This document shows, piece after piece, positions 1 through 64,000 of a stretch of 64,000 nucleotides of DNA. Source of the DNA: Escherichia coli (GTDB taxonomy: Bacteria; Pseudomonadota; Gammaproteobacteria; Enterobacterales; Enterobacteriaceae). How positions within the stretch are numbered: the stretch's first letter is position 1; the number at the start of each line of letters is the position of its first letter. The position numbers and the translations under genes are program-made. The stretch is taken from the NCBI RefSeq assembly GCF_046105845.1, contig NZ_CP151004.1. One strand, written 5' to 3'. The notes beneath the pieces are model-generated. The model did no database searches and was not told where the DNA came from. It was given only the letters and a program-made list of their open reading frames with translations.

Positions 1-23
1 GCATAGGCTATTCGAAGGGGTAG

Positions 24-539
<516 letters not shown>

Positions 540-551
540 TCGGGATTATAG

Positions 552-947
<396 letters not shown>

Positions 948-979
948 TTGGCTTCTGCTCCGGCAGAAAACAATTTGCG

Positions 980-1008
980 AAAAAACCCGCTTCGGCGGGT
1001 TTTTTTAT
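980..1008 (+). terminator. Intrinsic terminator after rplM-rpsI
   Basis: GC stem cccgc/gcggg with ttcg loop followed by T7 run (aaaaaacccgcttcggcgggttttttt). Confidence 0.8.
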
Positions 1009-1341
1009 GGCTAAATTCTGAATCAGCGTAAAAAATGGAAAGTTGCTTTTTGCTGCCGTCTGACAGACAGGTAAAACAAAAACCACATCGCCAATAAGGG
1101 ACTAAGTCAACTATTTCAGACTAAAGCGCATCTCTTTTTCCCCATTTCCGGCATCGACTCACCACAAAGGTCGCAAAATCTGGTAAACTATCATCCAATT
1201 TTCTGCCCAAATGTCGGGTATTGCTCATTTTTTGTTTGATTTTCGAACAAAGAGAGTCGTTCCTTACTGGGTAACACAACTTCTGACTGGCCACCTGGTG
1301 GCTGGTAGCAGTAAAAATTCTGACTATACCTGGAGGTTTTC

Positions 1342-1980
1342 ATGGCTGTCGCTGCCAACAAACGTTCGGTAATGACGCTGTTTTCCGGTCCTACTGACAT
1401 CTATAGCCATCAGGTCCGCATTGTGCTGGCTGAGAAAGGTGTAAGTTTCGAGATCGAACACGTGGAAAAGGACAATCCGCCTCAGGATCTGATTGACCTC
1501 AACCCGAATCAGAGCGTTCCGACCCTGGTGGATCGTGAGCTGACCCTGTGGGAATCTCGCATCATTATGGAATATCTGGATGAGCGTTTCCCGCATCCGC
1601 CACTGATGCCTGTTTACCCGGTAGCTCGCGGTGAAAGCCGTCTGTACATGCATCGCATCGAAAAAGATTGGTACACGCTGATGAACACCATCATCAACGG
1701 TTCAGCTTCTGAAGCAGATGCCGCACGTAAGCAACTGCGCGAAGAACTGCTGGCGATTGCGCCGGTCTTCGGTCAGAAGCCGTACTTCCTGAGCGATGAG
1801 TTCAGCCTGGTCGATTGCTACCTTGCTCCGCTGCTGTGGCGTTTGCCGCAACTGGGCATCGAGTTCAGCGGCCCGGGTGCGAAAGAGCTGAAAGGCTATA
1901 TGACCCGCGTCTTTGAGCGTGACTCTTTCCTTGCTTCTTTAACTGAAGCTGAACGTGAAATGCGTCTGGGCCGGAGTTAA
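1342..1980 (+). CDS. sspA: Stringent starvation protein A (GST-like RNAP-associated protein)
   Basis: 212-aa ORF matching SspA sequence and length; followed by sspB. Confidence 0.95.
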   Translation: MAVAANKRSVMTLFSGPTDIYSHQVRIVLAEKGVSFEIEHVEKDNPPQDLIDLNPNQSVPTLVDRELTLWESRIIMEYLDERFPHPPLMPVYPVARGESRLYMHRIEKDWYTLMNTIINGSASEADAARKQLREELLAIAPVFGQKPYFLSDEFSLVDCYLAPLLWRLPQLGIEFSGPGAKELKGYMTRVFERDSFLASLTEAEREMRLGRS

Positions 1981-1985
1981 TCTGT

Positions 1986-2483
1986 ATGGATTTGTCACAG
2001 CTAACACCACGTCGTCCCTATCTGCTGCGTGCATTCTATGAGTGGTTGCTGGATAACCAGCTCACGCCGCACCTGGTGGTGGATGTGACGCTCCCTGGCG
2101 TGCAGGTTCCTATGGAATATGCGCGTGACGGGCAAATCGTACTCAACATTGCGCCGCGAGCTGTCGGCAATCTGGAACTGGCGAATGATGAGGTGCGCTT
2201 TAACGCGCGCTTTGGTGGCATTCCGCGTCAGGTTTCTGTGCCGCTGGCTGCCGTGCTGGCTATCTACGCCCGTGAAAATGGCGCAGGCACGATGTTTGAA
2301 CCTGAAGCTGCCTACGATGAAGATGCCAGCATCATGAATGATGAAGAGGCATCGGCAGACAACGAAACCGTTATGTCGGTTATTGATGGCGACAAGCCAG
2401 ATCACGATGATGACACTCATCCTGACGATGAACCACCGCAGCCACCACGTGGTGGTCGACCAGCATTACGCGTTGTGAAGTAA
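1986..2483 (+). CDS. sspB: Stringent starvation protein B (ClpXP adaptor)
   Basis: 165-aa ORF with acidic C-terminal tail typical of SspB; 5 nt after sspA stop. Confidence 0.95.
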   Translation: MDLSQLTPRRPYLLRAFYEWLLDNQLTPHLVVDVTLPGVQVPMEYARDGQIVLNIAPRAVGNLELANDEVRFNARFGGIPRQVSVPLAAVLAIYARENGAGTMFEPEAAYDEDASIMNDEEASADNETVMSVIDGDKPDHDDDTHPDDEPPQPPRGGRPALRVVK

Positions 2484-2487
2484 TACT

Positions 2488-2520
2488 AAAACAGGCCCTG
2501 GCGGCCTGTTTTGTCTTTTT
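2488..2520. terminator. Hairpin plus T-run between convergent sspB and dcuD
   Basis: acaggcc/ggcctgt stem followed by ttttgtcttttt; lies between two convergent stops. Confidence 0.7.
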
Positions 2521-2526
2521 AATGAC

Positions 2527-3894
2527 TTAATAAAATAGCGTGATTGTGGCAATCATATTCACCACGAAACCGACTGCCATGGGGATCGCTGTCCGCTTCA
2601 CTACCGCAAAAGGCGAAACGCCTGCAATTCCTGACGTAACGACCACCACCGCAGTAATCGGCGAAACAGCGCGCGCTAGCGTCGTGGCAAAATGCATCGG
2701 CATAATCATTACAACCGCTGGTACATGTAGTCCGGCTGCGATATTCGGAATAAGACTGGCAAATGACATAAACGGCGCATTGCCTGAGCCCATCACAATG
2801 GCACAAATGGCAATGACCAGCGCCATAATAATCATCACGCCAATACCGCCCAGGCCAGAATGCTCCGCACCCCTGATAACCGCATCGACAGTGCCAATCG
2901 TCGTTAAGCCTTTCGCAAATATTTCACCCGCGACCACCAGCGTTACCACGTTGGCAAACTGCGTACCCATGCCGTCAAAAAACGCCTGCACATCGTCCAT
3001 TGTTTCGCGCAAGTTATGCTTGCGGAAGAACTCAACAAACATCGTCACCGTCAAACTCAGTAACATCACCACCACCAGATGCAGTTCTGACTGCATCAGC
3101 CCGACGTGGGCAAGGAACAGCGAGCCGAGCATCAGGATTAACGGCATCACCGGTAAAATGGCGTAATAGAGCGGCGGGACATTATCGAGAGCTTTTTGCT
3201 CTGCCTGTTCGTGATTGATATTTTTATCTTTTTTGTCGAAAGCGCGTTGCACGAAAAAGTGGGAGATCGCCACCGAGATAATGACGCAAGAGGCGACCGG
3301 AAGCTGGTAGTGGAAGAAGTAAGTGGCAATTTTCATTCCTGCGACCTGGGCAGCAAAAATAGAGTTCGTTTCCAGAATCCCCCACTCAATGGACATGGTG
3401 GTTGCGATAACCGCCACCGCAGAGAGACGACTTACTCCCAGACTCACCAGCGTCGGAAATAAGGTGACCATCAGCAACATACCCAGACCGGAGGCGCTGG
3501 TAATAAACTGCGCCATGATTTGGCCGATGACGTAAGTTGCCGACAGAATAATATACGGCGAGCGAATGAGTTTTAACGGGCGGCTTAACAAGCTCACCAT
3601 CGCGCGACTTGCCCCTATGCGCTCCATATAGCGGGCATAACCGCCCACTGCCATAATCGACAGCCCCAATCCGGCAATGCGGTTGGACAGCATGCGCAGG
3701 ATTTCATTATAAATATCGACGATCAAGTAGCCGCTGCTTTTGGCGGGATCGAGCACACCACCGAACCCTAACCAGACACCGCACATCATCAGGAAGATAC
3801 CTGCGGCAGCCAGCACCACCTGAGGTTTGTAGTTTTTCAGGATCAAATAGCCCATCGTAATTAATACGATGACAGATATAATTATGCCGAACAT
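2527..3894 (-). CDS. dcuD: Anaerobic C4-dicarboxylate transporter, DcuC family
   Basis: Polytopic membrane protein; track ORF 461 aa, start moved to MFGIIISV to give 455 aa; position next to sspB as in K-12. Confidence 0.85.
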
Positions 3895-4273
3895 TGTTGA
3901 ACTCCGTGTCAAAAGAAAACGGTCAATCCCATAAACGGCAGATTGAAAACAATGATGTTATATTTTTTGCAAGGCTATTTATGGTGCGGATGTCGTGTTT
4001 TTAATTGTAGGTGAGGTGATTTTTCATTAAAAAATATGCGCTTATGATTATTTTGTAAGAACACATTCATAATATTCATAATGCTCGTGAATAGTCTTAT
4101 AAATAATTCAATCGGGATGTTTTTATCTGCGTTACATTAATTTTTCGCAATAGTTAATTATTCCGTTAATTATGGTAATGATGAGGCACAAAGAGAAAAC
4201 CCTGCCATTTTCCCCTACTTTCAATCCTGTGATAGGATGTCACTGATGATGTTAATCACACTGACCTTACAGA

Positions 4274-5065
4274 ATGGGCCTTATGAACGCATTTGATTCG
4301 CAAACCGAAGATTCTTCACCTGCAATTGGTCGCAACTTGCGTAGCCGCCCGCTGGCGCGTAAAAAACTCTCCGAAATGGTGGAAGAAGAGCTGGAACAGA
4401 TGATCCGCCGTCGTGAATTTGGCGAAGGTGAACAATTACCGTCTGAACGCGAACTGATGGCGTTCTTTAACGTCGGGCGTCCTTCGGTGCGCGAAGCGCT
4501 GGCAGCGTTAAAACGCAAAGGTCTGGTGCAGATAAACAACGGCGAACGCGCTCGCGTCTCACGTCCTTCTGCGGACACCATCATCGGCGAGCTTTCCGGC
4601 ATGGCGAAAGATTTCCTTTCTCATCCTGGCGGGATTGCCCATTTCGAACAATTACGTCTGTTCTTTGAATCCAGCCTGGTGCGCTATGCGGCTGAACACG
4701 CCACCGATGAACAAATCGATTTGCTGGCAAAAGCACTGGAAATCAACAGTCAGTCGCTGGATAACAACGCGGCATTCATTCGCTCAGACGTTGATTTCCA
4801 CCGCGTTCTGGCGGAGATCCCCGGTAACCCAATCTTCATGGCGATCCACGTTGCCCTGCTCGACTGGCTGATCGCCGCACGTCCAACCGTGGCTGATCAG
4901 GCTCTGCACGAGCATAACAACGTTAGCTATCAACAGCATATTGCGATCGTTGACGCGATCCGGCGTCATGATCCTGACGAAGCCGATCGTGCGTTGCAAT
5001 CGCATCTCAACAGCGTCTCTGCTACCTGGCACGCCTTCGGTCAGACCACCAACAAAAAGAAATAA
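4274..5065 (+). CDS. nanR: GntR-family repressor of sialic acid catabolism
   Basis: 263-aa ORF matching NanR; divergent from dcuD, upstream of nanA. Confidence 0.93.
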
Positions 5066-5128
5066 TGCCACTTTAGTGAAGCAGATCGCATTATAAGCTT
5101 TCTGTATGGGGTGTTGCTTAATTGATCT

Positions 5129-5151
5129 GGTATAACAGGTATAAAGGTATA
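5129..5151 (+). promoter_or_regulatory. NanR operator: three direct GGTATA repeats in nanA promoter
   Basis: ggtataacaggtataaaggtata read directly about 40 nt upstream of nanA start; matches the known Nan box architecture. Confidence 0.85.
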
Positions 5152-5186
5152 TCGTTTATCAGACAAGCATCACTTCAGAGGTATTT

Positions 5187-6080
5187 ATGGCAACGAATTT
5201 ACGTGGCGTAATGGCTGCACTCCTGACTCCTTTTGATCAACAACAAGCACTGGATAAAGCGAGTCTGCGTCGCCTGGTTCAGTTCAATATTCAGCAGGGC
5301 ATTGACGGTTTATACGTGGGTGGTTCGACCGGCGAAGCCTTTGTACAAAGCCTTTCCGAGCGTGAACAGGTACTGGAAATCGTCGCCGAAGAGGCGAAAG
5401 GTAAGATTAAACTCATCGCCCACGTCGGTTGTGTCAGCACCGCCGAAAGCCAACAACTTGCGGCATCGGCTAAACGTTATGGCTTCGATGCCGTCTCCGC
5501 CGTCACGCCGTTCTACTATCCTTTCAGCTTTGAAGAACACTGCGATCACTATCGGGCAATTATTGATTCGGCGGATGGTTTGCCGATGGTGGTGTACAAC
5601 ATTCCTGCCCTGAGCGGGGTAAAACTAACCCTGGATCAGATCAACACCCTGGTTACGCTGCCTGGTGTCGGCGCGCTGAAACAGACCTCTGGCGATCTCT
5701 ATCAGATGGAACAGATCCGTCGTGAACATCCTGATCTGGTGCTCTATAACGGTTACGACGAAATCTTCGCCTCTGGTCTTCTGGCGGGCGCTGATGGTGG
5801 TATCGGTAGTACCTACAACATCATGGGCTGGCGTTATCAGGGGATTGTGAAGGCGCTGAAAGAAGGCGATATCCAGACCGCGCAGAAGCTGCAAACCGAA
5901 TGTAATAAAGTCATTGATTTACTGATCAAAACGGGCGTATTCCGCGGCCTGAAAACGGTCCTGCATTATATGGATGTCGTTTCTGTGCCGCTGTGCCGCA
6001 AACCGTTTGGACCGGTAGATGAAAAATATCTGCCAGAACTGAAGGCGTTGGCCCAGCAGTTGATGCAAGAGCGCGGGTGA
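5187..6080 (+). CDS. nanA: N-acetylneuraminate lyase
   Basis: 297-aa ORF matching NanA ([16 protein letters not shown]...). Confidence 0.95.
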
Positions 6081-6188
6081 GTTGTTTCCCCTCGCTCGCC
6101 CCTACCGGGTGAGGGGAAATAAACGCATCTGTACCCTACAATTTTCATACCAAAGCGTGTGGGCATCGCCCACCGCGGGAGACTCACA

Positions 6189-7679
6189 ATGAGTACTACA
6201 ACCCAGAATATCCCGTGGTATCGCCATCTCAATCGTGCACAATGGCGGGCATTTTCCGCTGCCTGGTTGGGATATCTGCTTGACGGTTTTGATTTCGTTT
6301 TAATCGCCCTGGTACTCACCGAAGTACAAGGTGAATTCGGGCTGACGACGGTGCAGGCGGCAAGTCTGATCTCCGCAGCCTTTATCTCTCGCTGGTTCGG
6401 CGGCCTGATGCTCGGCGCTATGGGTGACCGCTACGGGCGTCGTCTGGCAATGGTCACCAGCATCGTTCTCTTCTCGGCCGGGACGCTGGCCTGCGGCTTT
6501 GCGCCAGGCTACATCACCATGTTTATCGCTCGTCTGGTCATCGGCATGGGGATGGCGGGTGAATACGGTTCCAGCGCCACCTATGTCATTGAAAGCTGGC
6601 CAAAACATCTGCGTAATAAAGCCAGTGGTTTTCTGATTTCCGGCTTCTCTGTGGGGGCCGTCGTTGCCGCTCAGGTCTATAGCCTGGTGGTTCCGGTCTG
6701 GGGCTGGCGTGCGCTGTTCTTTATCGGCATTTTGCCAATCATCTTTGCTCTCTGGCTGCGTAAAAACATCCCGGAAGCGGAAGACTGGAAAGAGAAACAT
6801 GCTGGTAAAGCACCAGTACGCACGATGGTAGATATTCTCTACCGTGGTGAACATCGCATTGCCAATATCGTAATGACACTGGCGGCGGCTACTGCGCTGT
6901 GGTTTTGCTTCGCCGGTAACCTGCAAAATGCCGCGATCGTCGCTGTTCTTGGGCTGTTATGCGCCGCAATCTTTATCAGCTTTATGGTGCAAAGTACGGG
7001 CAAACGCTGGCCAACGGGCGTAATGCTGATGGTGGTCGTGTTGTTTGCTTTCCTCTACTCATGGCCGATTCAGGCGCTGCTGCCAACGTATCTGAAAACC
7101 GATCTGGCTTATAACCCGCATACTGTCGCCAATGTGCTGTTCTTTAGTGGCTTTGGCGCGGCGGTGGGATGCTGCGTAGGTGGCTTCCTCGGTGACTGGC
7201 TGGGAACCCGCAAAGCGTACGTTTGTAGCCTGCTGGCCTCGCAGCTGCTGATTATTCCGGTATTTGCGATTGGCGGCGCAAACGTCTGGGTGCTCGGTCT
7301 GTTACTGTTCTTCCAGCAAATGCTTGGACAAGGGATCGCCGGGATCTTACCGAAACTGATTGGCGGTTATTTCGATACCGACCAGCGTGCAGCGGGCCTG
7401 GGCTTTACCTACAACGTCGGCGCATTGGGCGGTGCACTGGCCCCAATCATCGGCGCGTTGATCGCTCAACGTCTGGATCTGGGTACTGCGCTGGCATCGC
7501 TCTCGTTCAGTCTGACATTTGTGGTGATCCTGCTGATTGGTCTGGATATGCCTTCCCGCGTTCAGCGTTGGTTGCGCCCGGAAGCATTGCGTACTCATGA
7601 CGCTATCGACGGCAAACCATTTAGCGGTGCCGTGCCATTTGGCCGCGCCAAAAACGATTTAGTCAAAACCAAAAGTTAA
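6189..7679 (+). CDS. nanT: Sialic acid MFS transporter
   Basis: Track ORF 506 aa; conserved start [15 protein letters not shown] gives 496 aa; polytopic MFS protein. Confidence 0.93.
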
Positions 7680-7726
7680 TCCTGTTGCCCGGTCTCTGTA
7701 CCGGGCCTTTCGCTAAGGGAAGATGT

Positions 7727-8412
7727 ATGTCGTTACTTGCACAACTGGATCAAAAAATCGCTGCTAACGGTGGCCTGATTGTCTCCTGCCAGCCGGTTCC
7801 GGACAGCCCGCTCGATAAACCCGAAATCGTCGCCGCCATGGCATTAGCGGCAGAACAGGCGGGCGCGGTTGCCATTCGCATTGAAGGTGTGGCAAATCTG
7901 CAAGCCGCGCGTGCGGTGGTGAGCGTGCCAATTATCGGGATTGTGAAACGCGATCTGGAGGATTCTCCGGTACGCATCACGGCCTATATTGAAGATGTTG
8001 ATGCGCTGGCGCAGGCGGGCGCGGACATTATCGCCATTGACGGCACCGACCGCCCGCGTCCGGTGCCTGTTGAAACGTTGCTGGCACGTATTCACCATCA
8101 CGGTTTACTGGCGATGACCGACTGTTCCACGCCGGAAGACGGCCTGGCATGCCAAAAGCTGGGAGCCGAAATTATTGGCACTACGCTTTCTGGCTATACC
8201 ACGCCTGAAACGCCAGAAGAGCCGGATCTGGCGCTGGTGAAAACGTTGAGCGACGCCGGATGTCGAGTGATTGCCGAAGGGCGTTACAACACGCCTGCTC
8301 AGGCGGCGGATGCGATGCGCCACGGCGCGTGGGCGGTGACGGTCGGTTCTGCCATTACGCGTCTTGAACACATTTGTCAGTGGTACAACACAGCGATGAA
8401 AAAGGCGGTGCT

Positions 8413-8416
<4 letters not shown>
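7727..8416 (+). CDS. nanE: N-acetylmannosamine-6-phosphate 2-epimerase
   Basis: Track ORF 243 aa; start at [16 protein letters not shown] gives 229 aa. Confidence 0.92.
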
Positions 8417-9749
<1,333 letters not shown>

Positions 9750-9824
9750 ATTTATTAGATCAGGTGTGACCTGACCCATCTTTGGCACAGAGCCAAACCT
9801 GAACTGACGGACCGCTCTGTGCCA

Positions 9825-10130
9825 TTACCTGACGTTGTATTCTTTTATGTTAACACCCTTGATACTGTATATACCTGTCCGCTTAATTCGCTTGCCCTTT
9901 TTATTCGTAATAGTTGCTGTAAGTGTACTGCAGCGAATGGAATGACGTTCATCAATCACCAGCCGAATTGCTTCTGAAGCATCTTCCACCTCTAGAAGGT
10001 CGTGAGTCTTATTTAAGCCGAATGGAACAAGGTGGAAGGCCGTTTTTCCAGATGATTTTCTGGTTATTTTTACTGGATACAACACATCACCACTTTTATG
10101 GATTAATTCAAGCTGTTCAATGTAAATCAT
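9825..10130 (-). CDS. Hypothetical protein, 101 aa, in AT-rich segment
   Basis: ORF with AGGAA Shine-Dalgarno 8 nt upstream of ATG; about 40% GC by eye; no recognised family. Confidence 0.4.
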   Translation of the reverse strand: MIYIEQLELIHKSGDVLYPVKITRKSSGKTAFHLVPFGLNKTHDLLEVEDASEAIRLVIDERHSIRCSTLTATITNKKGKRIKRTGIYSIKGVNIKEYNVR

Positions 10131-10217
10131 GGCAACTTTCCTTCGTTTATCTGCATGAATATATAAACCGAAAATAGGAGATGCAATACAAAAGCTGTGG
10201 AAATATCAAATAGCCTC

Positions 10218-10574
10218 TCAATTTGGCAGACAGCGTCTGCCAAATCTTTGCCGATGGGAATTCTGCAGAATTTCAACATGTTGATAAAAAAGGTAAAAAA
10301 GCTTCATTTGGCGTAAGTTTTTTGCAGAGACCCCACGTTTATACCGTCGACTTAAATCCTGCGATAACCGATCAATCAGCTGTGCAGCATAAGCCGCTCT
10401 TGCCTCGCCGCCTTGTTCAAATTCGACAATTCGTCGGCCAATTTCCCAGTATGTGGCGGTCATTAACGCGTTAACACTACGTACCGTTTCCGTCCGGGCG
10501 CTATCGACCAGGTGAATAATACCGTCGTGGATTTGCTGGTAGCCTGTTGAGGTTCTCTCTGAGAGCGATTCCAT
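10218..10574 (-). pseudogene. N-terminal fragment of DUF1016/YhcG-like (PDDEXK nuclease family) protein, truncated
   Basis: 118-aa ORF with TYWEIGRRIVEFEQ...NLRQMKLFYLFY resembling the N-terminal domain of DUF1016 proteins; full-length members about 340-375 aa; C-terminal nuclease domain absent. Confidence 0.5.
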
Positions 10575-10727
10575 TATCTGTCCCTTTATATGGCGCTGCG
10601 TTGAATAATGGAATCAGCTATACGCCGGGCATCTACCGGTAACAATCCAGATGAGCGTATTACATTGGTTTTCTTCACATTATGCGAGGCACCTTCCAGC
10701 GAGGTGTCACGTTGTGGTGAAGATAAA

Positions 10728-10758
10728 TCAAAAAAGGCCGGAGCGGGCGTATCCGGCC
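10728..10758 (-). terminator. Intrinsic terminator ending the five-gene operon
   Basis: Minus strand reads GGCCGGA-TACGCCCGC-TCCGGCC followed by T-run, 8 nt after the VWA gene stop. Confidence 0.8.
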
Positions 10759-10765
10759 AGAATTT

Positions 10766-11935
10766 TCAGGCGGTTTCTCTTGCTGTCACTACGCCATTTT
10801 GCGCAGCCCACAGATTCACATCTTCCTTACGAATGGCGGCGGCCATCATGCCGGGGAATAAATCTGGGGTACAGGCAAAGGAGGGAATACCCATGGCGGC
10901 GAGTTTTCCTGCCAGTGACCGGTCGTAAAACGGCGCACCTTCATCGCTTAAGGCCAGCAGGGTAACCACCTGTACGCCGGACTGAATCAACTCACTGGCG
11001 CGTTGCAACAGATTGCGTTCCACCCCGCCTTCGTAGAGGTCGGAAATCAGCACCAGAATGGTATTGCGCGGATCGCGAATCAAAGACTGGCAGTAGCCCA
11101 CCGCGCGGTTGATGTCGGTGCCGCCACCCAGCTGTACGCCAAACAGCAGCTCTACCGGATCGTCGAGCTTCTCTGTCATATCAACGACTGCGGTGTCGAA
11201 AACCACCAGATGCGTTTTTACCGCCGGGAGCGATGCCATTACTGCGCCAAAAATACTGGAATAGACCACCGAGGAGGCCATCGACCCACTCTGGTCGATA
11301 CATAAAATGATCTCCTTTTGCGTGCGTTGAGACTTGCGCCCGTAGCCGATCAGCGTTTCAGGAACAATACTTTTATACTCTTCCTGCCAGTGGCGCAGGT
11401 TGGCGCGAATGGTGCGCTGCCAGTCAATTTCCGCGTGGCGCGGGCGACGATTACGTACCGCACGATTAAGAGCGCCGCTTACCGCGCTACGCATTGGCTC
11501 TTCAAGCTGTTTCATCAATTGCTCGACAACTTTACGCACCACAAGCCTGGCGGTTTCTTTGGTTTTGGCCGGAATTACGCCATTCAGCGACATCAGCGTG
11601 GAGACCAGATGAACATCAGGCTGGACGTTTGCCAGCATCTCTGGCTCCAGCAGCATACTGTGCAAATTAAGACGTTCAAAGGCGTCTTTTTGCATCACCT
11701 GAACCACAGAAGAAGGGAAATACTGGCGAATATCACCCAGCCAGCGAGCGACTTTGGGTGACGATCCACCCGTGCCGCCGCGTAATCCATGTTTACCGTC
11801 TGGCTGATAGAGCGCCGCCAGCGCGGCATCAATCGCGGACTCTCTGGCATCCAGCGCCACGTTACAGGCATTGTCGGCATCTTCTCCAAGGATCAGACGC
11901 CAGCGGCGCAGCCGTTCCATTTCGTTACTCGACAT
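10766..11935 (-). CDS. VWA-domain protein with MIDAS motif (CoxE-like)
   Basis: 389 aa; DxSxS motif in ILCIDQSGSMASS and downstream VLISDLYEGG; N-terminal RWRLILGE typical of CoxE-type VWA proteins; AGGGA SD upstream; 11-nt overlap with upstream gene. Confidence 0.8.
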   Translation of the reverse strand: MSSNEMERLRRWRLILGEDADNACNVALDARESAIDAALAALYQPDGKHGLRGGTGGSSPKVARWLGDIRQYFPSSVVQVMQKDAFERLNLHSMLLEPEMLANVQPDVHLVSTLMSLNGVIPAKTKETARLVVRKVVEQLMKQLEEPMRSAVSGALNRAVRNRRPRHAEIDWQRTIRANLRHWQEEYKSIVPETLIGYGRKSQRTQKEIILCIDQSGSMASSVVYSSIFGAVMASLPAVKTHLVVFDTAVVDMTEKLDDPVELLFGVQLGGGTDINRAVGYCQSLIRDPRNTILVLISDLYEGGVERNLLQRASELIQSGVQVVTLLALSDEGAPFYDRSLAGKLAAMGIPSFACTPDLFPGMMAAAIRKEDVNLWAAQNGVVTARETA

Positions 11936-22800: not shown

Positions 22801-24423
22801 AAATTGCTGGCGGAAGTAATCGTAAATAATGCGCGGCTGACTGGAGAGCACGGCGAATGGGGTGTCGTCGCCCATCGAACCGACCGCTTCCTGACCGTTT
22901 TCGCCCAGTACGCGAATTACGGAGTCCAGCTCTTCCGCGCTGTAGTTAAACTGTTTCTGGTAGCTGGCAAGTGTGTCGTCGTCCAGTTCGCGGCTACCTA
23001 CTTCTTCATCGGGCAGATCTTCAAACGGTACCAGTCGGCGGACGTTTTTCTCCATCCACTCTTTATATGGATGGCGGCTTTTCAGATCGTCATCGGTTTC
23101 TGCCGAGTGCAGAATACGCCCACTGCGGGTGTCGATAACCATCAGTTCGCCTGGCCCGACGCGGCCTTTTTCGACCACTTCGTCAGGCTGGTAATCCCAG
23201 ATACCGACTTCAGAGGCGCAGGTGATGAGCTTATCTTTGGTGATGACGTAGCGCGCCGGACGCAGACCGTTACGGTCGAGGTTACAGGCAGCGAAGCGAC
23301 CATCGGACATCACGATGCCCGCCGGACCATCCCACGGCTCCATATGCATGGAGTTAAAGTCAAAGAAGGCACGCAGTTCCGGGTCCATATCCGGGTTGTT
23401 CTGCCAGGCGGGTGGTACTAACAGACGCATGGCGCGGATGATATCCATCCCGCCTGCCAGCAGCAGTTCCAGCATGTTATCCATCGAACTGGAGTCAGAA
23501 CCGGTTTCGTTGACGAACGGCGCGGCGTCGTGCAGGTCAGGGATCAGCGGCGTCTGGAATTTATAGGTACGTGCGCGCGCCCATTGGCGGTTACCGGTGA
23601 TGGTGTTGATTTCACCGTTATGCGCCAGGTAGCGGAACGGCTGCGCCAGCGGCCAGCGCGGTACGGTGTTAGTGGAAAAGCGCTGGTGAAACAGGCAGAT
23701 GGCCGATTCCAGACGCAGGTCCGCGAGGTCCAGGTAGAAGCGCGGCAGATCCGCCGGCATACACAGACCTTTATAGATGTTCACCAGATTCGACAGGCTA
23801 CAGACGTAGAAGTCTTTGTCGGCTTCGAGACGCTTTTCAATGCGGCGGCGGGCGATAAACAGACGGCGCTCCATATCGCGCGGACGCCAGCCTGCCGGGG
23901 CGTTCACAAAAATTTGCTCAATGCGTGGCAGAGAGGAGAGGGCGATTTCACCCAGCACGCCTTCGTTAGTGGGGACATCACGCCAGCCCACAATCGACAA
24001 CGTTTCGCGTTGCAGCTCTTCTTCAACGATGTGGCGTGCGGCAGCAGCGAGTTCAGGATCTTTATTCAGGAATAGCATCCCGACGGCGTAGTTTTTTGCT
24101 AAACGCCAGCCGCGCTCCTGCGCAACGATGCGAAAAAAGCGATCCGGTTTTTGTAACAGCAAGCCGCAACCGTCACCGGTTTTACCATCGGCGAGAATCG
24201 CGCCACGGTGCTGCATGCGGGCCAGTGCGTGTATTGCAGTACGCACTACCTTGTGGCTAGGTTCGCCTTCTATGTGGGCGATCAGGCCGAAACCACAGTT
24301 ATCCCTCTCAAGGGATTTATCGTACAACATATCGTGAACCTCCCCCAGGCTCTGCGGGAACCCCACTTCCGAACCGCTGCGCACGGGCACAGAAAGAGCG
24401 TGGCGACGGGGGTTGCGTGTCAT
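19870..24423 (-). CDS. gltB: Glutamate synthase large subunit
   Basis: Track ORF 1522 aa; start at [12 protein letters not shown] gives 1517 aa; N-terminal propeptide before Ntn Cys in ERDNCGFGL; 12 nt upstream of gltD. Confidence 0.93.
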
Positions 24424-24439
24424 ACGCGCGCCTCGCATT

Positions 24440-24800
24440 CGCCCCCTTGTTGTCCTTTTCGCATCGGTTAATACGGTGAAGAGGGGATCTCAATTACTGC
24501 ATAAATATGATGAGCAGGCTGCTCATCCAGAAAGCTTCCAGCGGATTTCCAACTTATCGGGAAAGCTGATACAGGTCAAATGGCAAGCTTATTGGTACAG
24601 AAATGTGCTTTAGCGCAAAATTCTTTATTAAATGGCTGAAATTAAAATAGATTTTATCTTTAAGGCTAAAAGGGAAGTCGTTAGAGAAACAGTCAATTCC
24701 TGACTGTCATAAAGGCGTGTTAACCCTTATCCTGCCTTGAACTGACGAGAAAACCAGCATTTTATACTGCCTTAATTGATAATGACGTTTCATGCTACTG
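24440..24800 (-). promoter_or_regulatory. gltBD promoter and upstream regulatory region
   Basis: Long AT-rich non-coding stretch upstream of gltB; K-12 equivalent carries global-regulator binding sites; individual sites not mapped here. Confidence 0.4.
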
Positions 24801-25004
24801 TTTTTGCCTAAAATCCATAAGGAGATAAAAAAATCTGACACAAGATAAGCAAAAGTGATTTATGTGATTATGCATGAAATTTCGGTAATTTTGATTGATT
24901 ATGCAGTTGATAAAAGCAGGCCGGGACGATTGATCCAGGTCATCGCCGAATTGGGCTAAAAATGGCAGGCTTTGGCCTCTTTTCAAGGCGCGGTCTATCA
25001 GATT

Positions 25005-25934
25005 ATGCAGTTACAGAAATTAGTCAATATGTTTGGTGGTGATCTCACCCGTCGTTATGGGCAAAAGGTGCATAAGCTGACGCTGCACGGCGGTTTTAGC
25101 TGCCCTAACCGTGACGGTACCATCGGGCGTGGTGGCTGCACATTCTGTAATGTTGCCTCGTTTGCCGATGAAGCGCAGCAACATCGTTCCATTGCCGAAC
25201 AACTGGCGCACCAGGCGAATTTAGTTAACCGCGCTAAACGCTATCTGGCCTACTTTCAGGCGTATACCAGCACCTTTGCGGAAGTTCAGGTGCTGCGTTC
25301 TATGTATCAGCAGGCGGTGAGCCAGGCCAATATTGTCGGTTTGTGTGTTGGTACCCGCCCGGACTGCGTGCCGGATGCAGTGCTGGATCTGCTTTGTGAA
25401 TATAAAGACCAGGGCTACGAAGTGTGGCTGGAGCTGGGGCTACAAACCGCCCACGACAAAACGCTACATCGCATTAATCGCGGTCATGATTTTGCCTGCT
25501 ATCAGCGCACGACGCAGCTGGCGCGTGAGCGCGGGCTGAAGGTGTGTTCTCACTTAATTGTCGGCCTGCCTGGCGAAGGGCAGGCTGAATGTTTGCAAAC
25601 GCTGGAGCGAGTGGTTGAAACCGGCGTGGACGGCATAAAGCTGCATCCGCTGCATATAGTAAAAGGCAGCATTATGGCGAAAGCCTGGGAAGCGGGGCGT
25701 TTGAATGGTATTGAACTGGAGGATTACACGCTCACTGCCGGAGAAATGATTCGCCATACGCCACCGGAAGTGATCTACCACCGCATTTCCGCCAGCGCCC
25801 GTCGCCCGACGCTGCTTGCTCCGCTGTGGTGCGAAAATCGATGGACGGGAATGGTCGAGCTGGATCGCTATCTGAATGAACATGGCGTACAGGGATCGGC
25901 GCTGGGACGTCCGTGGCTACCTCCTACGGAGTAG
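25005..25934 (+). CDS. yhcC: Radical SAM protein YhcC
   Basis: Start at MQLQKLVNMFGG gives 309 aa; Cys cluster CPNRDGTIGRGGCTFC. Confidence 0.85.
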   Translation: MQLQKLVNMFGGDLTRRYGQKVHKLTLHGGFSCPNRDGTIGRGGCTFCNVASFADEAQQHRSIAEQLAHQANLVNRAKRYLAYFQAYTSTFAEVQVLRSMYQQAVSQANIVGLCVGTRPDCVPDAVLDLLCEYKDQGYEVWLELGLQTAHDKTLHRINRGHDFACYQRTTQLARERGLKVCSHLIVGLPGEGQAECLQTLERVVETGVDGIKLHPLHIVKGSIMAKAWEAGRLNGIELEDYTLTAGEMIRHTPPEVIYHRISASARRPTLLAPLWCENRWTGMVELDRYLNEHGVQGSALGRPWLPPTE

Positions 25935-26029
25935 GTCATTGAGGGGAATTCCGCATTTCTCACACAATTTATAACGTAACTGTCAGAATTGGGTATTATT
26001 GGGGCAGGTTGTCGTGAAGGAATTCCCTA

Positions 26030-28366
26030 ATGAAGCAAATTCGTCTGCTGGCGCAGTATTATGTTGACCTGATGATGAAGTTAGGTCTGGTGCGCTTCTC
26101 AATGTTGCTGGCGCTGGCCCTCGTCGTTCTTGCCATTGTGGTACAAATGGCGGTAACCATGGTGCTGCATGGTCAGGTCGAAAGCATTGATGTTATTCGT
26201 TCTATCTTCTTTGGTTTGCTGATTACGCCGTGGGCGGTCTACTTTCTATCGGTGGTCGTCGAGCAACTGGAGGAGTCACGGCAACGTCTGTCACGGCTGG
26301 TGCAAAAACTGGAGGAGATGCGCGAGCGCGATTTGAGCCTCAACGTTCAGTTAAAAGATAATATTGCCCAGCTAAATCAGGAAATCGCCGTTCGTGAAAA
26401 AGCGGAAGCAGAACTGCAGGAAACCTTCGGCCAACTGAAAATTGAAATCAAAGAGCGCGAAGAGACACAAATTCAGCTCGAGCAGCAATCCTCATTCTTA
26501 CGTTCCTTCCTTGACGCTTCACCCGACCTGGTTTTTTATCGTAACGAAGATAAAGAGTTTTCCGGCTGTAACCGCGCGATGGAGCTGCTGACCGGAAAAA
26601 GCGAAAAACAACTGGTTCACCTGAAACCTGCTGATGTTTACTCACCGGAAGCCGCTGCGAAAGTCATTGAAACCGATGAAAAAGTGTTCCGTCATAATGT
26701 GTCACTGACCTATGAGCAGTGGCTGGATTATCCCGACGGACGCAAAGCCTGCTTTGAAATTCGTAAAGTGCCGTACTACGACCGCGTGGGTAAACGTCAC
26801 GGTTTGATGGGCTTTGGTCGCGACATTACCGAGCGTAAGCGGTATCAGGATGCGCTTGAACGGGCCAGCCGCGACAAAACGACGTTTATCTCCACCATCA
26901 GTCACGAATTGCGTACACCGCTGAACGGTATCGTCGGCCTGAGCCGCATCCTACTGGATACCGAACTCACCGCCGAGCAGGAAAAATATCTCAAAACCAT
27001 CCATGTTTCGGCCGTCACGCTCGGGAATATCTTCAACGATATTATCGACATGGATAAGATGGAACGGCGTAAGGTCCAGCTTGATAATCAGCCGGTTGAT
27101 TTCACCAGCTTCCTTGCCGATCTGGAAAATCTCTCCGCATTGCAGGCGCAACAAAAAGGATTGCGCTTTAATCTGGAGCCTACGCTGCCATTACCGCATC
27201 AGGTCATTACCGACGGGACGCGTTTACGGCAGATCCTGTGGAACCTCATCAGTAACGCCGTCAAATTCACCCAGCAAGGCCAGGTTACTGTGCGCGTGCG
27301 CTACGATGAAGGCGATATGCTGCATTTTGAAGTGGAAGACTCTGGTATCGGCATTCCGCAAGATGAGCTGGATAAAATCTTCGCCATGTATTACCAGGTG
27401 AAAGACAGTCATGGCGGTAAACCTGCCACCGGCACCGGTATTGGTCTGGCCGTTTCTCGTCGTCTGGCGAAAAATATGGGCGGCGATATTACGGTTACCA
27501 GCGAACAGGGCAAAGGTTCAACCTTTACGTTGACGATCCACGCACCGTCGGTAGCAGAAGAGGTTGATGATGCGTTTGATGAAGACGATATGCCTTTACC
27601 GGCGCTGAATGTGCTGCTGGTGGAAGATATTGAACTGAACGTGATTGTCGCACGCTCTGTGCTGGAAAAATTAGGTAACAGCGTTGATGTCGCCATGACC
27701 GGCAAGGCGGCGCTGGAAATGTTTAAACCGGGCGAATACGACCTGGTGTTGCTGGATATTCAGTTGCCAGATATGACCGGGCTGGATATCTCTCGTGAAC
27801 TGACGAAGCGTTATCCGCGCGAGGATTTACCGCCGCTGGTGGCCTTAACCGCTAACGTGCTGAAAGACAAGCAAGAGTACCTCAATGCTGGAATGGATGA
27901 TGTGCTGAGTAAGCCGCTTTCTGTTCCGGCGCTAACCGCGATGATCAAGAAATTCTGGGATACCCAGGATGATGAGGAAAGTACGGTGACGACAGAAGAG
28001 AACAGTAAATCAGAAGCATTGCTCGATATTCCCATGCTGGAACAGTATCTCGAACTTGTAGGACCGAAGCTGATCACCGACGGGTTAGCGGTGTTTGAGA
28101 AGATGATGCCGGGCTATGTCAGCGTGCTGGAGTCGAATCTGACGGCGCAGGATAAAAAAGGCATTGTTGAGGAAGGACATAAAATTAAAGGTGCGGCGGG
28201 GTCAGTGGGGTTACGCCATCTGCAACAGCTGGGTCAGCAAATTCAGTCTCCTGACCTTCCCGCCTGGGAAGATAACGTCGGTGAATGGATTGAAGAGATG
28301 AAAGAAGAGTGGCGTCACGACGTAGAAGTGCTGAAAGCGTGGGTGGCAAAAGCCACTAAAAAATGA
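26030..28366 (+). CDS. arcB: Aerobic respiration control sensor histidine kinase
   Basis: 778-aa ORF with two N-terminal TM segments, HisKA motif (SHELRTP), receiver and HPt domains. Confidence 0.95.
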   Translation: MKQIRLLAQYYVDLMMKLGLVRFSMLLALALVVLAIVVQMAVTMVLHGQVESIDVIRSIFFGLLITPWAVYFLSVVVEQLEESRQRLSRLVQKLEEMRERDLSLNVQLKDNIAQLNQEIAVREKAEAELQETFGQLKIEIKEREETQIQLEQQSSFLRSFLDASPDLVFYRNEDKEFSGCNRAMELLTGKSEKQLVHLKPADVYSPEAAAKVIETDEKVFRHNVSLTYEQWLDYPDGRKACFEIRKVPYYDRVGKRHGLMGFGRDITERKRYQDALERASRDKTTFISTISHELRTPLNGIVGLSRILLDTELTAEQEKYLKTIHVSAVTLGNIFNDIIDMDKMERRKVQLDNQPVDFTSFLADLENLSALQAQQKGLRFNLEPTLPLPHQVITDGTRLRQILWNLISNAVKFTQQGQVTVRVRYDEGDMLHFEVEDSGIGIPQDELDKIFAMYYQVKDSHGGKPATGTGIGLAVSRRLAKNMGGDITVTSEQGKGSTFTLTIHAPSVAEEVDDAFDEDDMPLPALNVLLVEDIELNVIVARSVLEKLGNSVDVAMTGKAALEMFKPGEYDLVLLDIQLPDMTGLDISRELTKRYPREDLPPLVALTANVLKDKQEYLNAGMDDVLSKPLSVPALTAMIKKFWDTQDDEESTVTTEENSKSEALLDIPMLEQYLELVGPKLITDGLAVFEKMMPGYVSVLESNLTAQDKKGIVEEGHKIKGAAGSVGLRHLQQLGQQIQSPDLPAWEDNVGEWIEEMKEEWRHDVEVLKAWVAKATKK

Positions 28367-28478
28367 CCCCGGCTAGACCGGGGTGCGCGAATACTGCGCC
28401 AACACCAGGGAAATCTTGGCTGCGCCGTAAATTATTATGATGAGTTACAAGGGCACAGCACTGTTTTTCAGGCCGCAC
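28358..28478 (-). ncRNA. arcZ: ArcZ small RNA (Hfq-dependent)
   Basis: Minus strand reads GTGCGGCCTGAAAAACAG...CCCCGGTCTAGCCGGGGTCATTTTTT, matching recalled ArcZ; terminator overlaps arcB stop codon; about 121 nt. Confidence 0.8.
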
Positions 28479-28595
28479 GCAGTTAAGATAGCAAAACTTA
28501 AATGATTTGTTACATGAATCAGTTAAATGTGTGATGCGTAGCATTTTTATTAAAAAAATTAATGTGTTTCAGTCAATTGCGAAAGGATGATCACA

Positions 28596-29249
28596 ATGAA
28601 GAAAATTGGCGTAATTCTGAGCGGATGCGGCGTCTATGACGGTTCTGAAATTCATGAAGCGGTGTTGACGTTGTTAGCTATTTCACGCAGCGGTGCGCAG
28701 GCGGTCTGCTTTGCACCGGATAAGCAGCAGGTTGATGTTATCAACCATTTAACGGGCGAAGCGATGACGGAAACGCGCAATGTGCTGATTGAAGCGGCAC
28801 GAATAACGCGCGGTGAAATCCGTCCTCTGGCTCAGGCCGATGCCGCTGAACTGGATGCGTTGATTGTGCCGGGGGGGTTTGGCGCGGCGAAGAATTTAAG
28901 CAATTTTGCCAGTCTTGGTAGCGAATGCACCGTTGACCGTGAATTAAAGGCGCTGGCACAAGCGATGCATCAGGCCGGAAAACCGCTTGGTTTTATGTGT
29001 ATTGCCCCGGCGATGCTGCCGAAAATTTTCGATTTCCCGCTGCGTTTGACCATCGGTACTGATATCGATACCGCAGAAGTGCTGGAAGAGATGGGCGCGG
29101 AGCATGTGCCGTGTCCTGTCGATGATATCGTGGTTGATGAAGACAATAAGATTGTCACCACCCCGGCATATATGCTGGCGCAGAACATTGCAGAAGCGGC
29201 GAGCGGCATTGATAAGCTGATTTCCCGCGTGCTGGTTCTGGCTGAATGA
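28596..29249 (+). CDS. elbB: DJ-1/PfpI-family protein ElbB
   Basis: Start at [21 protein letters not shown] gives 217 aa. Confidence 0.88.
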
Positions 29250-29974
29250 GTAAAAGCCGCTTAACGGTGTTTAGTTTCATTCGCCGTTTTCTTCTGCGGT
29301 TAATGGTTGTCCTCGCCGTTTTCTGGGGCGGGGGCATCGCGTTGTTTAGCGTTGCGCCTGTTCCTTTCTCAGCGGTAATGGCCGAGCGACAAGTCAGCGC
29401 CTGGCTGCATGGCAATTTTCGTTACGTGGCACATTCTGACTGGGTCAGTATGGATCAAATTTCGCCGTGGATGGGACTGGCGGTGATTGCCGCAGAAGAT
29501 CAGAAGTTTCCTGAGCACTGGGGCTTTGATGTCGCCTCCATTGAGCAAGCCCTGGCCCACAACGAGCGCAATGAAAACCGTATTCGCGGTGCGTCAACGA
29601 TTTCTCAGCAGACAGCCAAAAATCTCTTTTTATGGGATGGGCGTAGCTGGGTTCGAAAAGGGCTGGAAGCTGGATTAACGCTGGGGATAGAAACAGTCTG
29701 GAGCAAAAAGCGTATCCTGACGGTTTACCTGAATATCGCCGAATTTGGCGACGGTGTGTTTGGCGTCGAAGCTGCGGCACAACGTTATTTCCACAAACCC
29801 GCGAGCAAACTTACCCGGTCGGAAGCTGCATTACTGGCAGCTGTATTACCTAATCCACTTCGTTTCAAAGTCTCCGCGCCATCGGGCTACGTGCGTGGCC
29901 GTCAGGCGTGGATTTTACGGCAGATGTATCAGTTAGGCGGTGAGTCGTTTATGCAACAGCACCAGCTGGATTAA
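29246..29974 (+). CDS. mtgA: Monofunctional peptidoglycan glycosyltransferase
   Basis: 242-aa ORF with N-terminal TM and transglycosylase motifs; ATGA overlap with elbB. Confidence 0.9.
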
Positions 29975-30603
29975 GCTTCGCGCGAAGTGAGGGCCAGCGT
30001 TTTGCTCTCACGAGGTTGCAGATCTTTCTGCAGGGCAATAGCCAGCGCCGGTTGGGCGATAAATCGTTTCCATAACCGCTCTTGCTTACGCAGACAACAC
30101 CACTTCGACCAGGTCGCCAGTGGAATCAATGTGCTTTCACCAATGTTGTCGCAGACGACTGGGATAACCTCTGACTCACTGATGCGGTGACAGAGGATAT
30201 TCTGCGGCTTCAGCGACATCGTCACGATACGGTTATCCTGCAAATAACGCTTCAGCTGTTTCAGTAACTGGCGCAGTTGTGCAATGTCTTCTTCGTAACG
30301 GCATTGTTCTGCAAATTCGGTCAGCGTAATGGAAGGCTTGCCGTCGAAATCGGCAATCACATCGTAGACATAACCGGTTCCGCAATCCGTCTCAACGGTA
30401 CCGTGATAGCGCGGTATTCCACTCCAGTCTTTTAACCGGCGACCAAGATGCGCGTAGTACTTTAACTCACGGCGGATCTCTTTATCGCCACCATCGCCAC
30501 GATGGTAGACAATCTTGATACAGCGTTGGGCATCTTCCGGATGCGCATAACATTTCCGATGTCTTCCGGTGCCCAGGGGACTTTGTTCAGATAAGCGAAT
30601 CAT
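29971..30603 (-). CDS. yrbL: Uncharacterised protein YrbL
   Basis: 210-aa ORF matching YrbL length and position. Confidence 0.8.
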
Positions 30604-30815
30604 GCCATCTCCTGGAAATATTTTCTGACGATCTCCAGTATGGTCGATTAACTTAAACGAAACCTAAACAATGCTTCTTAAGGTTTTCTTAAGGTTCTTC
30701 TGAAAGTAAAAAGCGCACGAAATGTACAATTGACGTTGATTGAGAACGATTTCAGTACGCGCTTTTCTTATTGCCGGGGGAGCTTGAAGGGATTTGAATG
30801 TCAAAGTGATGAAGA

Positions 30816-31088
30816 TTAATCTTCATCAAAACCAGAGTTAAAGAGGGCGATAACGGCGGCCAGTGCTTCCTCTTCCTGTGGACCGGTCGCTTCAACTTCA
30901 ATCTGCCGTCCTTTGGCAGAATCCAACATCAGCAGCGCAATAACGCTGTTGGCTTCAGCCTCGGTGCCTTCGTCATTACGTAACAGCACTTCAGCGTCAA
31001 AACCTTGCATTAATTCAAACAGCTTCATTGCAGGCCGGGCATGCATGCCCAGCTTGTTTGTGATTTCAACAGTTTGCTTGACGGTCAT
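30816..31088 (-). CDS. ptsO: Nitrogen-related PTS phosphocarrier protein NPr
   Basis: 90-aa HPr-like ORF ([20 protein letters not shown]). Confidence 0.92.
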
Positions 31089-31939
31089 GGTTTACGTTTT
31101 TCCAGCGTACGATGGCGTGACTGGACATTTTTACCGCGCGAGCGGAAGTAGTCTGCCAGTTGCTCTGCAATATACACCGAACGGTGCTTCCCGCCGGTAC
31201 AACCAATGGCGACCGTCAGGTAGCTACGGTTGTTGGTTTCCAGCATAGGTAACCATAGCTCAAGATAGCTTCGCGTCTGGTAGATAAAATTGTGTACTTC
31301 TGTGTGGCGGTCGAGGAACGCGGCGACAGGTTTATCAAGACCTGTCATTGGACGCAGTTTCGGATCCCAGTGCGGGTTCGGCAAGAAGCGCACGTCAAAG
31401 ACGTAATCTGCATCGATAGGGATACCGTGTTTGAAGCCGAAAGACTCAAAGACCATGGTCAGTTCGCGTTCACGTTTACCCAGCAGACGGGTACGCAGCA
31501 TTTCAGCCAGCTCGTGAACGGACATTTCTGAGGTATCGACAATCAGATCCGCTCGCGAACGCAGAGGCTCCAGCAAATCGCTTTCTTTGTCGATAGCACT
31601 TTCCAGCGACAGGTTTTTGCTGGAAAGCGGATGCAGTCGGCGCGTGTCACTGTAACGACGAATTAAGGTATTACGGTCGGCATCCAGGAACAGTAGTTGC
31701 GGTGAGAAAGCGTCAGGCAGGTTACTCATCGCCTGTTCGAATATTTCTGGTGACTCCGGCATATTACGAACATCAATGCTGACGGCGGCAGAAATCTCGC
31801 GATCGGCCAGGGTTCGAGCCAGATCGGGTAACAACACTACGGGAAGGTTATCCACGCAGTAAAAACCCATATCTTCCAGCGCACGCAGGGCGACAGATTT
31901 ACCTGAACCTGAACGTCCGCTGACGATCATCAGTACCAT
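31085..31939 (-). CDS. rapZ: RNase adaptor protein RapZ
   Basis: 284-aa ORF with Walker A GRSGSGKS; overlaps ptsO start. Confidence 0.92.
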
Positions 31940-31984
31940 GTACTGTTTCTCCTCACAACGTCTAAAAGAGACATTACCGAATAA

Positions 31985-32476
31985 CTACGCTTCATCCGGA
32001 GTACCTTCGGTATCCGTAATGATTTGATACAGCTCTTCATCGCTCTGGGCTGCGCGTAAACGGCGGCAGATGGTTTTGTCCGCCAGACGTTTCGCCACCA
32101 GCGACAGAGTATGCAGGTGCGTTTTGGTTTGGTCAGCCGGCACCAGCAGGGCAAAAAGTAAATCCACCGGTTGGTTGTCGATGGCATCGAAAGCTATAGG
32201 CGTTTCGAGCTGAACGAAAACGCCAACGGCGCGCAGAGTATCTTCTTCCAGTTTGCCATGCGGAATAGCAATACCATTGCCGATACCGGTACTGCCCATT
32301 TTTTCCCGCGTCAGGATAGCTTCAAAAACCACCTGAGGCGGCAGGCTAAGTTGTTTCGCCGCCAGCTCGCTGATGATTTCCAGGGCGCGTTTTTTGCTCT
32401 GACAGTGGACGCGGCTTCGCGTACATTCCCTGTTAAGAACACTGCTAAGCTGTAGAGTTGTATCATTATTTGTCAT
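31985..32476 (-). CDS. ptsN: Nitrogen-related PTS enzyme IIA
   Basis: Start at MTNNDTTLQLSSVL gives 163 aa. Confidence 0.92.
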   Translation of the reverse strand: MTNNDTTLQLSSVLNRECTRSRVHCQSKKRALEIISELAAKQLSLPPQVVFEAILTREKMGSTGIGNGIAIPHGKLEEDTLRAVGVFVQLETPIAFDAIDNQPVDLLFALLVPADQTKTHLHTLSLVAKRLADKTICRRLRAAQSDEELYQIITDTEGTPDEA

Positions 32477-32593
32477 AATTTCACCTAAGAACCTGCCCAC
32501 TCAAACAGTGGAACAGGCTCGGAGCATTAACCGTACAAATGGCCCGTTGTGCCGCACAACAGGCCGCCATGCACATGCTAATTGCCCGGACAA

Positions 32594-32881
32594 TTAGTGT
32601 TGTTTCAGTTTATCTTTATGTTTGGTCAACTGGCGTGCCAGCTTATCAATTAAGCCATCAATGGCAGCGTACATGTCCTGACCTTCCGCGCTGGCATGAA
32701 TTTCACCACCGTTTACATGCAGTGTTGCATCTGAGGTGTGGGTGACTTTCTCCACTTTCAGAACAACATAGACCTGGTTGATTCGGTCAAAATATTGCTC
32801 AAGTTTGGCAAATTTGGCTGTAACAAATTCGCGCAGTGCCTCGGTGATCTCGACGTTATTTCCGGTAATGTTGAGCTGCAT
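32594..32881 (-). CDS. hpf: Ribosome hibernation promoting factor
   Basis: Start at MQLNITGNNVEIT with AGGAAGA SD gives 95 aa. Confidence 0.92.
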   Translation of the reverse strand: MQLNITGNNVEITEALREFVTAKFAKLEQYFDRINQVYVVLKVEKVTHTSDATLHVNGGEIHASAEGQDMYAAIDGLIDKLARQLTKHKDKLKQH

Positions 32882-32903
32882 AGTGTCTTCCTTATCGGTT
32901 GGG

Positions 32904-34337
32904 TCAAACGAGCTGTTTACGCTGGTTTGACGGCGGAATGGATAAAGACTCTCGGTACTTCGCAACAGTGCGGCGTGCCACCATGATACCTTGTTCCGAC
33001 AGCAAAGAGGTTAACTTGCTGTCGCTCAACGGCTTCGCTGGGTTTTCCGCCGCGATTAATTTCTTCACCAGTGCACGAATCGCCGTGGAGGAGGCTTCGC
33101 CGCCGCCCTCGGTATTGACGTGACTGGAAAAGAAATACTTCAGTTCAAAAATGCCTCGTGGACTATGCAGGTATTTTTGCGTGGTCACGCGAGATATCGT
33201 CGATTCATGCATTTCGACAGCCTGGGCGATATCGGCCAGTACCATCGGTTTCATATATTCTTCGCCTTGCTCAAAGAAGGCTTGCTGCTGTTCAACGATA
33301 CAGCGACTCACGCGCAGTAGCGTATCGTTACGGCTTTCCAGACTCTTGATCAACCATTTGGCATCCTGCAGATTGCTGCGGATAAACTGGCTGTCACCAT
33401 CGTTGCGCGCGTTATTGCACATCGAGGCGTAGTGCTGGTTGATTTGCAGACGCGGAATGCTGTCACTGTTGAGTTCTACCGTCCAGTGACCGTTATGCTT
33501 ACGCACCAGCACATCTGGAATGACATACTCAGGTTCGCCAGTCTGGATCGACTGCCCGGGGCGCGGATCGAGCGACTGGATCAGATTGACGGCTTCTTTC
33601 AGCACATCTTCTTTCAGACGCGTGACGCGCATTAAAGTGCGGAAGTCGTGATTGGCTAACAGATCGAGATGATCGCTAATAATCAGTCTGGCCTCTTCCA
33701 GCCACGGCGTGGTCTTATCGAATTGGGAGAGTTGGATCAGCAGACAGTCACGCAGATCTTTTGCCGCCACACCGACCGGATCAAACCGTTGGATCCGCTT
33801 AAGGACGGCTTCAACTTCGTCGATGTCGATCTCTTCATCGCCCATACTTTCGAGAATATCTTCCAGCGGGACAGTCAGATAACCGGTGTCATCAACGGCA
33901 TCGACGATAGAGGTAGCAATAGCGCGGTCAGTGTCAGAAAACGGTGTCAACTCGACCTGCCACATCAGGTAATCCTGCAAGGTCTGCGTCGTTTCGCCCT
34001 GATAGACCGGCAGCTCGTCGTCAATGTAGTCACCGCTGGTGCCGGATGGTGTACCAGCGGTGTAAATGGTGTCCCAACTGGCATCGAGCGGCAGCTCTTC
34101 CGGCATCTCTTTTTGTTCGAGCGCGTCGGCGGTGTCCAGCGTTTCACTGTCTTGCGTTTCGCGGGTGTCGATTTCTTCATGAGTGTCGATTTGCTCAAGC
34201 AGCGGATTACTCTCCAGCGCCTGCTGTAGCTCCTGCTGAAGTTCCAGCGTCGACAACTGCAACAGACGAATTGCCTGTTGGAGCTGTGGCGTCATCGCCA
34301 GTTGTTGGCTAAGCCTGAGTTGCAAACCTTGCTTCAT
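32904..34337 (-). CDS. rpoN: RNA polymerase sigma-54 factor
   Basis: 477-aa ORF with Gln-rich N-terminus and RpoN box ([10 protein letters not shown]). Confidence 0.95.
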
Positions 34338-34384
34338 GTTCAGAATCGTACTCTCCTGCTAAAACGTCGCAAACTTCTACCCTA

Positions 34385-35110
34385 TCAGAGTCTGAAGTCT
34401 TCCCCAAGGTATACACGCTTAACGTGTTCGTCTTGTAAGATTTCTGTAGGCGTGCCGTGGGCGATCAAATGCCCCTGACTGACGATATAAGCGCGTTCAC
34501 AAACCGCCAGTGTTTCACGCACGTTGTGGTCAGTGATCAGTACGCCCAAGCCGCTGTCGCGCAGGTGTTCAATGATGCGTTTAATGTCGATAACCGAGAT
34601 CGGGTCAACCCCGGCAAACGGTTCGTCGAGCAGAATAAATTTCGGATTCGCAGCCAGTGCGCGGGCAATTTCTACACGGCGACGTTCACCCCCGGAGAGT
34701 GACTGCCCCATGCTGTCACGCAGGTGCTCAATGTGAAACTCTTCCATCAGCTCGTTCGCGCGGTCTTCACGTTGTTCAGCAGACAAGTCGTCACGAATTT
34801 GCAGTACCGCCATCAGGTTATCGTAAACGCTGAGGCGACGGAAAATGGAGGCTTCCTGTGGCAGATAGCCGATACCGCGGCGCGCGCGTGCATGCAGAGG
34901 CAGCAGACTGATATCGTCATCATCAATAATGATGTTGCCCGCATCGCGCGGCACAATGCCTACAACCATGTAGAAAGTGGTGGTCTTACCGGCACCGTTT
35001 GGCCCCAGCAGACCGACAATTTCCCCGGAGTTGACGGTCAGGCTGACGTCTTCTACCACGCGACGGCCTTTATAGGCTTTTGCAAGGTTCTTTGCAGTTA
35101 ATGTTGCCAT
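34385..35110 (-). CDS. lptB: LPS export ABC transporter ATPase
   Basis: 241-aa ORF; Walker [13 protein letters not shown] signature LSGGERRR. Confidence 0.95.
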
Positions 35111-35116
35111 AACGAA

Positions 35117-35674
35117 TTAATTACCCTTCTTCTGTGCCGGGGTCTGGCCTTTGTTGTTTTTGTCCTGCAGCTGCGACGGCACCAGAACGGTGGTTACGCG
35201 CTTACCTTTGTCGCTGAAAGCCTGCATTTTCTGCTCTTTCACCAGGTAAGTGATCTTATCGCCCTTAATGTTGCTATCGACCTGCTGCAGATAAGCATTA
35301 CCCGTCAGAACGACAAAATCTTTTGCCAGTTCGTAGTGCATCTGGGAAGCGTGACCTTCAACGGGTTTACCATTGTCCTGCATCTGGTAGAACGTTGCCG
35401 GTTTACCGTAGCCGTCAATCACTTCTTTACCTTGTTCGCCGCCCGGACGGGTAACGACCACTTTGTCGGCATTAATTTTGATGGTGCCCTGGGTGACGAT
35501 GACATTACCGGTAAAGGTAACCACGTTGCCTTGCATATCAAGAGATTGCTGGTCCGATTCAATGTGGATCGGCTGATCAGTGTCTCCGGTTACGGCAAAT
35601 GCCGGAATGCTGGCGGCCAGAAGTGAGCTGGCAAGCACAAGATTAAGGCTGAGTTTGTTTGTTTTGAATTTCAT
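35117..35674 (-). CDS. lptA: LPS transport periplasmic protein LptA
   Basis: Start at MKFKTNKLSLNL gives 185 aa; signal peptide. Confidence 0.92.
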   Translation of the reverse strand: MKFKTNKLSLNLVLASSLLAASIPAFAVTGDTDQPIHIESDQQSLDMQGNVVTFTGNVIVTQGTIKINADKVVVTRPGGEQGKEVIDGYGKPATFYQMQDNGKPVEGHASQMHYELAKDFVVLTGNAYLQQVDSNIKGDKITYLVKEQKMQAFSDKGKRVTTVLVPSQLQDKNNKGQTPAQKKGN

Positions 35675-36218
35675 AGGATGTTCTAACCTTTTCAATCAGC
35701 TCGGCGTTCTTGCTGCGTAAGTTGCCGCGCATTTTCAGACCGCTGGAGTTAAATGTTGTTCCGTATAACGTGACGAGGTCTTCAGAGGTAACATCCTGCG
35801 TCACCAGATTGATCTGCGCGTTATCCGTCGTGATTCTGCGAAGTTGAGAGTCCGGCACAAGTGCGTTGACTTCAACGTGTCCATATAAATAGAGCATCCG
35901 GTCATTGGTCAGCTTGGCTTTATCTGCTTTTACGGACCATGTCGGGATTTTATCCTTATCAAACGTGGTAAGTACCGGCTGCGTAAACCACGAAACGGCC
36001 TGATCGGAATAATATTCAACATGTTGAGCAATCAATCGATAGCTTAGTGCCCCTTCTGGGTTATAGACGAGCGTGTCCGTATGCTCGCTTTTATAGGTGG
36101 GATCATTGTTGTTGACGACCACCTGGGCGGTATCGTCTTTTTCGGCCATATTAATGCCGATCATCACCAGAACCGCCAGTGATAGCACAATGATAACCCA
36201 ACGTCTGGCTTTACTCAT
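35643..36218 (-). CDS. lptC: LPS export system protein LptC
   Basis: 191-aa ORF with N-terminal TM anchor; overlaps lptA start. Confidence 0.92.
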   Translation of the reverse strand: MSKARRWVIIVLSLAVLVMIGINMAEKDDTAQVVVNNNDPTYKSEHTDTLVYNPEGALSYRLIAQHVEYYSDQAVSWFTQPVLTTFDKDKIPTWSVKADKAKLTNDRMLYLYGHVEVNALVPDSQLRRITTDNAQINLVTQDVTSEDLVTLYGTTFNSSGLKMRGNLRSKNAELIEKVRTSYEIQNKQTQP

Positions 36219-36781
36219 ATCGATTGCCCTTTGGCTTCATCCAGTTTGCCCTGCGCCAGGAGTAATAAGTCGCAAACTTCACGCACTGCACCACGACCGC
36301 CAGCAATGCGCGTCACGTAATCGGCGCGCGGGAGCAACAGTGGATGCGCATCGGCCACGGCGACGCTTAAACCCACTTTTTCCATTACCGGCCAGTCGAT
36401 GAGATCATCGCCGACATAAGCCACATTTTCCGGGGCAATCGCCAGTTTTTCCAGCAAATCGCTAAAGGCGATCAGTTTGTTTGACTGCCCCTGATACAAG
36501 TGAGTGATCCCCAATGTGGCACAACGATCTTCTACCAGTTTAGCCTTTCGCCCGGTAATGATAGCGACTTCAATATCAGAGGTGAGCGCACAACGAATGC
36601 CATAACCGTCACGAACATTGAACGCTTTCAGCTCTTCGCCGTTATTGCCCATATAAATCAGGCCATCTGACAGTACGCCATCGACATCGAGGATCAGCAG
36701 ACGAATGTTCTCTGCTTTTGCTATAACGTCGGCGCTGACAGGGCCGTAACAGGTCGCAAGCGACGCACCTGCTTTGCTCAT
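36215..36781 (-). CDS. kdsC: KDO 8-phosphate phosphatase
   Basis: 188-aa HAD-type ORF (ILDVDGVLSDG). Confidence 0.93.
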   Translation of the reverse strand: MSKAGASLATCYGPVSADVIAKAENIRLLILDVDGVLSDGLIYMGNNGEELKAFNVRDGYGIRCALTSDIEVAIITGRKAKLVEDRCATLGITHLYQGQSNKLIAFSDLLEKLAIAPENVAYVGDDLIDWPVMEKVGLSVAVADAHPLLLPRADYVTRIAGGRGAVREVCDLLLLAQGKLDEAKGQSI

Positions 36782-36801
36782 TGTTGTTTATCCTTGAATC
36801 T

Positions 36802-37788
36802 TTACACTACGCCTGCACGCAGTAAATCATGCATATGTAACACACCGAGTAAATGGTCGCCATCGGCAACCATCACGGAGGTGATATGGCGGGACTGCAT
36901 TAAGTTCAGTGCCTCAACGGCCAGAATGCCAGGGCGCACGCGTATTCCCCCCGGCGTCATAACATCGGCAATACTTAACTGACGAACATCCACGCCCATA
37001 TCGAAGACACGGCGTAAATCACCGTCGGTAAAGATGCCTTCAATCATCATATTGTCATCGCAAATGACAGTCATACCAAGATTTTTGCGGGTAACTTCCA
37101 GCAATGCGTCACGCAGACTGGCCGTTTTCTTAACATGCGGGATCTCATCGCCCGTATGCATAATATCGTTTACGCGCAGCAGAAGTTTACGACCCAGTGC
37201 GCCGCCTGGGTGTGAGAGCGCAAAATCTTCAGCAGTAAAGCCGCGTGCTTTTAACAGAGCGACAGCGAGGGCATCGCCCATAACCAGCGTGGCGGTGGTG
37301 CTGCTGGTCGGTGCCAGCCCTAACGGACAGGCTTCTTTCGCTACTTTAACACACAGATGCACATCTGCGGCGCGCGCCATGCTGCTCTCCGGGCGACCGG
37401 TGATGCAGATTAACGGTACGTGAAGACGCTTAAGCACTGGAATTAAGGCCGTGATTTCGCTGGATTCACCTGAGTTAGAGATAGCAATCACCACATCCTG
37501 TGGGGTGACCATGCCTAAATCACCATGCGCGGCTTCACCAGGATGGACGAAAAATGAAGGTGTACCGGTGCTGGCAAACGTTGCCGCCATTTTGCGCCCA
37601 ATATGCCCCGATTTCCCCATCCCCATGACGACAACTTTCCCTTTACACCAGAACATCTTTTCACAGGCAAGCGTGAAATTCTGATTGATGTATTGATCAA
37701 GCTCCGCCAGGCATTCACGTTCAATCGCCAGGACTTCTTTACCTGCTTGCTGAAAGTCAAAACCCGGTTGTAACTCTACGTGCGACAT
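36802..37788 (-). CDS. kdsD: D-arabinose 5-phosphate isomerase
   Basis: Start at MSHVELQPGFDF gives 328 aa; SIS plus CBS domains. Confidence 0.93.
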   Translation of the reverse strand: MSHVELQPGFDFQQAGKEVLAIERECLAELDQYINQNFTLACEKMFWCKGKVVVMGMGKSGHIGRKMAATFASTGTPSFFVHPGEAAHGDLGMVTPQDVVIAISNSGESSEITALIPVLKRLHVPLICITGRPESSMARAADVHLCVKVAKEACPLGLAPTSSTTATLVMGDALAVALLKARGFTAEDFALSHPGGALGRKLLLRVNDIMHTGDEIPHVKKTASLRDALLEVTRKNLGMTVICDDNMMIEGIFTDGDLRRVFDMGVDVRQLSIADVMTPGGIRVRPGILAVEALNLMQSRHITSVMVADGDHLLGVLHMHDLLRAGVV

Positions 37789-37801
37789 AATGCGTTTCCA
37801 G

Positions 37802-38779
37802 TTATTCAACGAGTATTGGCGATAACCAGTACAACATCGCCAGCCATACGATAAATCCGCCAGTTAATAATACCCCTACACCACGGCCCGATTGCGGGGA
37901 GCGCCGCCAGCACAGCAACGCAAAAATAATGCTCACCAGCAACATCACGCTGTAGTCACGACTGTACGCCAGTGGATCAATCTCTCCTGGCGTTATCAGC
38001 GCGGGTAAACCCAACACGATGACAATATTAAAAATGTTTGCGCCAATGATATTTCCGACCGCAATGTCGTTTTCACCTTTGCGAACCCCCGCTATTGCGG
38101 TTGCCAGTTCCGGCAGGCTGGTTCCGATAGCAATTGCCGTCAGACCCATCGTCAACTCGCTGATGGCAAAGTAATTCGCCAGCACCGTGGCGTTATCAAC
38201 CACCATCCGCGTGGCCACTGGCATGATGATAAGCGCAATGCCGAGCCATAAAAACGCGACGGGCAATCCGCCGTCACGCGGCAGCTCTGCAAGCTGCTCT
38301 CTGGTCAGGCTGTCAGTCCCCTGACGTTCAGCCTGACGTGCAAGTTTAACAATGAACAGCAGCCATAGCACAGCCAGAAAGAGGAGAAAGATACCATCGC
38401 TGCGACTAAGTTGTCCGTCATAGAGTACGGAACCGGCCACCACGCTGACCAACAACATTAAGGGTAATTCACGGCGTAGAACATCAGAATGGACGGTAAA
38501 AGGACGAACCAGCGCAGCCAGACCGAGGATCAGCAATATATTGATAATGTTTGAGCCGAGGGCTGTACCAACGGCTAAATTGCGTTGTTCGTGCAGTGAC
38601 GCGGCAAGCGAGACGATGATTTCTGGTAACGATGTACCAATACTGACCACCGTCATGCCGATGATCAGCGGCGGGATGCCAAAGGTTCGGCAAAGAATGG
38701 ACGCGGCAAAAACCAGGCGGTCGGCACTGTAAACGACCAAAAGTAAACCAACAATTAACAGTGCCGTAGCTAAAAGCAT
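37802..38779 (-). CDS. yrbG: Cation/Ca2+ exchanger family membrane protein YrbG
   Basis: 325-aa polytopic ORF with two GTSLPE-type alpha repeats. Confidence 0.88.
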   Translation of the reverse strand: MLLATALLIVGLLLVVYSADRLVFAASILCRTFGIPPLIIGMTVVSIGTSLPEIIVSLAASLHEQRNLAVGTALGSNIINILLILGLAALVRPFTVHSDVLRRELPLMLLVSVVAGSVLYDGQLSRSDGIFLLFLAVLWLLFIVKLARQAERQGTDSLTREQLAELPRDGGLPVAFLWLGIALIIMPVATRMVVDNATVLANYFAISELTMGLTAIAIGTSLPELATAIAGVRKGENDIAVGNIIGANIFNIVIVLGLPALITPGEIDPLAYSRDYSVMLLVSIIFALLCWRRSPQSGRGVGVLLTGGFIVWLAMLYWLSPILVE

Positions 38780-38988
38780 CTAACGTCCTTTCTTCAGGTA
38801 TACTCGCCGGTCCGCTGAAGATTTTCAGAAAGCCGTAACGGATTCTTAATTTTGACTTTATGCGGCTAAAAAGTAAAACAAATGCCAGCTTTCGCTAACC
38901 ACGGCGGGTAATATTCTGTAAATATGTTGGGTTCAAGGTTAAATTGAGCGCCATGCTTAGAAAATCAACGCAAGACGAAGGGTGAATT

Positions 38989-40588
<1,600 letters not shown>

Positions 40589-40592
40589 GTTC

Positions 40593-41144
40593 ATGCAAAC
40601 GAAAAAAAATGAAATTTGGGTGGGTATCTTTTTATTAGCAGCACTACTGGCGGCGCTGTTTGTTTGCCTGAAGGCGGCGAACGTGACGTCCATACGTACT
40701 GAACCGACCTACACGCTTTATGCGACGTTCGATAACATTGGCGGCCTGAAAGCGCGCTCTCCGGTCAGCATTGGTGGTGTTGTTGTGGGCCGGGTGGCGG
40801 ATATTACGCTGGACCCGAAAACATATCTGCCGCGCGTAACGCTGGAAATTGAACAACGTTATAACCACATTCCTGATACCAGTTCGCTGAGCATTCGTAC
40901 TTCCGGCCTGCTGGGGGAACAATATCTGGCATTAAACGTCGGTTTTGAAGACCCGGAACTGGGGACTGCTATCCTGAAGGATGGCGATACAATTCAGGAC
41001 ACCAAGTCTGCGATGGTGCTGGAAGATCTTATTGGTCAGTTCCTTTACGGTAGTAAAGGCGATGACAATAAGAATAGTGGCGATGCGCCAGCTGCTGCGC
41101 CAGGTAATAATGAAACCACTGAACCTGTGGGTACAACGAAATAA
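40593..41144 (+). CDS. mlaD: MCE-domain phospholipid-binding protein MlaD
   Basis: Start at MQTKKNEIWVGIF gives 183 aa. Confidence 0.92.
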   Translation: MQTKKNEIWVGIFLLAALLAALFVCLKAANVTSIRTEPTYTLYATFDNIGGLKARSPVSIGGVVVGRVADITLDPKTYLPRVTLEIEQRYNHIPDTSSLSIRTSGLLGEQYLALNVGFEDPELGTAILKDGDTIQDTKSAMVLEDLIGQFLYGSKGDDNKNSGDAPAAAPGNNETTEPVGTTK

Positions 41145-41797
<653 letters not shown>

Positions 41798-41798
<1 letters not shown>

Positions 41799-42091
41799 TG
41801 AGCGAGTCACTGAGCTGGATGCAGACGGGTGACACGCTGGCGCTATCCGGAGAGCTGGATCAGGACGTTCTGCTACCGCTTTGGGAAATGCGTGAGGAAG
41901 CGGTGAAGGGGATTACCTGCATCGATCTTAGCCGTGTGTCCCGCGTGGATACGGGTGGACTGGCACTGCTGCTCCATCTTATCGATCTGGCGAAAAAGCA
42001 GGGCAACAACGTGACGCTTCAGGGGGTAAACGATAAAGTGTATACCCTGGCGAAATTGTATAATTTGCCTGCTGATGTTCTGCCTCGTTAA
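41798..42091 (+). CDS. mlaB: STAS-domain protein MlaB
   Basis: Start at MSESLSWMQTGD gives 97 aa; TAATG overlap with mlaC stop. Confidence 0.9.
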
Positions 42092-42250
42092 ATTTTTTCA
42101 GGCCGGATATGGCGTTAACCGCCGGTCCGGCAAACCTGCCTGCAAGTCGAGCCTTGTCTGATTTATCAGCGAGGCTTTTTGCTTATTTATGCCAGCGCAA
42201 CTTTGCTCTAAGATGTTTCGCTGGTTTATTAACTGATGATTGAAGATCCC

Positions 42251-42505
42251 ATGGAAAATAATGAAATTCAGAGCGTGTTGATGAACGCTCTCTCCCTCCA
42301 GGAAGTCCACGTTTCCGGCGATGGCAGCCACTTTCAGGTTATTGCCGTGGGTGAGTTGTTTGACGGCATGAGTCGGGTTAAAAAACAGCAGACGGTCTAT
42401 GGCCCGCTGATGGAATATATTGCGGATAACCGCATTCATGCTGTGTCGATCAAAGCGTATACCCCTGCGGAGTGGGCGCGCGATCGCAAACTGAACGGCT
42501 TTTGA
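42251..42505 (+). CDS. ibaG: BolA-family protein IbaG
   Basis: Start at [14 protein letters not shown] gives 84 aa. Confidence 0.9.
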
Positions 42506-42559
42506 GCTATGGGCGATTCGCCGGTAGCGGATATGAATTGTTAACTGAGAACAAACTAA

Positions 42560-43819
<1,260 letters not shown>

Positions 43820-43866
43820 TCGTCTGAGAGCTGGCAGCCCCGTTCGCGGGGCTACCGCCAGACCAC

Positions 43867-44145
43867 TCATTTTTTCGGTTTAGTGTAGCTACGCATCAAC
43901 TGCGTTCTGTCGATAAACTCATGGGTCTGCGGATCATGGTAGCGTGATGGCCATATAACCCAGGGGTCAGTTCCCAGGGCTTTCGCAATAATCATCTCTC
44001 CTTTCGGCCAGGGGCGCGATAATGCGTTCGCCAGCGTTGAGGAACTCAAACCATTTCTGCGAGATTCCGCCGCCATTGACGTTCCCTTCTTGCGCAAACC
44101 CGCAATGATGTCAGCGGGATGCCAGTCAATGAAATTACTTTCCAT
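43867..44145 (-). CDS. sfsB: Ner-like DNA-binding regulator SfsB/Nlp
   Basis: 92-aa ORF matching SfsB (MESNFIDWHPADIIAGLRKKG). Confidence 0.9.
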   Translation of the reverse strand: MESNFIDWHPADIIAGLRKKGTSMAAESRRNGLSSSTLANALSRPWPKGEMIIAKALGTDPWVIWPSRYHDPQTHEFIDRTQLMRSYTKPKK

Positions 44146-44373
44146 CTTTCCTCACTCCTTAAGTTAGTCGCTTTCATTCAGAACACTTCTTCTGTCGAGC
44201 ATCACTATACTCCTGATGGCCTATTGTTCTAAAAAGTTCCTGTAAAGAGTGTGAATATTCAGAATATATAAAGATACATACACTGGTTTTTCAGGCGTTA
44301 TTGCGCTGAATAAGTGTTTTTATGGAACATATTGGAATCATCCCGCGCACTGCGCGGGATGAGGGGGAGGGGA

Positions 44374-45345
44374 TTAACGATCGCGTTGAACAGCGATGTG
44401 CGCGAGGCCGATGAGTGCTTCTCGCCACGGGGTGTCCGGGAGCACCTGTAACGCTGCGATGGCTTTGTCTGCTTCTTCCTCGGCACGCTGACGCGTCCAT
44501 TCAAGAGATCCACAAGCGTTCATTGCTTCCAGAACCGGTTCCAGAAGATGGCGACCGTTACCCTGTTCGATGGCGGTACGAATCATCTGTGCCTGTTCTG
44601 GTGTGCCATGATGCATTGCATGCAGCAGCGGCAGCGTCGGTTTACCTTCGTTCAGATCGTCGCCGACGTTTTTACCTAACTGTTCGCCATCGGCATTGTA
44701 ATCGAGTAAATCGTCGATCAACTGGAAAGCAGTGCCGAGATAGCGCCCATAATCCTGCAGGCCTTTCTCCTCCTCCGGCGTACAGCCAGCCAGAATCCCG
44801 GAACACTGCGCGGCAGCCTCAAACAGACGCGCGGTTTTGCTATAGATAACGCGCATGTAGTTTTCTTCAGTGATGTCCGGATCGTTAACGTTCATCAGTT
44901 GCAGAACTTCACCTTCTGCGATGACGTTTACGGCTTCTGACATGACTTCCAGCACTTTGAGCGAACCGAGGCTGGTCATCATCTGGAACGCGCGGGTATA
45001 AATAAAATCGCCTACCAGCACGCTGGCGGCATTGCCAAATGCGGCGTTGGCGGTAGCTTTACCCCTGCGCATATCTGATTCATCCACAACGTCGTCGTGC
45101 AGCAGAGTCGCCGTGTGGATAAACTCGATCAGGGCAGCAATGGTGACATGCGCATTTCCCTCATAGCCAACAGCTCGTGCAGCCAGTACAGCAATCATCG
45201 GACGAATACGTTTACCGCCGCCGCTGACGATGTAATAGCCTAACTGATTGATCAGTTGGACGTCGGAATTAAGCTGCTCAAGGATTGCCGCATTAACACC
45301 CGCCATATCTTGCGCGGTTAACTCATTGATTTTTTCTAAATTCAT
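44374..45345 (-). CDS. ispB: Octaprenyl diphosphate synthase
   Basis: 323-aa ORF with two Asp-rich motifs (LLHDDVVDES, DDLLD). Confidence 0.94.
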   Translation of the reverse strand: MNLEKINELTAQDMAGVNAAILEQLNSDVQLINQLGYYIVSGGGKRIRPMIAVLAARAVGYEGNAHVTIAALIEFIHTATLLHDDVVDESDMRRGKATANAAFGNAASVLVGDFIYTRAFQMMTSLGSLKVLEVMSEAVNVIAEGEVLQLMNVNDPDITEENYMRVIYSKTARLFEAAAQCSGILAGCTPEEEKGLQDYGRYLGTAFQLIDDLLDYNADGEQLGKNVGDDLNEGKPTLPLLHAMHHGTPEQAQMIRTAIEQGNGRHLLEPVLEAMNACGSLEWTRQRAEEEADKAIAALQVLPDTPWREALIGLAHIAVQRDR

Positions 45346-45567
45346 CGCAAAAGCCGGGCTTTTCGCCCCGATTACCTTACTGTGAACAAAGGCAACTTAG
45401 GGTTTATGGTTAGGAATATAGGGTGATTGTACTGAAAAAATGGCACAGATAAACGTTACCGTACAAGTTGTGTTTTTTTTCTTCGTGTATTGACTGTAGC
45501 ACTTGTCAAAGGCGTGCGTTTTGCGTAATATTCGCGCCCTATTGTGAATATTTATAGCGCACTCTGA

Positions 45568-46193
<626 letters not shown>

Positions 46194-46217
46194 GTTTTTC
46201 GCGTCCCGGTAACGGAT

Positions 46218-46248
46218 GAAAGCCCCGCAACACGTTGCGGGGCTTTTT
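46218..46248 (+). terminator. Intrinsic terminator after rplU-rpmA
   Basis: agccccgcaac/gttgcggggct stem followed by T-run. Confidence 0.85.
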
Positions 46249-46319
46249 ACATTCGATAACCGGTAAAAATGCGCATGGTGCGACGTTAATTCGCAAATGC
46301 GCTTTGCAGGGAATACGGT

Positions 46320-47285
46320 ATGAAGCAGCAGGCAGGCATTGGCATTCTTTTGGCGCTCACCACAGCAATTTGCTGGGGGGCGTTGCCAATCGCAATGAAG
46401 CAGGTGCTGGAGGTGATGGAACCTCCGACAATCGTGTTTTACCGTTTCTTGATGGCGAGTATTGGCCTGGGTGCCATTCTTGCGGTGAAGAAGAGGTTGC
46501 CGCCATTACGCGTGTTTCGTAAGCCACGCTGGTTGATTTTGTTGGCAGTGGCGACCGCCGGGCTGTTTGGGAACTTCATCCTGTTCAGCTCATCCTTGCA
46601 ATACCTGAGTCCGACCGCTTCGCAGGTGATTGGGCAACTCTCGCCAGTTGGCATGATGGTTGCCAGCGTATTTATCCTGAAAGAGAAAATGCGCAGCACT
46701 CAGGTTGTAGGGGCATTGATGCTCCTGAGCGGCCTGGTGATGTTTTTTAACACCAGTCTGGTCGAGATATTTACAAAGCTCACCGATTACACCTGGGGAG
46801 TTATCTTTGGGGTCGGTGCTGCGACGGTTTGGGTGAGTTATGGCGTGGCGCAAAAGGTTTTATTGCGTCGGCTGGCCTCACCGCAGATTCTGTTTTTACT
46901 GTACACTTTATGTACAATTGCGCTCTTCCCTCTGGCAAAGCCTGGAGTGATAGCGCAGCTTAGCCACTGGCAGCTCGCATGTTTAATTTTTTGCGGACTG
47001 AATACATTGGTAGGATATGGCGCCCTGGCGGAAGCGATGGCTCGCTGGCAGGCAGCGCAGGTGAGCGCGATCATTACGCTCACCCCACTGTTTACGCTGT
47101 TTTTTTCAGATCTTTTATCACTGGCCTGGCCCGATTTCTTCGCCAGACCGATGTTAAACCTTTTAGGTTATCTCGGTGCGTTTGTCGTGGTTGCGGGCGC
47201 GATGTATTCCGCCATTGGTCATCGTATTTGGGGCGGATTACGTAAGCATACAACGGTGGTATCGCAACCCCGCGCAGGCGAATGA
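46320..47285 (+). CDS. yhbE: EamA/DMT-family transporter YhbE
   Basis: 321-aa polytopic membrane ORF between rpmA and obgE. Confidence 0.88.
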   Translation: MKQQAGIGILLALTTAICWGALPIAMKQVLEVMEPPTIVFYRFLMASIGLGAILAVKKRLPPLRVFRKPRWLILLAVATAGLFGNFILFSSSLQYLSPTASQVIGQLSPVGMMVASVFILKEKMRSTQVVGALMLLSGLVMFFNTSLVEIFTKLTDYTWGVIFGVGAATVWVSYGVAQKVLLRRLASPQILFLLYTLCTIALFPLAKPGVIAQLSHWQLACLIFCGLNTLVGYGALAEAMARWQAAQVSAIITLTPLFTLFFSDLLSLAWPDFFARPMLNLLGYLGAFVVVAGAMYSAIGHRIWGGLRKHTTVVSQPRAGE

Positions 47286-48473
<1,188 letters not shown>

Positions 48474-48477
48474 TCAG

Positions 48478-48510
48478 CAAAACCCCGGCCATGCGCCGGG
48501 GTTTCTTTTT
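48478..48510. terminator. Bidirectional terminator between obgE and dacB
   Basis: ccccggc/gccgggg stem flanked by A-run and T-run between convergent stops. Confidence 0.8.
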
Positions 48511-48512
48511 GA

Positions 48513-49946
48513 CTAATTGTTCTGATAAATATCTTTGTACAAACGGCTTTCAAAACGCACTAACGGAATACGGCGATTACGCTGATCCGCGGGTTCTACT
48601 GCATAGCCGGAAAGATATTGCACAAACGCCATTCGTTGCCCGCTCGCCGTGGTAATGAATCCCGCCAGGTTATATACCCCCTGCAACGAGCCGGTTTTCG
48701 CTGAGACTTTGCCATCCACGCCCGCCTGATGCAGACCTGCACGGTACTGCAAAGAGCCGTCATAGCCCGCCAGCGGCAGCATAGAGATAAAGTTAAGTTC
48801 ATTGTCGTGTTGGGCTATGTATTGCAGCACCTGCATCATGGTGGCGGGGGCAATCAGGTTATGCCGCGAAAGCCCTGAACCATCGGCAATAATGGTGTTA
48901 CCAATATCGACACCGGCTTGCTGGCGCAGGATCTGACGCACGGCGTCCGACCCGGCCCGCCATGTTCCAGGCACATTGAAGCGCGCATGGCCTATCATGC
49001 GGAAAACCGTATCGGCAATCATGTTGTCCGACTTTTTCAGCATAATCTTAAGCAGATCGTGCAGCGGGGCCGACTGTTTACTGGCAACTACCGTTCCAGG
49101 TTCGTTAACCTGCGTCTGACGCAGCAGTGTTCCGCTCCAGGTGATACCTGCCTGTTTTAACTCATCTTTCAGAATTGCTCCGGCATAGCTGGCTCCATCC
49201 TGCACGGCAAAAGCCAACGGGAGCGGCTCAGAACGTTGTGGCAGGCATCCGGTCAGCGTAAAGCGGTTCAGGTCGCCTGGCACCACATCCAGCTCGCAAT
49301 ATTGCGCTTCGGCAGAACCACGGGGGAGGGTGCGTACCTGGCTGAACATCGTAACGGGGTAATAAGATGCCACGCGTATAAAAGCCATATCACCAGGTTT
49401 TGGGGCACTGTAGAGCGAGACGGAGAAACAGTTGCGGTCAACTATGGCGGCAGCAGGCGGAGCGCTAAAGCATTGTGTCATGTCATTCCATGGCCAGCCG
49501 GGGGCTTTATCGTGGCTGGCGAAAATGGAGGTATCTATCAACACATTGCCATCGATTTGGTTGACGCCAGATTTTTTCAAAGTCGCGACCATATTGCGAA
49601 TATCCTGACGTTTTAACGTCGGATCGGCACCAAATCGCGCCACTAAGTCACCCTTAAGTACGCCGTTTTCCACATTACCTTTGGTTTCAAGCGTCGTGGT
49701 AAAACGAAAATCGGGGCCGAGTTGAATCAACGCCGCCAGTGCAGTAATCACTTTCTGCGTACTGGCGGGCAGCGCCATCTGCTGACTGTGGTAATCAATA
49801 GCGGGGGCCGACGCGCCGACTTTTTGCACCATCAGGGCAAGGTTGGCACCAGCGGGGAGTTGAGTAATGTACTCATCAACATTTGCGGCCTGAACACTGA
49901 ACGCTATACAGCTGGTCAATCCGATGATAAATCTGGAAAATCGCAT
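48513..49946 (-). CDS. dacB: D-alanyl-D-alanine carboxypeptidase/endopeptidase PBP4
   Basis: 477-aa ORF with signal peptide and STQK active-site motif. Confidence 0.94.
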   Translation of the reverse strand: MRFSRFIIGLTSCIAFSVQAANVDEYITQLPAGANLALMVQKVGASAPAIDYHSQQMALPASTQKVITALAALIQLGPDFRFTTTLETKGNVENGVLKGDLVARFGADPTLKRQDIRNMVATLKKSGVNQIDGNVLIDTSIFASHDKAPGWPWNDMTQCFSAPPAAAIVDRNCFSVSLYSAPKPGDMAFIRVASYYPVTMFSQVRTLPRGSAEAQYCELDVVPGDLNRFTLTGCLPQRSEPLPLAFAVQDGASYAGAILKDELKQAGITWSGTLLRQTQVNEPGTVVASKQSAPLHDLLKIMLKKSDNMIADTVFRMIGHARFNVPGTWRAGSDAVRQILRQQAGVDIGNTIIADGSGLSRHNLIAPATMMQVLQYIAQHDNELNFISMLPLAGYDGSLQYRAGLHQAGVDGKVSAKTGSLQGVYNLAGFITTASGQRMAFVQYLSGYAVEPADQRNRRIPLVRFESRLYKDIYQNN

Positions 49947-50065
49947 AATCTCGCGCTAACAACCTGGAATCGAGCCGTCATACTACGGCGCAACGCCCTA
50001 TAAAGTAAACGATGACCCTTCGGGAACTTCAGGGTAAAATGACTATCAAAATGTGAATTGTAGCT

Positions 50066-50099
50066 GACCTGGGACTTGTACCCGGGTCGGTATTTTTTT
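50066..50099 (+). promoter_or_regulatory. greA leader intrinsic terminator (GraL-type attenuator)
   Basis: gacctggg/cccgggtc hairpin followed by T7 run about 95 nt upstream of greA start; matches the known leader terminator that yields the GraL RNA. Confidence 0.55.
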
Positions 50100-50193
50100 G
50101 CTTCTGGTCCCGGTGAGGAGTTATGCCGGGCAGGCCGAACAGCCGGGGTGGGTGAAGACTTGCCCCATCAGGAATATTCAAGAGGTATAACAA

Positions 50194-50670
<477 letters not shown>

Positions 50671-50712
50671 GAATTACCCAATACTCAAGATGTTGATGTA
50701 TTGTAAAGAAAG

Positions 50713-50738
50713 GAAAAAGGCCGCTATGCGGCCTTTTA
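50713..50738. terminator. Terminator between greA and yhbY
   Basis: ggccgc/gcggcc stem with flanking A-run and T-run between convergent genes. Confidence 0.75.
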
Positions 50739-50825
50739 TCAACGAACAGAGCGTGGCATTTTGCTCTCCTGCCTGCGGAAAACCCCTCGTTTTACACAGC
50801 AAATGTGTGTAACTTTAGGATAATC

Positions 50826-51119
50826 TTAGCGTGGCAGCGAGATTTTACGTTCTTTAGTTGGGCGATAAAGCACCAGCGTTTTACCGATGACCTGTACATT
50901 ACAGGCGCCGGTTTCGCGCACGATAGCTTCCACGATCAAGGTTTTAGTTTCGCGATCTTCGGTGGCGATTTTCACCTTGATGAGTTCATGGTGCTCTAAC
51001 GCTTGTTCAATCTCGGCCAGCACCCCTTCGGTCAAACCATTACTGCCAAGCAGAACAACTGGCTTGAGCGGATGTGCCAGACCTTTCAGGTGCTGTTTTT
51101 GTTTAGTACTCAGATTCAT
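50826..51119 (-). CDS. yhbY: CRS1/YhbY RNA-binding protein
   Basis: 97-aa ORF MNLSTKQKQHLKGLAHPLKPVV... Confidence 0.92.
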   Translation of the reverse strand: MNLSTKQKQHLKGLAHPLKPVVLLGSNGLTEGVLAEIEQALEHHELIKVKIATEDRETKTLIVEAIVRETGACNVQVIGKTLVLYRPTKERKISLPR

Positions 51120-51244
51120 CGTATTTTTTGCTTACGTTGGGATTGAAAACGGGTCATTCTACCGCCATCTCCCATATATCACCAAATAGGCGCGTAAAAA
51201 TTTACGCAATTGGTTACGATGAGTTATCCCCATGGGAAAGTTAA

Positions 51245-51874
51245 ATGACAGGTAAGAAGCGTTCTGCCAGCTCCAGCCGCTGGCTTCAGGAACACTTTAG
51301 CGATAAATATGTTCAACAGGCACAGAAAAAGGGGTTACGTTCCCGTGCCTGGTTTAAACTTGATGAAATACAGCAAAGTGACAAACTCTTTAAACCGGGA
51401 ATGACGGTTGTCGACCTTGGTGCTGCCCCGGGTGGTTGGTCACAATATGTGGTCACCCAAATTGGCGGCAAAGGCCGCATCATCGCTTGCGATCTTTTAC
51501 CTATGGATCCTATCGTTGGTGTGGACTTTCTTCAGGGCGATTTTCGTGATGAACTGGTGATGAAAGCACTGCTGGAGCGCGTTGGCGACAGCAAAGTCCA
51601 GGTTGTCATGTCCGATATGGCACCAAACATGAGCGGAACACCGGCGGTGGATATCCCCCGTGCCATGTATCTGGTGGAACTGGCGCTAGAAATGTGTCGT
51701 GATGTATTAGCGCCAGGTGGCAGTTTTGTAGTGAAGGTGTTCCAGGGCGAAGGTTTCGATGAGTATCTAAGGGAAATTCGCTCCCTGTTTACGAAGGTCA
51801 AAGTTCGTAAGCCGGACTCTTCTCGTGCACGTTCGCGGGAAGTGTATATTGTAGCGACCGGGCGTAAACCCTAA
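51245..51874 (+). CDS. rlmE: 23S rRNA 2'-O-ribose U2552 methyltransferase
   Basis: 209-aa ORF with SAM-binding motif [11 protein letters not shown]. Confidence 0.95.
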
Positions 51875-51973
51875 CCGGGAGATTTCAGACGAAAGTTTGA
51901 AAGATGCTGGATATAGAGTATCCTGACGCTGTTTTTAACACAGTTGTAATAAGAGGTTAATCCCTTGAGTGAC

Positions 51974-53908
51974 ATGGCGAAAAACCTAATACTCTGGCTG
52001 GTCATTGCCGTTGTGCTGATGTCAGTATTCCAGAGCTTTGGGCCCAGCGAGTCTAATGGCCGTAAGGTGGATTACTCTACCTTCCTACAAGAGGTCAATA
52101 ACGACCAGGTTCGTGAAGCGCGTATCAACGGACGTGAAATCAACGTTACCAAGAAAGATAGTAACCGTTATACCACTTACATTCCGGTTCAGGATCCGAA
52201 ATTACTGGATAACCTGTTGACCAAGAACGTCAAGGTTGTCGGTGAACCGCCTGAAGAACCAAGCCTGCTGGCTTCTATCTTCATCTCCTGGTTCCCGATG
52301 CTGTTGCTGATTGGTGTCTGGATCTTCTTCATGCGTCAAATGCAGGGCGGCGGTGGCAAAGGTGCCATGTCGTTTGGTAAGAGCAAAGCGCGCATGCTGA
52401 CGGAAGATCAGATCAAAACGACCTTTGCTGACGTTGCGGGCTGCGACGAAGCAAAAGAAGAAGTTGCTGAACTGGTTGAGTATCTGCGCGAGCCGAGCCG
52501 CTTCCAGAAACTCGGCGGTAAGATCCCAAAAGGCGTCCTGATGGTCGGTCCTCCGGGTACCGGTAAAACGCTGCTGGCGAAAGCGATTGCAGGCGAAGCG
52601 AAAGTTCCGTTCTTTACTATCTCCGGTTCTGACTTCGTAGAAATGTTCGTCGGTGTGGGTGCATCCCGTGTTCGTGACATGTTCGAACAGGCGAAGAAAG
52701 CGGCACCGTGCATCATCTTTATCGATGAAATCGACGCCGTAGGCCGCCAGCGTGGCGCTGGTCTGGGCGGTGGTCACGATGAACGTGAACAGACTCTGAA
52801 CCAGATGCTGGTTGAGATGGATGGCTTCGAAGGTAACGAAGGTATCATCGTTATCGCCGCGACTAACCGTCCGGACGTTCTTGACCCGGCGCTGCTGCGT
52901 CCTGGCCGTTTCGACCGTCAGGTTGTGGTTGGCTTGCCAGATGTTCGCGGTCGTGAGCAGATCCTGAAAGTTCACATGCGTCGCGTACCATTGGCACCCG
53001 ATATCGACGCGGCAATCATTGCCCGTGGTACTCCTGGTTTCTCCGGTGCTGACCTGGCGAACCTGGTGAACGAAGCGGCACTGTTCGCTGCTCGTGGCAA
53101 CAAACGCGTTGTGTCGATGGTTGAGTTCGAGAAAGCGAAAGACAAAATCATGATGGGTGCGGAACGTCGCTCCATGGTGATGACGGAAGCGCAGAAAGAA
53201 TCGACGGCTTACCACGAAGCGGGTCACGCGATTATCGGTCGCCTGGTGCCGGAACACGATCCGGTGCACAAAGTGACGATTATCCCACGCGGTCGTGCGC
53301 TGGGTGTAACTTTCTTCTTGCCTGAGGGCGACGCAATCAGCGCCAGCCGTCAGAAACTGGAAAGCCAGATTTCTACGCTGTACGGTGGTCGTCTGGCAGA
53401 AGAGATCATCTACGGGCCGGAACATGTTTCTACCGGTGCGTCCAACGATATTAAAGTTGCGACCAACCTGGCACGTAACATGGTGACTCAGTGGGGCTTC
53501 TCTGAGAAATTGGGTCCACTGCTGTACGCGGAAGAAGAAGGTGAAGTGTTCCTCGGCCGTAGCGTAGCGAAAGCGAAACATATGTCTGATGAAACTGCAC
53601 GTATCATCGACCAGGAAGTGAAAGCACTGATTGAGCGTAACTATAATCGTGCGCGTCAGCTTCTGACCGACAATATGGATATTCTGCATGCGATGAAAGA
53701 TGCTCTCATGAAATATGAGACTATCGACGCACCGCAGATTGATGACCTGATGGCACGTCGCGATGTACGTCCGCCAGCGGGCTGGGAAGAACCAGGCGCT
53801 TCTAACAATTCTGGCGACAATGGTAGTCCAAAGGCTCCTCGTCCGGTTGATGAACCGCGTACGCCGAACCCGGGTAACACCATGTCAGAGCAGTTAGGCG
53901 ACAAGTAA
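51974..53908 (+). CDS. ftsH: ATP-dependent zinc metalloprotease FtsH
   Basis: Start at [14 protein letters not shown] gives 644 aa; Walker A GPPGTGKT, zinc site HEAGH. Confidence 0.95.
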
Positions 53909-53940
53909 GTTCCCGCATCAGATGACTGTATTTGTACCAA

Positions 53941-53970
53941 AAACCCCGGGGCGTGCTCCGGGGTTTTTTC
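53941..53970 (+). terminator. Intrinsic terminator after ftsH
   Basis: ccccgg...ccgggg stem followed by T6 run. Confidence 0.8.
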
Positions 53971-53997
53971 TTATCAATTCATACCAGGGATAACATT

Positions 53998-54846
53998 ATG
54001 AAACTCTTTGCCCAGGGTACTTCACTGGACCTTAGCCATCCTCACGTAATGGGGATCCTCAACGTCACGCCTGATTCCTTTTCGGATGGTGGCACGCATA
54101 ACTCGCTGATAGATGCGGTGAAACATGCGAATCTGATGATCAACGCTGGCGCGACGATCATTGACGTTGGTGGCGAGTCCACACGTCCAGGGGCGGCGGA
54201 AGTTAGCGTTGAAGAAGAGTTACAACGTGTTATTCCTGTGGTTGAGGCAATTGCTCAACGCTTCGAAGTCTGGATCTCGGTAGATACATCCAAACCAGAA
54301 GTCATCCGTGAGTCAGCGAAAGTTGGCGCTCACATTATTAACGATATCCGCTCCCTTTCCGAACCTGGCGCTCTGGAGGCGGCTGCAGAAACCGGTTTAC
54401 CGGTTTGTCTGATGCATATGCAGGGAAATCCAAAAACTATGCAGGAAGCCCCGAAGTATGACGATGTCTTTGCAGAAGTGAATCGCTACTTTATTGAGCA
54501 AATAGCACGTTGCGAGCAGGCGGGTATCGCAAAAGAGAAATTGTTGCTCGACCCCGGATTCGGTTTCGGTAAAAATCTCTCCCATAACTATTCATTACTG
54601 GCGCGCCTGGCTGAATTTCACCATTTCAACCTGCCGCTGTTGGTGGGTATGTCACGAAAATCGATGATTGGGCAGCTGCTGAACGTGGGGCCGTCCGAGC
54701 GCCTGAGCGGTAGTCTGGCCTGTGCGGTCATTGCCGCAATGCAAGGCGCGCACATCATTCGTGTTCATGACGTCAAAGAAACCGTAGAAGCGATGCGGGT
54801 GGTGGAAGCCACTCTGTCTGCAAAGGAAAACAAACGCTATGAGTAA
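53998..54846 (+). CDS. folP: Dihydropteroate synthase
   Basis: Start at [12 protein letters not shown] gives 282 aa; the track ORF start would overlap the ftsH terminator. Confidence 0.93.
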
Positions 54847-56176
54847 TCGTAAATATTTCGGTACCGATGGGATTCGTGGTCGTGTAGGGGATGCGCCGAT
54901 CACACCTGATTTTGTGCTTAAGCTGGGTTGGGCCGCGGGTAAAGTGTTGGCGCGCCACGGCTCCCGTAAGATCATTATTGGTAAAGACACGCGTATTTCT
55001 GGCTATATGCTGGAGTCAGCACTGGAAGCGGGTCTGGCGGCTGCCGGTCTTTCCGCGCTCTTCACTGGCCCGATGCCAACACCGGCCGTGGCTTATCTGA
55101 CGCGGACTTTCCGCGCAGAGGCTGGGATTGTGATATCTGCATCGCATAACCCGTTCTACGATAATGGCATTAAATTTTTCTCTATCGACGGCACCAAACT
55201 GCCGGATGCAGTTGAAGAGGCCATCGAAGCGGAAATGGAAAAAGAGATCAGCTGCGTTGATTCGGCAGAACTGGGTAAAGCCAGCCGTATCGTTGATGCT
55301 GCGGGTCGCTATATCGAGTTTTGCAAAGCCACGTTCCCGAACGAACTTAGCCTCAGTGAACTGAAGATTGTGGTGGATTGTGCAAACGGTGCGACTTATC
55401 ACATCGCGCCGAACGTGCTGCGTGAACTGGGGGCGAACGTTATCGCTATCGGTTGTGAGCCGAACGGTGTAAACATCAATGCCGAAGTGGGGGCTACCGA
55501 CGTTCGCGCTCTCCAGGCTCGTGTGCTGGCTGAAAAAGCGGATCTCGGTATTGCCTTCGACGGCGACGGCGATCGCGTGATTATGGTTGACCATGAAGGC
55601 AATAAAGTCGATGGCGATCAGATCATGTATATCATCGCGCGTGAAGGTCTTCGTCAGGGCCAGCTGCGTGGTGGCGCTGTGGGTACATTGATGAGCAACA
55701 TGGGGCTTGAACTGGCGCTGAAACAGTTAGGAATTCCATTTGCGCGCGCGAAAGTGGGTGACCGCTACGTACTGGAAAAAATGCAGGAGAAAGGCTGGCG
55801 TATCGGTGCAGAGAATTCCGGTCATGTGATCCTGCTGGATAAAACCACTACCGGTGACGGCATCGTTGCTGGCTTGCAGGTGCTGGCGGCGATGGCACGT
55901 AACCATATGAGCCTGCACGACCTTTGCAGCGGCATGAAAATGTTCCCGCAGATTCTGGTTAACGTGCGTTACACCGCAGGTAGCGGCGATCCGCTTGAGC
56001 ATGAGTCAGTTAAAGCCGTGACCGCAGAGGTTGAAGCTGCGCTGGGCAACCGTGGACGCGTTTTGCTGCGTAAATCTGGCACCGAGCCGTTAATTCGCGT
56101 GATGGTAGAAGGTGAAGACGAAGCGCAGGTAACTGAATTTGCACACCGTATCGCCGATGCAGTAAAAGCCGTTTAA
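54839..56176 (+). CDS. glmM: Phosphoglucosamine mutase
   Basis: 445-aa ORF with active-site Ser motif SASHNP; 8-nt overlap with folP. Confidence 0.95.
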
Positions 56177-56403
56177 AGCGTTAGATAACTGGCTAAAAAG
56201 GCGGCGATTGTCGCCTTTTTTCTCGGCGAACACATCTATTTTGCTGTTTTTTTCCGCAGTTGATACAATGTGATAAAATTGCCCTTGCGAAGGTCATTCG
56301 CTTTGGTTAGTATTCACACCCGCTTCAGTGGGAAAGATTAAAAACTCCCGCTTTATTGGTTGAAGCATTGGTACGCGGCAACTCCGCAAGGAACAGGTTG
56401 ATT

Positions 56404-56736
56404 ATGTACGAAGCTCTTTTGGTAGTTTTCCTTATTGTGGCAATTGGCCTTGTTGGTCTGATCATGCTGCAGCAAGGTAAAGGCGCTGATATGGGAGCCT
56501 CCTTCGGAGCAGGCGCTTCCGCTACGCTGTTTGGTTCAAGTGGTTCTGGTAACTTCATGACCCGCATGACGGCGCTGCTGGCAACGTTATTCTTCATCAT
56601 CAGTCTGGTGCTGGGTAACATCAATAGCAACAAAACCAATAAAGGTAGCGAATGGGAAAACCTGAGTGCGCCGGCCAAAACCGAACAAACTCAGCCAGCT
56701 GCTCCGGCTAAGCCGACCAGCGATATCCCGAACTAA
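56404..56736 (+). CDS. secG: Protein translocase subunit SecG
   Basis: Start at MYEALLVVFLIVAIGL gives 110 aa. Confidence 0.93.
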   Translation: MYEALLVVFLIVAIGLVGLIMLQQGKGADMGASFGAGASATLFGSSGSGNFMTRMTALLATLFFIISLVLGNINSNKTNKGSEWENLSAPAKTEQTQPAAPAKPTSDIPN

Positions 56737-56750
56737 AAAGTAGTATCCGT

Positions 56751-56837
56751 GCCGAGGTGGTGGAATTGGTAGACACGCTACCTTGAGGTGGTAGTGCCCA
56801 ATAGGGCTTACGGGTTCAAGTCCCGTCCTCGGTACCA
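56751..56837 (+). tRNA. leuU: tRNA-Leu
   Basis: 87-nt sequence GCCGAGGTGGTGGAATTGGTAGACACGCTACCTTGAGGTGGTAG...GGTTCAAGTCCCGTCCTCGGTACCA with long variable arm, ending in CCA. Confidence 0.93.
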
Positions 56838-56845
56838 AATTCCAG

Positions 56846-56875
56846 AAAAGAGACGCTGAAAAGCGTCTTTTTTCG
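56846..56875 (+). terminator. Intrinsic terminator after secG-leuU
   Basis: agacgct/agcgtct stem with gaaa loop followed by T6 run. Confidence 0.85.
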
Positions 56876-57293
56876 TTTTGGTCCTGGTCTGAGGAATGGT
56901 TGTCAGGTATCTGTATCTCGTCCAGTTGCTTTACTCGTAGCTGGTACTTTGAAACGATGGTGCCGGTACGCCTTAGTTATAAACTTTTCCCTTCTGCTGA
57001 CATAATTGGCACTTTATTGTGTCAACTCCAGTTCCGGTACGAATACGGATATGTTTACTTCTCGATAAACCATCCTGCTCCTGTCAGTATAACTACTGAT
57101 GGCTACGTTCTGCGTAATGTTTAGAGACGCATTGATAATGTTATTTAATTACTGAGAACAATGGCCGCATCATTTAAAAAGAAAAAACTAACAGTGTTTC
57201 GGTCTGATATGGATCAGAGTTGAAAAACATGTCTGATATAAAATTGAACATTGTTGATAATTGTTTATATTGGTTGTGAACTTGGATTTCTGG

Positions 57294-58919
57294 ATGACAG
57301 TATTCAACAAATTTGTTAGAAGTTTTAAATCTCATTGGTTGTTGTATCTTTGTGTTATTGTTTTTGGTATTACGAACTTAGTCGCCTCTTCCGGAGCGCA
57401 TATGGTTCAGCGATTGCTGTTCTTCGTTCTGACCATCCTGGTTGTTAAACGTATATCATCCCTTCCGCTTCGCCTGCTTGTTGCCGCACCATTTGTGTTA
57501 CTGACAGCGGCAGACATGAGTATTAGCCTCTATTCATGGTGTACCTTTGGTACAACTTTCAATGATGGATTTGCGATTAGCGTGCTGCAGAGTGATCCGG
57601 ATGAAGTTGTCAAAATGCTGGGGATGTATATCCCTTATCTATGTGCTTTTGCCTTTTTATCCCTTCTTTTTTTTGCAGTAATAATAAAATATGATGTTTC
57701 CTTGCCGACGAAAAAAGTGACAGGAATATTATTGCTGATTGTCATTTCGGGCAGTTTATTTTCCGCTTGTCAATTTGCTTATAAAGATGCAAAAAATAAA
57801 AAAGCGTTCAGTCCATATATACTAGCGTCGCGATTTGCTACCTATACACCGTTTTTCAATCTCAATTATTTTGCTTTAGCAGCGAAAGAGCATCAAAGAT
57901 TACTCTCAATTGCAAACACGGTGCCGTATTTTCAATTATCAGTCAGGGATACAGGTATTGATACCTACGTGTTGATTGTGGGGGAGTCTGTACGTGTCGA
58001 CAATATGTCTTTGTATGGATATACACGCTCTACGACACCGCAAGTCGAAGCACAAAGAAAACAGATCAAACTGTTTAATCAAGCAATAAGCGGTGCACCT
58101 TACACTGCGCTGTCGGTTCCCCTTTCTTTAACTGCTGATTCTGTTTTGAGTCATGACATTCATAATTACCCGGACAACATTATTAATATGGCTAATCAAG
58201 CAGGATTTCAGACTTTCTGGCTAAGCTCGCAATCCGCTTTTCGGCAGAATGGTACAGCAGTTTCCAGTATCGCCATGCGCGCCATGGAAACAGTCTATGT
58301 CAGAGGATTTGATGAATTGTTGTTGCCGCATTTATCGCAAGCGTTACAGCAAAAGACGCAGCAAAAGAAATTGATTGTTCTTCATTTAAATGGAAGCCAT
58401 GAACCGGCTTGTAGCGCCTATCCGCAATCCAGCGCCGTGTTTCAACCGCAGGACGATCAGGATGCCTGCTATGACAACTCCATTCATTACACAGATAGTT
58501 TGCTAGGTCAGGTTTTTGAATTATTAAAAGATCGCCGCGCCTCGGTCATGTATTTTGCCGATCACGGCCTGGAACGCGACCCTACGAAGAAGAACGTCTA
58601 TTTTCATGGAGGCAGGGAGGCCAGCCAGCAGGCATATCATGTCCCGATGTTTATCTGGTATAGCCCCGTTCTTGGGGATGGCGTTGATCGTACAACGGAA
58701 AACGATATCTTTTCCACTGCGTACAATAATTACCTTATTAATGCGTGGATGGGGGTAACAAAGCCGGAACAGCCGCAAACGCTGGAGGAAGTGATTGCAC
58801 ACTATAAAGGAGACTCACGGGTTGTAGATGCAAACCATGATGTTTTCGATTTTGTGATGCTAAGAAAGGAGTTTACTGAGGATATGCAAGGTAACCCCAC
58901 CCCTGAAGGGCAGGGTTGA
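57294..58919 (+). CDS. yhbX: Phosphoethanolamine transferase-family membrane protein YhbX
   Basis: Start at MTVFNKFVRSF gives 541 aa; N-terminal TM segments plus sulfatase-like domain; AT-rich gene. Confidence 0.85.
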   Translation: MTVFNKFVRSFKSHWLLYLCVIVFGITNLVASSGAHMVQRLLFFVLTILVVKRISSLPLRLLVAAPFVLLTAADMSISLYSWCTFGTTFNDGFAISVLQSDPDEVVKMLGMYIPYLCAFAFLSLLFFAVIIKYDVSLPTKKVTGILLLIVISGSLFSACQFAYKDAKNKKAFSPYILASRFATYTPFFNLNYFALAAKEHQRLLSIANTVPYFQLSVRDTGIDTYVLIVGESVRVDNMSLYGYTRSTTPQVEAQRKQIKLFNQAISGAPYTALSVPLSLTADSVLSHDIHNYPDNIINMANQAGFQTFWLSSQSAFRQNGTAVSSIAMRAMETVYVRGFDELLLPHLSQALQQKTQQKKLIVLHLNGSHEPACSAYPQSSAVFQPQDDQDACYDNSIHYTDSLLGQVFELLKDRRASVMYFADHGLERDPTKKNVYFHGGREASQQAYHVPMFIWYSPVLGDGVDRTTENDIFSTAYNNYLINAWMGVTKPEQPQTLEEVIAHYKGDSRVVDANHDVFDFVMLRKEFTEDMQGNPTPEGQG

Positions 58920-58926
58920 TGTCGAA

Positions 58927-60285
<1,359 letters not shown>

Positions 60286-60321
60286 TTAATTAACTGATGA
60301 TGAGCCTGGATTTCCGCTCTC

Positions 60322-60359
60322 ACTGAATTTTTATGCAAAATAAATGAGTTTTCATTTAA
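60322..60359. promoter_or_regulatory. Tandem ARG boxes (ArgR operator) upstream of argG
   Basis: actgaatttttatgcaaa and aatgagttttcattt, 50-90 nt upstream of argG start; resemble the TGAAT-AT-rich-ATTCA ARG box palindrome. Confidence 0.6.
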
Positions 60360-60617
60360 TCATCTTTTATCGGAGACAGGAAGAGTTTAGTGTGTTTTTT
60401 GTAAAATAATGCGCTTAAGGGAGAGCAGGAGAAGGCAAAAGTATTCAACAAATGAAAGTGAACTGGATATTCATTCACGTGATTAGCAATAAACGTTGAC
60501 AAAATGTGGCATGGATCACTATAATGCCTGCAGATTTTACGTCCCGTCTCGGTACACCAAATCCCAGCAGTATTTGCATTTTTTACCCAAAACGAGTAGA
60601 ATTTGCCACGTTTCAGG

Positions 60618-60694
<77 letters not shown>

Positions 60695-60817
60695 CTTTCC
60701 CTTAGAGTCCTTTTTCAAATATACTGTGAAGACTTCGGCCTTCGTAGTGGGATTTGAAAAAATCCTTCTGGAAAGTGCTCCAGACCGCAGTTGCGGTTAT
60801 AGGGTTCAGTTATATAA

Positions 60818-60843
60818 AGCCCCGATTTATCGGGGTTTTTTGT
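60818..60843 (+). terminator. Partial terminator between metY and rimP
   Basis: agccccga/tcggggtt hairpin followed by T-run. Confidence 0.7.
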
Positions 60844-60900
60844 TATCTGACTACAGAATAACTGGGCTTTAGGCCCTTTTTTTATGTCTTGGGGGTGGGC

Positions 60901-61353
60901 TTGTCCACATTAGAGCAAAAATTAACAGAGATGATTACTGCGCCAGTTGAGGCCCTGGGTTTTGAACTGGTTGGCATCGAATTTATTCGCGGTCGCACAT
61001 CCACACTGCGCATCTATATTGATAGTGAAGATGGCATCAATGTTGATGATTGTGCTGATGTGAGCCACCAGGTAAGTGCTGTGCTGGATGTTGAAGATCC
61101 CATCACCGTTGCTTATAACCTGGAAGTCTCCTCACCGGGTCTCGATCGCCCACTGTTCACGGCTGAACACTACGCCCGTTTCGTCGGAGAAGAGGTGACT
61201 CTGGTTCTCCGCATGGCGGTACAAAACCGTCGTAAATGGCAGGGCGTTATCAAAGCGGTAGACGGTGAAATGATCACAGTTACCGTCGAAGGTAAAGATG
61301 AAGTGTTCGCGCTGAGTAATATCCAGAAGGCGAACCTGGTTCCCCACTTTTAA
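60901..61353 (+). CDS. rimP: Ribosome maturation factor RimP
   Basis: Track ORF begins at TTG 60889; recognised RimP N-terminus (M)[27 protein letters not shown] begins at TTG 60901, giving 150 aa. Confidence 0.85.
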
Positions 61354-61380
61354 TAGTCTGGATGAGGTGAAAAGCCCGCG

Positions 61381-62868
<1,488 letters not shown>

Positions 62869-62892
62869 TAAACTGTAGCAGGAAGGAACAGC

Positions 62893-64000
62893 ATGACAGA
62901 TGTAACGATTAAAACGCTGGCCGCAGAGCGACAGACCTCCGTGGAACGCCTGGTACAGCAATTTGCTGATGCAGGTATCCGGAAGTCTGCTGACGACTCT
63001 GTGTCTGCACAAGAGAAACAGACTTTGATTGACCACCTGAATCAGAAAAATTCAGGCCCGGACAAATTGACGCTGCAACGTAAAACACGCAGCACCCTTA
63101 ACATTCCTGGTACCGGTGGAAAAAGCAAATCGGTACAAATCGAAGTCCGCAAGAAACGCACCTTTGTGAAACGCGATCCGCAAGAGGCTGAACGCCTTGC
63201 TGCGGAAGAGCAAGCGCAGCGTGAAGCGGAAGAGCAAGCCCGTCGTGAGGCAGAAGAATCGGCTAAACGCGAGGCGCAACAAAAAGCTGAACGTGAGGCC
63301 GCAGAACAAGCTAAGCGTGAAGCTGCTGAACAAGCGAAACGTGAAGCTGCGGAAAAAGACAAAGTGAGCAATCAACAAGACGATATGACTAAAAACGCCC
63401 AGGCTGAAAAAGCCCGCCGTGAGCAGGAAGCTGCAGAGCTCAAGCGTAAAGCCGAAGAAGAAGCGCGTCGTAAACTCGAAGAAGAAGCACGTCGCGTTGC
63501 TGAAGAAGCACGTCGTATGGCGGAAGAAAACAAATGGACTGATAACGCGGAACCGACTGAAGATTCCAGCGATTATCACGTCACTACTTCTCAACATGCT
63601 CGCCAGGCAGAAGACGAAAGCGATCGTGAAGTCGAAGGCGGCCGTGGCCGTGGTCGTAACGCGAAAGCTGCGCGTCCGAAGAAAGGCAACAAACACGCTG
63701 AATCAAAAGCTGATCGTGAAGAAGCACGCGCAGCAGTACGTGGCGGTAAGGGCGGAAAACGTAAAGGTTCTTCGCTGCAGCAAGGCTTCCAGAAGCCTGC
63801 TCAGGCCGTTAACCGTGACGTTGTGATCGGCGAAACCATCACCGTTGGCGAACTGGCGAACAAGATGGCGGTTAAAGGCTCTCAGGTCATCAAAGCGATG
63901 ATGAAACTGGGCGCAATGGCAACCATCAACCAGGTTATCGATCAGGAAACCGCACAGCTGGTTGCTGAAGAGATGGGCCACAAAGTTATCCTGCGTCGTG
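62893..64000 (+). CDS. infB: Translation initiation factor IF-2 (5' part, runs off window end)
   Basis: ATG at 62893 with GGAAGGA SD; [29 protein letters not shown]... with charged repeat region; absent from the track because no stop lies in the window. Confidence 0.93.

Follow-up and report, generated by a model that had tools for sequence, protein, structure and literature searches.

We found that the 23-bp element at 5129-5151 (plus strand) of the Escherichia coli DNA under study, a stretch of 64,000 nucleotides termed the window throughout, is very probably the operator at which NanR canonically controls the nanATEK-yhcH (nanQ) promoter of E. coli. The element (GGTATAACAGGTATAAAGGTATA) comprises three exact GGTATA repeats, read from the sequence at 5129-5134, 5138-5143 and 5146-5151 of the plus strand and separated by spacers of 3 nt (ACA) and 2 nt (AA); both the coordinates and the exactness of these direct repeats agree with what the first-pass annotation had recorded. 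The operator for NanR upstream of nanATEK-yhcH in K-12 was reportedly described by Kalivoda in 2003 and 2013 as a (GGTATA)3 ‘Nan box’. The site at 5129-5151 conforms to the sequence definition of the Nan box (PMC3658417), and a NanR operator before nanA is a textbook element that is already known.

The operator sits in the 121-bp gap between nanR and nanA, 64 bp past the stop codon of the former and 36 bp before the start codon of the latter. The upstream gene, nanR (4274..5065, plus strand), codes for a FadR-subfamily GntR repressor of 263 aa that is recognized by the NCBIfam NanR model NF003011 (408.9 bits; cutoff, 260). The operon downstream, likewise on the plus strand, opens with nanA (5187..6080; TIGR00683, 571.5 bits), whose product, N-acetylneuraminate lyase, is identical to that of K-12 at 297 of 297 residues. 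It is followed by nanT (6189..7679, with the annotated start at 6189; NF003024, 947.8 bits) for the sialic acid:H+ symporter (496 aa, 2 substitutions relative to K-12), nanE (7727..8416; NF002231, 338.8 bits) for the ManNAc-6-P 2-epimerase (229 aa, 1 substitution), nanK (8413..9288; NF047821, 510.3 bits) for N-acetylmannosamine kinase (291 aa, 9 substitutions and no stop codon) and, as the last gene, nanQ (yhcH; 9285..9749; NF040884, 234.7 bits) for N-acetylneuraminate anomerase (154 aa, 4 substitutions). The products of nanR and nanATEKQ all exceed the curated NCBIfam cutoffs over their full length, and every nan protein has the length of its K-12 counterpart, with 0-9 substitutions and free of internal stops. 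The gene order matches the annotation of both K-12 MG1655 and E. coli strain 7/2, and the segment 2763-9750 of the window, which reaches from within dcuD to nanQ, aligns collinearly to K-12 with zero gaps and 97.4% identity.

The first-pass annotation had called the repeats unmutated and had named the K-12 operator as the comparison to make; that comparison returned identical operators, with the 23-mer and the entire nanR-nanA intergenic region being those of MG1655. Over the window segment 5041-5200, which takes in the intergenic region and a few codons on each side, 160 of 160 positions agree with MG1655, whose site has been footprinted and tested by EMSA; the K-12 nanATEK-yhcH operator has the same 23-mer, the same 121-bp intergenic region and the same flanking genes in the same order. 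Set against the K-12 locus as a whole, the element itself shows no differences, each nan structural gene carries the 0-9 amino acid changes given above, and NanR is identical at 262 of 263 residues (99.6%), the sole change being T207A, with residues 1-206 unchanged. Residue 207 is absent from the listed DNA contacts (Ser33, Glu58, Arg59, Gly68, Arg69, Ser71, Arg73, Asn89 and Glu91) and from the listed Neu5Ac/Zn2+ ligand residues, and the ligand-contact residues (Arg128, Asn165, Asp172, His176, Arg203, His214, Asn215, Ser218, Gln221, His222 and His244) are all conserved. Because Ala also occupies position 207 in two Enterobacter NanR orthologues, the Ala207 of the window NanR is probably the commoner or the ancestral state. 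One could still envisage an intact operator with altered regulation, whereby T207A or a change in nanR expression would give an operon with some constitutive expression or with poor inducibility. The substitution does fall in the effector domain, near Arg203 and within or close to the alpha8-alpha9 loop region, which is mobile upon ligand binding, such that a subtle change in induction is possible; however, the occurrence of Ala207 in Enterobacter, the retention of all published contact residues and the collinearity of the dcuD-to-nanQ region with K-12, free of indels, make such an alteration very improbable. We instead favor the view that the nan operon is probably under NanR control, as the first-pass annotation proposed, which is supported at the sequence level by an operator identical to that of K-12, its canonical placement and the full-length nan genes.

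The published operators of the sialoregulon are three, namely those of nanA, nanX and nanC (PMC8012715, PMC3658417). The K-12 operator of nanX (yjhB; nanXY being yjhBC) is, like that of nanA, a 23-mer identical to the window site, and that of nanC (nanCMS), GGTATAACAGGTATAAAGGTGCA, differs from it by two mismatches in repeat 3. A preceding TTGATCT is common to all three sites, and their flanks diverge past ~35 bp; the nanXY and nanCMS sites belong to other loci, which are >1 Mb away in K-12 and outside the window. At a greater distance, the operators of FadR-type GntR regulators (e.g., FadR on its palindromic site, PDB 1HW2) are recognized as by NanR through the winged helix, whose alpha3 enters the major groove while its wing contacts the minor one. 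The two differ in architecture in that NanR binds direct repeats as three cooperative dimers, whereas the FadR type binds a single palindrome as one dimer (Horne 2021, PMC8012715).

Three NanR dimers have been shown to bind the K-12 (GGTATA)3 operator cooperatively by means of EMSA, ultracentrifugation and cryo-EM (Horne 2021, PMC8012715). The same work established that K-12 NanR binds a lone repeat poorly, that wider spacers abolish binding and that only one dimer is bound when NanR is deprived of residues 1-32; it further showed that N-acetylneuraminate releases NanR from the K-12 operator, with Neu5Ac and Zn2+ in the C-terminal domain resulting in 28-fold weaker DNA binding (PMC8012715). 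Sialic acid induces nanA up to ~1000-fold in K-12 (Vimr 2013, PMC3658417), and the nan operon is reported to be under activation by CRP as well as repression by NanR (PMC12562284, PMC10334811). We infer that the strain under study would behave as K-12 does, with the stoichiometry, cooperativity and Neu5Ac induction being those reported in the literature for the identical K-12 sequence. [quoted passage not shown] The resulting complex is predicted to occlude the promoter and the start region, such that nanA, nanT, nanE, nanK and nanQ would be kept off. Incoming N-acetylneuraminate, together with Zn2+, would bind the C-terminal FCD domain and lock NanR in a form with ~28-fold lower affinity for DNA, upon which the operator would be vacated and transcription would proceed, aided by cAMP-CRP when glucose is absent.

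A scan of 4900-5300 for sigma-70 consensus promoters returned none at the threshold, as expected for an activator-dependent promoter, and the -10 element and start site could consequently be proposed by eye only. A possible extended -10 element so read, TGGTATAAC, spans 5128..5136 on the plus strand and overlaps repeat 1; it would set the start near 5143/5144, within the operator. Such a start would in turn place a candidate cAMP-CRP site, AGTGAAGCAGATCGCA (5075..5090, unstranded; two mismatches to TGTGA-N6-TCACA), ~61 bp upstream, which would be close to the class I position of about -61.5. Matches to the CRP consensus with two mismatches show no enrichment in the window (16 versus 25 expected), with that at 5075-5090 being at chance level, and we retain it as a candidate because of its position and the literature on CRP activation. 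Another CRP-like sequence with two mismatches, GATGATGTTAATCACA at 4245-4260, stops 14 bp short of the nanR start codon and is likewise at chance level.

We take the operator to be a repressor site that would block RNA polymerase at the nanA promoter. The RefSeq name of the K-12 protein, ‘DNA-binding transcriptional dual regulator’, could be read to mean that NanR acts at the nanA site mainly as an activator or as a dual regulator rather than as a repressor. The published result in K-12 is that deletion of nanR raises nanA expression. The site lies <60 bp from the nanA start codon and overlaps the likely core promoter, a placement that fits a repressor, and the literature uniformly reports that NanR represses nanATEK-yhcH by way of this operator (PMC8012715, PMC3658417, PMC12562284, PMC10334811); against these, a chiefly activating or dual role for NanR here appears very unlikely.

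The repressor site is close to invariant across the species. A 71-bp query centered on the operator matched 5408 of the 5426 complete E. coli genomes, 4726 of them identically. A shorter query of 33 bp (5124-5156), which requires an exact 28-base word to seed a match, was found in 5381 of the 5426, at ≥99% identity in 5367; its ~1140 surplus match places reflect a second copy elsewhere in many genomes, as in K-12, where it lies upstream of nanX. Among five variant genomes that were sampled, none has a damaged repeat; three have A instead of G at the position that corresponds to window 5108, and one has an extra T directly 3' of the operator. Within the window, a single GGTATA hexamer is unremarkable (18 occurrences versus 12.7 +/- 3.7 expected), in contrast to the spaced triple GGTATANNNGGTATANNGGTATA, which, with up to three mismatches allowed, has a single match in the 64 kb versus an expectation of 0.01 derived from dinucleotide-preserving shuffles. 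That the repeats arose by chance as an A/T-rich promoter stretch resembling a -10 and do not serve as an operator, a notion encouraged by the TATA(A/T)-like hexamer within each repeat and by the lack of enrichment of the lone GGTATA, can be rejected as next to impossible given the rarity of the spaced triple, its invariance in ~99% of E. coli genomes and its recurrence at two other NanR-regulated promoters and in Enterobacter; it is also refuted by the published EMSA, AUC and cryo-EM data, which show NanR binding to identical DNA (PMC8012715).

Two kinds of variation around the operator are of separate note. The polymorphism at window 5108, which is 21 bp upstream of the operator, is G in the window and in K-12 and A in three of the four sampled genomes with a single difference; the stretch in which it falls would hold a -35 element. 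E. coli strain 113 from cattle (NZ_CP028680.1; locus L002, 125-156), the fifth of the sampled variants and one of only two genomes falling at 80-90% identity in the 71-bp search, displays a 9-bp duplication, GGTATAACA, that results in four GGTATA repeats.

Directly 3' of nanQ, the window departs from K-12 with a five-gene cluster on the minus strand (10766-18206), which is situated between nanQ and gltD and stands in place of the K-12 yhcA-F fimbrial genes and gltF. Its members code for a VWA_CoxE protein (10766-11935), a DUF5682 protein (11925-14174), an AAA_5/MoxR-like ATPase (14192-15400), a DUF5691 protein (15283-16908) and a SWIM zinc finger protein (16884-18206), all on the minus strand. 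Of the 5426 complete E. coli genomes, only 33 cover at least 80% of the window segment 9750-17750, the best of them at 97.5% identity, and a search of the five-gene cluster with the PADLOC defense models gave no match. Between nanQ and the cluster is a homolog of yhcG (DUF1016/PDDEXK; 9825-10629) that is seemingly broken, with short open reading frames at 9825-10130 and 10218-10574 on the minus strand and with only 10268-10629 aligning to K-12 yhcG, at 89% identity. In strain 7/2, an intact PDDEXK gene is found at the place of yhcG and is directly followed by gltD.

To look beyond E. coli, we scanned one genome per species with the pattern GGTATAN{2,3}GGTATAN{2,3}GGTATA, which returned at least 120 loci; these do not represent a taxonomic distribution of the Nan box, and the informative ones are only those in which Nan proteins or FCD regulators are encoded as well. 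Among the matches listed, most are unrelated 8- or 9-bp tandem arrays from Bacteroidota, Nitrospirae and other metagenome-assembled genomes (MAGs), and in two Enterobacter species the exact 23-mer has nanR (83% amino acid identity) on one side and nanA (90%) on the other. The GGTATAnn motif occurs as an 8-bp tandem on many separate contigs of single MAGs (loci L020-L025, L055-L060, L071-L081 and L116-L122; e.g., Bacteroidota CSMAG_2914, Bacteroidales SMBSF39, Bacteroidetes WY2.bin67 and Nitrospirae S139_46), which suggests that in these it is a dispersed short-repeat element unrelated to NanR. Long 9-bp arrays of GGTATAACT or GGTATAGAA in many copies are seen in Pseudoalteromonas sp. TB64 (locus L007, 9135-9212) and Shewanella sp. 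KT0246 (locus L016, 431-481), and tblastn searches within these two loci recovered no NanR or Nan gene.

Several triple repeats adjoin genes for more distant regulators. Among the matches listed, two Hungatella MAGs and Enterocloster lavalensis share a conserved GGTATACCGGTATACTGGTATA (loci L054, 6003-6024; L062, 6788-6809; and L013, 3602-3623), directly upstream of orthologous GntR/FCD regulators that are mutually 73-94% identical and distant from NanR. Genes of the DHDPS and YhcH families are close to the Hungatella sites. In locus L054, TTGACC and a TATAAT-like element flank this sequence in a divergent promoter, and the neighboring genes are cyclase-like, ketopantoate-reductase-like and of the DHDPS and YhcH families. 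The Synergistales bacterium MS502-76 features GGTATACTGGTATACTGGTATA (locus L029, 8520-8541) in the divergent region between the gene for a NanR-like FCD regulator, which has 35% identity to NanR and keeps the equivalents of Arg59, Arg69 and Arg73, and those for a zinc alcohol dehydrogenase and TRAP DctP, with a TRAP-transporter operon adjoining the regulator gene. A 5.2-kb contig binned to Sphingomonadales (locus L070) has GGTATAGTGGTATAACAGGTATA at 1040-1062, ~230 bp upstream of a regulator 53% identical to NanR, and another single GGTATA at 1230-1235; nan catabolic genes were found nowhere on this short contig. GTATAC is palindromic, and sites of GntR-family regulators often contain GT..AC. 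We regard the triple repeats beside distant NanR-like regulators of other phyla as leads rather than findings. They raise the tentative and rather doubtful prospect, drawn from these related loci, that operators of at least three direct GGTATA(C) repeats with 8-9 bp spacing beside a gene for a FadR/FCD-type regulator may extend past the enterobacterial sialoregulon, and that cooperative binding of tandem repeats by multiple dimers may be wider in the subfamily.

The intact operator says nothing specific about the present strain because it is shared by ~99% of complete E. coli genomes. Sialic-acid catabolism is a host-derived nutrient pathway that is relevant to gut colonization. The significance of the element at 5129-5151 is that it gives the correct annotation of this part of the window, with the strain carrying the standard switch for its sialic-acid catabolism genes.

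What the first reader, a model, noticed from the sequence alone, without database searches (positions are those of the whole stretch)
6085..6119. Hairpin in the nanA-nanT intergenic region
Inverted repeat tttcccctc...gaggggaaa directly after the nanA stop with no T-run; it could stabilise the nanA mRNA or set differential expression within the operon.
Basis: seen in the sequence. Interest (0 to 1): 0.15.

Follow-up and report, generated by a model that had tools for sequence, protein, structure and literature searches.

The report
Conserved RNA hairpin after nanA
The inverted repeat after the E. coli nanA stop codon is a real, very stable and conserved mRNA stem-loop, probably the remnant of a repeat element that now shields nanA mRNA from decay; this is an ordinary kind of operon feature, and the more informative signals (a Spot 42 small-RNA site and a second hairpin) lie just downstream of it.

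Summary
TTTCCCCTC/GAGGGGAAA (6085-6093/6111-6119) is the middle of a longer helix. It has a 15-bp core (6084-6098/6106-6120) with a 7-nt loop, a 3-bp foot, and a 7-bp lower stem (6073-6079/6126-6132) that includes the nanA UGA. Stability is -31.6 to -35.5 kcal/mol (z = -5.4), the 4th most stable 60-nt window in the 64 kb.

The fold is much better on the sense RNA (-35.5) than on the antisense (-19.1). It is kept in all eight Escherichia lineages, and every core-stem substitution preserves pairing. It is neither a terminator (no U-run) nor a REP. It looks like the outer arms of a BoxC-like repeat that is still intact at this position in Pseudocitrobacter and Kluyvera.

Three bases downstream lie 12 nt (6128-6139) perfectly complementary to the 5' end of Spot 42, and nanT is a published Spot 42 target. 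A second, covarying hairpin (6155-6176) precedes the nanT ribosome-binding site. A published 3' end with low read-through maps at 6181, after that second hairpin and not after the first.

Best reading: a passive 3'-to-5' decay barrier and structural module within a discoordinate-expression region. The function is inferred, not shown. Ordinary; low interest.

The parts
5187..6080 (+). nanA (N-acetylneuraminate lyase) coding sequence; stop codon TGA at 6078-6080
   Evidence: ORF list. RefSeq annotation of matching E. coli genomes and of K-12.
6073..6079 (+). 5' side of the lower stem of hairpin 1 (last nanA codons and the UG of UGA), pairing with 6126-6132
   Evidence: Folds. Pair probabilities 0.94-0.99. 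These pairs are invariant in 7 Escherichia sequences.
6081..6124 (+). Hairpin 1 proper: foot 6081-6083/6122-6124, core stem 6084-6098/6106-6120 (with G.U pairs at 6094.6110 and 6096.6108), loop CCCCUAC 6099-6105.
   Evidence: Energy is -26.8 kcal/mol on the sense strand and -17.6 on the antisense strand.
6126..6132 (+). 3' side of the lower stem; overlaps the first 5 nt of the Spot 42 complementary site
   Evidence: Opening the Spot 42 site costs 5.2-5.6 kcal/mol in the full context and about 1 kcal/mol when the nanA 3' end is removed.
6128..6139 (+). TCTGTACCCTAC: perfect complement of nucleotides 1-12 of the small RNA Spot 42 (spf); probable pairing site for the published Spot 42 repression of nanT
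   Evidence: The spf sequence was read from K-12. The 12-mer, and even its 8-mer core, is unique in the 64 kb. It gives the best region-I duplex of 4,264 windows on both strands: -23.7 kcal/mol against a mean of -11.6, sd 2.8. It is invariant in Escherichia. nanT is listed as a Spot 42 target in PMC12612679 and PMC3295665.
6140..6154 (+). A/U-rich spacer predicted to be mostly single-stranded (AAUUUUCAUACCAAA)
   Evidence: Unpaired probabilities are mostly 0.7-0.96. The motif TTCATACCAAAGCG is shared with Kluyvera and Pseudocitrobacter.
6155..6176 (+). Hairpin 2 (GCGUGUGGGCAUCGCCCACCGC), directly 5' of the nanT Shine-Dalgarno sequence
   Evidence: Fold of -14.2 kcal/mol. Covariation across 14 sequences from many genera: score 0.203 against 0.111 for shuffles, 0 of 500 shuffles as high, 7 double-change cells.
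6174..6184 (+). Published RNA 3' terminus (dominant position 6181; K-12 3372582, minus strand), assigned to nanA, with low read-through
   Evidence: PMC10687069 Supplementary Data 2: signal 0.937, adjusted p 1e-35, 2e-19 and 4e-30. Coordinates were converted through the K-12 annotation.
6177..6182 (+). nanT Shine-Dalgarno sequence GGGAGA
   Evidence: Read from the sequence. The region 6177-6188 is invariant in Escherichia, and GGGAG is conserved in nearly all 80 loci.
6189..7679 (+). nanT (sialic acid transporter) coding sequence
   Evidence: Translation. RefSeq annotation.

Best explanation
Hairpin 1 is a stem-loop of the nan mRNA, on the sense strand. It is not a DNA site and not a terminator.

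Origin: it is the collapsed remnant of a BoxC-like palindromic repeat. It kept only the outer arms (CCCCTCRCYC / GGGTGAGGGG). Pseudocitrobacter and Kluyvera still carry full elements at this position, and Citrobacter, Salmonella and Enterobacter carry REP/BIME elements there.

Function: in Escherichia it has been retained as one module of a conserved 108-nt intercistronic control region. In order, that region contains hairpin 1, a 12-nt Spot 42 pairing site, an A/U-rich spacer, hairpin 2, and the nanT ribosome-binding site.

Proposed mechanism: when expression downstream of nanA is shut off, 3'-to-5' exonucleases trim back from the new 3' end. The shut-off would come from Spot 42/Hfq pairing followed by RNase E cleavage or Rho termination before nanT. 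The exonucleases are stopped first at hairpin 2, where the published 3' end lies, and at the much stronger hairpin 1 if they pass it. The nanA cistron therefore outlives nanT, giving more aldolase than transporter.

Because the helix begins inside the stop codon, it refolds only after the last ribosome leaves nanA. Its lower stem partly masks the Spot 42 site until then.

Shown: existence, stability, strand specificity, conservation, pairing-preserving substitutions, Spot 42 complementarity, and a published 3' end with low read-through at the junction.

Inferred: the barrier function, the link to Spot 42, and the evolutionary origin.
For: Stability and rarity:
- -31.6 to -35.5 kcal/mol, z = -5.35, 4th of 25,578 windows.

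Strand specificity:
- -35.5 kcal/mol on the sense strand against -19.1 on the antisense, because the G.U pairs become C-A mismatches on the other strand.

Constraint across 8 Escherichia lineages:
- The spacer is variable at 15 of 109 columns, against 46% of third codon positions (p = 1e-11).
- Hairpin 1 is variable at 7 of 42 columns (p = 1e-4).
- The loop plus 3' arm is variable at 1 of 24 columns (p = 1e-5).

Pairing:
- 97.7% of cells are paired. Five pairs vary on one side only and all stay paired. One pair (6084/6120) changes G.U to C-G in E. albertii.

E. coli population:
- 4,414 of 5,408 genomes are identical over 6069-6140. The sampled variants (an extra T in the T-run; G6084T) fold at -37.1 and -35.7, against -36.3 for the window sequence.
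- The 149-nt junction is at least 99% identical in 5,391 of 5,408 genomes, whereas the 2.5-kb nanA-nanT segment reaches that level in only 385.

Other genera:
- 76 of 82 sequences have a structure of -12 kcal/mol or better within 70 nt of the nanA stop, built from non-homologous elements.

Origin:
- The E. coli arms and flanks align with the outer ends of the Pseudocitrobacter composite element. That family occurs at a median of at least 14 places per E. coli genome.

Context:
- The Spot 42 complement at 6128-6139, with nanT a published Spot 42 target.
- The 3' terminus at 6181 with signal 0.94.
- The general class is established: in 26 of 34 5'-stabilised operon segments the 3' end lies just after a stable hairpin (PMC5927463).
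Against: - No 3' end is reported at the foot of hairpin 1 (about 6125-6135; K-12 33726xx) in the data that could be searched. The only junction terminus follows hairpin 2.
- The nan operon was analysed by Dar & Sorek but not called as differentially decaying. Those cultures were not induced with sialic acid.
- The covariation test for hairpin 1 is not significant (308 of 500 shuffles as high), because there are few sequences and little divergence.
- Trabulsiella has a 32-33-nt spacer with no hairpin, and some Buttiauxella have only weak structure. A hairpin here is therefore not required for a working nan operon.
- The whole spacer is conserved, so part of the hairpin's conservation may be shared with neighbouring elements.
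- RIL-seq tables that could be searched show no Spot 42 chimera with this spacer.
Confidence: 0.45

Rival explanations
1. Neutral relic. The hairpin is leftover sequence from a palindromic repeat that inserted into a permissive intercistronic gap, and it has no function of its own. Its conservation reflects hitch-hiking with neighbouring functional elements (the Spot 42 site, hairpin 2, the ribosome-binding site) and the short divergence times within Escherichia.
For: - It is homologous to the outer arms of a dispersed repeat family.
- The same position is occupied by unrelated repeats in other genera and is empty in Trabulsiella.
- No 3' end is mapped at it.
- The covariation test is not significant.
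- The 5' arm varies about as much as third codon positions: 6 of 18 columns against 46% (p = 0.34).
Against: - The loop and 3' arm are almost invariant (1 of 24 columns, p = 1e-5 against third positions).
- Every core-stem change and both common strain variants keep pairing and stability.
- The G.U pairs make the fold specific to the sense strand, which a decaying DNA palindrome would not favour.
Confidence: 0.25
2. Modulator of translation termination. Like REP elements within 15 nt of a stop codon (Liang, Rudd & Deutscher 2015; recalled from memory), a stable helix starting at the stop codon would slow the terminating ribosome. That would trigger mRNA cleavage and tmRNA tagging, and so lower NanA output.
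For: - The helix starts inside the UGA codon and the core stem starts 4 nt after it.
- In 75 of 82 sequences a structure of -12 kcal/mol or better starts within 15 nt of the nanA stop.
Against: - There are no data on NanA tagging.
- The effect was described for REP elements, and this is not a REP.
- Lowering the output of the first and most needed catabolic enzyme has no obvious rationale.
Confidence: 0.1
3. Docking module for Spot 42/Hfq. The apical loop CCCCUAC presents a second copy of CCCUAC, the complement of Spot 42 nt 1-6. The hairpin would then help to capture the small RNA, or would gate the adjacent 12-nt site through its lower stem.
For: - The loop holds CCCUAC, and the loop is invariant in Escherichia apart from one extra C in E. 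albertii.
- The chance of that hexamer falling in a 7-nt loop is about 5e-4 (own calculation).
- The lower stem overlaps 5 nt of the 12-nt site and raises its opening cost from about 1 to about 5.5 kcal/mol.
Against: - Only 6 bp are possible with the loop.
- Hairpins at this position in other genera that have a CCUAC site do not carry the motif in their loops (for example Leclercia).
- No interaction data are available.
- The hexamer may simply be inherited from CTAC-tailed repeat elements.
Confidence: 0.1
4. Transcription attenuator or terminator between nanA and nanT, intrinsic or Rho-assisted, acting at the hairpin itself.
For: - It is a GC-rich stable stem directly after a gene.
- A strong drop in read-through exists somewhere in the junction.
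Against: - The tail is AUAAACGCAUCUGU, with no U-tract, and the scan does not call it.
- The mapped 3' end lies about 60 nt downstream, after another hairpin.
- nanT must be co-transcribed for the operon to work.
Confidence: 0.04
5. DNA-level element (a protein-binding palindrome or cruciform), or a coding or recoding signal such as a SECIS-like read-through of UGA.
For: - It is an inverted repeat in DNA.
- UGA is followed by a hairpin and by an in-frame 13-codon extension, VVSPRSPLPGEGK.
Against: - The G.U pairs make the antisense and DNA form much weaker, -19.1 against -35.5 kcal/mol.
- Single-nucleotide indels among lineages and in 18% of E. coli strains break the reading frame.
- No Rfam family matches.
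Confidence: 0.02

Closest known systems
REP/BIME stabiliser in the malE-malF intercistronic region, and the wider class of operon-internal 3' protective hairpins (Newbury et al. 1987, recalled from memory; Dar & Sorek 2018, PMC5927463)
   Same: A stable GC-rich stem-loop lies in an intercistronic gap just after the first gene, which is the one needed in higher amount. It has no U-tract. The expected action is to block 3'-to-5' exonucleases. Other enterobacteria carry true REP/BIME elements at exactly this nanA-nanT position.
   Different: It carries none of the REP signature motifs and is single-copy in the window. No 3' end has been mapped at its foot. The nan operon was not called as differentially decaying in uninduced cultures.
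RyhB-induced differential degradation of iscRSUA, in which a REP-like structure in the iscR-iscS spacer protects iscR (Desnoyers et al. 2009, recalled from memory)
   Same: The architecture matches: upstream cistron, strong hairpin, small-RNA pairing site, downstream cistron. The expected outcome also matches: the downstream part is lost and the upstream part is kept.
   Different: Here the small-RNA site lies 50-61 nt upstream of the nanT start codon rather than on the ribosome-binding site. Nothing has been tested experimentally for nan.
Spot 42 discoordinate regulation of the gal operon at galK (Moller et al. 2002, recalled from memory; PMC10020718, abstract seen)
   Same: The same small RNA pairs inside a polycistronic sugar-catabolism mRNA, lowering a downstream gene relative to the upstream ones under catabolite repression.
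   Different: In gal the site is at the galK translation start. For nan the complementarity is to the extreme 5' end of Spot 42 and lies next to a strong hairpin.
BoxC-type dispersed intergenic repeats of E. coli (56 bp, about 32 copies; PMC2267715). The name is assigned from memory and was not verified against a consensus.
   Same: It shares the GGGTGAGGGG / CCCCTCACCC arm. It is positionally homologous to full elements in Pseudocitrobacter and Kluyvera. The family is present at a median of at least 14 places per E. coli genome.
   Different: It lacks the family's core hairpin CCCTCTCCC...GGGAGAGGG. At most it is a collapsed derivative.
REP elements within 15 nt of a stop codon that down-regulate the upstream gene through ribosome stalling and trans-translation (Liang, Rudd & Deutscher 2015, recalled from memory)
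   Same: A stable helix begins at or within a few nucleotides of the stop codon.
   Different: It is not a REP, and no tagging or stalling data exist for NanA.

Membership tests
Intrinsic (Rho-independent) terminator | GC-rich stem-loop | tested here: met
   Stem of 15-18 bp; -26.8 to -35.5 kcal/mol.
Intrinsic (Rho-independent) terminator | U-tract immediately 3' of the stem | tested here: not met
   The tail is AUAAACGCAUCUGU. The terminator scan does not list it.
Intrinsic (Rho-independent) terminator | RNA 3' ends at the foot of the stem in vivo | tested here: not met
   No terminus at K-12 33726xx appears in the searchable tables of PMC7815308 and PMC10687069. The only junction terminus is at 3372582, which is window 6181. 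The cultures were not induced, and one of the stored files is truncated.
REP/BIME (PU) elements | Signature sequence (GCCGGATG...CATCCGGC, GGCCTAC tail) | tested here: not met
   No CCGGA, TCCGG or GGCCTAC motifs occur in the 108-nt spacer. The malE-malF positive control has them.
REP/BIME (PU) elements | Many copies per genome | tested here: not met
   The 35-mer is unique in the window with up to 3 mismatches. The junction query finds a median of one place per genome.
BoxC-like dispersed repeat | Core hairpin CCCTCTCCC-loop-GGGAGAGGG | tested here: not met
   The pattern is absent from the window. It is present in L007, L010, L047 and the E. coli wcaJ-cpsG spacer.
BoxC-like dispersed repeat | Flanking arm GGGTGAGGG(G) and its complement, at a position homologous to full elements | tested here: met
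   GGGTGAGGGG lies at 6107-6116. Alignment A3 places the E. coli arms and the flank AAACGCATC on the outer ends of the Pseudocitrobacter composite element.
Operon-internal 3' protective hairpin (malEF type) | Stable hairpin in the spacer 3' of the stabilised gene | tested here: met
Operon-internal 3' protective hairpin (malEF type) | Stable 3' end immediately downstream of that hairpin | tested here: not met
   The 3' end lies at 6181, after hairpin 2, and not at 6125-6135.
Operon-internal 3' protective hairpin (malEF type) | Upstream gene decays more slowly than the downstream gene | tested here: inconclusive
   The nan operon is in Dar & Sorek's S2 table (analysed) but not in S3 (differential decay). 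In contrast, the TRS read-through signal of 0.94 indicates a strong coverage drop at the junction. Neither data set used sialic-acid induction.
Spot 42 target site (adjacent element 6128-6139) | Complementarity to a single-stranded region of Spot 42 | tested here: met
   12 of 12 nt pair with spf nt 1-12. The site is unique in 64 kb and gives the best duplex of 4,264 windows.
Spot 42 target site (adjacent element 6128-6139) | Target gene responds to Spot 42 in an Hfq-dependent way, through this site | not testable with these tools
   Reviews citing Beisel & Storz 2011 and Beisel et al. 2012 list nanT as a Spot 42 target. The primary papers are not held, so the mapped site could not be compared.
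Any Rfam family | Match to a covariance model | tested here: not met
   No hit in 6000-6200 even at E-values up to 10.
SECIS or stop-codon read-through element | Conserved in-frame coding continuation after UGA | tested here: not met
   Single-nucleotide indels in E. albertii, in L004 and in 18% of E. coli strains break the frame.

The most novel reading that the evidence does not exclude
Hairpin 1 is an active part of a bipartite Spot 42-responsive intercistronic switch. Its loop (CCCUAC) and the adjacent 12-nt site both match the 5' end of Spot 42. Its lower stem, which is melted by the ribosome terminating on nanA, gates access to the site. After Spot 42-triggered cleavage or termination, the same hairpin caps the surviving nanA message. 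Translation of nanA, catabolite repression and mRNA decay would then be coupled through a single repeat-derived structure.
Probability: 0.12. Interest if true: 0.45.

Novelty: new member of a known kind. Interest (0 to 1): 0.2.

Why it matters
If the hairpin does protect nanA mRNA, it would be one more example of a repeat-derived stem-loop setting unequal expression inside an operon. Here that would mean more sialic-acid aldolase than transporter.

The neighbourhood is more useful than the hairpin itself. The 108-nt nanA-nanT spacer holds a perfect Spot 42 seed match and a covarying hairpin at a mapped 3' end. Together these give a concrete, testable model of how catabolite repression could uncouple nanT from nanA in a gut-colonisation pathway.

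None of this would surprise a specialist.

Tried and rejected
- **Rfam scan.** An E-value scan of 4000-10500 found nothing at the junction.
- **Terminator.** Rejected: no U-tract.
- **REP element.** Rejected by motif comparison with the malE-malF control.
- **RefSeq annotation as evidence against a REP.** I first meant to use the lack of a repeat annotation in the K-12 record. The malE-malF check showed that this copy carries no REP features at all, so that argument was dropped.
- **SECIS or read-through.** Rejected because of frame-breaking indels.
- **Whole-length Spot 42 duplex prediction.** Uninformative, because it ignores intramolecular structure. It was replaced by a region-I scan.
- **Literature leads that went nowhere.**
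  - PMC10107115 and PMC11745405 matched only on author names or a different Salmonella locus.
  - Martinez 1995, Ohta 1985, Kalivoda 2003, Beisel 2011 and 2012, and Baekkedal 2015 are not held. I therefore could not check whether the hairpin or the Spot 42 site was described there.
  - Several papers have no stored supplementary files.
  - EPEC RIL-seq tables show ArcZ chimeras with the nanE-nanT spacer, but none for the nanA-nanT spacer.
- **First hairpin survey script.** It timed out and was replaced by a faster one.
- **Internal nanT promoter.** A promoter using TACAAT (6137-6142) was considered. The -35 region is poor, the scan does not list it, and the conserved motif in other genera is CCTACAA, which lacks the final T.

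Full report
**What is there**

The window carries the Escherichia coli nan operon on the + strand: nanR, nanA (5187-6080, stop TGA at 6078-6080), nanT (ATG at 6189, ending at 7679), nanE, nanK and yhcH. This rests on the ORF list and the RefSeq annotation of matching genomes. The 108-nt nanA-nanT spacer (6081-6188) is identical to that of K-12 MG1655.

The supposed 17-nt loop pairs further, leaving a 7-nt loop. The full structure has four parts:
- a core stem, 6084-6098/6106-6120, with G.U pairs at 6094.6110 and 6096.6108;
- the loop CCCCUAC, 6099-6105;
- a 3-bp foot, 6081-6083/6122-6124;
- a 7-bp lower stem, 6073-6079/6126-6132, which includes the U and G of the stop codon.

The energies are -31.6 kcal/mol for 6075-6130 (z = -5.35, 0 of 200 shuffles as good) and -35.5 kcal/mol for 6073-6132. 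Pair probabilities are 0.95-1.0 in a 261-nt context. It is the 4th most stable of 25,578 sliding 60-nt windows on both strands of the 64 kb. No T-run follows, and the terminator scan does not call it. No Rfam family matches.

**It is an RNA structure of the sense transcript**

The same segment folds at -35.5 kcal/mol on the sense strand but only -19.1 on the antisense strand. The two G.U pairs become C-A mismatches on the other strand. That argues against a DNA palindrome or an antisense RNA.

**Conservation**

Among 5,426 complete E. coli genomes, the 149-nt junction is at least 99% identical to the window in 5,391 of 5,408. The surrounding 2.5 kb of nanA plus nanT reaches that level in only 385. 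Over 6069-6140, 4,414 genomes are identical and 994 differ at one position. The sampled variants are an extra T in the T-run 6085-6087 and G6084T. Both lie at the base of the core stem, and both fold as well as the reference (-37.1 and -35.7 against -36.3 kcal/mol).

Across eight Escherichia lineages (E. coli, E. albertii, E. whittamii and cryptic clades), the proportion of variable columns is:

| Region | Variable columns | p against third codon positions |
|---|---|---|
| nanA and nanT third codon positions | 46% | reference |
| Whole spacer | 15 of 109 | 1e-11 |
| Hairpin 1 | 7 of 42 | 1e-4 |
| Hairpin 1, 5' arm | 6 of 18 | 0.34 |
| Hairpin 1, loop plus 3' arm | 1 of 24 | 1e-5 |

The asymmetry between the arms is what a structural constraint predicts for a C-rich 5' arm facing a G-rich 3' arm. 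C-to-U changes give G.U pairs and are tolerated. G-to-A changes give A-C mismatches and are not.

On the alignment, 97.7% of cells are paired. Five pairs vary on one side only and all stay paired. One peripheral pair changes G.U to C-G. The shuffle control is not significant (308 of 500), because there is little variation to work with. The structural constraint is therefore supported but not proven by covariation.

**Origin and comparison with other genera**

A scan of species-representative genomes returned 80 nanA loci from Enterobacteriaceae. The position right after nanA nearly always holds a structured element, but the elements are not homologous:
- Citrobacter, Salmonella, Enterobacter and Lelliottia carry classical REP/BIME sequences.
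- Pseudocitrobacter, Kluyvera and one Enterobacter carry CCCTCTCCC...GGGAGAGGG-TTAGGGTGAGGGG repeats, with four tandem copies in P. vendiensis.
- Atlantibacter, Leclercia and others carry short private hairpins.
- Trabulsiella has a 32-33-nt spacer with no hairpin.

In 76 of 82 sequences the first 70 nt or fewer fold at -12 kcal/mol or better.

The Pseudocitrobacter repeat belongs to a dispersed family that also occurs at a median of at least 14 places per E. coli genome, for example in the wcaJ-cpsG spacer. From memory this is the BoxC family (56 bp, about 32 copies; PMC2267715), but I could not check a consensus.

Alignment A3 places the E. coli arms (CCCCTCGCTC and GGGTGAGGGG) and the flank AAACGCATC on the outer ends of the Pseudocitrobacter composite element. 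The hairpin lacks the family's core and lacks all REP motifs. I infer that it is a collapsed derivative of such a repeat, not a member of the family.

**What lies next to it**

Three bases after the foot of the hairpin, 6128-6139 (TCTGTACCCTAC) is a perfect complement of nucleotides 1-12 of Spot 42. I read the spf sequence from K-12. The 12-mer, and even its 8-mer core, is unique in the 64 kb. It gives the best Spot 42 region-I duplex of 4,264 windows on both strands, -23.7 kcal/mol against a mean of -11.6 with sd 2.8. It is invariant in Escherichia. It is partly conserved in Leclercia, Silvania, Franconibacter, Atlantibacter and Phytobacter, and absent from the genera that carry REP elements.

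Reviews citing Beisel & Storz 2011 and Beisel et al. 2012 list nanT as a Spot 42 target. The primary papers are not held, so I could not confirm that this is the site they mapped.

The lower stem of hairpin 1 overlaps five bases of this site. It raises the site's opening cost from about 1 to 5.2-5.6 kcal/mol. The hairpin loop also contains CCCUAC, the complement of Spot 42 nt 1-6.

Further downstream, a second hairpin (6155-6176, -14.2 kcal/mol) abuts the nanT Shine-Dalgarno sequence GGGAGA. It shows real covariation across genera: score 0.203 against 0.111 for shuffles, 0 of 500 as high, 7 double-change cells.

**Published transcript data**

TRS analysis of MG1655 RNAtag-seq lists a 3' terminus assigned to nanA at K-12 3372582 on the minus strand. 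Its signal is 0.937, where values near 0 mean full read-through, and the adjusted p-values are 1e-35, 2e-19 and 4e-30 (PMC10687069). Converted to window coordinates this is position 6181, 5 nt after hairpin 2 and inside the nanT Shine-Dalgarno sequence.

No terminus is listed at the foot of hairpin 1. Term-seq by Adams et al. lists only a 3' end 45 nt inside nanA. Dar & Sorek included the nan operon among 390 analysed operons but not among the 47 with differential decay. None of these cultures was induced with sialic acid.

**Mechanism**

The best-supported reading (confidence 0.45) is that hairpin 1 is a passive RNA module in a discoordinate-expression region. Downstream events generate a new 3' end. 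These could be Spot 42/Hfq pairing followed by RNase E cleavage in the A/U-rich spacer, or Rho termination before nanT, as described for Spot 42 at galK. Exonucleases then stop at hairpin 2, and hairpin 1 is a much stronger second barrier that keeps nanA intact. The existence, stability, strand specificity, conservation and context of the hairpin are shown. The barrier function and the link to Spot 42 are inferred.

The rivals are:
- a neutral repeat relic (0.25);
- a stop-codon-proximal modulator of NanA termination, as proposed for REP elements (0.10);
- a Spot 42/Hfq docking or gating element (0.10);
- an attenuator (0.04);
- a DNA-level or recoding element (0.02).

**Comparison with known systems, and verdict**

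The hairpin works like the malE-malF REP stabiliser, and like the iscR-iscS structure in RyhB-mediated differential decay. It is not a REP, not a BoxC member and not a terminator, because defining features were tested and not met.

It is a new, unannotated member of a well-known kind of feature. The adjacent Spot 42 complementarity and the covarying second hairpin are the more useful leads.

Noticed in passing
window 6128-6139: TCTGTACCCTAC is a perfect complement of nt 1-12 of the small RNA Spot 42. It is unique in the 64 kb and is the best region-I duplex in the window. nanT is a published Spot 42 target, but the primary papers could not be read to confirm the site.
   Followed up: yes
window 6155-6176 (and 6181): A second hairpin lies directly 5' of the nanT Shine-Dalgarno sequence. 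It shows compensatory changes across many genera (Raoultella, Leclercia, Phytobacter, Buttiauxella and others). A published 3' terminus with low read-through maps 5 nt after it.
   Followed up: yes
window 6099-6105: The loop of hairpin 1 (CCCCUAC) contains a second CCCUAC, the complement of Spot 42 nt 1-6. It is invariant in Escherichia. This could be a kissing site or a coincidence inherited from CTAC-tailed repeats.
   Followed up: partly
window 5232 (K-12 3373531, minus strand): Term-seq (Adams et al. 2021, PMC7815308) reports an RNA 3' end 45 nt inside the nanA ORF. It may reflect premature termination or processing.
   Followed up: no
window 7680-7726 (terminus at about 7711; K-12 3371052): The nanT-nanE spacer also has a published 3' terminus (TRS signal 0.61). 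In EPEC RIL-seq it forms chimeras with the small RNA ArcZ (PMC8550237).
   Followed up: no
L010:3892-4294; L007, L047, L008, L009 and L023 spacers; L087:301-404: Pseudocitrobacter vendiensis has four tandem BoxC-like composite repeats between nanA and nanT. Related single or double units occur in Kluyvera, P. faecalis and an Enterobacter. The family occurs at a median of at least 14 places per E. coli genome, for example in the wcaJ-cpsG spacer.
   Followed up: partly
L011-L045 and other loci (nanA-nanT spacers); L089 (malE-malF): REP/BIME elements occupy the same nanA-nanT position in Citrobacter, Salmonella, Enterobacter and Lelliottia. The REP tail GGCCTACAAAA resembles the Spot 42 site CCCTACAA, so the 5' GUAGG of Spot 42 could touch REP tails in general.
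   Followed up: no
L044 and L046 (Trabulsiella): The nanA-nanT spacer is only 32-33 nt and has no hairpin, so a structure at this position is dispensable for the operon.
   Followed up: partly
window 46206-46265, 43811-43870 (both strands), 18396-18455 (-), 8011-8070 (-), 12481-12540 (+): These are other exceptionally stable 60-nt windows in the 64 kb (-31 to -34 kcal/mol). They are probably REP elements or terminators.
   Followed up: no
NC_000913.3 record as held (L001, L088, L089): The K-12 feature table available here carries no REP or repeat features, even at malE-malF. Absence of annotation in a spacer is therefore not evidence that no repeat is present.
   Followed up: yes

Follow-up and report, generated by a model that had tools for sequence, protein, structure and literature searches.

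MIC231 of Bacillus cereus is the textbook mobile insertion cassette (MIC). Elements of this class combine inverted repeats, passenger genes, and a target duplication with the absence of a transposase. The term belongs to the vocabulary of ISfinder, as do MITE and solo IR (PMC3129680). Repeats on both sides of foreign DNA have also been recorded in phages. Two GenBank entries from 2004 for Z-regions of P2-like phages (AJ512682 and AJ512683) carry a feature annotated as 'left inverted repeat' and, beyond a foreign ORF, a 'right inverted repeat'. Neither record offers a mechanism; the connection to an IS and the 7-bp duplications reported here were derived in this analysis. Searches of the literature by text and by sequence string found no description of the repeats or of their link to an IS; the 2004 Z-region paper and ISfinder lie beyond that search, and part of the system may already be described. 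Analysis of a 64-kb stretch of Escherichia coli DNA (the window) revealed a repeat of the same family behind the nan operon. With high probability, it is a solo IR accompanied by the remnant of a passenger, namely, the orphan terminal inverted repeat of a non-autonomous cassette derived from an IS481-family IS, which would have been mobilized in trans and later damaged by a deletion.

The + strand of the window carries the nan operon genes nanT, nanE, nanK, and nanQ (yhcH), and two hairpins follow the nanQ stop codon (Table 1). A preliminary description of these hairpins had named the sequence downstream of yhcH in K-12 as the comparison that could refute it. No identical sequence was found there. 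K-12-type genomes share nanQ up to the TAA and diverge directly after it; a short spacer there leads into the 3' end of yhcG, which is intact and convergent. In the window, a 468-bp segment (positions 9750 to 10217) stands in place of about 790 bp of 3' yhcG, and K-12 homology resumes at 10218, within yhcG, at an internal palindrome. The same arrangement was detected in about 720 of 5,426 complete E. coli genomes, including derivatives of E. coli B and HS. The locus explains a strain polymorphism, namely, the yhcG pseudogene of E. coli B, HS, and about 13% of complete genomes and the small orphan gene that follows the nan operon in those genomes.

Table 1. Features around the 3' end of nanQ in the window; the assignments to a cassette, its target site, its passenger gene, and a deletion follow the favored, probable reading.
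Feature	Position	Strand	Basis
nanQ (yhcH), last gene of nan operon	9285..9749	+	ORF list; annotation of relatives
Predicted left target-site duplication copy, GCTTAAA	9744..9750	.	K-12-type comparison and NNTWANN pattern from nine perfect cases
Terminal inverted repeat ('left inverted repeat' family), probable outer cassette end	9751..9836	+	nhmmer, blastn, GenBank features
Part homologous to IS481-family IS inverted repeat	9751..9777	+	IS end definition, profile-to-IS match
Hairpin 1, tcaggt-gtg-acctga	9760-9774	+	Sequence; palindrome
Hairpin 2, tggcacagagc/gctctgtgcca	9783-9793 pairs with 9814-9824	+	Perfect 11-bp stem, 20-nt loop; conserved core of inner module
Degenerate hairpin B (gaccgct ... 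acctgac)	9810..9833	+	4/7 pairs; alignments, pair counts
Putative passenger gene, 101-aa ORF	9825..10130	-	ORF list
Putative passenger gene upstream region, up to deletion junction	10131..10217	-	Alignments
Truncated yhcG (DUF1016 N-terminal part only)	10218..10574	-	Pfam DUF1016_N, E 2e-25; alignment with K-12-like and B strains; PGAP pseudogene

Several further observations were made on the yhcG side of the locus. The yhcG gene (DUF1016) holds repeated palindromes of the form xxCAGAC-N3-GTCTGxx, for example TTTGGCAGACAGCGTCTGCCAAA at 10221-10245 (window segment 10218-10270). A K-12-like genome carries two more such palindromes in yhcG and another in the nanQ-yhcG spacer (L002, 4115-4150 and 5000-5100). 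The K-12 homology resumes exactly at the first yhcG palindrome, and between two of them the window is 52 bp shorter than B and K-12. Another inverted repeat, perfect over 11 bp (GATTCCATTAT/ATAATGGAATC, 10567-10577/10605-10615), spans the start of the truncated yhcG with its arms 27 nt from each other. Beyond the yhcG remnant lies an island (10766-14174 onward) encoding a VWA-domain protein (389 aa) and a DUF5682 protein (749 aa); in relatives, a gene for an ATP-binding protein is also present. Together with the repeat-plus-ORF arrangement, the island occurs in no complete RefSeq E. coli genome. In 29 genomes of the SMS-3-5 type (e.g., NZ_CP033635.1), a different, 0.9-kb insert with two hypothetical ORFs follows directly after the nanQ stop (equivalent to window position 9750 onward), and yhcG is cut at a point different from that in the window. 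This insert was considered as a possible family member; it starts with ACGTATTCGCTCAGG, and its first 15 nt are terminus-like, but no profile recognizes it.

Both hairpins of the preliminary description proved to be real in a direct reading of the sequence, in an inverted-repeat listing, and in the fold prediction that it had called for, which recovered both stems on both strands. The predicted + strand RNA reaches -27.5 kcal/mol (z -3.5; 1 of 200 shuffles as good) and the - strand RNA -36.4 kcal/mol (z -5.6; none of 200 shuffles as good), with G-U pairs lengthening hairpin 1 to 10 bp on the - strand. An 11-bp inverted repeat alone is common, as the 64-kb window holds 20 pairs of at least 11 nt within 40 nt. 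Hairpin 2 stands above chance because it is conserved in homologs, not by its stem length alone. Hairpins 1 and 2 are nevertheless not independent of each other, as their description as two successive hairpins had implied, but parts of one repeat of about 86 nt. A third palindrome of this repeat, hairpin B, overlaps the 3' arm of hairpin 2; the two are mutually exclusive. In relatives, hairpin B reads GTCCGCT-N10-AGCGGAC and abuts the cargo. Three CTGAC motifs were found in the window element (9771-75, 9804-08, and 9829-33), the second of them in the loop of hairpin 2. They resemble the repeated ATCTGACAG found in intact ends and are plausible candidates for contacts with the transposase. A Hin/Gin-type hix/gix site was also considered in this loop and rejected; by eye, only one half-site-like stretch is present.

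Pairing and covariation were evaluated in 49 diverse homologous copies for three helices, with two registers of hairpin 1. The stem of hairpin 2 was paired in 92% of cells, compared to 23 to 48% when the partner was slid, and hairpin B was paired in 84%. The 6-bp register of hairpin 1 seen in the window was paired in only 53% of cells in relatives and is idiosyncratic to the window; the alternative 5-bp register, used by most relatives, reached 82%. No covariation above shuffles was detected in these copies (497 of 500 and 442 of 500 shuffles scored as high; double changes are few), and the repeat copies revealed no strand bias of G-T versus A-C. An early idea of wobble-only changes on the + strand, drawn from five sequences, disappeared in this larger test. 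Since pairing is high yet covariation does not exceed that of shuffles, the palindromes are conserved as sequence. No selection on a folded molecule, whether RNA or single-stranded DNA, is apparent from these tests.

A sensitive search with the 468-bp segment revealed that only its first ~85 nt, the hairpin region, have relatives elsewhere. These dispersed and unannotated copies occur in about 620 other E. coli genomes, directly after the tail-fiber-assembly gene G in P2-like prophages, near a lambdoid integrase, and in an ST131 island; the window element is 76 to 83% identical to copies in P2-like, lambdoid, and other contexts. The matching stretch of AJ512682/AJ512683 is the annotated left inverted repeat, to which the window is 79 to 83% identical over about 80 nt (blastn). 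A profile of this left inverted repeat (LIR), built from 18 and later from 113 variants, matched the window at positions 9749-9844 with an E value of 3e-25 (nhmmer, model positions 3-98). Across the family, conservation extends over about 88 nt, from a few bases after a TAA to ...AGCGGAC(G/A)TT. At this inner edge, the information content drops from 1 to 2 bits to about 0.1 bit within 2 to 3 nt, and unrelated, AT-rich cargo begins. The same sharp junction between repeat and unrelated cargo, ...GGAC(G/A)TT, is present in the window element. Its inner boundary lies at model position ~90, where the window reads ...cctGACGTT|gtattc (capital letters up to the boundary, 9831-9836).

Host intergenic repeats, of the REP/BIME type or another, and small RNA genes with no relation to mobile DNA would likewise be intergenic and palindromic with dispersed copies, and a REP-like element was among the suggestions of the preliminary description. 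This suggestion found no support. No relevant Rfam match was obtained between 9500 and 10400 with E values up to 10 (chance hits only), each genome holds one to four copies (at most three or four), and the element measures 86 nt and has ends of the transposon type. At the nanQ site, K-12 does not have it, and its copies enclose cargo as inverted pairs flanked by target duplications, as described below. This possibility is therefore regarded as extremely improbable.

Hairpins directly after a stop codon, between convergent genes, might also act as a factor-independent, possibly bidirectional terminator or as a 3'-end stabilizer between nanQ and the 101-aa ORF, as their main or a secondary use. 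The preliminary description had likewise proposed that they terminate the nan operon, the convergent ORF, or both. Their placement and their stable folds on both strands agree with this proposal, and on the - strand the lengthened hairpin 1 is followed by AAUAAAUUUAAG. In addition, the hairpin of the K-12 spacer was lost with the deletion, and another signal must therefore end the nan transcripts in these strains. However, the tails of the hairpins (CCCAUCUUUGG and UUACCUGACG on the + strand; AAAGAUGGG and AAUAAAUUUAAG on the - strand) contain no U-tract. The earlier remark that neither has a strong T-run is thus correct, and a consensus scan for terminators and promoters listed nothing at either hairpin. 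The 20-nt loop is atypical for a terminator, and neither the covariation nor the strand-bias result favors one. Moreover, in P2-like phages the cargo and the partner repeat are followed by a terminator of canonical form, GGCGGGC-N5-GCCCGCC-TTTTCTTT. At empty sites (Salmonella phage STYP1 and 186-type phages), the gene G stop is followed directly by this terminator, and in occupied P2-like phages the whole left-cargo-right unit lies between the two. With no U-tract, a negative scan, and a separate terminator in the phages, the idea that the hairpins terminate either the nan operon or the 101-aa ORF is not supported, and this explanation is considered unlikely. At most, the window hairpins have a minor secondary role, incidentally shaping the 3' ends of the nanQ and ORF transcripts.

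The architecture of the repeat family was studied in 211 loci, collected by three pattern scans of viral contigs, one scan of species-representative genomes, and the retrieval of further loci. Profile searches detected 179 left-type and 161 right-type copies in these loci, with 113 distinct left-type sequences, and the dominant arrangement was left...right (112 loci). The 128 cassettes delimited in this way carry cargo of 81 bp to 5.8 kb (median, 1.56 kb), the largest ORFs of which fall into 60 clusters. Almost every cargo type has a fixed orientation. Cargo proteins include Shedu SduA (E 1e-219), a TIR protein, PDC-S15, PDC-S51, and an AriA/PtuA-like ATPase (PARIS/Septu-like). Left-type ends were found in at least 19 unrelated left-flank contexts, and one cargo was found in two different backbones. 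A search with the right-flavor end extended the distribution to 500 plasmids (367 of them conjugative) and 1,763 E. coli genomes; the plasmid hosts include Escherichia, Salmonella, Klebsiella, Yersinia, Serratia, and Pantoea. A scan of the genome collection with a strict 20-base pattern had returned only Escherichia whittamii; this pattern was too strict for the true range, which was seen later via the plasmids. The ~88-nt ends provide a practical handle in the search for new accessory and defense genes.

Some members of the family deserve separate mention. In a P2-like contig, a MITE-sized element (L167:1455-1699) follows gene G and consists of a left end and an inverted lambdoid-type end about 81 nt apart. 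Family ends also lie in accessory regions of the Klebsiella electrica IncFII plasmid NZ_CP041249.1 (~23660-23745) and of the Yersinia pseudotuberculosis plasmid p_153kb, and the neighbors of one of these plasmid ends are genes for anti-restriction and methylase functions, together with a trio of TerB-N, ATPase, and DEAD-helicase genes. Five copies are present on the Yersinia plasmid; a cassette among them measures 1.2 kb, and the heptamers on its two sides agree imperfectly (4/7).

Four cassettes with two inverted ends, whose termini read 5'-TGTATTAG...CTAATACA-3', were inspected for target duplications. All four are flanked by perfect 7-bp direct repeats (CATAAAT, GCTAACT, AGTAATA, and ATTAAGC); the chance of one perfect 7-bp repeat is about 6e-5. 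In other contexts, the flanking heptamers agree less well, with 3/7 in a P2 context (AATAAAT versus AATCAGG), 6/7 in a lambdoid context, and 4/7 on a plasmid. No cognate transposase was found in the ten cargo ORFs tested, which come from the four duplication-flanked cassettes and one cassette with long cargo (L142) and include nuclease-like and unknown domains. The single DDE_Tnp_1 match, in L142, looks like an unrelated secondary IS. The lack of a cognate transposase in these ORFs indicates that the element is non-autonomous (a MIC or solo IR) and not an IS. The complete relatives thus show inverted repeats, passenger genes, no transposase, and a target duplication, as MICs do, and the window copy is a truncated derivative.

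A candidate source of the transposase emerged from one match of the right-flavor end, located at the edge of an annotated IS481-family transposase gene. The IS to which this gene belongs is 1,201 bp long, with the ends TGTATTAGCTCAGACCTGATCTGACAG and TGTATTAGTCGCGACTTGATCTGACAC. Its 346-aa product (transposase, e.g., WP_032191707.1) has HTH and rve domains and scores 289 bits on NCBIfam NF033577 (IS481 family; cutoff, 224). The cassette ends carry the terminal 25 to 30 nt of this IS: one cassette (L150) matches end B at 25 of 25 positions, another (L178) is nearly identical to end A, and the LIR profile matches the IS with an E value of 1e-5. An inner module of ~60 nt, which contains hairpin 2 and hairpin B, is present in the cassettes and absent from the IS. 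Hairpin 1 corresponds to a dyad, TCAGA..TCTGA, inside the IS inverted repeat. In the window, TTTATTAGATCAGGTGTGACCTGACC (9751..9777) is identical to TGTATTAGCTCAGACCTGATCTGACA at 19 of 26 positions, and the terminus reads TTT, compared to TGT in the family.

Perfect 7-bp repeats also flank the IS in five of six contexts (CATTAAA, CCTTAAT, CATTATA, TTTTAGC, and CCTTATT). All nine perfect duplications, four from cassettes and five from the IS, fit the pattern NNTWANN, that is, NN-T-(A/T)-A-NN. Because of this target pattern, the elements often lie on a TAA stop codon. In the window, the TAA stop of nanQ (9747-9749) falls within the predicted target site. K-12-type genomes read GCTTAAA|ACTTAG at the insertion point, which gives GCTTAAA as the predicted left copy; the heptamer would be CTTAAAT (9745-9751) if the terminal G had been deleted rather than substituted. 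Both heptamers fit NNTWANN. Since the right copy is missing, the duplication in the window is a predicted one.

These duplications bear on an alternative in which a conservative site-specific recombinase acts on the repeat to insert and exchange cassettes, in the manner of integrons or att sites. Site-specific recombination has reportedly been proposed for the Z-region, judging by the title of the 2004 article of Nilsson, Karlsson, and Haggard-Ljungquist in Mol Biol Evol 21:1. Razor-sharp cargo boundaries at the palindromic hairpin B of both ends, the occurrence of one junction with many cargos, and the fixed places of cassettes in phage genomes would fit such a site. The perfect 7-bp direct repeats around all four cassettes, and around five of six IS copies with the same termini, are in contrast the signature of staggered-cut DDE transposition and therefore argue against conservative recombination. 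The termini are of the TG...CA type, no recombinase gene is consistently linked, and almost every cargo type occurs in only one orientation. A recombinase site is thus very unlikely.

Full-length copies of the IS were found in 77 of 5,426 genomes, and the ends in more than 1,700. One of these insertions concerns the locus studied here. In strain Z1323CEC0019 (NZ_CP148401.1, 986472-987672), an intact IS lies in the last nanQ codons with the target duplication TTTAATG (equivalent to window positions ~9737-9743), followed by a K-12-type spacer and an intact yhcG. The insertion is 7 bp upstream of the point used in the window. An independent IS insertion at this distance indicates that the 3' end of nanQ is a recurrent target. 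Apart from these insertions, the K-12 pseudogene ylbG (e.g., NZ_CP184745.1, 529657-530119) is a 92%-identical remnant of the IS comprising the N-terminal HTH part and one end. The ylbG remnant occurs in most E. coli genomes, and weaker, end-only matches adjoin betA.

The second end of the window element was sought with blastn-short and three profiles. Neither a right-type copy nor an inverted left-type copy was detected in the 64-kb window, and the window element is therefore an orphan. The 101-aa ORF next to it has its stop and last three codons within the inner end of the repeat. Its product (WP_000639208.1) is named 'transposase' by PGAP. No family was found for it in Pfam, NCBIfam, PHROG, or PADLOC, no transposase domain was detected, and a tblastn search of 50,697 phage records gave no match. 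The AF2 model was unusable (pLDDT 45). The protein belongs to a small conserved family of 101 aa at prophage edges in Enterobacter and Yersinia and is 100% identical in Shigella flexneri; homology of the upstream region to the Enterobacter and Yersinia loci also stops at the deletion junction. The PGAP label has no detectable basis and looks like an annotation artifact, perhaps prompted by the adjoining transposon end. A right inverted repeat (RIR) directly after the ORF in Yersinia had been suspected by eye; the profile gave only weak inner-module remnants there (E about 5e-4).

These observations support the part of the preliminary description that spoke of a recombination-associated element at the junction, and homology, cassette pairs, and 7-bp repeats allow it to be made precise as the terminal inverted repeat of a transposon-like cassette. 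The following order of events is proposed. An ancestral cassette, consisting of a left end, passenger genes including the 101-aa ORF, and a right end, would have inserted into the A/T-rich heptamer at the nanQ stop, before yhcG. A DDE transposase would have been supplied in trans by the related 1.2-kb IS. This enzyme is predicted to recognize the 25- to 30-nt TGTATTAG... termini, and probably also the repeated ATCTGACAG motifs, and to make 7-bp staggered cuts at NNTWANN. The right end, together with its duplication copy and ~790 bp of 3' yhcG, would have been lost in a later deletion that fixed the remnant in place. A complete cassette after nanQ would accordingly read right end, GCTTAAA, and then ACTTAGTTCG of an intact yhcG. 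The hairpins would be built-in palindromes of the cassette end, hairpin 1 within the IS-type repeat and hairpin 2 as the core of the ~60-nt inner module. Several observations count against this reading, namely, the single end in the window, its TTT terminus with 19/26 identity, the lack of the inner module in the IS, stems whose covariation stays within that of shuffles, the poor heptamer agreement in the P2 context, and the scarcity of full-length IS copies compared to ends. With its TTT terminus, 19/26 identity, and 4/7 hairpin B, the window copy is degenerate and very probably immobile, and in its present state it is most likely inert.

The cassette model may reach beyond this locus. We somewhat favor the view that the repeats of the P2 G-FI (Z/fun) moron site and the related ~88-nt ends found in lambdoid prophages, in >1,700 E. 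coli chromosomes, and on ~500 mostly conjugative plasmids of Enterobacterales form one non-autonomous cassette family. Moved in trans by an IS481-family transposase, this family would ferry anti-phage defense and other accessory genes among phages, plasmids, and chromosomes. The inner module would be a cassette-specific device that sets the cargo boundary, such as an insulator or a site bound by the transpososome or a host factor. If true, a testable mechanism would be available for one of the two classic sites at which P2-like phages carry accessory genes, with IS-derived cassettes, defined ends, and a candidate transposase. The target NNTWANN, often a TAA stop, would explain why genes land right after stop codons, and trans mobilization of this kind would explain the presence of the same defense gene in unrelated phage, plasmid, and chromosomal backbones.

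The window element was compared with known systems. Rho-independent terminators and REP elements resemble it in that hairpins lie directly after a stop codon between convergent genes; the window element differs from them by the lack of a U-tract, its long loop, its low copy number, and its homology to transposon ends. The feature is a mobile-element scar at an insertion hot spot rather than a dedicated terminator. In integrons, imperfect palindromes (attC) similarly bound highly diverse, promoter-less or single-gene cassettes. Unlike integrons, the cassettes described here have no integrase, no R-box core, and no arrays, and they have two inverted ends and 7-bp duplications.

The P2 Z/fun repeats (GenBank AJ512679-AJ512685) are homologous to the window element over ~80 nt, including both arms of hairpin 2. 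They also begin a few bases after a TAA stop and end in the same sharp junction with foreign, AT-rich DNA. The window copy differs in being chromosomal, outside a prophage, and without a right partner, and its hairpin B is degenerate. The IS481-family IS of Enterobacterales shares with the cassettes the terminal 25 to 30 nt (TGTATTAG..GATCTGACA), TG...CA ends, the 7-bp duplication, NNTWANN targets, and the hot spot at the 3' end of nanQ. The IS differs in that it codes for a transposase of its own and has no ~60-nt inner module; the genes carried by the cassettes are unrelated and include no transposase.

MICs are the described class that matches the cassettes in having passenger genes between IS-type inverted repeats, target duplications, no transposase, and presumed mobilization in trans. 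The cassettes differ from MICs in their unusually long (~88 nt) and asymmetric ends with two inner-module flavors, in their extreme cargo turnover (about 60 to 90 types), and in their concentration in accessory regions of prophages and plasmids. Within this group of elements, L167 is MITE-sized and the window copy fits the term solo IR.

Follow-up and report, generated by a model that had tools for sequence, protein, structure and literature searches.

A yhcG (DUF1016) remnant beside nanQ in Escherichia coli, very probably a pseudogene reduced in steps at a palindrome array

The YhcG family is an uncharacterised family of predicted nucleases of the PD-(D/E)XK type, with an E-D-E(I/L/V)K motif and a nuclease domain placed at residues 235-375 (PMC1189080). 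DUF1016 genes frequently have restriction-modification or other defence loci in their vicinity (PMC9881135), and K-12 YhcG matches the PDC-S02 models of PADLOC with E=2.2e-131. On these comparisons yhcG may be regarded as a candidate defence gene; a search of the literature found no experimental function or phage defence evidence for the family, and a sequence search found no solved structure. The intact K-12 protein (375 aa; COG4804) carries two Pfam domains, DUF1016_N (PF17761) at residues 19-184, covering model positions 2-137, and YhcG_C (PF06250) at residues 208-360, with the catalytic region at about 267-286 (RVD 267-269, IVDLK 282-286). The gene is also familiar from strain typing, as yhcG is one of the six length-polymorphism loci of the LSPA-6 scheme for O157:H7, in which its 392-bp allele is the 394-bp allele minus 2 bp (PMC3514354, PMC8733641, PMC4609728). 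Truncated copies have been recorded as well. The BL21 copy, ECBD_RS02720, is a RefSeq pseudogene ('DUF1016 N-terminal domain-containing protein; incomplete; missing C-terminus'), followed by a 101-aa 'transposase' (WP_000639208.1). The basic lesion described below is therefore already known and ordinary, being annotated by RefSeq as a pseudogene in BL21 and in hundreds of E. coli genomes.

The copy considered here lies in a 64,000-nucleotide stretch of E. coli DNA (contig NZ_CP151004.1), the whole of which is called the window; the coordinates of its features are collected in Table 1. The 118-aa product of the remnant ORF matches DUF1016_N in Pfam with E=1.9e-25 and 90 bits (cut-off 32.8), its residues 19-108 corresponding to model positions 2-90 of 137, and the same search gave no match to YhcG_C in this ORF. 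Model positions 91-137 are thus absent, and so is the PF06250 nuclease domain with its E-D-E(I/L/V)K motif, which in K-12 coordinates lies beyond the breakpoint, the catalytic region included. The remnant belongs to the YhcG/DUF1016 family by descent, carrying neither domain complete. Over the 102 codons that keep the original frame, 90 of the 102 residues are identical to K-12 and 95 to BL21, and the nucleotides that follow in the window (10221..10268) have a counterpart in BL21 and K-12 that encodes ...PSAEFPSAKIWQTLSAK. The exact protein has been deposited as HBA7593483.1 ('DUF1016 domain-containing protein [E. coli]'), and an identical ORF is present on at least 24 public contigs; among the six of these shown, the five that reach far enough upstream have the same neighbours as the window.

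Table 1. Features of the yhcG-nanQ region, in window coordinates
Feature	Position	Strand	Basis or remark
nanQ (yhcH), last gene of the nan operon, locus anchor	9285..9749	(+)	DUF386 E=3.6e-40; syntenic RefSeq annotation
62-bp spacer specific to the BL21-type arrangement	9750..9811		Alignment
Hairpin after nanQ, arms 9783-9793 and 9814-9824	9783-9824		DNA-fold z=-4.3
Foreign module, ~405 bp	9812..10216	(-)	85-86% DNA identity to Yersinia canariae and Enterobacter cloacae loci
101-aa orphan gene, RefSeq label 'transposase'	9825..10130	(-)	ORF and homologues
yhcG/foreign junction, holding the TGA stop of the remnant	10217..10220		yhcG from 10221, foreign up to 10216
yhcG (DUF1016/YhcG family) remnant ORF, 118 aa	10218..10574	(-)	ATG start; TGA stop 10218-10220
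Surviving 25-nt palindrome ATTTGGCAGAC-AGC-GTCTGCCAAAT, encoding QTLSAK	10221..10245		11-nt arms, 100% complementary
Leftover yhcG sequence, out of frame (residues 103-118, LQNSHRQRFGRRCLPN)	10221..10268	(-)	Alignments
Collapsed palindrome GAATTCTGCAGAATTTC, scar of the 39-nt unit loss and the 13-nt deletion	10258..10274		Alignments
yhcG codons 1-102, original frame kept	10269..10574	(-)	Alignments
Patch of clustered, mostly synonymous differences from the E. coli alleles sampled, shared with contig L022	10285..10410	(-)	23 differences from BL21 in 126 nt
Retained yhcG upstream region	10575..10765	(-)	Conserved with BL21 and K-12 up to ~10690
Five-gene island between the yhcG remnant and gltD (18439..19857)	10766..18206	(-)	Domain assignments

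Much of what the first-pass annotation had proposed for this ORF is confirmed. It had described a truncated, N-terminal DUF1016-type protein containing TYWEIGRRIVEFEQ and NLRQMKLFYLFY, both of which are present in the translation, and deprived of its PDDEXK nuclease part, and the Pfam results agree on both counts. It had also suspected a yhcG remnant that marks a breakpoint; alignment to full-length yhcG, the check it had suggested, gives collinearity with K-12 from the start codon to codon 135, after which homology is lost abruptly at 10221. The estimate of about 110 aa of family sequence was right as to truncation but too long, as 102 codons are in the yhcG frame, and the terminal residues, which had been called unrelated, do fall outside the family in sequence but are not foreign in origin, the 16 of them being frame-shifted yhcG.

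In K-12, BL21, strain N96 and O157:H7, yhcG is the gene convergent with nanQ, and the order nanK-nanQ-yhcG is common to all four; in the window nanQ is likewise preceded on the plus strand by nanT, nanE and nanK. Of 5426 complete E. coli genomes, 4316 have a yhcG that the DNA at 10270-10600 matches, with 80-92% identity (best 92.4%). The remnant is the yhcG gene in its native place, with nanQ on one side and the gltD part of the chromosome on the other, and since the DNA is collinear and nanQ syntenic, it represents the resident yhcG and not cargo of the nan operon. Accordingly, the suggestion that the gene had been carried with the operon finds no support, yhcG being the resident neighbour of nanQ in most E. 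coli, while its description as next to the operon terminator is correct only loosely, as the 101-aa ORF intervenes. The hairpin after nanQ is devoid of a T-tract and was not called terminator-like, and Rfam gave no match in 9500-11000. The description as a decayed defence-type gene stands as regards decay, with 'defence' reasonable only as a candidate label derived from PADLOC PDC-S02. Window gltB (20000-23000) reaches a best identity of only 98.4% among 5416 complete E. coli genomes, and the lineage of the window is therefore absent from the complete-genome set; draft assemblies with proteins identical to those of the window exist.

Two features upstream of the remnant deserve mention in their own right. 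A perfect 10-11-nt inverted repeat, GATTCCATTAT … ATAATGGAATC (10567-10577 / 10605-10615), could bring the region of the start codon into pairing with 5' leader sequence lying 27 nt upstream of it, and is kept in K-12 (L002 7229-7238 / 7266-7275); it could be a candidate translational control hairpin for yhcG. Further upstream, the interval between yhcG and gltD is variable (window 10575..18438 versus K-12 L002 7236-13290, L001 and L010). In K-12 it holds gltF and yhcA-yhcF, interrupted by IS2 and IS5; in BL21 and O157 gltD directly adjoins yhcG; in the window and N96 a five-gene island stands between the two genes. The island encodes, in coordinate order, a VWA_CoxE protein (389 aa), a DUF5682 protein (749 aa), an AAA_5 MoxR-like ATPase (402 aa), a DUF5691 protein (541 aa) and a SWIM zinc-finger protein (440 aa). 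Only 33 of the 5426 complete E. coli genomes have it, among them N96, whose yhcG is intact. No significant PADLOC match was obtained for it, the ATPase alone giving weak IetA matches (E ~1e-3). The VWA protein is labelled 'YehL ATPase stimulator' by one source, and the island is suggestive of a yehLMPQ-like paralogous cluster.

A three-way alignment of the window, BL21 and K-12 allows the loss of the yhcG 3' part to be placed precisely. Homology to K-12 runs from the yhcG upstream region to codon 135 (…IWQTLSAK) and stops at 10221, and homology to Yersinia and Enterobacter begins at 10216. Where K-12 has 781 bp, made up of yhcG codons 136-375 and a 59-bp spacer, the window has 471 bp, running from 10220 to the stop codon of nanQ. 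The junction is shared with BL21, and so is the inserted DNA, in which the two sequences show only 5 differences over about 470 nt. This BL21-type arrangement is found in 718 of the 5426 complete E. coli genomes (~13%), counting those with at least 80% of the query covered, and it is found in Shigella as well.

The break falls in a palindrome array. K-12 yhcG contains three tandem 39-nt units, each with a 27-nt palindrome, which encode QTMSGELTPLGIP, QTPSAEFPSAKIW and QTLSAKS; as single-stranded DNA, the three-unit array is predicted to form a row of three hairpins (fold z=-12.4 for K-12 and -9.6 for BL21). A fourth palindrome, ATTCTGCAGACACTGTCTGCAGAAT, with 12-nt arms and a DNA fold of z=-4.2, lies in K-12 between the yhcG and nanQ stop codons, directly 3' of the former (L002 6068-6094), and is missing from the arrangement shared by BL21 and the window. 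With copies of the palindrome both within yhcG and immediately beyond it, deletion of the whole 3' part of the gene could be favoured. The palindrome that survives at 10221..10245 is the gene-distal unit (DNA fold z=-2.4), and the yhcG/foreign junction lies at its outer edge, K-12 reading GGGGAAAG followed by ATTTGGCAGAC, and BL21 and the window reading CCTCTCA followed by ATTTGGCAGAC. As the K-12 stem is 4 bp longer, the break lies inside the ancestral stem, that is, in the outer stem of the gene-distal hairpin. The idea that the palindrome might be a dispersed repeat of the REP or MITE kind was rejected, because there is no other copy in the window and it occurs in one place per genome.

Compared with BL21, the array of the window lacks a further 52 nt, and no complete E. 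coli genome spans the resulting collapsed-palindrome junction. An intermediate allele is nevertheless extant on a public contig (L022), where a 146-aa ORF (P0108; 68 cluster members) lacks exactly one 39-nt unit, in frame, reading GAAATTCTGCAGACACCG joined to TCTGCAGAATTCC, and has the same diverged patch as the window. The window is short of another 13 nt (TCTGCAGACACCG), made up of the spacer and one of the 8-nt TCTGCAGA repeats. The 159-aa allele of BL21, the 146-aa allele of L022 and the 118-aa allele of the window hence align in series. The last deletion leaves a short, perfect palindrome at 10258-10274 and shifts the frame after codon 102, and 16 out-of-frame codons lead to a TGA on the foreign junction. 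Since CTGCAG is itself palindromic, the arms of the hairpin repeat each other in direct as well as in inverted orientation, and sequences of this kind are classic substrates for deletion by strand slippage.

The sequence that replaced the yhcG 3' part has relatives outside E. coli. The 101-aa ORF keeps its length and sequence across genera (82-89% identity), and belongs to a family of about 34 clusters at 50% identity, all of whose members are about 100 aa long and share the motif H-x-SGD-x-LYPV…GK-x-AF…VR…GLY. In Yersinia canariae the gene is located in an integrase-bearing island next to icd, in Enterobacter cloacae at the edge of a lambdoid prophage remnant, and at a third locus (L013) at the boundary of a variable region; no DUF1016 gene was found near it at any of these three loci. 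The Yersinia and Enterobacter genes are those at L004 5001-5306 and L006 5001-5306. The Yersinia and Enterobacter copies of the module share 560 bp, 165 bp more upstream than E. coli keeps, and since this homology extends past the E. coli junction, the junction is not the natural end of an element. The E. coli copy is thus truncated, the module being at least 560 bp long elsewhere, and the junction suggests that illegitimate recombination or a deletion, and not a site-specific insertion, gave rise to it. Within the 560-bp block, over which the Yersinia canariae and Enterobacter cloacae copies are 82.5% conserved, a non-coding stretch of about 250 nt ahead of the 101-aa gene is conserved too (L004 4751-5000, L006 4757-5000); E. 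coli keeps only its proximal 85 nt. It could be a leader, a promoter or a small RNA.

As for the 'transposase' label of the 101-aa gene, it derives from the UniRef name 'IS600 orf-like protein'. The ORF gave no Pfam, NCBIfam, PHROG or PADLOC match, the best of 26 family members searched against Pfam reached no better than E=0.098, and no homology to a transposase catalytic or DNA-binding domain (DDE, HUH, tyrosine/serine recombinase, IS3 OrfA HTH) was found in it. Inverted repeats flanking the module were not found, and the module occupies one place per genome in complete E. coli genomes; by tblastn the protein is absent from phage records and present in three plasmid records only. The annotation is without support and appears to be a legacy error. 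AlphaFold, when given close homologues only, produced an unusable model (pLDDT 51), but a deeper, more diverse alignment yielded a confident one (pLDDT 92.9, pTM 0.83) with a predicted beta-rich fold and one helix, for which no significant neighbour was found in PDB or BFVD. An integron gene cassette was also considered, on account of a GTTAGGC-like core that precedes the module in Enterobacter, and was rejected because homology extends 165 bp beyond the E. coli junction and because there is no attC-like RYYYAAC/GTTRRRY pair. The Yersinia integrase near the gene (295 aa) adjoins icd, the Iso_dh gene, in a setting that we take to resemble the phage-type integration of e14 and phage 21, and is presumably shorter than integron integrases; both points argue against an integron.

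Altogether, the ORF is very probably a pseudogene, a non-functional 5' remnant of a yhcG that was destroyed in steps. The lesions and their coordinates are read directly from the alignments, and the intermediate alleles still exist; the order of events would be as follows, that of the first two steps being deduced from the extant alleles. In a step common to BL21, the 3' 781 bp of yhcG together with the post-stop palindrome would have been replaced by 471 bp of foreign DNA, by a break inside the stem of the last of the three tandem 27-nt palindromes, leaving an ORF of 159 aa. One 39-nt palindrome unit would then have been lost in frame, giving the 146-aa allele. Finally, in the lineage of the window, the fused palindrome would have lost 13 nt between its two TCTGCAGA arms, with a shift of the frame after codon 102, so that the ORF ends 16 codons further on at the junction TGA. 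Hairpin or direct-repeat slippage and illegitimate recombination are the probable causes of these lesions. The product, whose N-terminal domain is short by a third and whose nuclease domain is missing altogether, cannot act as a YhcG nuclease, and it presumably has no function at all.

Several other readings of the same ORF were weighed against its interpretation as a pseudogene. That it might be a complete protein of a different family, the outcome that the first-pass annotation had named as contrary to its own view, or else a chance ORF, is scarcely conceivable: nothing was found in support, and Pfam (E=1.9e-25), the PADLOC PDC-S02 models (to E=1.9e-30) and a DNA sequence collinear with the yhcG that thousands of genomes have at this locus all identify it as yhcG. 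It is very unlikely, too, that the 118-aa product is a functional stand-alone DUF1016_N protein, for instance a DNA-binding or regulatory one, maintained by selection. An intact start codon and a conserved upstream region would be in keeping with such a protein, as would the many short DUF1016_N-only ORFs of Escherichia, Shigella and Salmonella (a search of a 5.8-billion-protein set with the N-terminal 102 aa returned only short ORFs and no full-length protein, and hence no intact donor for the diverged patch) and the fixation of the exact ORF in a lineage, on 24 or more public contigs. However, the N-terminal domain is itself cut, at model position 90 of 137, the BL21 equivalent is flagged as a pseudogene in RefSeq, and the remnant is shorter than intact orthologues through identifiable lesions, namely the replacement of 781 by 471 bp and the 39-nt and 13-nt deletions. 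The truncated alleles of 159, 147, 146, 139 and 118 aa have C-terminal tails that are completely unrelated and read in different frames, and that these tails differ so freely by indel and frame argues against selection on the end of the product. Taken by itself, the mostly synonymous nature of the differences from other alleles in codons 1-101 (pN/pS 0.12-0.25) could suggest that selection still acts on the product. Against this, the synonymous differences are clustered in the patch shared with L022, whose flanks differ from BL21 by about 2%, and such clustering is better explained by import. Divergence among yhcG alleles is high in general (pS up to 0.37). The patch is most simply read as having come in by recombination from a diverged allele that was once functional, and not as the outcome of selection on the fragment, and the low pN/pS has probably been inherited from functional alleles.

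The truncated yhcG and the 101-aa gene might alternatively constitute a new two-gene unit, with the 101-aa protein as effector or partner in place of the nuclease domain. The two are in the same orientation, 87 bp apart, and have been kept together in 718 complete genomes, and the 101-aa gene has stayed intact, is conserved between genera and encodes a protein with a confident predicted fold. This arrangement is highly improbable as a functional unit all the same, even more so than a stand-alone N-terminal protein, because the 101-aa gene occurs apart from any DUF1016 gene in Yersinia canariae, Enterobacter cloacae and L013, because the E. coli module is a piece of a module of at least 560 bp, which makes the junction accidental, and because the yhcG partner is still decaying through the 39-nt and 13-nt deletions. 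The decayed pseudogene thus remains the preferred interpretation.

The array that hosted these lesions varies in other yhcG alleles as well. Intact alleles differ in having one or three palindrome units, and within O157:H7 the yhcG matches in other strains span 78 bp more. Other short public ORFs (P0109, P0110 and P0116) have different indels in the array, that of P0110 being a frameshift in unit 2 of an otherwise intact-type yhcG. Judging by these alleles, the array would be a general indel hot spot in yhcG. In the original LSPA-6 assay, the lineage II allele of yhcG was reportedly 78 bp longer, and the typing indel is probably this 78-bp difference of two units, so that the palindrome array may explain the yhcG length polymorphism used in O157:H7 typing. 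It may further be conceived that the palindromes act as a hairpin-driven contingency region which repeatedly alters the unit number, frame and length of a candidate defence nuclease. This is an unlikely proposition; if it held true, E. coli and Shigella lineages would have lost or switched yhcG time and again, possibly under selection, and the window would be one end-state. A separate truncation of yhcG was observed on another contig (L012, NZ_CP082127.1 555314-560598), where a 237-nt DUF1016_N fragment abuts an IS3-family transposase fragment and a group II intron reverse transcriptase gene.

By itself the remnant matters little, as one more inactivated copy of an uncharacterised gene, and the only new points, both minor, are the 118-aa frameshift allele and the stepwise reconstruction. 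The value of the locus lies rather in being a clean stepwise example of gene decay mediated by palindromes and direct repeats, with the intermediate alleles still extant, and in showing that the neighbouring gene, annotated as a transposase without support, belongs to a small orphan family with a confident predicted fold that matched no solved structure.

Compared with the systems described so far, the remnant departs from each in a distinct manner. The LSPA-6 alleles occur mostly in an otherwise full-length yhcG, unlike that of the window. With respect to PDC-S02, a candidate family of PADLOC, the match of the remnant is confined to the N-terminal region (PDLC04807, E=1.9e-30, model positions 9-109 of 351). 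With K-12 yhcG it shares the locus, the start codon and the upstream region, but it is in frame for codons 1-102 only and has lost the whole nuclease domain. In the BL21 allele the junction, the foreign segment and the 101-aa gene are as in the window. BL21, however, keeps all three palindrome units and a 159-aa read-through ORF, whereas the window is 52 nt shorter (39 + 13), frame-shifted after codon 102 and diverged over 10285-10410, and what stands immediately upstream of yhcG is gltD in BL21 and the five-gene island in the window.

Follow-up and report, generated by a model that had tools for sequence, protein, structure and literature searches.

What does a VWA protein do when it is encoded at the end of an Escherichia coli operon, together with a MoxR-family ATPase and three further large proteins? 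The question is raised by a locus within a 64,000-nucleotide stretch of E. coli DNA (contig NZ_CP151004.1), the whole of which we refer to as the window. The VWA gene belongs to an ordinary, already annotated gene type, and finding it is, taken alone, routine; its product already bears the RefSeq name "VWA domain-containing protein". The answer has to be looked for in the sites that the protein retains and in the company that its gene keeps, both here and in other genomes.

As the first-pass annotation had it, the VWA gene is the last one of its operon. Namely, five minus-strand genes, overlapping or at most 17 nt apart, follow each other in the order SWIM, DUF5691, AAA_5/MoxR ATPase, DUF5682 and VWA, with gltD and a yhcG remnant as the remaining neighbours of the VWA gene (Table 1, where the start codon of the ATPase is that of the RefSeq annotation). 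The operon is translationally coupled: ATGA overlaps link the DUF5691 gene to both of its neighbours, and the stop codon of the DUF5682 gene falls 11 nt inside the VWA ORF. Beginning 8 nt beyond the VWA stop codon there is a terminator-like hairpin with a 7-bp G+C-rich stem followed by U6 (-13.2 kcal/mol), whose z-score of -1.47 is by itself not significant and which a consensus terminator scanner did not call because its loop measures 9 nt. At the other end, the intergenic stretch that separates gltD from the SWIM gene has a hairpin past the stop codon of gltD; it also holds a LexA-box core and, presumably, the promoter of the operon. A membrane or secreted location was rejected for the cassette proteins, as no hydrophobic 19-mer above about 1.6 was found in any of the five.

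Table 1. Positions of the VWA gene, its operon partners and their notable sites in the window.
Feature	Position	Strand	Details and basis
Terminator-like hairpin GGCCGGA-N9-UCCGGCC + UUUUUU	10730..10758	minus	sequence and fold; consensus-level
VWA protein, YehP paralogue, last gene of the operon	10766..11935	minus	389 aa, 42.8 kDa, ATG start
VWA_CoxE domain	10859..11491	minus	residues 149-359; Pfam envelope
MIDAS Asp299, in LISD (ISD299)	11039..11041	minus	translation; directly after strand 292-298
MIDAS Thr273, GGGT loop (GGT273)	11117..11119	minus	translation
MIDAS motif D214-Q-S216-G-S218	11282..11296	minus	translation; end of strand 207-214
N-terminal all-helical domain of VWA protein	11462..11935	minus	residues 1-158; AF2 secondary structure
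DUF5682 protein, YehM paralogue	11925..14174	minus	749 aa; Pfam DUF5682 E 7e-267
N-terminal alpha/beta domain of DUF5682 protein, TIKI/TraB/ChaN/erythromycin-esterase-like	13395..14174	minus	approximately residues 1-260
AAA_5 / MoxR-family ATPase, YehL paralogue	14192..15286	minus	364 aa; Pfam AAA_5 E 1.2e-38
DUF5691 protein	15283..16887	minus	534 aa; Pfam DUF5691 E 4e-121
SWIM zinc-finger protein, first gene of the operon	16884..18206	minus	440 aa; Pfam SWIM E 6.6e-07, residues 59-82
Island-specific intergenic region, gltD to SWIM gene	18207..18438	minus	sequence
CTGT-N8-ACAG (LexA-box core)	18273-18288		upstream of operon; pattern count

The VWA domain itself was found readily. In particular, Pfam PF05762 (VWA_CoxE) matches the protein with an E-value of 2.7e-52. 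The match scores 177.9 bits, where 26.4 would have sufficed, and covers positions 6-217 of the 222 in the profile; PF13519 (VWA_2) matches the protein as well (E 4.9e-07). The label "CoxE-like", which had been given to the protein from the outset, is right as the name of a Pfam domain and goes wrong beyond that: cox genes are absent from the neighbourhood, and among named proteins it is YehP that comes closest. In the AlphaFold2 model (mean pLDDT 92.7), beta and alpha elements alternate over residues 207-380, and a Foldseek search of the PDB with this model returned ANTXR2, BatB, the Rea1/MDN1 MIDAS, NorD and Rpn10 at E-values of 1e-5 to 1e-4. On the strength of this model, a Rossmann-like VWA fold behind an all-helical N-terminal domain can be predicted with confidence. 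The helical domain, which YehP has as well, includes three conserved motifs (RWRLILG, LxxLY and WLxDIRxxFP), terminates in a long helix (residues 123-158) and, scanned alone, gave no significant Pfam match. It is followed by a segment of approximately residues 160-206, in which T175, N179 and L180 are nearly invariant in the homologue alignment and where the model has short beta elements (183-190) directly before strand beta1. By analogy, this segment may be the equivalent of the "finger" of NorD (cf. PMC9976466). A sequence search of the PDB gave no relatives for the VWA, DUF5682, DUF5691 or SWIM proteins.

The MIDAS had been described as intact, and this description stands: D214-x-S216-x-S218, T273 and D299 are all there, the DQSGSM stretch being encoded at 11279-11296. 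The model shows the canonical topology of a MIDAS, with DxSxS where strand 207-214 ends C-terminally and D299 right after strand 292-298. In an alignment of 94 full-length homologues, which are 33-86% identical to the VWA protein and include K-12 YehP, D214, S216, S218 and D299 are each present in 94 of 94, as is G271 beside the MIDAS threonine, while T273 itself is present in 93. What has to be amended is the mention of downstream acidic MIDAS residues, which is correct for D299; the other residue is Thr273. Binding of a metal and of the ATPase is inferred for this protein, as is any substrate.

Where does such a protein belong? The closest comparison is with the yehLMPQ locus of E. coli K-12. 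YehP is 37% identical to the VWA protein (E 2e-80; residues 9-365 against YehP 13-373), the N-terminal domain and the MIDAS included, while identities of 41% and 27% (E 1e-41) relate the window ATPase to YehL and the DUF5682 protein to YehM, respectively. Both loci encode a SWIM protein, and the order AAA, DUF5682, VWA is kept. That said, the SWIM gene comes first in the window and not last, and its product has 440 aa as compared to the 614 aa of YehQ. A kinship of either the SWIM or the DUF5691 protein with YehQ was considered and rejected: no significant similarity to YehQ was found for the former outside the zinc finger, nor any for the latter. What is more, the window has DUF5691 where type-B loci (K-12, Streptomyces) have DUF4132 upstream, and yehLMPQ is near-core, being present in 96% of E. 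coli, whereas the window cassette is a rare accessory island. In other words, the window cassette is a variant, type A, of the yehLMPQ-type system, composed of SWIM, DUF5691, AAA_5, DUF5682 and VWA. YehL is assigned to the YehL subfamily of MoxR proteins in the classification of Snider and Houry, as this is cited in PMC3893208. Literature searches on yehL/M/P/Q yielded classification statements and the FSscan frameshift paper and no functional study, those on DUF5682 and DUF5691 yielded no papers, and NCBIfam has no family model for four of the five cassette proteins, the ATPase giving only sub-threshold MadB and GvpN matches.

The cassette is found directly after gltD in 33 of 5426 complete E. 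coli genomes (0.6%), and homology to cassette-free E. coli genomes breaks off precisely where the stop codon of gltD ends the gene. All five genes recur in unchanged order, with unrelated flanks, in Thiobaca, Niveibacterium, Bilophila and Deinococcus, and variants of the cassette occur in Hymenobacter and Streptomyces; the system comprises two conserved architectures over at least five phyla. Among its flanks across these contexts are gltD/yhcG, gyrB/EamA, a glycosyltransferase gene, genes of plasmids and MFS/GGDEF genes. When E. coli is compared with Niveibacterium, the ATPase and the VWA protein are 79% and 78% identical, respectively, as against 59% for DUF5682, 45% for SWIM and 37% for DUF5691. 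An argument for horizontal transfer from base composition was rejected, since the island has 57.7% G+C and gltBD 56.7%, though the coarse profile looked suggestive. Within the cassette family, the VWA, DUF5682 and ATPase genes are always together in the contexts examined. Two more distant full-length VWA homologues (36-45% identity) lack an adjoining ATPase gene, so that, across the wider family, a VWA protein of this kind does not always come coupled to a MoxR ATPase.

The suggestion of the first-pass annotation that the VWA protein may serve a MoxR ATPase as a substrate adaptor gains support from the AAA_5 ATPase encoded two genes upstream in the same operon. By sequence, the closest solved relatives of this ATPase are the AAA modules of Midasin (E 1e-15) and NorQ, and the adaptor reading fits NorQ-NorD, the best-studied precedent (PMC9976466, PMC13036017), because Midasin and NorQ both work with MIDAS/VWA partners. 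NorQ-NorD (PDB 9qhd, 9qhe and 9qhg) likewise pairs an AAA_5 MoxR ATPase with a protein that has an N-terminal domain, a C-terminal VWA domain and an intact MIDAS; the window ATPase matches NorQ by sequence and the VWA model matches NorD by fold. This pair offers the best mechanistic template for the two window proteins. However, sequence similarity to NorD is undetectable and the match is at the level of fold only (E about 1e-4, TM about 0.33-0.5), there are no nor genes near the window cassette, and the operon of the latter encodes three extra proteins. In a similar way, the VWA model matches the MIDAS of Rea1/Midasin, and MIDAS capture of an acidic residue of a partner would be common to both systems, here by analogy, but Rea1 is one giant eukaryotic polypeptide acting on pre-ribosomes, whereas the window encodes separate bacterial proteins and no UBL-domain client. 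It should also be noted that in six sequences the ATPase has an invariant GxPGTAKS P-loop, an "EE" instead of "DE" in Walker B, and STAEA at the usual position of the MoxR sensor-2 arginine. These motifs are unusual, and the hydrolytic competence of the ATPase is therefore uncertain.

Could the VWA protein instead act without the ATPase, as a stand-alone metal-dependent binder, or could its MIDAS contact the ATPase itself and not a client? The distant homologues without an ATPase gene nearby would be in keeping with the former. Yet, the three genes stay together throughout the cassette family, and, as regards the latter, MIDAS mutants of NorD still bind NorQ and lose target activation (PMC9976466, PMC13036017), which argues for the binding of a client and not of the motor. 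In NorQ-NorD, the finger of the VWA protein enters the AAA pore and the MIDAS binds carboxylates of the target (PMC9976466, PMC13036017). We consider both of these alternatives very improbable.

A different question is whether the pair is a dedicated maturation chaperone, as are CoxD-CoxE, NorQ-NorD and CbbQ-CbbO, inserting a metal or cofactor into one enzyme encoded elsewhere, or reactivating it, with the MIDAS resting on surface carboxylates of that enzyme. This is the mode of all well-studied bacterial MoxR-VWA pairs (PMC9976466, PMC3893208), and Pfam places the VWA domain in its CoxE type. Moreover, identities of about 80% for the ATPase and the VWA protein across proteobacterial classes are what a highly conserved client would go with, and a neighbour of the K-12 paralogue was historically named "molybdate metabolism regulator". 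CoxD-CoxE, which assembles the Mo-Cu cluster of CO dehydrogenase, shares with the window pair the Pfam VWA subfamily and a MoxR-class ATPase partner, but differs from it in the N-terminal domain and in the operon partners, and an orthology with CoxE was rejected, as neither the window nor any of the homologous loci examined contains cox genes. More generally, no candidate client enzyme is conserved beside the cassette in the contexts examined, three further large proteins (SWIM, DUF5691 or DUF4132, and DUF5682) are always present which dedicated pairs lack, and in E. coli the cassette is an accessory island of very few genomes. On balance, a dedicated chaperone seems to us distinctly unlikely.

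What, then, could the client be? The likeliest candidate is the adjoining DUF5682 protein, whose gene overlaps that of the VWA protein and is fused to it in some genomes. Namely, DUF5682 and VWA are fused in two proteins (P0238 and P0249) of 1342 and 1227 aa, the second of which is encoded within an operon of the form AAA, fusion, SWIM. The N-terminal domain of DUF5682 has the alpha/beta fold of the TIKI group, with R12, H13, H14, E37, D100, R186, E187, G210 and H213 as invariant residues; H13/H14, E37 and H213 in particular are invariant in 40 sequences whose identity to the query goes down to 25%. In an hhalign comparison with YbaP, H13 falls on the histidine of the TraB motif GSIH and E37 on the glutamate of VE(A)D, at a non-significant E-value of 0.087, which did not improve when YbaP was replaced by a profile of 13 sequences; for the third motif, the pairing of VCGAWH with VGALH was made by eye. 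Pfam scans of 40 members of the DUF5682 family gave no PF01963 match, and Foldseek with the whole chain gave only helical-repeat noise and nothing significant. A link to TIKI at the level of sequence was rejected on these three counts, and the claim that we make is at the level of fold only: the N-terminal domain of DUF5682 resembles the TIKI/TraB/erythromycin-esterase hydrolases. It bears a His/Glu/His set of putatively catalytic type, and the C-terminal half of the protein is a HEAT-like scaffold.

Another reading is a role in conflict or defence, with the cassette as a regulated module directed against invaders or triggered by stress. SWIM and DUF5691 would then sense a signal, the MoxR-VWA pair would set the threshold as a switch, and the effector, a protease or esterase, would be the TIKI-like domain of DUF5682. 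This is the logic proposed for the MoxR-vWA ternary conflict systems (Kaur et al. 2020, PMC7159879), which likewise combine a MoxR-vWA core with further large proteins and in which bpMoxR and FtsH systems have the same GxxxTAKS variant of the P-loop as the window ATPase. The Pfam bpMoxR matches are weak to moderate, remaining below threshold for the window ATPase and exceeding it in one homologue. However, VMAP, iSTAND, FtsH and beta-propeller domains are all absent from the window cassette by Pfam, none of the effector-associated domains of PMC7159879 was found in it, and that paper mentions neither SWIM nor YehL. The patchy occurrence in E. coli at one variable site, the portability of the cassette, which occurs on accessory replicons and, over several phyla, between flanks that are unrelated, the gene for a BrnA antitoxin between the ATPase and DUF5682 genes in Thiobaca and the faster evolution of the putative sensors relative to the motor would all suit a defence function. 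The same can be said of the LexA-box core upstream of the operon, the K-12 paralogous locus being a listed SOS gene (PMC6590174), but the cassettes of Niveibacterium and Thiobaca have no LexA-like site in their upstream regions. Several further findings speak against defence. A known defence system was rejected, since PADLOC (PADLOC-DB v2, 5027 models) gave no significant match for the five proteins, namely none for VWA, DUF5682, DUF5691 and SWIM and only two marginal IetA matches for the ATPase (E 0.0015 and 0.0033). Carriage by phages was rejected as well: of two matches in the phage database, one is host DNA beside the VT1-Sakai prophage and the other an "unverified" contig with bacterial genes only. 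What is more, the near-core status of yehLMPQ in E. coli is unusual for defence, defence genes are seldom as well conserved from class to class as the ATPase and the VWA protein are, the cassette has no effector of the nuclease, pore-forming or NADase type, and the G+C content of the island is that of gltBD. Nor did a search of the literature for MoxR, VWA and SWIM proteins in anti-phage activity yield anything about this system. Taking both sides together, we regard a defence role as unlikely.

The reading that we prefer, and that we hold to be probable, is that the VWA protein is the MIDAS adaptor of a self-contained, five-protein cytoplasmic MoxR machine of the YehL subfamily, with DUF5682 as its likeliest partner or client. 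It builds on what is observed at these loci, that is, the domain identities, the invariant MIDAS, the coupled operon, the gene set recurring across phyla and the DUF5682::VWA fusions, and it borrows its mechanics from NorQ-NorD, CbbQ-CbbO and Rea1. By analogy with these systems, the VWA domain would dock on a hexameric AAA_5 ring, probably via the conserved segment before strand beta1, the Mg2+-loaded MIDAS would grip an acidic side chain of the client, and ATP-driven motion would be relayed through the VWA domain, so that the client is remodelled. If the client is DUF5682, the ATPase-VWA pair could gate or assemble a hydrolase, while the recognition of a target or signal would fall to SWIM and DUF5691, which evolve faster. 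Stress or DNA-damage response, conflict and quality control are candidate cellular roles of such a machine. One can go further and ask whether YehLMPQ-type cassettes in general are an unrecognised, widespread machine, in which a MoxR ATPase and a MIDAS-VWA protein gate a TIKI/TraB-like hydrolase (DUF5682/YehM) on a signal read by SWIM and DUF5691 or DUF4132, and which may be an SOS or anti-invader response; this we put forward as a speculation with a rather low chance of being right in full.

The VWA gene is, in this sense, a point of entry into the YehL subfamily of MoxR systems, of which E. coli K-12 itself carries one. What is new here is, first, the two architectures over at least five phyla; second, the coupling of the VWA gene to DUF5682/YehM, which sometimes extends to fusion; third, the likeness, at the level of fold, of the N-terminal domain of DUF5682/YehM to a hydrolase of the TIKI/TraB/Ere type, with its invariant His/Glu/His; and fourth, a gap in conservation, in which the motor pair is far ahead of the putative sensors. 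Taken as a whole, the four additions make for a model that can be put to the test in an organism well suited to genetics; and the wider reading of YehLMPQ-type cassettes, if true, would provide the first function for four E. coli y-genes.

The reading frame at the downstream end of the cassette was found exactly where the first-pass annotation had placed a CoxE-like VWA protein, and its product indeed belongs to this kind: residues 149-359 match Pfam VWA_CoxE (PF05762) with an E-value of 2.7e-52 and 177.9 bits (gathering score 26.4), far beyond chance, and VWA_2 is the second Pfam match. As for the metal site, the translation shows a DQSGSM motif and, downstream of it, T273 (GGGT loop) and D299 (LISD). 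In other words, the downstream MIDAS residues are present as claimed, but they are not both acidic, only D299 being so. A library clustered at 50% identity yielded 2531 relatives (637 of them at E <= 1e-30), and the alignment set comprised 94 full-length members, K-12 YehP among them, with 33-86% identity to the query. In this alignment, D214, S216, S218 and D299 are conserved in 94/94 and T273 in 93/94 sequences. The AlphaFold2 model calculated from the same alignment (mean pLDDT 92.7, pTM 0.86) predicts an all-helical N-terminal domain (residues 1-158) and then a classical alpha/beta VWA domain, in which DxSxS sits where strand 207-214 ends and D299 comes immediately after strand 292-298. 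What is more, the top Foldseek matches in the PDB are exclusively VWA/MIDAS structures, namely ANTXR2, BatB, the Rea1/MDN1 MIDAS, NorD of the NorQD complex, Rpn10 and Ro60. Conservation and the confidently predicted VWA fold both bear out the claim of an intact MIDAS.

Positions of the cassette genes and of the MIDAS motif in the window
Feature	Position	Strand	Remarks
SWIM zinc-finger gene	16884-18206	minus	440 aa
DUF5691 gene	15283-16887	minus	534 aa
AAA_5 ATPase gene	14192-15286	minus	364 aa
DUF5682 gene	11925-14174	minus	749 aa
VWA gene	10766-11935	minus	389 aa, ATG start
MIDAS DQSGSM	11279-11296	minus	from translation

The description of the VWA gene as the last gene of its operon is correct, because the five genes are tightly joined (two ATGA overlaps, one 17-nt gap, and a DUF5682 stop codon 11 nt within the VWA frame) and because a hairpin, GGCCGGA-N9-UCCGGCC followed by U6, starts 8 nt past the VWA stop codon. 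For the DUF5691 and ATPase genes, we adopted the start codons that RefSeq annotates in near-identical E. coli copies. Membrane-like segments are absent from all five proteins. Upstream, on the same strand, lie gltB and gltD; downstream lie a yhcG remnant and the nan operon. The yhcG gene (DUF1016/PDDEXK nuclease), intact at the same site in strain N96, is here cut to a 118-aa N-terminal part (10218-10574, minus) and is adjoined by an orphan 101-aa frame without a Pfam match (9825-10130, minus). A PDDEXK nuclease-domain gene directly adjoins the VWA gene in E. coli (yhcG, which is native to its place there) and likewise on a Hymenobacter plasmid (the two cases being at L013:10168-11220 and L002:5279-6406), which is probably a coincidence. 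While a coarse profile (10766-24438) hints at a G+C-rich island, the cassette itself has 57.7% G+C vs 56.7% for the adjacent core genes gltBD, so that base composition does not argue for a foreign origin.

By sequence, the closest solved relatives of the cassette ATPase are NorQ and the AAA modules of Midasin (E 1e-15), both of them motors working with MIDAS domains. In the structural work on NorQ and NorD, the VWA domain inserts a finger into the AAA pore, NorD variants mutated in the MIDAS keep motor binding and lose target activation, and the target is gripped via surface carboxylates (PMC9976466, PMC13036017). Transferred from these studies, the earlier reading of a MoxR-partnered adaptor is upheld: most likely, the VWA protein would be a MIDAS-bearing adaptor coupling a YehL-like ring to a client. 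What the sequences establish is the domains, an intact MIDAS, the organisation of the operon, the fusions and the conservation; all interactions, as well as the direction of regulation, are inferred. The client would probably be DUF5682 or something that DUF5682 holds, and SWIM and DUF5691 may serve in recognition. In particular, DUF5682 is most likely the direct partner of the VWA protein because of the overlapping reading frames and of gene fusions. Natural DUF5682::VWA fusions have 1342 aa (P0238) and 1227 aa (P0249, in an AAA / fusion / SWIM operon), and a VWA::SWIM fusion (P0244) was also found. Comparison of the E. coli and Niveibacterium copies shows a steep gradient within one operon: the ATPase (79% identity) and the VWA protein (78%) are the most alike, ahead of DUF5682 (59%), SWIM (45%) and DUF5691 (37%). 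This pattern suggests a well-conserved core, the presumed motor and its adaptor, within a more variable periphery.

What might DUF5682 itself be? In its AlphaFold2 model (pLDDT 84), the N-terminal 260 or so residues are predicted to form an alpha/beta domain, which is followed by a long stretch of helical repeats. R12, H13, H14, E37, D100, R186, E187, G210 and H213 are invariant among 40 members with identity to the query down to 25%. In hhalign, HLFGIRH(13) and LLVE(37)G pair with HLIGSIH(41) and LIVE(67)A of YbaP (TraB family), and VVCGAWH(213), matched by eye, resembles YbaP VAVGALH(252); the motif spacings also agree (24 and 176 residues vs 26 and 185 in YbaP). That said, we claim for the N-terminal domain only a resemblance to YbaP/TraB at the level of fold and motif, and not proven homology, because the profile E-value is 0.087, which is not significant, Pfam finds no PF01963 in DUF5682, and a whole-chain Foldseek search with the model found nothing.

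The whole cassette is present in 33/5426 complete E. coli genomes, at about 97.5% DNA identity and always at the gltD / yhcG-nanQ site, with homology to cassette-less genomes breaking off exactly at the gltD stop codon. Outside E. coli, the identical gene set and order recur with unrelated flanks in Thiobaca (Gammaproteobacteria), Niveibacterium (Betaproteobacteria), Bilophila (sulfate-reducer group) and Deinococcus, while a Hymenobacter (Bacteroidota) variant has a 1009-aa DUF5691 protein first. Alternatively, the cassette could serve as the dedicated chaperone of an enzyme whose gene lies elsewhere in the genome, but no conserved neighbour in the loci compared supports this. Stand-alone full-length VWA homologues with the same N-terminal domain and 36-45% identity also exist (L008:10001-11176, L009:552-1739), with no MoxR, DUF5682 or SWIM genes within 10 kb (L008) or on the 7-kb contig (L009).

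K-12 carries a paralogous locus, yehL-yehM-yehP-yehQ, found in 5209/5426 genomes. YehP aligns with the cassette VWA protein over its full length (37% identity, E 2e-80), YehL with the ATPase (41%) and YehM with DUF5682 (27%), whereas YehQ does not align with the SWIM or DUF5691 proteins past the zinc finger. Two architectures can be distinguished: type A, SWIM, DUF5691, AAA, DUF5682, VWA (the window, L004, L006, L011, L014), and type B, DUF4132, AAA, DUF5682, VWA and a long SWIM protein (L003, L012, L015), as in Streptomyces, where the last protein has 714 aa. With yehI (DUF4132) upstream of yehLMPQ, K-12 mirrors the Streptomyces order, and by this likeness yehI is probably part of the system. 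Among the seven MoxR subfamilies, one is defined by YehL (PMC3893208). The published bioinformatic screen FSscan devotes a long discussion to yehP (L003:12968-14104), in which the gene is a candidate for +1 ribosomal frameshifting (PMC2790909). In the literature library searched, we found no functional report for the cassette or yehLMPQ genes.

The patchy, portable distribution would favour a rival reading, that of a conflict system. Among plasmids, the family occurs in 49 records, mainly large non-mobilisable Streptomyces and Rhizobium replicons. It is not phage-borne. The record MT835988.1 (14.2 kb), labelled "UNVERIFIED: Bacteriophage sp.", lacks phage genes, the whole record holding AAA_5, DUF5682 and VWA, then polysaccharide deacetylase, MgsA/RarA, DUF5717, DUF5716 and TPR genes, and is apparently a bacterial contig under the wrong label. 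Its ATPase exceeds the Pfam bpMoxR threshold (31.8 vs 27 bits). In Thiobaca trueperi (L004:6379-7518), the ATPase gene is separated from the DUF5682 gene by three small genes, one of which encodes an antitoxin of the BrnA type, and the antitoxin would fit the conflict reading. So would the P-loop of the cassette ATPase. The motifs of this ATPase are conserved yet unusual, namely GxPGTAKS, with Ala where Gly normally precedes Lys, a Walker B ending in Glu-Glu instead of Asp-Glu, sensor-1 ATAN, KRRF, and STAEA at the position of the sensor-2 Arg that is usual in MoxR proteins; GxPGTAKS, EE and STAEA are invariant in 6 sequences, and the same P-loop variant has been noted in bpMoxR and FtsH ternary conflict systems (PMC7159879). 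However, PADLOC gave no significant matches, the K-12 paralogue is near-core, and conservation is very high.

A possible SOS link would likewise favour the conflict reading. The sequence CTGTTTTCCGTAACAG (18273-18288), in island-specific DNA 67 nt before the SWIM ATG, has the LexA-box core CTGT-N8-ACAG and a G+C-rich spacer; the window contains 2 such cores vs 0.59 expected, the other being CTGTTCAACGATACAG (33288-33303). In the K-12 locus, CTGGATAAAATTACAG (L003:1450-1465) precedes yehF by 10 nt. Of the genes there, molR (yehH) appears in a list of those known to have an SOS box (PMC6590174), and BglJ-RcsB activates it (PMC3950696). The cassettes of Niveibacterium and Thiobaca have no such site in front of them, and we regard SOS control via this candidate box as a lead only.

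The VWA gene is, then, a type-A variant of a known, functionally uncharacterised kind, and RefSeq already names all five cassette genes by domain. The finding would gain weight if the model of a MoxR/VWA-gated TIKI-like hydrolase is true for the yehLMPQ family, and is modest otherwise.

Follow-up and report, generated by a model that had tools for sequence, protein, structure and literature searches.

The gene for the small RNA ArcZ opposite the 3′ end of arcB in an Escherichia coli genome

A 121-nt stretch on the minus strand of an Escherichia coli sequence is almost certainly the gene for ArcZ, the Hfq-dependent, trans-acting small RNA (sRNA) of Enterobacterales. The sequence analysed is a 64,000-nt segment of contig NZ_CP151004.1 (hereafter the window, whose coordinates are used throughout unless another record is named). 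When the whole window was scanned with the Rfam 15 covariance models, RF00081 (ArcZ) matched 28478→28371, on the minus strand only, with a score of 120.8 bits (E = 4.1e-27; the gathering score of the family is 66 bits) and full coverage of the model (positions 1–106 of 106). In addition, 28358..28478 (minus strand) has the same boundaries and exactly the same sequence as the ncRNA arcZ, b4450, of strain MG1655. A preliminary description of this DNA had placed ArcZ at these positions opposite arcB and had proposed alignment to the Rfam model as a check; the full-length match, well above threshold, and the identity to MG1655 both bear it out. The gene and its convergent neighbor comprise the following features:

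28358..28478, minus strand: arcZ (ArcZ / SraH / RyhA), full-length 121-nt primary transcript, from MG1655 identity and Rfam
26030..28366, plus strand: arcB coding sequence, 778 aa, ending in ATKK and the stop, from the list of open reading frames (ORFs); convergent partner of arcZ
28364..28366, plus strand: arcB stop codon TGA
28358..28366, both strands: overlap of arcZ with the arcB coding sequence, 9 nt in window coordinates and the same in the MG1655 annotation

ArcZ, its overlap with arcB, its terminator and the mutual regulation of the two genes are already known; publications on the RNA, the overlap and the regulation date from 2001 to 2010, and a review appeared in 2024. The additions made here are modest: a count, over at least 120 genomes, of the arrangement in which the arcB stop codon abuts the terminator hairpin (97/115), the observation that AAA alone encodes the last two ArcB residues, and the finding that direct binding of ArcA at the arcZ promoter is supported neither by the sequence nor by published ChIP-seq.

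In MG1655 (NC_000913.3), arcZ b4450 lies at 3350577..3350697 and arcB at 3350689..3353025, with 9 nt shared. The K-12 gene (SraH / RyhA, b4450, RF00081) thus has the same 121 nt, the same two ends and the same promoter and terminator as the gene in the window, converges on arcB with the same overlap and likewise has elbB on its other side. Although the sRNA is without any difference from that of K-12, the host strain does differ, its identity to K-12 over the window being ~98%. In the curated record of MG1655, arcZ is annotated; the PGAP-annotated E. coli record examined does not carry it.

Because the window is not K-12 (~98% identity overall, with a different gene island 10 kb away), one might suppose that it holds a pseudo or decayed copy of ArcZ that is unexpressed in this strain. 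Against this, the sRNA with its promoter and terminator is 100% identical to MG1655 over 237 aligned nt, and the 501-bp arcZ locus is present at ≥95% identity in 5416 of 5426 complete E. coli genomes and at ≥99% identity in 5396 E. coli genomes. A decayed copy is therefore extremely improbable, and transcription, processing and Hfq binding of ArcZ in the window's strain would be expected from the identity of the gene to that of K-12.

The window was also compared with MG1655 by megablast, which gave ~98% identity and a non-K-12 island at about 9750..18439. The possibility that the window is MG1655 itself was rejected on the base-by-base mismatch, the ~98% identity and the different island. A comparison of five proteins from this island (9750..18439) with PADLOC returned no matches.

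Overlap with arcB and comparison across Enterobacterales

The position of arcZ downstream of and convergent with arcB ("arc-associated") holds in the window, where arcB (+) and arcZ (−) lie tail-to-tail. Lys777 and Lys778 of ArcB are encoded by AAA AAA immediately before TGA. The only parts of ArcZ inside arcB are the U-run (28358..28363) and UCA, the complement of the stop codon (28364..28366). The G–C core of the terminator hairpin (28367..28383) lies wholly 3′ of the arcB stop, and the closing A–U pair alone of the terminator stem uses the A of TGA. The preliminary description was accordingly right that the terminator overlaps the arcB stop codon, within the 9 nt at 28358..28366. Its further statement that hairpin and T-run are together the complement of the last arcB codons applies to the T-run, which is complementary to AAA AAA, but not to the hairpin, whose core lies beyond the stop. 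A tail-to-tail overlap of ArcZ with arcB is described in PMC11331407, which gives it as absent in Pectobacterium carotovorum.

An exact search with a 25-mer from the core of the RNA (ArcZ nt 73–97) against one genome per species gave at least 120 loci, and all of those listed are in Enterobacterales. The genera among the matches listed include Escherichia, Salmonella, Citrobacter, Enterobacter, Klebsiella, Yersinia, Rahnella, Erwinia, Pantoea, Photorhabdus, Xenorhabdus, Proteus, Providencia and Morganella. The sample therefore consists of species with an exact match to the 25-mer, and these species are related and hence non-independent. An arcB-like ORF converges on the RNA in 115 of the 115 loci with enough flanking sequence (among the matches listed, the window included). 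In 97 of these 115 listed loci arcB ends in AAA AAA T(G/A)A against the terminator stem, with the complement of the stop codon starting 14–17 nt after the 25-mer and a T-run of 6, 7 or 8. The arcB stop is displaced in the other ~18 of the 115 listed loci (Pantoea, Mixta, Morganella, Pluralibacter, Chimaeribacter and others), and these still keep the hairpin, U(C/U)A and the U-run. Since the terminator is kept where the arcB stop has moved, it belongs to the minus-strand RNA.

The overlap may also bear on codon usage. In 96 listed loci with a clean frame, the terminal two Lys codons of arcB are AAA in 192 of 192 cases; among internal Lys codons of the same arcB segments, AAA accounts for 65% (969/1484). 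The AAA-only terminal codons are consistent with the U-run constraining synonymous sites, a comparison that draws on related species and to which no probability is attached.

ArcZ orthologues from Salmonella, Erwinia, Dickeya, Photorhabdus, Xenorhabdus, Yersinia, Proteus and others share with the window the invariant 3′ core, the terminator hairpin, the U-run and the convergent arcB. They differ in the sequence and length of the 5′ half and in compensatory changes in the terminator, e.g., from GG/CC to AA/UU.

Terminator and structure of the RNA

The 3′ end of ArcZ is formed by two elements:

28366..28384, minus strand: terminator hairpin ACCCCGGU-CUA-GCCGGGGU, from the fold and covariation
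28358..28363, minus strand: terminator U-run (U6), complement of the Lys777–Lys778 codons

A rho-independent terminator with a U tail, as expected for the ArcZ family, is present: a stem of 8 pairs, 6 of them G–C, closes a loop of 3 and is followed on the minus strand by CAUUUUUU (28365..28358). The U-run would provide the 3′ Hfq-binding tail of ArcZ. Because the RF00081 model ends inside the hairpin, and a simple terminator scan was not significant alone (1 site versus 1.1 expected in shuffles), the terminator needed independent support and was tested separately. In 111 distinct sequences among the matches listed, 99.8% of the stem cells are paired, and compensatory changes occur in 3 of the 8 pairs (58 cells). 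None of 500 shuffles reached this level of covariation, and slid controls paired at 28–45%. RNAalifold, applied to a MAFFT alignment of the matches listed, predicts the small hairpin GCGC/GCGC together with a terminator stem of 7 pairs. Thus, three lines of evidence support the terminator: it sits at the 3′ end of the Rfam match, it is conserved in at least 120 species, and its stem covaries.

The conserved sequence adjoins the arcB stop, and its hairpin could form in the arcB transcript too, so that one could regard it as an arcB 3′ UTR with a terminator and nothing more, rather than as a separate gene on the opposite strand. Several observations speak against this reading: (i) A T-run follows the hairpin on the minus strand only; the plus strand continues after the hairpin with TGCGCGAATA (also given as UGCGCGAAUA), with no T-run, and a terminator is not called there. 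(ii) The covariance-model match is confined to the minus strand. (iii) The conserved promoter-like −35 and extended −10 elements described below point in the minus direction and lie at the right distance. (iv) The hairpin and T-run are kept in the ~18 species with a displaced arcB stop. (v) Published K-12 work reports a discrete minus-strand RNA. These observations leave the 3′ UTR reading scarcely credible, and a separate minus-strand gene for ArcZ is the reading we adopt.

Within this RNA, the following parts can be distinguished:

28419..28459, minus strand: 5′ stem-loop, ArcZ nt 20–27 GCUGUGCC with nt 53–60 GGCGCAGC, from the Rfam consensus structure
28358..28413, minus strand: processed 56-nt form, ArcZ nt 66–121, with the length from the literature and the position counted from the 3′ end
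28380..28412, minus strand: invariant core, ArcZ nt 67–99, including the single-stranded seed UUCCCUGGUGUUG, from the alignment
28385..28399, minus strand: small hairpin GCGC-AGUAUUC-GCGC, ArcZ nt 80–94, from Rfam, RNAalifold and the fold

The conserved, seed-bearing 3′ part that marks the ArcZ family is found at nt 67–99, where each column is identical in 112 distinct Enterobacterales sequences (among the matches listed); nt 73–97 are the search pattern and conserved by design, so that independent evidence for invariance comes from nt 67–72 and 98–99 only. All four pairs of the small hairpin are invariant, and covariation is therefore uninformative for it. Over the same 112 sequences, again among the matches listed, the 5′ half of ArcZ is variable, with many indels.

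Counted from the 3′ end, the RNase E cut would fall between A65 and U66 (GA|UUU), in a stretch rich in A and U that the Rfam structure leaves unpaired. The 56-nt form is predicted to fold as a single-stranded 14-nt 5′ seed followed by two hairpins. The 5′ stem-loop belongs to the variable part that is lost on processing. Per-sequence minimum-free-energy folds predict, in 77 of the 112 sequences listed, a helix of 5 bp or more that ends 4–6 nt before UUUCCC, with 50 different arm sequences; shuffled controls pass the same test in 26% of cases, and support for the 5′ helix is moderate. In the MAFFT alignment, RNAalifold found the two 3′ hairpins alone; the 5′ stem is missing owing to the poor alignment of the variable 5′ half. 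The minimum-free-energy fold of full-length E. coli ArcZ did not reproduce the Rfam 5′ stem either and preferred alternative pairings.

The motif GGCGCAG is present twice in ArcZ, at nt 53–59 and nt 79–85. In the minimum-free-energy fold of the 121-nt RNA, the 5′ arm pairs with the second copy, inside the core. Such pairing between the 5′ arm and the core could contribute to the reported inactivity of unprocessed ArcZ.

The conservation pattern also bears on whether the locus might encode a small protein. The mechanical ORF list holds a 62-aa ORF at 28356..28544 (−), and a GTG at the annotated 5′ end (28478) is in frame and could start a 40-aa leaderless product. The frame, however, is not conserved among the 112 listed homologues: 88 of them have an in-frame stop within the 78 nt upstream of the core, the median open stretch is 10 codons, and the indels in the 5′ half are not multiples of three. 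Moreover, the core is perfectly kept at the nucleotide level and the stem changes are compensatory, which is the pattern of an RNA, and the ATG of the 62-aa ORF (28544) precedes the annotated 5′ end. Both the 62-aa and the 40-aa reading were rejected, and we give a coding function next to no credence. The preliminary description had called ArcZ invisible to the ORF track; this is not strictly so, since the list contains the spurious 62-aa ORF, which covers the locus.

Putative promoter, regulation and proposed mechanism

Upstream of the annotated 5′ end, three elements were noted:

28485..28493, minus strand: extended −10-like TGC-TATCTT, its hexamer (28485..28490) at −12..−7 from the annotated 5′ end at 28478
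28508..28513, minus strand: −35-like hexamer GTAACA, with a 17-nt spacer to the −10, in the conserved block
28507..28534, minus strand: conserved upstream block TCACACATTTAACTGATTCATGTAACAA, 28 nt, a candidate operator from sequence conservation

The −35-like and extended −10-like elements are invariant in 21 Enterobacteriaceae promoters, and the block at 28507..28534 is nearly invariant in 21 Enterobacteriaceae. Neither 28000..28900 nor 28300..30700 yielded a promoter in a sigma-70 consensus scan; the elements match the consensus at 8/12 positions, below the threshold of 9/12, and were picked out by spacing and cross-species conservation. The transcription start itself is taken from the literature. 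The block is a candidate operator for another factor, or possibly a non-canonical ArcA site.

Repression of arcZ by ArcB/ArcA under low oxygen is reported in three articles (PMC11331407, PMC4152358, PMC6895013), and the dependence on ArcA is genetic according to two of them (PMC11331407, PMC6895013). The 15-bp ArcA consensus GTTAATTAAATGTTA, allowing up to 3 mismatches, was not found near the arcZ promoter; the sole match in the window is at 19473, at chance level. An ArcA site upstream of arcZ was likewise not found in the ChIP-seq of Park et al. 2013 (PMC3798270). Thus, repression by ArcA-P at the arcZ promoter, which is a regulatory rather than a family-defining property, has no counterpart in the sequence. 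With neither a consensus match nor a ChIP-seq site, direct binding of ArcA at this promoter is doubtful.

ArcZ is reported to repress flhDC, sdaC, tpx and other targets. It also activates rpoS translation, as PMC4152358 and PMC3937726 state. The 121-nt RNA associates with Hfq, and RNase E cuts it down to an active 56-nt 3′ fragment (PMC11331407, PMC4152358). The preliminary description had further held that ArcZ and arcB regulate each other, and this agrees with four articles (PMC11331407, PMC4152358, PMC3937726, PMC4281340), all of which cite Mandin & Gottesman 2010. PMC4281340 has ArcZ destabilising arcB mRNA by pairing with the 3′ UTR and the 6 coding nt before the stop, and arcB mRNA is thought to act reciprocally on ArcZ (PMC11331407, PMC3937726, PMC4281340).

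Comparison with other sRNAs sets this regulation in context. GadY, encoded opposite gadX, and other cis-encoded sRNAs that overlap the 3′ end of a convergent mRNA resemble ArcZ in lying tail-to-tail with a regulator gene, in their complementarity to its 3′ UTR and in acting on mRNA stability (PMC4281340). The reported effects are opposite, GadY stabilising gadX mRNA and ArcZ destabilising arcB mRNA. In addition, ArcZ acts chiefly in trans, as an Hfq sRNA whose many targets are unlinked to it. DsrA and RprA have the same reported function at the rpoS leader as ArcZ (PMC4152358, PMC3937726), but their sequences and loci are unrelated to it and they are without a cis-antisense partner. Of these three, only ArcZ requires RNase E processing to an active 56-nt form.

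These elements can be assembled into a working model, of which the processing, the seed pairing and the reciprocal repression come from published work. Primary ArcZ would associate with Hfq, and RNase E would release the 56-nt 3′ fragment, whose single-stranded seed would then pair with target mRNAs, raising rpoS and lowering flhDC, sdaC, tpx and others. Under low oxygen, ArcB/ArcA would repress arcZ, while ArcZ would lower arcB mRNA through its 3′ end, giving a mutually negative switch. On the plus strand, the terminator scan found no terminator-like site from the arcB stop to 29736. Since arcB is without an intrinsic plus-strand terminator of its own after the stop, its mRNA probably reads through arcZ, and such transcripts would carry a long complement to ArcZ. 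This complement would explain two-way cis-antisense regulation despite a gene overlap of 9 nt.

A further step can be proposed tentatively, and we regard it as on balance unlikely. The 9-nt overlap may be dual-coded, with the U-run locking the Lys–Lys codons as AAA AAA, and read-through transcription of arcB or antisense pairing, rather than ArcA-P at the promoter, might account for much of the lowering of ArcZ by the Arc system. The reasons for considering this route are that arcB is without an intrinsic terminator and that neither an ArcA box nor a ChIP peak was found at arcZ.

Across Enterobacterales, ArcZ connects the ArcB/ArcA oxygen-sensing system with the general stress sigma factor RpoS and with motility and virulence, so that recognising it matters for annotation.

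Convergent ends of arcB and arcZ

The two genes meet tail to tail and share their last few nucleotides:

26030..28366, plus strand: arcB
28358..28478, minus strand: arcZ, a small RNA gene

We compared at least 120 Enterobacterales loci, one genome per species, each matched by an exact ArcZ core 25-mer (nt 73–97, numbered from the 5' end at 28478). Among the loci listed, the final two codons of ArcB are AAA AAA in 96 species (192/192; in the window they and the stop codon occupy 28358..28366), as against 65% AAA at internal Lys codons of arcB. The arcB stop is displaced in about 18 species, including Pantoea, Mixta, Morganella and Pluralibacter, and in these the U(C/U)A and U-run after the ArcZ hairpin are retained.

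No intrinsic-terminator-like site was found on the plus strand after arcB from 28367 up to 29736, where the first candidate, a weak one, lies within mtgA (29736..29751). Because the arcB strand carries no such site before this point, the analysis suggests that arcB transcripts read through arcZ, possibly extending into elbB-mtgA.

Putative promoter region and annotation

A 28-nt block, TCACACATTTAACTGATTCATGTAACAA (28507..28534, minus strand), overlaps the -35-like hexamer of arcZ and is near-invariant across 21 Enterobacteriaceae. The ArcA consensus has no match within this block, and published ArcA ChIP-seq reports no site upstream of arcZ (PMC3798270).

The PGAP-annotated E. coli RefSeq record NZ_CP023820.1 has no arcZ feature between arcB and elbB, and arcZ is annotated in the curated MG1655 record, NC_000913.3. 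Thus, routine annotation overlooks the small RNA in at least some cases. For elbB, the mechanical ORF starts at ATG 28587 (plus strand, 220 aa) and annotated records use the second ATG, 28596 (plus strand, 217 aa), which is better spaced from the AGGA at 28583..28586.

Strain background and other features

Flanking blocks are ~98% identical to MG1655, placing the window in E. coli but not in K-12. The K-12 fimbrial genes yhcA-yhcD-yhcE::IS5-yhcF are replaced by an 8.7-kb stretch (9750..18439) with five co-directional ORFs:

16884..18206, minus strand: SWIM zinc finger ORF
15283..16908, minus strand: DUF5691 ORF
14192..15400, minus strand: AAA_5/MoxR-like ATPase ORF
11925..14174, minus strand: DUF5682 ORF
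10766..11935, minus strand: VWA CoxE-like ORF

This island is rare: of 5426 complete E. coli genomes, only 33 carry it at ≥80% coverage, and the top identity is 97.6%. A PADLOC scan of its five proteins returned no defence-system match.

Four other Rfam matches above threshold are located where expected for this E. coli region:

49977..50098, plus strand: greA leader, 127.5 bits
60783..60883, plus strand: rimP leader, 102 bits
56751..56834, plus strand: tRNA
60618..60691, plus strand: tRNA

A repeated heptamer and the folding of ArcZ

The heptamer GGCGCAG is present twice in ArcZ, at nt 53–59 (28420..28426, minus strand) and nt 79–85 (28394..28400, minus strand). In the minimum-free-energy fold of full-length ArcZ, the 5' arm pairs with the nt 79–85 copy, which lies in the invariant core, and not with its partner in the 5' stem of Rfam family RF00081. 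Such an alternative predicted fold might hide the active region until RNase E processing.

Follow-up and report, generated by a model that had tools for sequence, protein, structure and literature searches.

The hairpin and U-rich tail at 50063-50103 of the window, the 64,000-nucleotide stretch of Escherichia coli DNA analysed here, are very probably the GraL terminator, a Rho-independent terminator in the greA leader, and this confidence extends to the model of termination and GreA autoregulation outlined below. The element is already known and was characterised in K-12 MG1655 (PMC2836576, PMC6829880), and nothing that we found speaks against its identity. For the identical sequence, published work has established that the promoters are active, that transcripts terminate here and are released, that short RNAs occur in vivo, and that the outcome in vivo depends on GreA. 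The additions made here are small, namely, the mapping of coordinates, covariation across 40 species, the lack of an antiterminator in the real transcript, the promoter content of the Rfam model RF01769, and the range of the U7 tail.

Transcription from two overlapping strong promoters, P1 (A50045) and P2 (A50056), runs into the terminator, whose G+C-rich 11-bp hairpin and UAU7GCUU tail release about two-thirds of the RNA polymerases and let about one-third go on to greA mRNA. Release is unusually imprecise, with 3' ends spread over ~10 nt, and yields two families of GraL small RNA that also act in trans. In vivo, catalytically active GreA raises termination, with GraL going up and read-through going down, which amounts to negative autoregulation; this requires the GraL sequence (+1 to +48) in cis and does not rely on the promoter. 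The effect of GreA on termination would require an accessory factor or an indirect route, as the purified system is unresponsive.

Locus and correspondence to K-12

The list of open reading frames (ORFs) places dacB at 48513-49946 (minus strand), greA at 50194-50670 (plus strand, 158 amino acids), yhbY at 50826-51119 (minus strand), rlmE at 51245-51874 (plus strand), and ftsH from 51965 onward (plus strand); obgE is also present upstream in this gene order. RefSeq annotates the greA product on identical DNA as transcription elongation factor GreA. Both the ORFs and the RefSeq annotation put the element immediately ahead of greA, in the same orientation as this gene and divergent from dacB. A 351-nt query (49900-50250) matched 5425 of 5426 complete E. 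coli genomes, with at least 99% identity in 5423 of them, and the features annotated under these matches were greA and dacB.

The sequence of 49947-50103, which begins at the dacB start codon and runs through the whole U-rich tail, is base-for-base that of K-12 MG1655 (NC_000913.3). The 247-nt dacB-greA intergenic region differs from MG1655 at only two positions, 50115 (G for A) and 50166 (C for T), both of which lie downstream of the terminator, where the leader is poorly conserved. Compared with the GraL of K-12 (Potrykus et al., 2010; Dylewski et al., 2019), the stem, the tail, the two starts 11 bp apart, and the AUG at +150 are the same; there is no difference inside the element, and the two leader substitutions fall in the region dispensable for autoregulation. 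The sequence-only reading had named GraL, a name borne out by this identity and by a score of 127.5 bits against RF01769. In the RefSeq annotation of MG1655, the dacB-greA interval shows the flanking coding genes only and no GraL or leader feature.

Beyond the other end of greA, where this gene converges with yhbY, a perfect hairpin of 10 bp (AAAAGGCCGC-TAT-GCGGCCTTTT) was noted at 50715-50737, with an A run on one side and a T run on the other. Its sequence suggests a bidirectional intrinsic terminator for both genes; it was called on the minus strand by the terminator scan, and its Rfam matches, to the terminator portions of STnc420 and STnc540, were weak and below threshold.

Hairpin, tail and conservation among Enterobacterales

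On the plus strand, the terminator scan called a stem at 50063-50091 with 11 pairs (7 G-C, 3 G-U, and 1 A-U), a 7-nt loop, and the tail ATTTTTTTGC. The DNA of 50063-50103 reads GCTGACCTGGG-ACTTGTA-CCCGGGTCGGT-A-TTTTTTT-GCTT. Stem I (GCUGACCUGGG, 50063-50073, +19 to +29) and the loop ACUUGUA (50074-50080) were given by both the scan and the RNA fold, and stem II (CCCGGGUCGGU, 50081-50091, +37 to +47) by the scan, the fold, and its covariation with stem I. The tail A-U7-G-C-U-U (50092-50103, +48 to +59), where transcripts are released, has the sequence of the published AU7GCU2, with the T7 run at 50093-50099. In K-12 numbering, the hairpin was placed at +19 to +48 (PMC6829880), and an 11-bp stem followed by AU7GCU2 was described for GraL (PMC2836576); the published hairpin maps to 50063-50092 and the published tail end, +59, to 50103. 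The hairpin begins 18 nt downstream of the P1 start, A50045, and the terminator lies 91 nt upstream of the greA ATG at 50194.

The earlier claim of a hairpin and T7 run between a likely greA promoter and its start codon was thus correct, with the hairpin at 50063-50091, the promoters at 50012-50050, and the ATG at 50194. The interval that had been given for it, 50066-50099, took in the inner eight pairs and the T7 run but missed the three outer pairs (50063-50065 with 50089-50091: G-U, C-G, and U-G) and the GCUU that extends the tail to 50103.

The stem is the longest among the 8 terminator-like sites in 48500-51500, a region in which shuffled sequences lead one to expect 3.8 ± 2.0 sites. The RNA of 50045-50100 folds to exactly the 11-bp hairpin, with -19.6 kcal/mol compared to a shuffle mean of -10.2 ± 2.4 (z = -3.87), and none of 200 shuffles was as stable. 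The Rfam family RF01769, "Enterobacteria greA leader," matched 49977-50098 on the plus strand with 127.5 bits (E = 1.2e-24; gathering threshold, 60 bits) over model positions 1-124 of 124, and its last (3') helix is the terminator hairpin.

For the comparison with other species, one genome per species was scanned with the 15-base pattern AAAGTAAACGATGNCC, which belongs to the conserved block that precedes the promoter. At least 120 stretches were found, and those that encode a GreA N-terminus 150-215 nt downstream (at least 40) were used; 80 of the listed stretches were dropped as chance matches in unrelated phyla or on failing the greA filter. The loci compared are therefore biased towards species that keep the upstream block, and the pattern itself does not overlap the terminator. 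They come from Escherichia albertii, Citrobacter, Enterobacter, Kosakonia, Kluyvera, Pluralibacter, Siccibacter, Mangrovibacter, Pantoea, Erwinia, Yersinia, Pectobacterium, Dickeya, Brenneria, Acerihabitans, Photorhabdus, and Plesiomonas.

Among the matches listed, a hairpin followed by a U-rich tail was present at the equivalent place in all 40 greA loci. Covariation was assessed on a MAFFT alignment of 41 sequences (the 40 other species plus E. coli) covering the 62 nt after the equivalent of the P1 start. The E. coli stem pairs were paired in 90.7% of 439 cells of this alignment of listed matches, and 8 of the 11 stem pairs showed compensatory change on both sides (45 cells), with no pair invariant among these sequences. 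Sliding the 3' partner by 1-3 columns reduced pairing to 23-55%. The observed covariation score was reached by none of 500 column shuffles, which ignore the relatedness of the sequences, and for this reason the slid controls are the fairer comparison. A stem that has undergone compensatory changes in 40 other species indicates that the hairpin is more than a product of chance. In accordance, the GraL papers (PMC2836576 / PMC6829880) report for four species that 17 of 18 stem mutations keep the stem structure.

RF01769 was found above threshold upstream of greA in 19 of the 20 loci tested. The weakest scores were obtained in Photorhabdus (73-79 bits) and at a divergent "Klebsiella sp." locus (65 bits), and the search at the Plesiomonas greA locus returned no match to this family. 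In related species, the Rfam rimP leader RF01770 and two tRNA genes were also seen ~7 kb downstream of greA (loci L024, 7572-7672; L075, 8076-8176; L088, 1671-1772; and L092, 181-281). This placement is in line with the conserved greA-ftsH-...-metY-rimP-nusA neighbourhood, and an equivalent rimP leader may lie close to the 3' end of the window.

Promoters, transcripts and the antiterminator question

A consensus scan predicted the sigma-70 promoter P1 at 50012-50040 on the plus strand, with the -35 hexamer ATGACC (50012-50017), a 17-nt spacer, and the -10 hexamer TAAAAT (50035-50040), which together agree with the consensus at 9 of 12 positions. The -10 hexamer is at least 90% conserved in the 41 sequences, among the matches listed. 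The elements predicted for the sigma-E promoter P2 were read off the sequence at 50023-50050 on the plus strand and consist of GGAACTT (50023-50029), a 16-nt spacer, and TCAAA (50046-50050); GGAACT and TCAAA are kept in most of the 41 sequences among the matches listed. The sigma-E consensus, which Rhodius and colleagues are said to have given in 2006, is reportedly GGAACTT-N16-TCAAA. The predicted P2 elements fit this consensus and would be placed correctly for a start at 50056. Experimentally, P1 is a strong, sigma-70-dependent promoter and P2 is sigma-E dependent, with a start 11 bp downstream of that of P1 (PMC2836576).

The P1 start (+1, an A followed by U) was assigned to 50045 on the plus strand, given that the greA AUG is at +150 (PMC6829880, Fig. 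1 legend) and 50194 - 149 = 50045. The P2 start (an A followed by A) corresponds to 50056, 11 bp further and +12 with respect to P1. The dinucleotides that prime transcription in vitro are ApU for P1 and ApA for P2 (PMC2836576); positions 50045-50046 are AT, in agreement with the priming of P1, and positions 50056-50057 are AA. Placed in this way from the published numbering, the P1 and P2 starts would lie 18 and 7 nt upstream of the stem, respectively. Two additional 5' ends, P3 and P4, are doubtful and are considered by the authors of PMC2836576 to be probably post-transcriptional in origin.

Mapping of the published lengths and 3' ends with +1 at 50045 locates the GraL RNA population at 50045-50104 on the plus strand. 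The remainder of the greA 5' leader (50104-50193, plus strand) is found in read-through transcripts only and ends with the Shine-Dalgarno region. Conservation is poor at 50104-50168 and returns at 50169-50193. The stretch of 50104-50193 is G+C rich and contains several minimum-energy hairpins, for example, around 50148-50165; the fold of the whole 149-nt leader has a z-score of only -1.96.

Upstream of P1, two very highly conserved blocks were noticed, CATACTACGG and AAAGTAAACGATG (49979-49988 and 50002-50014), the second of which was fixed by the search pattern whereas the first was not. Read on the minus strand, they contain TTTACT (50009-50004), an 18-nt spacer, and TAGTAT (49985-49980). 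A plausible reading of this arrangement is a sigma-70 promoter for the divergent dacB, ~27-35 nt upstream of the dacB ATG. This candidate has 8 of 12 consensus positions, just below the threshold of the scan. A literature search for a mapped dacB start returned none; it gave only a MarA study in which the upstream region of dacB served as an unbound negative control.

Two structural alternatives bear on what the hairpin is and on what stands in front of it. The probability that it arose by chance, or that it is an element serving the divergent dacB and not greA, is next to nil. A near-palindromic hairpin does exist on the minus strand as well, and ~3.8 terminator-like sites per 3 kb are expected by chance in the region, but the minus-strand hairpin has no T run following it, dacB points away from the site, covariation of the stem extends across genera, and the experiments on the identical sequence show function on the plus strand. 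Covariation, orientation, and published plus-strand function together effectively refute this candidate. Very little probability is also left for a classical attenuator or riboswitch-like leader, in which the terminator would face competition from upstream hairpins (RF01769 consensus; Naville and Gautheret, 2010). Naville and Gautheret (2010) claimed a clear antiterminator in each of the greA and rnk leaders, and the RF01769 consensus draws three helices 5' of the terminator, in a region that is strongly conserved. However, their candidates ran from the end of the upstream gene (or from at most 200 nt) to the terminator, and mapped starts were not used. Positions 1-68 of RF01769 (49977-50044) precede the P1 start at A50045 and are therefore absent from the P1 and P2 transcripts, in which only 18 AU-rich nt stand ahead of the terminator stem. 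The nascent RNA from P1 (+1 to +36) has a folding energy of -0.2 kcal/mol, less stable than 200 of 200 shuffles, and that from P2 (+12 to +36) likewise has -0.2 kcal/mol, with an unpaired centroid and a fold weaker than that of shuffles. Among the matches listed, the upstream helices showed no compensatory change in the 41 sequences and every variant was pair-breaking (the 3' arm of helix 1 being fixed by the search pattern), and the conservation of this region is better explained by the promoter hexamers.

A competing fold was sought in the nascent P1 and P2 RNA up to the loop and in the whole 149-nt leader; none was found, and the terminator hairpin was present in every leader fold. The absence of a competing fold and of upstream covariation indicates that the element is not a terminator/antiterminator switch, an idea that the authors of the 2019 study likewise reject on experimental grounds (PMC6829880). 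The three upstream helices of RF01769 were rejected as RNA structure, as they lack compensatory change and lie upstream of the mapped start. GraL matches RF01769 over its full length, but the first 68 nt of the model precede the mapped P1 start, and over half of it is probably untranscribed promoter DNA, made up of the P1 and P2 hexamers and the conserved block upstream. According to PMC6829880, which cites it as a comparable dual-action case, the Listeria SreA riboswitch is likewise a 5' leader terminator with a short product acting in trans. Unlike riboswitches of the SreA type, GraL has no ligand-binding aptamer and no alternative fold, and its effector strengthens termination.

Termination, autoregulation by GreA and variation of the tail

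Published experiments on the identical sequence document the activity of the terminator. In vivo, the addition of the terminator to a P1P2-lacZ fusion reduced expression from ~750 to ~250 units, equivalent to 66% termination, and ~60% was obtained in vitro (PMC2836576). In a bead-release assay, the short RNAs were freed from immobilised templates (PMC2836576), which indicates that they were terminated and not paused. The GraL RNAs measure 50-60 nt when started at P1 and 40-50 nt when started at P2, and Northern blots revealed clusters near 55 and 45 nt in vivo (PMC2836576); the short leader RNA that had been anticipated from the sequence corresponds to these published blots of 40- to 60-nt RNAs. 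Their 3' ends are ragged over ~10 nt in the purified system as well as in vivo, and this spread is independent of RNase III and RNase E (PMC2836576). The efficiency of termination was constant over growth, and a direct trans target was elusive in 2010 (PMC2836576). Overproduction of GraL altered the expression of more than 100 genes and improved fitness (PMC2836576, PMC6829880), and nudE is cited as the likely trans target in PMC6829880. In the literature searched, no relevant study was found that maps 3' ends, by Term-seq or otherwise, and names GraL.

Regarding autoregulation, a greA-lacZ fusion was derepressed about 3- to 3.5-fold upon deletion of greA (PMC2836576, PMC6829880), and the GraL level was ~4-fold lower without GreA (PMC6829880). 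Autoregulation requires the catalytic residue D41 of GreA; it survives a promoter swap to lacUV5 and needs the GraL sequence in cis (PMC6829880). It was largely lost when +1 to +18 was scrambled or the arms of the hairpin were swapped, and the leader downstream of +59 was dispensable, as seen in the NDS construct, which is cut just past +59 (PMC6829880). In the purified system, GreA changed neither the pattern nor the efficiency of termination, and GreB was also without effect (PMC2836576, PMC6829880). Neither overproduced Nus factors nor sigma-E induction explains the regulation, and the same holds for Hfq, whether lost or overproduced (PMC6829880). From the lack of an effect of GreA in vitro, the authors infer an accessory factor or an indirect route (PMC6829880).

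GreA regulation is a strengthening of termination and not its relief. The regulated read-through that had been read from the sequence holds in vivo, supported by the greA deletion, D41, and the need for GraL in cis, with the qualification that termination is strengthened and that the leader lacks an antiterminator. Both checks proposed at the same time had already been published: the Northern blot was positive, and transcription in vitro was the same whether or not GreA was added (PMC2836576, PMC6829880).

Regulated termination has to be weighed against a constitutive damper, in which a fixed two-thirds of the output of two very strong promoters would be lost, GraL would be a by-product, and the GreA effect would be indirect, proceeding, for example, via the stability of GraL or another GreA-dependent gene and not via control of termination. 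We consider this rather unlikely. Read-through measured with lacZ and the GraL level shift reciprocally with GreA dosage, an effect that persists under the lacUV5 promoter, needs D41, and is lost on GraL scrambling although termination in vitro remains; a simple damper does not sit well with these observations. What speaks in its favour is that termination amounts to ~66% in vivo and ~60% in vitro and is constant over growth, that neither GreA nor GreB has an effect in the purified system, and that there is no alternative RNA fold able to switch the terminator. To this can be added that GraL was measured by steady-state Northern blotting, which cannot separate synthesis from decay.

The tail of the terminator varies among lineages. 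Among the matches listed, the uninterrupted UAU7GCUU tail was seen in Escherichia and Citrobacter only, and in most other genera (Enterobacter, Kosakonia, Kluyvera, Pluralibacter, Siccibacter, and others) an equally good stem is followed by UUUUCUUUUGCUU. In Pantoea and Erwinia, the stem is longer (12-14 bp) and the tails are of the type AUUCUUUUG; in Photorhabdus, the hairpin is weak and the U tract poor. The imprecision of the terminator, and perhaps its sensitivity to GreA, could on the basis of these tails be a recent trait of Escherichia and Citrobacter instead of a general enterobacterial one, an idea that we regard as improbable. Should GreA act, together with a further factor, on polymerases that slip or backtrack along the U7 tract, species with an interrupted tract would terminate precisely and would be devoid of autoregulation. 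If this lineage-specific reading were true, natural tail variants would point to the missing mechanism of GreA action.

A validated leader terminator was in this case named from the letters of the DNA alone, and the locus can serve as a positive control for the sequence-only reading. GreA acts globally on the fidelity of transcription and against arrest, and is a rival of DksA and GreB for the secondary channel of RNA polymerase. Since it competes with these proteins for the channel, its dosage must stay steady, and the greA leader terminator is the device that keeps it so.

What the first reader, a model, noticed from the sequence alone, without database searches (positions are those of the whole stretch)
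56880..58919. AT-rich yhbX and upstream region within a core neighbourhood
yhbX and its 5' region are much more AT-rich than the flanking secG-leuU and argG, fitting an old horizontally acquired, possibly H-NS-silenced, lipid-modification gene.
Basis: seen in the sequence. Interest (0 to 1): 0.2.

Follow-up and report, generated by a model that had tools for sequence, protein, structure and literature searches.

The report
AT-rich foreign gene yhbX in E. coli
The AT-rich stretch is real: it is a 2-kb piece of foreign DNA carrying yhbX (a membrane enzyme of unknown target) that replaced another AT-rich gene between a tRNA gene and argG in the E. coli lineage, which is an ordinary, largely expected case of old horizontal gene transfer.

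Summary
Observation confirmed. Window 56880-58919 has 42.1% GC against 52.2% for the window and is its lowest 2-kb stretch. yhbX GC3 is 42% against 57±5% for the other ORFs.

The four E. coli paralogs (eptA, eptB, eptC, opgE) have the same GC2 but normal GC3 (56-61%). The bias is therefore synonymous and does not come from membrane-protein composition.

Homology with Salmonella and Citrobacter stops just after the leuU terminator (about 56879) and resumes at the argG stop codon. In those genera the slot is either empty or holds an unrelated 317-aa XRE-type HTH gene. That gene also fills the slot in a non-coli Escherichia and in 237 of 5426 E. coli genomes; 5178 carry yhbX.

yhbX is thus a lineage-specific replacement cassette. 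It is old within E. coli (dS like its flanks) and under purifying selection (dN/dS 0.07-0.19). Its nearest relatives are a 64%-identical paralog on pheV islands and ≤48% homologs in other contexts.

YhbX keeps all the catalytic residues of phosphoethanolamine transferases but meets no curated EptA, EptB or CptA cut-off. Its acceptor is unknown, so "lipid modification" is unproven.

H-NS silencing could not be tested. Interest is low.

The parts
56751..56837 (+). leuU, tRNA-Leu(GAG). This is the conserved left anchor of the slot.
   Evidence: ARAGORN and Rfam tRNA, 52.8 bits. An identical 87-nt sequence occurs in Salmonella, Citrobacter, Edwardsiella and Hafnia.
56845..56874 (+). leuU intrinsic terminator. 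This is the last sequence shared with other genera and with the alternative E. coli allele; homology ends at about 56879.
   Evidence: Terminator scan: 13-pair stem followed by a T-run. The same hairpin is present in Salmonella and Citrobacter. BLAST break points lie at 56879 and 58926.
56880..57293 (+). Non-coding leader of the cassette, specific to the yhbX allele (GC 38.8% measured over 56838-57260). It holds a promoter-like site at 57244-57271. Labs use this spacer as a neutral insertion site.
   Evidence: GC. No Rfam or Pfam hit. No similarity to the spacers of other genera or to the HTH cassette. Promoter-like TTGAAC-16-TATATT, although the count of such sites is no higher than in shuffled sequence. 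A cat cassette has been placed between leuU and yhbX.
57294..58919 (+). yhbX, 541 aa. A predicted inner-membrane phosphoethanolamine transferase with about 5 N-terminal hydrophobic helices and a periplasmic sulfatase-fold domain. Its acceptor is unknown.
   Evidence: The RefSeq annotation uses the same start codon. Pfam Sulfatase, E = 2e-56. NCBIfam hits are all below their cut-offs. PDB matches to EptC 5zzu and NmEptA 5fgn. Residues E231, T271, H369, D423, H424 and H438 are present. GC3 is 42%. dN/dS is 0.07-0.19.
58893..58917 (-). An 11-bp G+C-rich hairpin on the argG-sense strand, lying inside the last codons of yhbX. It is the only candidate structure downstream of argG now that the ancestral argG terminator is gone, and it has no U-tract.
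   Evidence: RNA fold of 58860-58935 on the minus strand: the hairpin spans nt 19-43 of the folded 76-nt RNA, whose minimum free energy is -17.1 kcal/mol. The terminator AAAAAAGGCCGC..GCGGCC is present in Salmonella, Citrobacter and the E. coli HTH allele but absent here. argG-yhbX is listed in the MG1655 excludome.
58927..58935 (-). argG stop codon and last two codons (Gly-Gln). They differ from the Val-Lys, Ala-Lys and Ala-Lys of the HTH allele, Salmonella and Citrobacter, so the right junction of the replacement reaches into argG.
   Evidence: Direct sequence comparison. tblastn aligns ArgG of L001 over only 445 of 447 residues.

Best explanation
Window 56880-58926 is a roughly 2.05-kb single-gene islet of foreign origin, fixed in most E. 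coli.

**How it got there (inferred).** It entered the slot between the leuU terminator and argG after E. coli separated from at least one other Escherichia species and before present-day E. coli diversified. It replaced the slot's earlier occupant, an even more AT-rich 317-aa XRE-type HTH gene, together with argG's terminator and last two codons. No integrase or att repeats remain, so exchange now proceeds by homologous recombination in the conserved flanks.

**What it encodes.** YhbX is a catalytically intact inner-membrane phosphoethanolamine transferase. This rests on family homology: the enzyme should take phosphoethanolamine from phosphatidylethanolamine onto Thr271 at a Zn site and pass it to a periplasm-facing acceptor. 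The acceptor is not known. It could be LPS, glucan or something else.

**Why it is AT-rich.** The AT-richness lies at synonymous sites and reflects donor composition that has not ameliorated.

**Expression (inferred, not shown).** Expression is probably low. The 1.25-kb tract of at least 60% AT is the kind of DNA that H-NS coats. In addition, argG transcription now runs antisense into yhbX.
For: **Composition**
- 42.1% GC against 52.2%, the lowest 2-kb stretch of the window.
- GC3 is 42% against 57±5% (z = -3.1). The paralogs eptA, eptB, eptC and opgE have the same GC2 (36-39%) but GC3 of 56-61%.

**Synteny**
- S. enterica subsp. diarizonae, C. amalonaticus and Citrobacter sp. MGH106 have leuU and argG about 180-210 bp apart, with no yhbX.
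- PMC4013655 lists YbiP, CptA, EptA and EptB but no YhbX for Salmonella LT2 and C. rodentium.

**Alternative allele**
- The HTH gene occupies the slot in 237 of 5426 E. coli genomes; yhbX occupies it in 5178.
- The same HTH gene sits in the same slot in S. enterica, C. koseri and a non-coli Escherichia.
- Its divergence ranks as the flanks do. HTH identities are 71.7%, 74.7% and 77.8%; argG identities are 85.0%, 86.3% and 88.0%. In the non-coli Escherichia, HTH is 91.8% identical and the flanks 91-92%.

**Derived state of the yhbX allele**
- The ancestral argG terminator is missing and the last two argG codons are changed.

**Age and selection**
- dS is 0.03-0.09, comparable to the flanks at 0.04-0.16. 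dN/dS is 0.07-0.19.

**Mobility of the gene family**
- The next relatives are only 42-48% identical (Buttiauxella, Mixta, Pectobacterium, Microvirgula) and lie in unrelated contexts.
- The Buttiauxella copy is also AT-rich: 42.6% GC against 52.2% in its flanks.
- A 64%-identical paralog lies on pheV islands and on a circular 62-kb integrase-bearing element in 455 genomes. The literature concurs.

**Enzyme**
- Pfam Sulfatase hit, PDB matches and all six catalytic residues are present.

**Antisense overlap**
- argG-yhbX is in the MG1655 excludome.
Against: - There are no mobility genes and no direct repeats at the borders, so the mechanism of entry is unknown.
- The donor is unidentified.
- I could sample only one non-coli Escherichia, which the source does not name. 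yhbX could therefore be older and polymorphic in the genus, and the HTH allele in E. coli could be a re-import rather than a retained ancestral allele. Its very low diversity (229 of 237 copies at 99% identity or more) fits a re-import.
- H-NS binding is not shown. Matches to the H-NS high-affinity motif are not enriched: 4 in the region against about 2.3 expected from the window average.
- The promoter-like sites are no more frequent than chance.
- Purifying selection shows the gene is used, so it cannot be permanently silent.
Confidence: 0.8

Rival explanations
1. yhbX is an ancestral enterobacterial gene that was lost from Salmonella and Citrobacter. On this view its AT-richness is a native feature, caused by weak expression, relaxed codon bias and a membrane-protein composition.
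For: - GC2 (37%) is indeed as low as in the paralogous membrane enzymes, so part of the total GC deficit comes from amino-acid composition.
- The gene is nearly fixed in E. coli and diverges like the core.
- There are no mobility genes or att repeats.
Against: - The GC3 deficit of about 15 points is absent from all four paralogs.
- In the outgroups the slot is either empty, with an intact conserved argG terminator, or filled by an unrelated gene whose divergence tracks the species.
- There are no yhbX remnants in those loci.
- The closest homologs elsewhere are 48% identical or less and sit in other contexts.
- The yhbX allele carries the derived argG end.
Confidence: 0.07
2. The HTH gene is not ancestral. 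On this view the leuU-argG spacer is a recurrent insertion hotspot downstream of a tRNA, hit independently by the HTH gene in several genera and by yhbX in E. coli, and the ancestral state is the empty spacer.
For: - The empty state exists in S. enterica subsp. diarizonae and two Citrobacter species.
- The HTH family is widespread as a single accessory gene, at 52-58% identity in Pseudomonas, Photorhabdus and Serratia.
- The C. koseri slot is 470 bp longer, with extra material.
- The E. coli HTH allele is nearly clonal.
Against: - HTH divergence between genera has the same rank order as the flanking core genes.
- HTH divergence equals that of the flanks in the non-coli Escherichia.
- Orientation and position between the two terminators are the same in all four taxa.

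Either way, yhbX remains a lineage-specific acquisition.
Confidence: 0.25
3. yhbX is a decaying, functionless passenger, in effect a pseudogene in waiting.
For: - No phenotype or function has been reported.
- IS1 and IS3 insertions occur in several strains (H19, H46, H47, H52).
- The gene is replaced by another gene in 4.4% of genomes.
- Its flanks are used as neutral integration sites.
Against: - dN/dS is 0.07-0.19 across ten E. coli comparisons.
- The 541-aa ORF was intact in the 10 of 11 fetched E. coli loci where a gene was called at full length (a 505-aa gene was called in L029).
- At least 80% of the segment is present in one piece in 5166 of 5426 genomes.
- All catalytic residues are kept.
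Confidence: 0.05

Closest known systems
E. coli K-12 yhbX (b3173; UniProt name 'Putative transferase YhbX')
   Same: It is the same gene. The window copy is 97.7% identical in DNA to the K-12-lineage strain DH1 and has the same neighbours and the same start codon.
   Different: Allelic differences only: 8 non-synonymous and 30 synonymous changes.
Phosphoethanolamine transferases of the EptA/MCR-1/EptC(CptA)/EptB/OpgE superfamily (structures 5FGN, 5ZZU, 4KAV, 9NWW)
   Same: - It has an N-terminal multi-helix membrane anchor plus a periplasmic sulfatase-fold domain.
- The residues matching NmEptA E240, T280, H383, D452, H453 and H465 are all conserved, as E231, T271, H369, D423, H424 and H438.
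   Different: - Identity to the E. coli paralogs is only 24-32%, with OpgE scoring best at 124 bits.
- It scores far below every curated NCBIfam cut-off, for example 141 against 404 bits for CptA and 94 against 660 bits for EptA.
- There is no hit to Pfam's EptA_B_N membrane domain.
- The acceptor substrate is unknown.
YjgX/YhbX-like phosphoethanolamine transferases carried on pheU, pheV and selC genomic islands of E. coli
   Same: It is the closest relative found, at 64% protein and 68% DNA identity across the coding region. It is also AT-rich, at 43.7% GC. It sits in integrase-bearing tRNA-Phe islands and is reported in the literature.
   Different: - It is an accessory gene, present in 455 of 5426 genomes, with mobility genes around it.
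- yhbX is a solitary, nearly fixed gene with no mobility genes.
- The upstream regions are unrelated.
- YhbX has a 13-aa C-terminal extension that runs into the hairpin next to argG.
Xenogeneic (H-NS-silenced) AT-rich islets of E. coli
   Same: It has the composition, the tRNA adjacency, the patchy phylogenetic distribution and the IS insertions typical of such islets.
   Different: H-NS occupancy and derepression in an hns mutant are not documented in anything I could access.

Membership tests
Phosphoethanolamine transferase superfamily (EptA/MCR type) | Periplasmic sulfatase / alkaline-phosphatase-fold catalytic domain | tested here: met
   Pfam PF00884 Sulfatase, E = 2.3e-56, residues 224-466. 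PDB sequence matches to EptC 5zzu (1e-23) and NmEptA 5fgn (4e-23).
Phosphoethanolamine transferase superfamily (EptA/MCR type) | Thr nucleophile and the Zn/phosphoethanolamine-binding Glu, Asp and His residues (NmEptA E240, T280, H383, D452, H453, H465) | tested here: met
   The HMMER alignment to 5fgn places YhbX E231, T271, H369, D423, H424 and H438 at these positions. The residues were verified in the translated sequence. The NmEptA residue numbering comes from my own knowledge of the published structure.
Phosphoethanolamine transferase superfamily (EptA/MCR type) | N-terminal membrane domain of about five helices | tested here: inconclusive
   The hydropathy scan finds hydrophobic stretches spanning about residues 13-81, 105-139 and 141-164, which I read as roughly five helices. 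The alignment to full-length NmEptA starts at residue 41. There is no Pfam EptA_B_N hit, and no topology or structure prediction was run.
EptA, EptB or CptA/EptC equivalogs (lipid A / Kdo / heptose modifiers), i.e. a 'lipid-modification gene' | Score at or above the curated NCBIfam cut-off of the family | tested here: not met
   Scores against cut-offs, in bits:
- CptA subfamily: 141 against 404
- EptA: 93.6 against 660
- EptB: 104.5 against 493
- Generic lipid A transferase domain: 155.7 against 500
- All MCR models: far below their cut-offs
EptA, EptB or CptA/EptC equivalogs (lipid A / Kdo / heptose modifiers), i.e. a 'lipid-modification gene' | Demonstrated transfer of phosphoethanolamine to lipid A or the LPS core | not testable with these tools
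   The literature states that no function is established for YhbX (PMC4013655). Of the 20 papers that mention yhbX, I opened nine, and none of them reports a substrate.
tRNA-associated genomic island | Anomalous composition and sporadic phylogenetic distribution next to a tRNA gene | tested here: met
   composition; distribution. The left border lies 42 nt after the 3' end of leuU.
tRNA-associated genomic island | Integrase gene and flanking direct repeats (att) derived from the 3' end of the tRNA | tested here: not met
   There is no integrase ORF. Only short, chance-level direct repeats were found, none matching leuU.
H-NS-silenced xenogeneic DNA | An extended tract more AT-rich than the genome | tested here: met
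   A 1.25-kb tract of at least 60% AT. TpA steps are 67 per kb against 42, and A/T-tracts are 15.7 per kb against 9.2.
H-NS-silenced xenogeneic DNA | H-NS occupancy in vivo and derepression when H-NS (and StpA) is removed | not testable with these tools
   The supplementary tables of five H-NS papers were either not held or lacked gene names even for control genes.

The most novel reading that the evidence does not exclude
The leuU-argG slot may be a long-lived two-allele locus, with two unrelated AT-rich single-gene cassettes as mutually exclusive alleles in E. coli: yhbX and a 317-aa XRE-type HTH gene.

On this reading the HTH gene has stayed at GC3 of 30-36% in the same slot since before Escherichia, Salmonella and Citrobacter diverged. 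That would mean AT-richness is actively maintained rather than ameliorated. It would also mean the yhbX replacement rewired argG termination into an antisense (excludon) relation with yhbX.
Probability: 0.45. Interest if true: 0.35.

Novelty: already known. Interest (0 to 1): 0.15.

Why it matters
It matters little on its own. yhbX is a catalogued E. coli gene of unknown function, and AT-rich, lineage-specific genes next to tRNAs are the textbook signature of old horizontal transfer.

The useful outcomes are practical:
- The exact borders of the foreign segment are now defined.
- "Lipid modification" should not be assumed for YhbX.
- The leuU-yhbX and yhbX-argG spacers, which several labs use as neutral integration sites, lie inside a replaced cassette where argG has lost its ancestral terminator and overlaps yhbX transcriptionally.
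- A small natural polymorphism (yhbX or the HTH gene) exists that could be exploited to find out what either gene does.

Tried and rejected
**H-NS ChIP evidence.** I looked in the supplements of PMC3064808, PMC3923964, PMC11335895, PMC4288151, PMC12460168 and PMC4720273. The files were either not held or lacked gene names; bglG was also absent from the two supplements (PMC4288151, PMC4720273) where I searched for it as a control. The negatives are therefore uninformative.

**Full-text searches.** Searches for yhbX and b3173 gave no functional or H-NS data.

**Exact-match scan of species genomes with leuU.** It returned only 16 loci, none from E. coli or a named Escherichia species, so E. albertii and E. 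fergusonii could not be checked by name.

**The single E. coli record with 80-90% identity.** An attempt to surface it with a short query failed.

**Low-identity YhbX "fragments" (74-91%).** They turned out to come from error-ridden assemblies in which every gene is fragmented.

**Upstream 414 bp.**
- No Rfam family.
- No credible ORF domain.
- No remnant of the HTH gene.

**Borders.** No att-like repeats.

**H-NS high-affinity motif TCGATAAATT.** Not significantly enriched.

**Sigma-70-like promoter sites.** Six were found against 4.4±1.7 in shuffles.

**PADLOC.** No defence-system match for YhbX, and only marginal HTH-region matches for the alternative gene.

**Membrane-protein composition as the cause of AT-richness.** Rejected on the paralog GC3 control.
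Full report
**1. The observation**

The window is E. coli chromosome. It is 99.6% identical to strain ST2747 and about 97.8% identical to a K-12-size genome (H8) over 56700-59000. It runs in the reverse orientation to the K-12 map.

The gene order is folP, glmM, secG, leuU (tRNA-Leu GAG, 56751-56837), yhbX (57294-58919, +), argG (58927-60270, -), metY, rimP leader, rimP, nusA.

GC values:

| Segment | GC |
|---|---|
| Finding interval 56880-58919 | 42.1% |
| Whole window | 52.2% |
| glmM | 54.0% |
| secG | 50.7% |
| leuU | 57.5% |
| argG | 53.0% |

- Only 0.2% of all 2040-bp windows are as low as the finding interval, and the global minimum lies at 56831.
- GC rises along the gene, from 32-38% at the 5' end to about 50% at the 3' end.
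- Positions 56951-58200 form the longest tract of at least 60% AT in the window.

**2. Is the AT-richness only what a membrane enzyme would show?**

It is not.
- yhbX has GC1/GC2/GC3 of 49.6/37.3/42.1%.
- The 52 long ORFs of the window have GC3 of 56.6±5.2%, which puts yhbX at z = -3.1, the lowest of all. Its GC2 is unremarkable (z = -0.9).
- The four K-12 paralogs, fetched from NC_000913.3, have the same low GC2 (36-39%) but normal GC3: opgE 56.4%, eptB 57.6%, eptC 61.2%, eptA 59.1%.

The deficit therefore sits at synonymous sites.

**3. Synteny and borders**

An exact-match scan of species-representative genomes with the 87-nt leuU sequence returned 16 loci. I mapped the window's proteins onto them.

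- S. enterica subsp. diarizonae, C. amalonaticus and Citrobacter sp. MGH106 have leuU and argG only about 180-210 bp apart. That spacer holds the leuU terminator, REP-like sequence in Salmonella and C. amalonaticus, and an argG terminator (AAAAAAGGCCGC..GCGGCC).
- Edwardsiella, Hafnia, Tenebrionibacter and a MAG (metagenome-assembled genome) have leuU directly followed by rimP-nusA, so argG itself is an older insertion.
- None of these loci has any YhbX match.

Similarity between E. coli and these genera ends just after the leuU terminator and resumes at the argG stop codon. The E. coli allele has no ancestral argG terminator. Its yhbX stop codon lies 7 bp from the argG stop. Its last two argG codons encode Gly-Gln, where the others encode Ala-Lys or Val-Lys.

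**4. A second allele, and the probable earlier occupant**

- 5178 of 5426 complete E. coli genomes carry the segment. Some have IS1 or IS3 insertions.
- In a red-fox isolate the slot holds other genes, with break points at window positions 56879 and 58926.
- The intact form of that alternative is one 317-aa gene with an N-terminal XRE-type HTH domain. It lies in the argG orientation and is present in 237 genomes.
- This allele keeps the ancestral-type argG terminator.

Homologs at 71-73% protein identity occupy the very same slot in some S. enterica and in C. koseri. A homolog at 89% protein identity occupies it in an unnamed Escherichia whose flanks are 91-92% identical to E. coli, which makes it a different species.

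| Comparison (DNA identity) | HTH gene | argG | glmM |
|---|---|---|---|
| E. coli vs Salmonella | 71.7% | 85.0% | 82.9% |
| E. coli vs C. koseri | 74.7% | 86.3% | 84.0% |
| Salmonella vs C. koseri | 77.8% | 88.0% | 85.8% |

- The HTH gene ranks the three pairs in the same order as the flanking genes.
- In the non-coli Escherichia, HTH identity (91.8%) equals that of the flanks.
- The HTH gene is even more AT-rich than yhbX: GC 37.5-40% and GC3 30-36%.

The simplest reading is that the HTH gene is the older resident of the slot, that it was lost in some lineages, and that yhbX replaced it in the E. coli lineage. No HTH remnant survives in the yhbX allele.

An alternative is recurrent insertion, with a recent re-import into E. 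coli. I cannot exclude it, because 229 of the 237 E. coli copies are at least 99% identical.

**5. Age and selection**

I compared the window with ten other E. coli loci.
- yhbX dS is 0.03-0.09. The flanks are similar: glmM 0.05-0.16 and argG 0.04-0.13.
- dN/dS is 0.07-0.19, against 0.02 or less for the housekeeping neighbours.

The gene has therefore diverged along with the E. coli core, and it is maintained by purifying selection that is weaker than on its neighbours. "Old" is justified within the species. The acquisition post-dates the split from the sampled sister Escherichia, unless the locus was already polymorphic at that time.

**6. Where the gene family lives**

A full HMMER scan of 1.84 billion representatives found only 118 clusters at E ≤ 1e-30. 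After the E. coli cluster, the best full-length hits are 42-48% identical.
- They come from Buttiauxella, Mixta gaviniae, Pectobacterium sp. and Microvirgula. Proteus is at 34%.
- Their genomic contexts are unrelated to leuU-argG.
- The Buttiauxella copy is also AT-rich relative to its flanks (42.6% against 52.2% GC), whereas the Mixta copy matches its host at about 60%.

A tblastn search of plasmids found a 64%-identical paralog on a 62-kb circular, non-mobilizable "plasmid". That element looks like an excised island: it carries an integrase, AlpA, a CP4-type module, F4-like fimbriae and an H-NS paralog.

The same gene lies in chromosomal tRNA-Phe (pheV) islands. It is present in 455 genomes, and about 100-bp remnants of it occur in roughly 1450 more.

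PMC6174562 reports YjgX- or YhbX-like transferases at all the pheU, pheV and selC islands it analysed. The family is therefore demonstrably island cargo in E. coli.

**7. The protein**

- YhbX has a Pfam Sulfatase domain.
- It matches E. coli EptC and N. meningitidis EptA structures.
- It conserves E231, T271, H369, D423, H424 and H438 at the positions of the NmEptA catalytic and metal residues.
- It has about five N-terminal hydrophobic segments.

It scores far below every curated EptA, EptB, CptA and MCR cut-off. By BLAST its nearest K-12 paralog is OpgE, the glucan modifier. The literature states that no function has been established.

The mechanism of phosphoethanolamine transfer through a Thr-linked intermediate is inferred from the family. 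The acceptor is unknown, so "lipid modification" is one possibility among several.

**8. Regulation**

H-NS silencing could not be tested, because none of the ChIP tables I could reach was usable.

The sequence has the right predisposition: a long tract of at least 60% AT, many TpA steps and many A-tracts. Matches to the high-affinity motif are not enriched.

One separate consequence of the replacement is supported by the literature. With the ancestral terminator gone, the only structure downstream of argG is an 11-bp hairpin without a U-tract, lying inside the last yhbX codons (58893-58917). In addition, argG-yhbX is listed among the convergent overlapping transcript pairs of MG1655.

**9. 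Verdict**

- The horizontal-transfer reading is well supported, and sharpened to a replacement of an older AT-rich occupant.
- The lipid-modification label is unproven.
- The H-NS idea is plausible but untested.

The gene and its type are known, and the case is ordinary. The only mildly new element is the polymorphism at the leuU-argG slot between yhbX and the HTH gene, together with the apparent long persistence of extreme AT-richness in the HTH gene.

Noticed in passing
L028:2533-3486 (E. coli CFSAN061769); also L001:6181-8124, L042:4001-4960, L044:4001-4960, L046:1904-2857: An unrelated 317-319-aa gene, with an XRE-type HTH at its N-terminus and about 270 aa with no Pfam match, occupies the leuU-argG slot instead of yhbX. 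It does so in 237 of 5426 E. coli genomes and in some S. enterica, C. koseri and a non-coli Escherichia. It is very AT-rich (GC 37.5-40%, GC3 30-36%). Homologs at 52-58% identity occur in Pseudomonas, Photorhabdus and Serratia. Its function is unknown.
   Followed up: partly
L039:438-2099 (plasmid pRHB40-C01_2) and L041:12001-13674 (pheV island): A YhbX paralog (64% protein identity, 43.7% GC) is carried on tRNA-Phe islands and on a 62-kb circular element that has an integrase, CP4-type genes, F4-like fimbriae and its own H-NS paralog but no replication genes annotated. It is present in full in 455 of 5426 E. coli genomes. About 100-bp remnants of its 3' end occur in roughly 1450 more.
   Followed up: partly
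L002, L006, L010, L012, L015 against window 58927-60617: In Edwardsiella, Hafnia, Tenebrionibacter and a MAG, leuU is followed directly by rimP-nusA. argG itself is therefore an older insertion between secG-leuU and metY-rimP-nusA in the Escherichia/Salmonella/Citrobacter group.
   Followed up: no
L004 (Shimwellia) and L017 (Citrobacter sp. MGH106), between glmM and secG: About 3.9 kb of extra DNA separates glmM from secG in these two species. In E. coli the two genes are about 230 bp apart. The contents were not examined.
   Followed up: no
L016 (Intestinirhabdus alba), downstream of leuU at 1309-1395: No argG, rimP, nusA or yhbX match was found in the 9.4 kb after leuU. This is another, unexamined state of the region downstream of this tRNA.
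   Followed up: no
window 58878-58919: YhbX carries a 13-residue C-terminal extension (EDMQGNPTPEGQG) relative to the island paralog. The extension is encoded by the G+C-rich hairpin next to the argG stop, as if the ORF had read through into junction sequence.
   Followed up: partly
window 60271-60617: The argG-metY intergenic region is also AT-rich (37.2% GC). It was not examined further. The rimP leader (Rfam RF01770, 102 bits) lies at 60783-60883.
   Followed up: no
E. coli genomes H19, H46, H47, H52; L001:6831-7528: IS1 and IS3-family insertions interrupt yhbX in several strains. An IS1 also interrupts the alternative HTH gene in the red-fox isolate. AT-rich DNA is a known preferred target of IS1.
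   Followed up: no
NZ_MG591698.1 (353-kb E. coli plasmid), 269371-270993: A large plasmid record carries a 98.3%-identical copy of chromosomal yhbX. This presumably reflects a captured chromosomal segment or a mis-assigned replicon. Three other "plasmid" records of 4.8-4.9 Mb are evidently chromosomes.
   Followed up: no
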